Positions 1 to 10,638 of a stretch of DNA of 10,638 nt are shown here, piece after piece; position 1 is the first letter of the stretch, and each line of letters starts with the position of its first letter. A model generated the notes under the pieces. The model was not told where the DNA came from, made no database searches, and saw only the letters and a program-made list of their open reading frames with translations. Both the position numbers and the translations under genes were made by a program. Source of the DNA: Coleofasciculus chthonoplastes F2-STO-03 (GTDB lineage: Bacteria > Cyanobacteriota > Cyanobacteriia > Cyanobacteriales > Coleofasciculaceae); the NCBI GenBank assembly GCA_040222015.1, contig JAVJWO010000098.1:1-10638 (forward strand), written 5' to 3'.

Positions 1-163
1 TTCACTGATTGCTTAACTGAACTCGACAGAGCCTGATACTGGCGTTCATATCAAGGTGTCGTGACCCGTCTAACGTAGACTACGGTGAGTCTCAGTCTGC
101 ACGTTCCGACGCAAGTCCAGATATGCTTAGGTGTGCATAGTCCTGTATAGGTTTTTCGGAACG
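1..163 (-). ncRNA. HEARO/omegaRNA-like scaffold of an IscB/IsrB (IS200/IS605 OMEGA) element, 5' part; continues beyond the left edge
   Basis: The minus strand reads CAGACTGAG(99-91)-hairpin AGACT/AGTCT(77-92)-CTACGTT(78-72)-GTCACGACACC-TTGATATG-AAC-GCCAGT(43-38)-ATCAG-GCTCTGTCG(32-24)-TTAAGCA. This matches the motif order I recall for IscB-associated RNAs. Stems seen: 24-28/57-61, 34-38/49-53, 102-109/156-163. The 5' boundary is uncertain (about 139 or 163). No iscB ORF is inside the window. Confidence 0.7.
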
Positions 164-479
164 GTAAGTTCCAACCGTTGAAGTGACATACTCCAGACAG
201 CGATACAAGTATACGCTGCTGGCTTCTCCCACCTACTACATCTATAATGATCTCTATTTCTAGAGCGTAGGATTCGAGCTTTTTATAGTGAGTAAATTTA
301 TAAGCTATCACCAACAACCTAAATAGGGGAAAGGTCGCCCGAGGAATGGCTTGATCCGCCCGTTGACTCCAAGCCAGGTCTGTTGGCATGGAATGGTGCA
401 GAAGTTAACAAAATGTTGGAAATCTTAAGAAAATTTGTATCCTAGAAGGATATAGCACTTTAATTTTTATAACGCATCG

Positions 480-2786
480 GTGCAAGAAGACTTCCGACTG
501 ATTATCGACTTCGTATCTGTTCTGGCGTCAGCAGCGGCTGGCGGACTCTTGGCATCCTCATGCCGTCAACCCCCGCTCTTGGGCTATATCGTCGGGGGTA
601 TGATTGTGGGTCCGGCGGGTTTGGGTCTAATTAAAGAGGTGATCCAAATTGAAACCCTGGCTCAGTTTGGGGTGGCATTTTTGCTCTTTGCCCTAGGGGT
701 GGAGTTTTCCCTGGCGGAACTGAAAAAAGTGCAAAAGATTGCCTTAGGTGGTGGTGGACTCCAGATCGTCCTGACTATCTTAGTCACCACATTAGTTTCT
801 CTGGGCATGGGTTGGGTCACGTCTCCCGCCCAAGGTGTGTTTTTGGGAGGAATTTTGTCGTTGTCATCCACGGCGGTGGTTCTCAAATGCTTGATGGAAC
901 GCAACGAAACCGAAACCCCCCACGGGCAAATCATGCTAGGGATTTTGGTGGTGCAAGATTTGGCATTGGGGTTAATGTTAGCAGTACTCCCGGCTTTAGA
1001 CCAACCCACTGAAGTGATTGGTATAGCCGTGGGACTTGCCCTATTGAAAATTGGTCTATTTGCGGCGGGTGCTATTGCTGTAGGGATATGGTTAATTCCG
1101 TCGTTATTACGATTTCTTGCCCGTACTGAAAGCCGAGAGTTATTTTTACTCGGGGTTGTGGGTTTATGTATGGGAATTGCCCTGTTGACGGAAGAGTTGG
1201 GACTTTCGATTGAAATGGGGGCGTTTGTGGCGGGGTTAATGATTTCCGAGGTGGAATATGCCGATCAAACCCTGACCTACGTCGAACCCCTGCGGGATGT
1301 CTTTGCTGCCCTATTTTTTGCCGCGATTGGGATGCTAATCGATCCGATTTTTCTGTGGACTAACCTGGAATTAATTTTGGGATTGGTTTTCCTAGTTTCG
1401 GTGGGTAAAGTTTTAATTATAACACCAATTGTAAAGCTATTTGGCTATCCCTTAAAAACAGCAATTCTGGCAGGTCTGGGGTTAGCTCAAATTGGGGAAT
1501 TTTCGTTTGTGTTAGCCAGTGAAGGACAAACTTTGGGATTGGTTTCTCGCCCGGTTTATCTGTTAATTTTAGGAACAACGGCGGTGACGTTAATTGTGAC
1601 ACCGTTTCTCTTACGATTAACACCTTTGGCATTGAACTGGTTAGAGAATTTTCCGCCCTTAAAACGGTATTTTGAACCGATGGAAACTCCGAAAGCTGTA
1701 TCACTTAATAGCCAACAGCTAAAAGACCATGTGGTGATTTGTGGGTATGGAAACAGTGGTAGCAATTTAGTGCGACTGATGCGAGAGCATAATTATCCTA
1801 TCGTAGTGGTTGAGCAGTCAGAGCAGGTAATTGGGCAATTAAGAGATGCGGGAATTCCTTATGTTTACGGCAATGCGGCGAGTTTACACGTTTTGGATAA
1901 AGCTGGGGTAGAACGCGCCAGATCGATGGTAATTGTCTTGGCTGACGCCATGAGTAGTCGGCTATGTTTGAAGCGATCGCTAGAATTAAACCCTAATTTA
2001 GATATCGTCGTGCGGGCGAATAAGGATCGGGAGATCGAACTGCTGTATCAACTGGGGGCGCGAGAGGTGGTGCAACCGGAGTTTGAGGCGTCTTTGGAGT
2101 TAGCGACGCATTTGATGTCAGGAATTGGTATACCCGATTGGATGATTCAGCAGGAAATGGAAAAAATTCGCAGTTCCCATTATCTGGATTTGCGCCCCGA
2201 ACAACCTCAGTCTCAAATTGCCCGCGATTTACGGACGGCGGCTGAGATGATGAATAGTAAGTGGTATGATTTGCCAGAGAATTCTCCACTGACGGGTATG
2301 ACGTTAGAAGAAGCTGATATTCGCCGCTTAACTGGGGTTAGTTTGGTGGCTATTCGTCGGGCTGAGGGTGAGGAAATCGATTATCCCGATGCTGGGGTGA
2401 GTTTGGAGGAAGGTGATCACCTTTTAGCGGTGGGTGAACCCGATGAACTGTCTGCCTTTAAGAAATTGGCAGAGGGGGAAATGACAAATCCTGCCACCAG
2501 CAGTCCCTGTCAATGGGTGTTGGTATCCGAAGAGAGTCCCGCCCATGGGCAAACCCTATCTCAACTCCATTGGCGGCGTCAATATGGGATTCAAGTACAG
2601 GCAATTCGTAGAGAAGGGAAGTTTATCCCCTTTCCCGATGGCAATGCCGAAATTCGAGAGCAAGATCATCTACTATTGTGTGGCGGAAGTTATCCCCTGA
2701 ATCAATTACAGGAGTGGTTAACGCCACTCCCTGATAGTAGTATCACCGATGTTCCGCTTCATCAAACTCTGACAAATGACAAATGA
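480..2786 (+). CDS. CPA2-family cation:proton antiporter (KefB/KefC-like) with TrkA_N (RCK_N) and two TrkA_C domains
   Basis: 768-aa ORF with a GTG start. About 390 aa of hydrophobic TM region with CPA2 motifs (LLFALGVEFS, LSSTAVV, VVQD, LAQIGEFSFVL), a Rossmann motif VVICGYGNSG, and two C-terminal RCK_C-like repeats (SPLTGMTL..AIRR; SPAHGQTL..AIRR). Confidence 0.95.
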   Translation: MQEDFRLIIDFVSVLASAAAGGLLASSCRQPPLLGYIVGGMIVGPAGLGLIKEVIQIETLAQFGVAFLLFALGVEFSLAELKKVQKIALGGGGLQIVLTILVTTLVSLGMGWVTSPAQGVFLGGILSLSSTAVVLKCLMERNETETPHGQIMLGILVVQDLALGLMLAVLPALDQPTEVIGIAVGLALLKIGLFAAGAIAVGIWLIPSLLRFLARTESRELFLLGVVGLCMGIALLTEELGLSIEMGAFVAGLMISEVEYADQTLTYVEPLRDVFAALFFAAIGMLIDPIFLWTNLELILGLVFLVSVGKVLIITPIVKLFGYPLKTAILAGLGLAQIGEFSFVLASEGQTLGLVSRPVYLLILGTTAVTLIVTPFLLRLTPLALNWLENFPPLKRYFEPMETPKAVSLNSQQLKDHVVICGYGNSGSNLVRLMREHNYPIVVVEQSEQVIGQLRDAGIPYVYGNAASLHVLDKAGVERARSMVIVLADAMSSRLCLKRSLELNPNLDIVVRANKDREIELLYQLGAREVVQPEFEASLELATHLMSGIGIPDWMIQQEMEKIRSSHYLDLRPEQPQSQIARDLRTAAEMMNSKWYDLPENSPLTGMTLEEADIRRLTGVSLVAIRRAEGEEIDYPDAGVSLEEGDHLLAVGEPDELSAFKKLAEGEMTNPATSSPCQWVLVSEESPAHGQTLSQLHWRRQYGIQVQAIRREGKFIPFPDGNAEIREQDHLLLCGGSYPLNQLQEWLTPLPDSSITDVPLHQTLTNDK

Positions 2787-2787
2787 C
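2770..2787. repeat. STRR2-type heptamer repeat (TGACAAA x2.5) supplying the antiporter stop codon
   Basis: tgacaaa tgacaaa tgac at 2770-2787; the stop TGA at 2784-2786 is inside the repeat. Confidence 0.75.
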
Positions 2788-2798
2788 CTAACTTTTTC

Positions 2799-2869
2799 AA
2801 CCTGAGTCGGGGCGGGTTTAGTCACATCTGGATGCAACCGAAAAGATAGTCGTGAAACCCGCCCCTACA
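2799..2869 (-). repeat. 71-bp GTAG-footed REP/MITE-like element (family A, copy 1)
   Basis: Arms GGGGCGGGTTT (2809-2819) and AAACCCGCCCC-TAC (2855-2868). Its reverse complement matches 4297-4367 at 64/71 nt. Confidence 0.9.
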
Positions 2870-2910
2870 GAGGCATCACATACCGTGAAAAGTTAGAACA
2901 AAGGACGAAT

Positions 2911-2934
2911 GACATAAGACATAAGACATAAGAC
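2911..2934. repeat. Heptamer tandem repeat GACATAA x3.4 (STRR-like)
   Basis: gacataa at 2911, 2918 and 2925 plus gac, immediately 3' of the hfq stop. Confidence 0.85.
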
Positions 2935-2937
2935 TGA

Positions 2938-3282
2938 TTATGCAAATTCAAAGGGATTATCGGAACTCTCCTCTGTTTCTGAACTTTCTACGGTTTCATA
3001 ACTCTCGGCTGTTTCAGAACTCGCCACGGCAGACTCTTGGCGTACTTGGAGGGATCGATTCATGCCACCGCCTCCTTTGGGTTTAATATAGGCGATCGCG
3101 TGATACCAAATAATAATCGGCTGCTCCTGTTCATCTAGAATACATAAGCAGGATGTGTCTTGCCAGCGCACTCTGCCTGTAAAGATTTCATTGGTGATGA
3201 GTTTCAGTTCAACCTCTTGGGCTTCTCGAATCAAGCTTTGTAGTTGACGAACACTGGGTAGATTGGTGGACAATTCACTCAT
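2938..3282 (-). CDS. hfq: Cyanobacterial Hfq (Sm-like protein) with an extended acidic C-terminal tail, 114 aa
   Basis: LPSVRQLQ..VELKLIT...G.VRWQD..CLCI......IW..AIAYIKPK is the cyanobacterial Hfq pattern, and the gene is divergent from dapF as in other cyanobacteria. ATG at 3282 (MSEL) chosen over the longer ORF-track start. Confidence 0.88.
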   Translation of the reverse strand: MSELSTNLPSVRQLQSLIREAQEVELKLITNEIFTGRVRWQDTSCLCILDEQEQPIIIWYHAIAYIKPKGGGGMNRSLQVRQESAVASSETAESYETVESSETEESSDNPFEFA

Positions 3283-3309
3283 AATTAGATGGTTAAGCGG
3301 GAGACAATA

Positions 3310-4155
3310 ATGGAATTTGAATTTACAAAGTACCACGGTTTGGGGAATGACTTCATTCTGATTGATAATCGGTCAAAGTCAGCCCCGCTAATCACTTCAG
3401 AGCAAGCCGTGCAATGGTGCGATCGCAATTTTGGCATCGGTGCTGATGGGGTGATTTTTGCCCTACCTGGACTTGAGGGTACTGACTATAGTATGCGGAT
3501 TTTCAACGCCGATGGCTCGGAACCGGAAATGTGTGGTAACGGGATTCGCTGTTTGGCGAAGTTTCTAGCCGATTTACAGGGAGTCACGGGTTCAACGGAG
3601 TATCAGATTCATACCTTAGCTGGGGTAATTACGCCGACACTGGAAGGCAATGGCAAAGTTAGGGTGAATATGGGTATGCCTCAGCTTTTGGCATCTCAAA
3701 TCCCGACAACCTTGGTTCAAGGGGATCAAAAGGTGATTGATGTTCCTTTAGAGGTTGGGGGGAACGTTTGGCAGGTCACTTGTGTGAGCATGGGCAATCC
3801 TCACTGTATTACTTATGTGGAAGACGTGAGTGCCATTCCCCTAGAAAGTATTGGTCCTCAGTTCGAGCATCATTCCGCCTTCCCGAAACGGACGAATACC
3901 GAATTTATTCAAGTGGTGCGCCCCGATTATATCAAAATGCGGGTATGGGAACGGGGGGCTGGAGCTACTTTAGCTTGTGGTACGGGGGCTTGTGCTTCGG
4001 TGGTTGCCGGGGTATTGACGGGAAAATGCGATCGCATCTGTACAGTGGAACTACCTGGGGGCTGTTTGGACATTGAATGGTCCGAGATTGATCAACGAAT
4101 TTACATGACTGGACCAGCGCAGCGAGTGTTTACAGGTAGCTTTAGACAGGGATAA
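3310..4155 (+). CDS. dapF: Diaminopimelate epimerase, 281 aa
   Basis: [12 protein letters not shown]-terminus, catalytic Cys motifs EPEMCGNG and [24 protein letters not shown] at 3310 chosen. Confidence 0.98.
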
Positions 4156-4168
4156 CCTGCGTCCCATT

Positions 4169-4190
4169 GGTGTCAACTTAAGTTGACGCC
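4169..4190. repeat. Palindrome GGTGTCAACTTAAGTTGACGCC (possible collapsed MITE ends or dapF 3' hairpin)
   Basis: Perfect 16-bp palindrome at 4172-4187, extending to 22 bp with one G-T pair. Confidence 0.7.
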
Positions 4191-4196
4191 GGAGTA

Positions 4197-4222
4197 GTAG
4201 AGACGTAAGGCGTGGAACGTCT
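4197..4222 (+). repeat. Degenerate GTAG-footed REP-like hairpin (GTAG-AGACGT...ACGTCT)
   Basis: GTAG at 4197-4200 directly followed by a 6-bp inverted repeat, 4201-4206/4217-4222. Confidence 0.6.
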
Positions 4223-4243
4223 GGGACTCAGGCTAGATATACC

Positions 4244-4264
4244 GTAGGGTGGGCAATGCCCACC
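4244..4264 (+). repeat. GTAG-footed REP-like hairpin (GTAG-GGTGGGCA-A-TGCCCACC)
   Basis: GTAG at 4244-4247, then a perfect 8-bp inverted repeat at 4248-4255/4257-4264; classic REP architecture. Confidence 0.8.
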
Positions 4265-4296
4265 ACCACACCAGTCAATACCGTTCATATTAAGTG

Positions 4297-4367
4297 TGTA
4301 GGGGCGGGTTTCACAACTATCATTGCGGTTGCACCCAGATGTCACTAAACCAGCCCCGACTCAAGTT
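4297..4367 (+). repeat. 71-bp GTAG-footed REP/MITE-like element (family A, copy 2)
   Basis: TGTAGGGGCGGGTTT...AAACCAGCCCCGAC; inverted copy of 2799-2869 with 7 mismatches. Confidence 0.9.
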
Positions 4368-4388
4368 TCTAGACTTCCCAGATGTTAA

Positions 4389-4453
4389 CTCTAAGCCTCG
4401 TGAATGACGCTCTGTGCCTCATTAACAACGCTCTGAGCCTCGTGAATAACGCT
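4389..4453. repeat. 21-bp imperfect tandem repeat x3
   Basis: ctctaagcctcgtgaatgacg / ctctgtgcctcattaacaacg / ctctgagcctcgtgaataacg at 4389, 4410 and 4431, followed by a GGGTGTG-type heptamer run. Confidence 0.85.
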
Positions 4454-4501
4454 GGGTGTGGGGTGTGGGGAAACACAAGGAGGTTGACTCTTCAAGCCAT
4501 G

Positions 4502-4532
4502 TGTAGGGACACGATAATATCGTGTCCCTACA
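4502..4532. repeat. Perfect 31-bp GTAG...CTAC palindrome (REP-like)
   Basis: TGTAGGGACACGATA-A-TATCGTGTCCCTACA, with 15-bp perfect arms. Confidence 0.9.
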
Positions 4533-4712
4533 ATATATAGCAACCGCCAAGATAGCGTGTTACAAAATTTATAACTTAAACCCTAGCGACTTAAGGTAAA
4601 ATTCGCCACAGCAACTTGACAGTTTGATTGTCGGCGATGCCAGTGTTTCTGGCGAAGACAGCGCAACGACCAACCGAGTTTAAGTCAATAACGCTCAGTA
4701 TCACTTGAAGCG

Positions 4713-5182
4713 ATGAAAGTTAATCGATTCCTGCGTGTATTTACCCTAATTGTTGTTGTCCTCACCGAACTGGGACAAATTGGCACTCAGTTTGATGGTT
4801 TAGGTCATATTGGCGTGCAAACATCTCAGGGTAACTCAAAGATTGGGATAGCTTGAGCGAGGAACAAAAGGCGGAAAATCGCCGTATTTTTAACGCGGGT
4901 GAACCGGGACCAGGGATTACCGCTTGTCGTTATCTGTCTCAGCAGAAAGTGGCGATGGTTGGTTCAGATACCTGGGGAACAGAAGCGGTTCCTGGAGAAG
5001 ATACCAACCGTCCTTTTGATTGTCATATTGAATGGATGGTCAAACATGGAATTACTAATATAGAAAATTTAGATGTGAGTCGTTTATTAGAGGATAAAGT
5101 CTATGAGTTTTTATTTGTTTTTGCACCGCTAAAGATAAAGGGCGGAACGGGTTCACCAGGGAATCCAGTGGCGATTTATTAG
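4713..5182 (+). pseudogene. Cyclase-family (kynurenine formamidase-like metal hydrolase) pseudogene with internal deletions and a frameshift
   Basis: Frame 1 (4713-4856) gives MKVNRFLRVFTLIVVVLTELGQIGTQFDGLGHIG, a signal-like start fused straight onto the QxGTQxDxLxH variant of the cyclase HxGTHxDxPxH motif. A different frame (4835-5182) gives the C-terminal part with EPGPG, VGSDTWG.E, H...G...IENL and PLKIKGGTGSPGNPVA. Confidence 0.8.
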
Positions 5183-5200
5183 TGTAGAGATGTAGAAATT

Positions 5201-5268
5201 GTTTGTAGTAAGCACAAAGGGTACTATAACGCCTAGCTAGAGAGGGCTAAAGTTCCCTCACTACGAAC
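5201..5268. repeat. Degenerate REP doublet (REPIN-like), GTTTGTAGT...ACTACGAAC
   Basis: Outer inverted repeat 5201-5209/5260-5268 carrying GTAG/CTAC, with inner hairpin GAGGG...CCCTC (5242-5259). Confidence 0.55.
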
Positions 5269-5354
5269 CAATTCTAATCCATTAATTAAGGTGTACCACG
5301 CCAGTAGGTTGAATCTAGAGCTAAGGTTCTCTGACTATAAGCGCAATTACAACT

Positions 5355-6359
5355 ATGACTGTTCTTTGCTCTCAATTACAGCAGCGATTAGCGACTCCTC
5401 TGAAAATTGGTTCGTTTGAAGTTAAGAGTCGCGTTCTCCAGTCTCCTCTGTCTGGTGTTACGGATTTGGTATTCCGTCGTCTGGTGCGCCGCTATGCGCC
5501 AGAGTCGATGATGTATACGGAAATGGTACATGCAGCCGGATTGCATCATGTCCAGGGTTTATCCAAAATCATGGATGTTGATCCGAATGAAAAGCCAATC
5601 AGTATCCAGTTATTTGACTGTCGCCCCGATTTCCTGGGAGAAGCCGCCCAAAAAGCGGTAGCAGAAGGTGCGGATACGGTGGATATTAATATGGGATGTC
5701 CGGTGAATAAAATTACCAAAAAGGGAGGGGGTTCATCGTTACTGCGAGAACCGGAAACGGCGGTGGCGATTGTCCGGGCAGTGGTAGAGGCGGTATCTGT
5801 TCCGGTTACGGTGAAGACGCGAATTGGCTGGAATGATGACGAGATTAATATCCTCGATTTTGCCCAGCGGATGGAGGAGGCGGGGGCGCAAATGCTAACC
5901 TTACACGCCCGTACCCGCGCCCAGGGGTATAAGGGTGAGGCGAAGTGGGAGTGGATTGGTAAGGTGAAGCAGGTTCTGTCGATTCCAGTTATCGCCAATG
6001 GCGATATTTTTTCAGTCGAGTCAGCGGTGAGATGCTTGGAACAGACGGGGGCGGATGGGGTGATGTGTTCGCGAGGAACGTTGGGATATCCGTTTCTGGT
6101 GGGAGAAATTGACCATTTTCTGAAAACGGCGAAACGGTTAGCACCACCGACAACAGTGGAACGGCTAACCTGTGCCAAGGAACACTTACAAGCTTTATGG
6201 GAGTATAAAGGAGATCGCGGCGTTCAGCAAGCCAGAAAACATTTGGCGTGGTATACTAAGGGTTTTGTGGGAGCCAGCGACTTGCGAGATCAGCTTAGTC
6301 GCATTGATACTGTGGAACAGGGGGTGACGTTGATTGACAGTGCGATCGCGAAGTTGTAA
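5355..6359 (+). CDS. dusB: tRNA-dihydrouridine synthase B
   Basis: QSPLSGVTD..FRR, DINMGCP (catalytic Cys), VTVKTRIGW, LHARTR, IANGDI, GADGVMCSRG; 334 aa. Confidence 0.95.
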   Translation: MTVLCSQLQQRLATPLKIGSFEVKSRVLQSPLSGVTDLVFRRLVRRYAPESMMYTEMVHAAGLHHVQGLSKIMDVDPNEKPISIQLFDCRPDFLGEAAQKAVAEGADTVDINMGCPVNKITKKGGGSSLLREPETAVAIVRAVVEAVSVPVTVKTRIGWNDDEINILDFAQRMEEAGAQMLTLHARTRAQGYKGEAKWEWIGKVKQVLSIPVIANGDIFSVESAVRCLEQTGADGVMCSRGTLGYPFLVGEIDHFLKTAKRLAPPTTVERLTCAKEHLQALWEYKGDRGVQQARKHLAWYTKGFVGASDLRDQLSRIDTVEQGVTLIDSAIAKL

Positions 6360-6388
6360 TCTGGGCATGATGGAAAGCCAGGTTCAGT

Positions 6389-6420
6389 CCTGTCTCACCG
6401 GATAAGGGGACAGGCTTGTT
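6389..6420 (+). terminator. Possible dusB terminator hairpin
   Basis: CCTGTCTC (6389-6396) / GGGACAGG (6407-6414) followed by cttgtt; the U-tract is weak. Confidence 0.35.
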
Positions 6421-6560
6421 CCCTTAGAAATTAATCGTTACTATGGCAACAGTCATTAAAATATTTCAGATAAATGTGTCCAACGATGCCATTGATGGGC
6501 AAATAAAGTAATGCAAAACCAAACGTAAAATAGAGATGTATCGGTATGGTTAAGCAACAC

Positions 6561-6820
6561 TAGCTGTTCCCCGTACAAGTGGGGCAGACGGGGTGCAAAC
6601 CTAACGATAAAAGCCGTAAAGGGAAAGACTACGAGTACCTTGAAAGCATCTCTGATCGCCCATTTAAGGGATTCAGAAGCTTAGGCTTACCCGAAGCTAG
6701 AAGCGTTAGGTGTTTGCTCTACTTTCATGAGTGAAGCCGTCTCAGTTACTTTTAAATTACTGTTTGGTACAGGGAGTGTAATCTAAGGGCAGTTACGATT
6801 GATCAGTATCGCTGCTGGTC
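6561..6820 (+). ncRNA. Candidate structured RNA or long 5' leader upstream of rpsU (unidentified)
   Basis: Nested stems 6561-6566/6790-6795, 6567-6576/6767-6776, 6586-6591/6737-6742 and 6595-6606/6704-6717, with inner hairpins at about 6619-6641, 6651-6677 and 6678-6698 and a hairpin at 6801-6820. A -10-like TATGGT lies at 6545-6550. Confidence 0.45.
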
Positions 6821-6902
6821 TAAATACGCTAATTTTGTTAGAGATCGAGTTGGATGACTATGATCATCTATTACTTGTTGTACGCTAGAAGGAGGATATA
6901 GT

Positions 6903-7082
6903 ATGACCCAAGTGGTTGTAGGCGAAAATGAAGGAATTGAGTCAGCGCTGCGCCGATTTAAGCGGCAAGTGTCCAAAGCCGGAATTTTTGCAGATATGAA
7001 GCGCTTGCGTCACTTTGAGACGCCGATTGAGAAGAAAAAGCGCAAAGCAGTAGCTAGACGACGTAAGCGGCGAGTCCGCTAA
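6903..7082 (+). CDS. rpsU: 30S ribosomal protein S21, 59 aa (absent from the ORF track)
   Basis: [59 protein letters not shown]; Shine-Dalgarno AGGAGG at 6890-6895. Confidence 0.97.
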
Positions 7083-7168
7083 GCAATTTCTCAATACCTT
7101 TTCATCCAAATAGACATTCCAATTGGGATGTCGTGTGGTATATTCGCAAAAACCACAGGAATAGTGTG

Positions 7169-7196
7169 TCAGCCGCCAGTTAGTCCTGACGGCTGA
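7169..7196 (-). terminator. Hairpin between convergent rpsU and hemH (probable hemH 3' terminator or stabiliser)
   Basis: On the minus strand TCAGCCGTCAG-GACTAA-CTGGCGGCTGA forms an 11-bp stem with one G-U, about 30 nt after the hemH stop. Confidence 0.6.
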
Positions 7197-7224
7197 TTGA
7201 AGTATTTTATTCCTTATCTCTGTT

Positions 7225-8388
7225 TTATAACAATCCCACAAAATGAAGTGGTCCCTGACCACTAATTAACTCCAAAACTAAAGCTAGAAAGCCAATCATC
7301 GCCAAACGACCATTCCAGACTTCAGCCGCCGTTGTCATACCCCATTCCCAACGTTCTTGGGGATACATCTTAACTTTTTTGCTAGGATGCACAACTTCGG
7401 CAAATGTTCGTGGCGGGGTGTTTAAAGCATCTACAACTAAGGTGGCGAGGGATTCAATAAAAACGGGATGGGTATTGAGTGCTGGAACTCGCTGGAAGTT
7501 GTGAATTCCAGCTTCTTCTGCGATTTCCCGATATTCAATATCAACTTCTTGTAACGTTTCAATATGTTCAGAGACAAAGCTAATCGGGACAACCAGCAAG
7601 TCTTTGACTCCTTGAGTCCCTAACTCTTGCAGTGCATTTTCAGTGTAGGGTTGCAGCCACTCCACAGGACCCACCCGGCTTTGATACGCCAGGGTATGAG
7701 GGTTGGGGCGATTGAGCGTCTGCATAATTAGATCTGTGCAATGCTCAATCTCTTGTTGGTAGGGGTCTCCAGCTTCTGTGACATAGCTACTGGGCACACC
7801 ATGGGCGCTGAAGAAAATATGAACAGCGTCAGGATGATCAAACCGTTGCAGTTCCTGATCAATTAAGTCTGCCATGGCTTGCAGGTAGCCCGGTGCTTGA
7901 TACCAGGAGGGAATAACCGTGTATTCCAGTTGGTTGAGTTTAGCATCCTCCTGCCAAAGTTGTTCCAGCAGCCGGAAACTGGAACCACTGGTACTGATGG
8001 AAAATTGGGGGTATAGGGGTAAAATGACTAGGTGTTCAATGCGATCGCGTTTGACGTCGGCGATCGCTTCCTCGGTGAAGGGATGCCAGTAACGCATACC
8101 CACATAGATATTCGCCTCTTGCCCATGGTGCTTTAACGTCTCCTGTAAAGCTTGGGCTTGGGCTTCAGTAATGTGCCGCAGCGGTGAACCTCCACCAATT
8201 TGACGGTAATTCTCTTGCGACTTCTTTGCCCGCATTGTCGAGATTAACCAAGCCAGGGGCTTTTGCATCCACGAAAATGGCAGGCGAATAATTTCGGGAT
8301 CGGCAAATAGATTAAAAAGAAAGGGGCGGACATCCTCTAAATTATCCGGTCCACCTAAATTAAGTAATAATACCCCAACACGACCCAT
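7225..8388 (-). CDS. hemH: Ferrochelatase with C-terminal CAB/HLIP-like domain, 387 aa
   Basis: [67 protein letters not shown]-terminal [16 protein letters not shown] motif. Confidence 0.98.
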
Positions 8389-8499
8389 AGCAACCACGGC
8401 ATTCCAAATATTTCATATTTGTTACTGATTTTAACAATATATGCTGGTAATGGTTTGAGTTTTCCGGAAAAAATCTAGATTCTTGATCCTAGCAGAACT

Positions 8500-9123
8500 A
8501 TGGCAACCGTATTAAGACCGTTGAGTTATAAGTATCAGTGGCTATATGACACGATTTCTCGATTAGCCGCCACGAGTGTGGGTGGAGAACGGCGATTCCA
8601 CCATCTGCCTTTGCACGGTTTAACAATTGACTCAGAAACGCAAGTGTTAGACCTTTGCTGTGGCGGGGGTCAGGCTACCCGCTTTCTGGTGGAGTATTCC
8701 CAGAATGTCACAGGATTGGATGTTTCACCTTTATCGCTGCAACGCGCCGAAAAGAATGTGCCGCAAGCTAAGTATGTAGAAGCCTTTGCCGAGGATATGC
8801 CGTTTGGCGAGAATCAGTTTGATCTGGTGCATACCAGCGTAGCACTCCATGAGATGCCGCCGTCAGTGTTGCAGCAAATTCTTAGGGAAGTGTATCGGGT
8901 GCTGAAACCGGGGGGTGTGTTCGCGCTGGTGGATTTTCACCAGCCGACTAATGGTTTATTTATGCCGGGAGTCGCCCTGTTTCTCTGGTTATTTGAAACG
9001 GAAACGGCGTGGCAATTATTGGAGACGGATTTGGTGAGATTGCTGAAGCAGACAGGATTTGCCTCCTGTGAACAGCGTCTGCATGCGGGGGGGAGTTTAC
9101 AGGTGATTCAGGCGAAGAAGTGA
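8500..9123 (+). CDS. Class I SAM-dependent methyltransferase (UbiE/Methyltransf_11-like)
   Basis: VLDLCCGGG motif I, GLDVS, AEDMPF...FDLV, ALHE, EVYRVLKPGG; 207 aa. Confidence 0.93.
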   Translation: MATVLRPLSYKYQWLYDTISRLAATSVGGERRFHHLPLHGLTIDSETQVLDLCCGGGQATRFLVEYSQNVTGLDVSPLSLQRAEKNVPQAKYVEAFAEDMPFGENQFDLVHTSVALHEMPPSVLQQILREVYRVLKPGGVFALVDFHQPTNGLFMPGVALFLWLFETETAWQLLETDLVRLLKQTGFASCEQRLHAGGSLQVIQAKK

Positions 9124-9140
9124 GTAGGAAAAGCAGGGTT

Positions 9141-9246
9141 TGTAGGGGCGGGTTTAGGGACTTTCGTTGGCTATGGATAATAACGTTTGTGCAAAACCCG
9201 CCCTGACCTGATCCCAATATTAAGATATAGCTAAACCCGCCCCGAC
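9141..9246 (+). repeat. GTAG-footed REP/MITE-like element (family A arms, different interior, duplicated right arm)
   Basis: TGTAGGGGCGGGTTT at 9141-9155; right arms AAACCCGCCCTGAC (9194-9207) and CTAAACCCGCCCCGAC (9231-9246). It lies between convergent genes. Confidence 0.85.
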
Positions 9247-9249
9247 CGA

Positions 9250-9618
9250 TTACGATTTTTCCTGGAGTTCAGCAACTTGGGCTTCTAAGTCTTGAATCCG
9301 TTCTTTGAGTTCGATAACGAGGGTAGCGAGTCGGTCAAACCTCTGATCAGAGGATAAGACTCGCGGTGGGGTTCTGGGGGGGACTGATGGTGCTGGCGTT
9401 GGCGGGTTGAGAGGGCGATTTGGGCTAGGAACTTGTCGAGTTAAGGTAGCAAGCTGAGACTCGATGCGATTGATTTGCGATCGCAACTGGAAATTCTCGG
9501 TTTCTAGGCGCGAGATCCGTGAGGCTAAAGCGGCGGTGGATTGGGCGGAGGTTAAAGGGGGAAAGATAAGAATTCCGATCAGAAATGCTAGGCAGATGAT
9601 GCCGATTTTTTTGAGCAT
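9250..9618 (-). CDS. Hypothetical exported coiled-coil protein, 122 aa
   Basis: MLKKIGIICLAFLIGILIFPPLTSAQ is a signal-peptide-like start; two heptad coiled-coil segments are separated by a Pro-rich linker. ATG at 9618 chosen. Confidence 0.8.
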   Translation of the reverse strand: MLKKIGIICLAFLIGILIFPPLTSAQSTAALASRISRLETENFQLRSQINRIESQLATLTRQVPSPNRPLNPPTPAPSVPPRTPPRVLSSDQRFDRLATLVIELKERIQDLEAQVAELQEKS

Positions 9619-9780
9619 GATAATTGAGGGGTGGTGGTAGAGCGATCGCTTTCTAAGCGTATCCCACTTTTTATGTTGCCAAAGTTGATAACCAAGTGTA
9701 GGTTTCTCTGGGAGTGGCTCCAAGATTTATCTTGTCGGCTGAAGCCGGAAATGATAGATTAAGAAACAATTACACAAGCT

Positions 9781-9830
9781 GGGCGAATGGAATTCGCAGC
9801 TACACAAACAAAGTCCGCCTTCGCGGACTT
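9781..9830 (-). repeat. Two-hairpin REP-like element (family B, left copy)
   Basis: Minus strand: AAGTCCGC-GAAG-GCGGACTT, TGTTTGT, GTAG-CT-GCGAAT-TCC-ATTCGC-CC. Inverted copy of 10438-10486. Confidence 0.9.
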
Positions 9831-9910
9831 ACAACTTGCACTTTATCGGAAACGAATAGAAGCAGTTTTTTACATATCAACGCGATTTATTACCACTAGA
9901 ACATCGGTCA

Positions 9911-9977
9911 AAAAACCGGGTTTCTTTGGGTTAAAACTTGATATTTCGTTGTCATTCTCACGAAAAACCCGGTTTCT
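9911..9977. repeat. AAACCGGGTTT-armed small inverted-repeat element
   Basis: Arms AAAAACCGGGTTTCT (9911-9925) and AAAAACCCGGTTTCT (9963-9977). Each is nearly self-palindromic and they are 13/15 complementary to each other. Confidence 0.75.
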
Positions 9978-10016
9978 CATAATACTTTACCGACACTCTA
10001 GGAATGATTTAATTAA

Positions 10017-10430
10017 TCAGTTAGCAATTAATTCCCAAGTAGAAATTATTGATTTCTGTCGATGGTGAATCGGCTGATTTCTGATGTAGTTAGCTACCTG
10101 GTCAAGATGATCATGGCTAACACTGAATGCGCCGTAGCTGCCTTGCCATTTGAAGAATTCCCCCGGATTAATTTCATGCGTAACTAAATGAGAAGAACTT
10201 CCTTTAATCTGTTTGATTAAGTTGGAAACCGCTAGAGTAGGGGGGAAACTCATTAATAGATGTACATGATCTTCAATACCGCCCAAGGCAATAACTGTAC
10301 ATTTTAGCTGTTGGCATTCTCCAATAATTGCTGCATAAACTGCCTCTTGAATATCACTCGTAATCAAAGGCAATCTATCCCAGGTTGCCCAAACACAATG
10401 GAGATACAACTGTGTAAAATTAGACCTCAT
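10017..10430 (-). CDS. tnpA: Y1 HUH transposase (IS200-like TnpA / REP-associated tyrosine transposase), 137 aa
   Basis: LYLHCVWATWDR, HUH motif EDHVHLL, KQIKGSSS, FKWQGSYGAFSVS and the catalytic-Tyr helix NYIRNQ..HH. ATG at 10430; the ORF-track extension runs through the repeats. Confidence 0.93.
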   Translation of the reverse strand: MRSNFTQLYLHCVWATWDRLPLITSDIQEAVYAAIIGECQQLKCTVIALGGIEDHVHLLMSFPPTLAVSNLIKQIKGSSSHLVTHEINPGEFFKWQGSYGAFSVSHDHLDQVANYIRNQPIHHRQKSIISTWELIAN

Positions 10431-10437
10431 ATTTCTT

Positions 10438-10486
10438 GAACCCGCGAAGGCGGGTTTGGTTTGTGTAGCCGCGATTTCCATCGCCC
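10438..10486 (+). repeat. Two-hairpin REP-like element (family B, right copy)
   Basis: GAACCCGC-GAAG-GCGGGTTT, GGTTTGT, GTAG(10465-10468)-CC-GCGAT-TTCC-ATCGC-CC, starting 8 nt upstream of the tnpA ATG. Confidence 0.9.
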
Positions 10487-10638
10487 CTGAACTAAACAAT
10501 CGCTGAACCGAACCATCGCCCCTGAACAATCGCTGAACAATTTCAACTGAACCGAACCATCGCCCCTGAACAATCGCTGAACAATTTCAACTGAACCGAA
10601 CCATCGCCCCTGAACAATCGCTGAACAATTTCAACTGA
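10478..10638. repeat. Perfect 44-bp tandem repeat (3 full units plus partials), truncated by the window end
   Basis: CTGAACCGAACCATCGCCCCTGAACAATCGCTGAACAATTTCAA at 10503, 10547 and 10591, the start of a 4th unit at 10635, and a degenerate lead-in at 10478-10502. Confidence 0.95.

Follow-up and report, generated by a model that had tools for sequence, protein, structure and literature searches.

A probable 3'-truncated remnant of a non-autonomous IscB/omegaRNA element with IS607-type ends in Coleofasciculus chthonoplastes

The known literature places IscB in transposons of the IS200/IS605 family. "IscB in IS605" is the sole listing for IscB in the relevant part of PMC13565253, IscB elements share their ends with tnpB elements of IS605 that are read in antisense (PMC4810608), and tnpB but not iscB genes associate with serine resolvases (PMC10055086). 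A link between IscB and IS607 is not given in the pertinent passages of PMC10691335, PMC9956272, PMC9755519 and PMC8987985, and the literature passages searched for such a link state none, the omegaRNA groups of Altae-Tran 2021 lying outside that scope. ISC2, of the IS200/IS605 family, is a non-autonomous element of about 1.6 kb with an omegaRNA and an HNH IscB, and it leaves no target duplication (PMC4810608; PMC10055086). The marks of the IS607 family (IS607, IS1535, ISC1926) are GG termini, a GG target, no duplication and helically phased repeats at the ends (PMC6188088). CboIStron has a TAM, TGGG, that is told apart from its own end, TCGG, at the third position (10.1101/2023.11.20.567912).

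In the present study, we analysed a window of 10,638 nt (the whole stretch of DNA considered here), which forms the start of contig C98 in a 7.7-Mb genome with 45% G+C (G000); the gene content and HIP1 sites fit a cyanobacterium. Judging from sequence comparison, positions 164 to 1 of its minus strand are very probably a 3'-truncated remnant of a non-autonomous IscB/omegaRNA element with IS607-type ends, likely inserted by a TnpA-S acting in trans (Table 1). As the ends match those of IS607-type transposons, the family likely moves by a serine recombinase and not by the usual enzyme. The elements resemble the IS607 family, CboIStron included, in the four marks given above and in a G-rich target, (N)GGG, with an own end that reads (A/G)CGG. 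However, they differ from this family in that the cargo is IscB with a 5'-guide omegaRNA, not TnpB, that tnpA-S is not inside, and that a TAM CCC(N) is predicted, lying 3' of the target.

Table 1. Features of the window and of the adjoining contig
Feature	Position	Strand	Basis or remark
OmegaRNA scaffold, 5' 164 nt of a 186-nt, 3'-truncated copy; putative IS607-type right end	1..164	-	
Remaining 22 nt of the scaffold	contig C33, 42274-42295		
HEARO core: CAGAC pseudoknot strand, P2, 5' strand of the long helix, GACACC hairpin, GCCAG loop, TTAA	1..99	-	cmscan alignment and consensus fold
Terminal dinucleotide CC (GG on the transposon top strand), putative 2-bp crossover core common to the target	163..164	-	identity among copies ends there; empty site in G008; clean empty sites of two sister insertions
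P1 (guide-adaptor stem), 5' arm CGTTCCGA	156..163	-	
P1, 3' arm TCGGAACG; TG and the conserved CAG come next	102..109	-	
Four 10-bp-phased imperfect direct repeats in the P1 loop, CCTATACAGG, ACTATGCACA, CCTAAGCATA, TCTGGACTTG; putative serine-transposase binding array	112..151	-	
Host flank, would-be guide, 18 nt up to the next insertion	165..182	-	present in the G008 empty site
Separate right-end mini-element, presumably IS605-type, ends GGAGTATGTCAC, left-truncated, outside the IscB element	183..295	-	99% copies at C163 and C178
Neighbouring host gene, CPA2/Kef-type cation:proton antiporter, read away from the scaffold	480..2786	+	best matches YbaL/KefC, below their cut-offs

The initial annotation had described an IscB omegaRNA/HEARO-type scaffold with an atypical first stem, a reading borne out by a HEARO match, near-identical copies and a covarying stem. 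The chain of minus-strand motifs on which it was based (CAGACTGAG at 99-91, CTACGTT at 78-72, GTCACGACACC at 65-55, GCCAGT at 43-38, GCTCTGTCG at 32-24 and TTAA at 16-13) was confirmed in place, and both of the first stems that it had offered, P1 of Table 1 and TGCAC 137-133/GTGCA 102-98, were placed correctly. The pairings called intact are so only as far as the window reaches; this copy lacks the 3' strands that the long helix and the pseudoknot would need. The covariance-model check that it had proposed, with the HEARO model (Rfam RF02033, gathering score 83 bits), matched 133..1 of the minus strand with an E-value of 8.4e-6, at 41 bits, below the gathering score; the match is cut at its 3' side by the contig edge, and the continuation of the window copy on C33 (see below) gives 44.4 bits, also under the 83-bit cut-off. 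The sister copies at C169 and C16 reach 94.5 and 90.5 bits, and three of four CCG-type relatives pass the cut-off (L164, 100.7; L141, 100; L143, 85.5; L139 fails with 68). In total, G000 contains 37 HEARO matches, 26 of them above the cut-off, mostly of the usual GTCA type and several with iscB. Paralogous copies sharing the scaffold, which the annotation had proposed to align, are present at C2, C169, C16, C72, C124 and C216; they are near-identical with different flanks, and the part of the scaffold in the window is 99-100% identical to C2. From CAG on, the core fold and the motifs are those of the HEARO/OgeuIscB omegaRNA (PMC9640706), with a 5' guide taken from flanking DNA, and in intact relatives the scaffold lies upstream of iscB, as for IscB omegaRNAs. 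Unlike HEARO omegaRNA, the scaffold starts with CCG and not GTCA, four 10-bp-phased repeats replace the usual hairpins of the P1 loop, and the window copy is without about 41 nt of the 3' scaffold and without the gene. The atypical first stem is an IS607-type transposon end, which the earlier reading had overlooked.

Among 401 genomes of the order, a search pattern for the 5' part of the scaffold had 32 matches, spread over 14 genomes from four families; its reversed control had one. In a sample of the phylum, six of 401 genomes matched, all from the same order, to which the pattern itself had been fitted. A metagenome scan returned 25 stretches, of which 18 are further scaffolds and seven look like chance; 26 non-cyanobacterial matches of a pattern that was one letter too long were also taken as chance. 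The scaffold pattern had no match in viral contigs, where three IscB relatives were found, none of CCG type, and no plasmid record covered 80% of the element as DNA, the best protein match there being 59.9%.

To compare the two first stems, 24 scaffolds were aligned, drawn from 29 complete ones less near-copies and long inserts, plus the window. The stem CGTTCCGA/TCGGAACG stood, with 94.9% of cells paired and three pairs changed on both sides; TGCAC/GTGCA, with 60% of cells paired and no pairs changed on both sides, was rejected as the first stem. RNAalifold recovers the former, and in its fold the next motif, TGCAGAC, is paired to the scaffold's 3' end. In G000, seven copies have a 5' end that starts with CCG, each with a different flank; therefore, 164 is the first position of the scaffold, and a guide would be read from 165 upward. 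The alignment of paralogous copies suggested for finding where identity stops gave the same boundary, since identity ends at CC, 164-163 of the minus strand. The would-be guide, 165-182, lies inside the window. This flank has no second match of at least 14 nt in G000. A contig of DNA run X1 spans the junction of flank and scaffold (136-295). The flank (window 156-178, minus strand) also holds AACGGT, which is able to pair with ACCGTT at the scaffold start, and the predicted fold of the window copy uses pairing of the flank with the P1 5' arm instead of P1.

Intact relatives have the layout CC, omegaRNA (about 227 nt), iscB (about 425 aa), about 50-65 nt, and CC. Among 20 extended loci, the scaffold is followed by a full ORF (422-430 aa) in 12 and by one that the contig end cuts short in another, while seven have none; relatives also hold mini-elements without a gene that are complete at both ends and measure about 320-345 nt (L151, L155, L161, L166). 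G000 very likely holds two full elements, C169+C148 and C16+C146, the middles of which are missing from the assembly (smallest contig 1522 nt). The empty site of the first reads GGTACAAA CC CATAAC (a key shown at two of eight loci in relatives) and that of the second GACAGAAG CC CCCTGT (six of seven loci). At both two-ended sites there is a single CC when empty and a CC at each junction when filled, and a target-site duplication is absent, so that GG at both termini and one GG in the target, as in IS607, are found at two clean empty sites. The target starts with CCC at eight of the nine sites with a usable empty allele, the exception being GCC (L151 vs C40); for C72 and C214 no usable empty site was found. 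CC followed by C was seen in 23 of 23 far ends found (24 loci given), and in one of five spurious later candidates. Two sites have their far end fused to the C-run that comes next, at distances of about 50 and 274 nt, which would fit an adjacent deletion.

The autocorrelation of the P1 loop at 10 nt was 0.547 in the 24 scaffolds, whereas shuffles gave a mean of 0.26 and a maximum of 0.31, and 18 canonical scaffolds gave 0.23. Left-end repeats, two to three related motifs, were recognised by eye. Of eight CCGTTTAAAAAAACCT matches in G037, the three that were read sit inside another transposase ORF and are no ends. A far-end DNA hairpin reaching -8 kcal/mol occurs in none of 13 CCG-type and in 26 of 35 other IscB elements (median z 0.27 vs -1.76), a comparison of segments of 47-68 nt with segments of 80 nt that leaves out four of 63 rows. 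The elements show a CCG start and a CCC target, and not the GTCA-type start and AT-rich target of IS200/IS605; as for the right-end hairpin of that family, P1 pairs, yet it is also needed as RNA.

Eight further ends in G000, which read CCGCTTC.AAAAACCT, close a gene of about 500 aa, or fragments of it, in antisense; the gene is TnpB-like, a weak label (NF040570, 32 bits, cut-off 100). The same gene lies directly after an IS607 tnpA at C60 (NF033518, 212 bits), and C20 retains a tnpA stub. In the first 20 nt, 17 IscB ends share on average 15.6 identical positions with the TnpB ends, against 7.3 for 20,000 random CC sites; the figure is taken over kin that are not independent, and it is partly built in, because ends found by pattern were selected on some of those bases. 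Furthermore, L167 at its far end and the C69 TnpB element at its left end are identical over 17 nt, and iscB is oriented opposite to tnpB in the elements that share ends. No tnpA-S was found inside the element at the 20 extended loci, and a crude motif filter flagged none at 25 metagenome loci; the element is therefore filed as non-autonomous and IS607-ended, not as IS607. One separate, divergent tnpA-S lies 279 nt outside L144. IS607 tnpA is present in the host genomes G000 (five over the cut-off), G102, G335, G175 and G221, and was not found in G037 (99% complete, with two near-identical copies), G016 and G281. As regards gene adjacency, the elements agree with PMC10055086. Because they are non-autonomous, gene adjacency misses IS607-ended IscB elements; their ends reveal them.

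Like ISC2, the elements are non-autonomous, combine an omegaRNA with an HNH IscB, are about 1.6 kb long, leave no duplication, and have ends in common with a tnpB element read oppositely (PMC4810608; PMC10055086). Unlike ISC2, the partner element is IS607 (tnpA-S) and not IS605 (Y1), the core is CC and the target CCC instead of GT/GR or N/ATGA, and the far-end hairpin is absent. ISC2-1_SM of Salipiger mucosus (PMC4810608) shares with them a CC start, a stem, TG and CAGAC, an MSNYVF-type start and a target CC/CG, and the short repeats of its loop recur inverted at the far end, a likeness compared by eye only. It differs in its alphaproteobacterial host, its other end sequence and the spacing of its repeats, 9 nt. 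In Table 1 and the supplement of PMC4810608, this element is filed under Y1 hairpin ends, and those parts make no IS607 link. Set beside ours by eye, ISC2-1_SM is probably an earlier sighting of such elements.

As to what follows the contig edge, the window starts at a collapsed 119-nt repeat of the assembly, and only C33 and C63 share its first 33 nt as continuations. The iscB or isrB gene expected just beyond the left edge is absent from both. In G008, the peptidase gene of C33 lies upstream of the same kef gene and the empty site reads TTA CCC GATCG; C63 was rejected as the left neighbour, as G005 shows that it belongs with C2. C33, picked by synteny, is thus taken as the left neighbour, a join that rests on one relative, G008 (one of five examined), plus G005 for the alternative join, and so the window copy would have 186 nt. 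It ends in GTGCTG, followed by CGATCG, with no target base lost compared with the G008 empty site. The copy has lost iscB, the far end and about 41 nt of scaffold; these 41 nt contain the strands closing the long helix and the pseudoknot, and the pseudoknot is essential in the OgeuIscB omegaRNA (PMC9640706). With these strands gone and the flank without a second match, the window copy is likely dead, an inactive remnant, and the loss of 3' scaffold also makes it a poor candidate for the orphan trans-acting omegaRNA that had been suggested as the other possibility. No promoter-like site was found on the minus strand of window 1-520. Three metatranscriptome assemblies contain the element of a relative, in contigs that end 28 nt upstream of CC; since contigs cannot show an RNA end, this stop carries no weight as expression evidence.

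About 100 bp of one intergenic stretch hold three insertions. The mini-element at 183..295, which we take to be of IS605 type from its end motif, is absent from the G008 empty site. Copies with GGAGTATGTCAC lie at C163:8822-8975 and C178:73034-73180 in G000, and a second remnant lies on C33 at about 42205-42232; for both the window mini-element and the C33 remnant, the insertion point is preceded by TTTAG in the empty allele of G008. A TnpB-type right end lies 18 nt before the window scaffold (spacer 165-182), and on C18 of G000 (about 60286-60303) a canonical omegaRNA is preceded, at a distance of 17 nt, by an IS607-TnpB right end. Such a spacer could serve both RNAs as a guide; spacing of this kind was seen for only one of 146 IS605-like end motifs in G000 and may be chance. 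Farther along, an IS200-type Y1 transposase (10017-10529, minus strand; NF033573, 80 bits; weak REP-associated match) has REP-like sequence repeated on both sides, at about 9990-10070 and 10470-10530, as read from ORF translations.

One alternative explanation of the ends is that these are ordinary ISC elements moved by a Y1 transposase of IS200/IS605, with ends that are C-rich by chance and with P1 as the right-end hairpin. P1 does fold, and would form a terminal hairpin, but the far end is without one. Y1 elements leave no duplication either and carry look-alike motifs at both junctions; however, the GG core and the G-rich target contrast with the AT-rich targets of IS605 (PMC13565253), and the repeats are 10-bp-phased. 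A Y1 transposase is present in G000 (window 10017-10529, NF033573), IS607 tnpA was not found in three genomes with the element (G037, G016, G281), iscB is never beside a serine resolvase in the associations given in PMC10055086, and the look-alike ISC2-1_SM was filed under Y1 in 2016 (PMC4810608); against this, both ends match elements linked to tnpA-S, not IS605 ends. We regard movement by Y1 as unlikely.

For the window copy itself, two other explanations bear on its state. It might be a working stand-alone omegaRNA that guides IscB in trans with 165-182 as guide, a possibility to which we give slightly less credence still: stand-alone omegaRNAs do act in trans (PMC10691335), two full elements are very likely present in G000, gene-less mini-elements are complete in relatives and the window part is 99-100% identical to C2, but the closing strands of the long helix and of the pseudoknot essential in OgeuIscB (PMC9640706) are missing, G000 has no target of at least 14 nt elsewhere, window 1-520 has no promoter-like site on the minus strand, and the predicted fold has the flank itself paired to the 5' arm of P1. 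That the truncation is an effect of assembly, with an intact iscB past the contig edge, appears very improbable. Although the window begins at the collapsed 119-nt repeat, and the iscB middles of sister copies are missing from an assembly whose smallest contig is 1522 nt, the only continuations, C33 and C63, both leave the element, both joins fit empty sites of relatives, and the copies that reach iscB differ by 12% from the window copy.

The protein P0001 is an IscB (NF040563, 458 bits), and the IscBs of relatives have the RuvC I-III and HNH motifs, the PLMP motif reading PMNP/PLNP. In a quick tree of 66 IscBs, without an outgroup root and with long-branch L010 left out, 19 CCG-type proteins, six repeat-rich G036 variants and one long-branch row were split from 40 others with an SH-aLRT of 99; the CCG-type proteins alone do not form one side of any branch. 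An earlier tree without four CCG proteins gave the same grouping. The motif R[VL]CP[MY]S[DH]G in the C-terminal domain occurs in all 19 CCG-type proteins and in none of 47 others, most of which read R[VI]A.R.TG at that position. In OgeuIscB, the TAM is read by the beta2-beta3 hairpin of the C-terminal domain (PMC9640706), and by analogy the motif may be the TAM-reading hairpin; the PDB alignment did not cover this segment. From the common branch and the change in this putative hairpin, a CCC TAM is predicted for CCG-type IscB. The CCC target and own CCG end mirror the TGGG and TCGG of CboIStron.

In the preferred reading, that of an IS607-ended element moved in trans, TnpA-S dimers would bind the 10-bp-phased repeats and excise a double-stranded circle at the GG cores, and the circle would integrate at (N)GGG. 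The right-end DNA, transcribed from an outside promoter, would become the 5' end of the omegaRNA, with the flank supplying the guide; because the same DNA would have both roles, the repeat array would be looped out in P1. IscB is predicted to cut the empty donor site, given a guide match and a 3' TAM CCC(N), and to spare its own end, reading CCG, so that the element would be restored by recombination. At the window locus, the element would have entered TTA/CCC/GATCG and lost everything after scaffold nt 186.

Related variants were also observed. The G036 sister variants L214, L215, L219, L223, L227, L230 and L241 have repeat-rich P1 loops and start with CA or CT; their first dinucleotide recurs at the far end, CAG or CTG stands near that end, and they have their own C-terminal hairpin sequences. 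One repeat motif, at L273, is common to IS607-TnpB ends and the G036 variants, and the terminal bases differ. IscB elements starting with GCTATC have GGACAA repeats and far ends that stop at GATCGC (HIP1), and are found at C12:29558, C23:33557, C176:55569 and C195:31437 of G000 and at L205, L208, L217 and L224; their IscBs are scattered over three positions of the tree, so that ends of this kind may have been captured more than once. At C1:1-300 and C57:1-480 of G000 lies a second variant of CCG type (CCGCTCG ... GAGCGTG CAG), whose iscB has an internal deletion; G005 and G002 have its far end at the same site, whereas four other relatives lack it. L133 (G175:C355), an element of CCG type, sits inside the start of a canonical GTCAGG omegaRNA, about 30 nt in, so that its guide would be scaffold sequence of the other family.

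A wider and tentative explanation, which we hold to be possible but rather doubtful, is that one IscB lineage moved from Y1 ends to IS607 ends and then changed its 2-bp core and TAM-reading hairpin each time. The cores would then comprise CC in the present elements, CA and CT (G036 sisters), with GC in separate HIP1-landing lineages. If true, compact Cas9 ancestors whose TAMs are C-rich (CCC, CAG, CTG) would form a natural series, in which the guide-adaptor loop doubles as a transposase binding array.

The window copy itself is a remnant only. It marks a variant group of IscB elements with IS607-type ends and a predicted CCC TAM, whose IscB of about 425 aa with a predicted CCC(N) TAM is a possible tool. 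If the IS607-ended reading is right, the RNA-guided homing of IscB would have a second transposase as its partner, unrelated to the first, and the TAM of the nuclease and the target of the transposase would have converged on GG once more.
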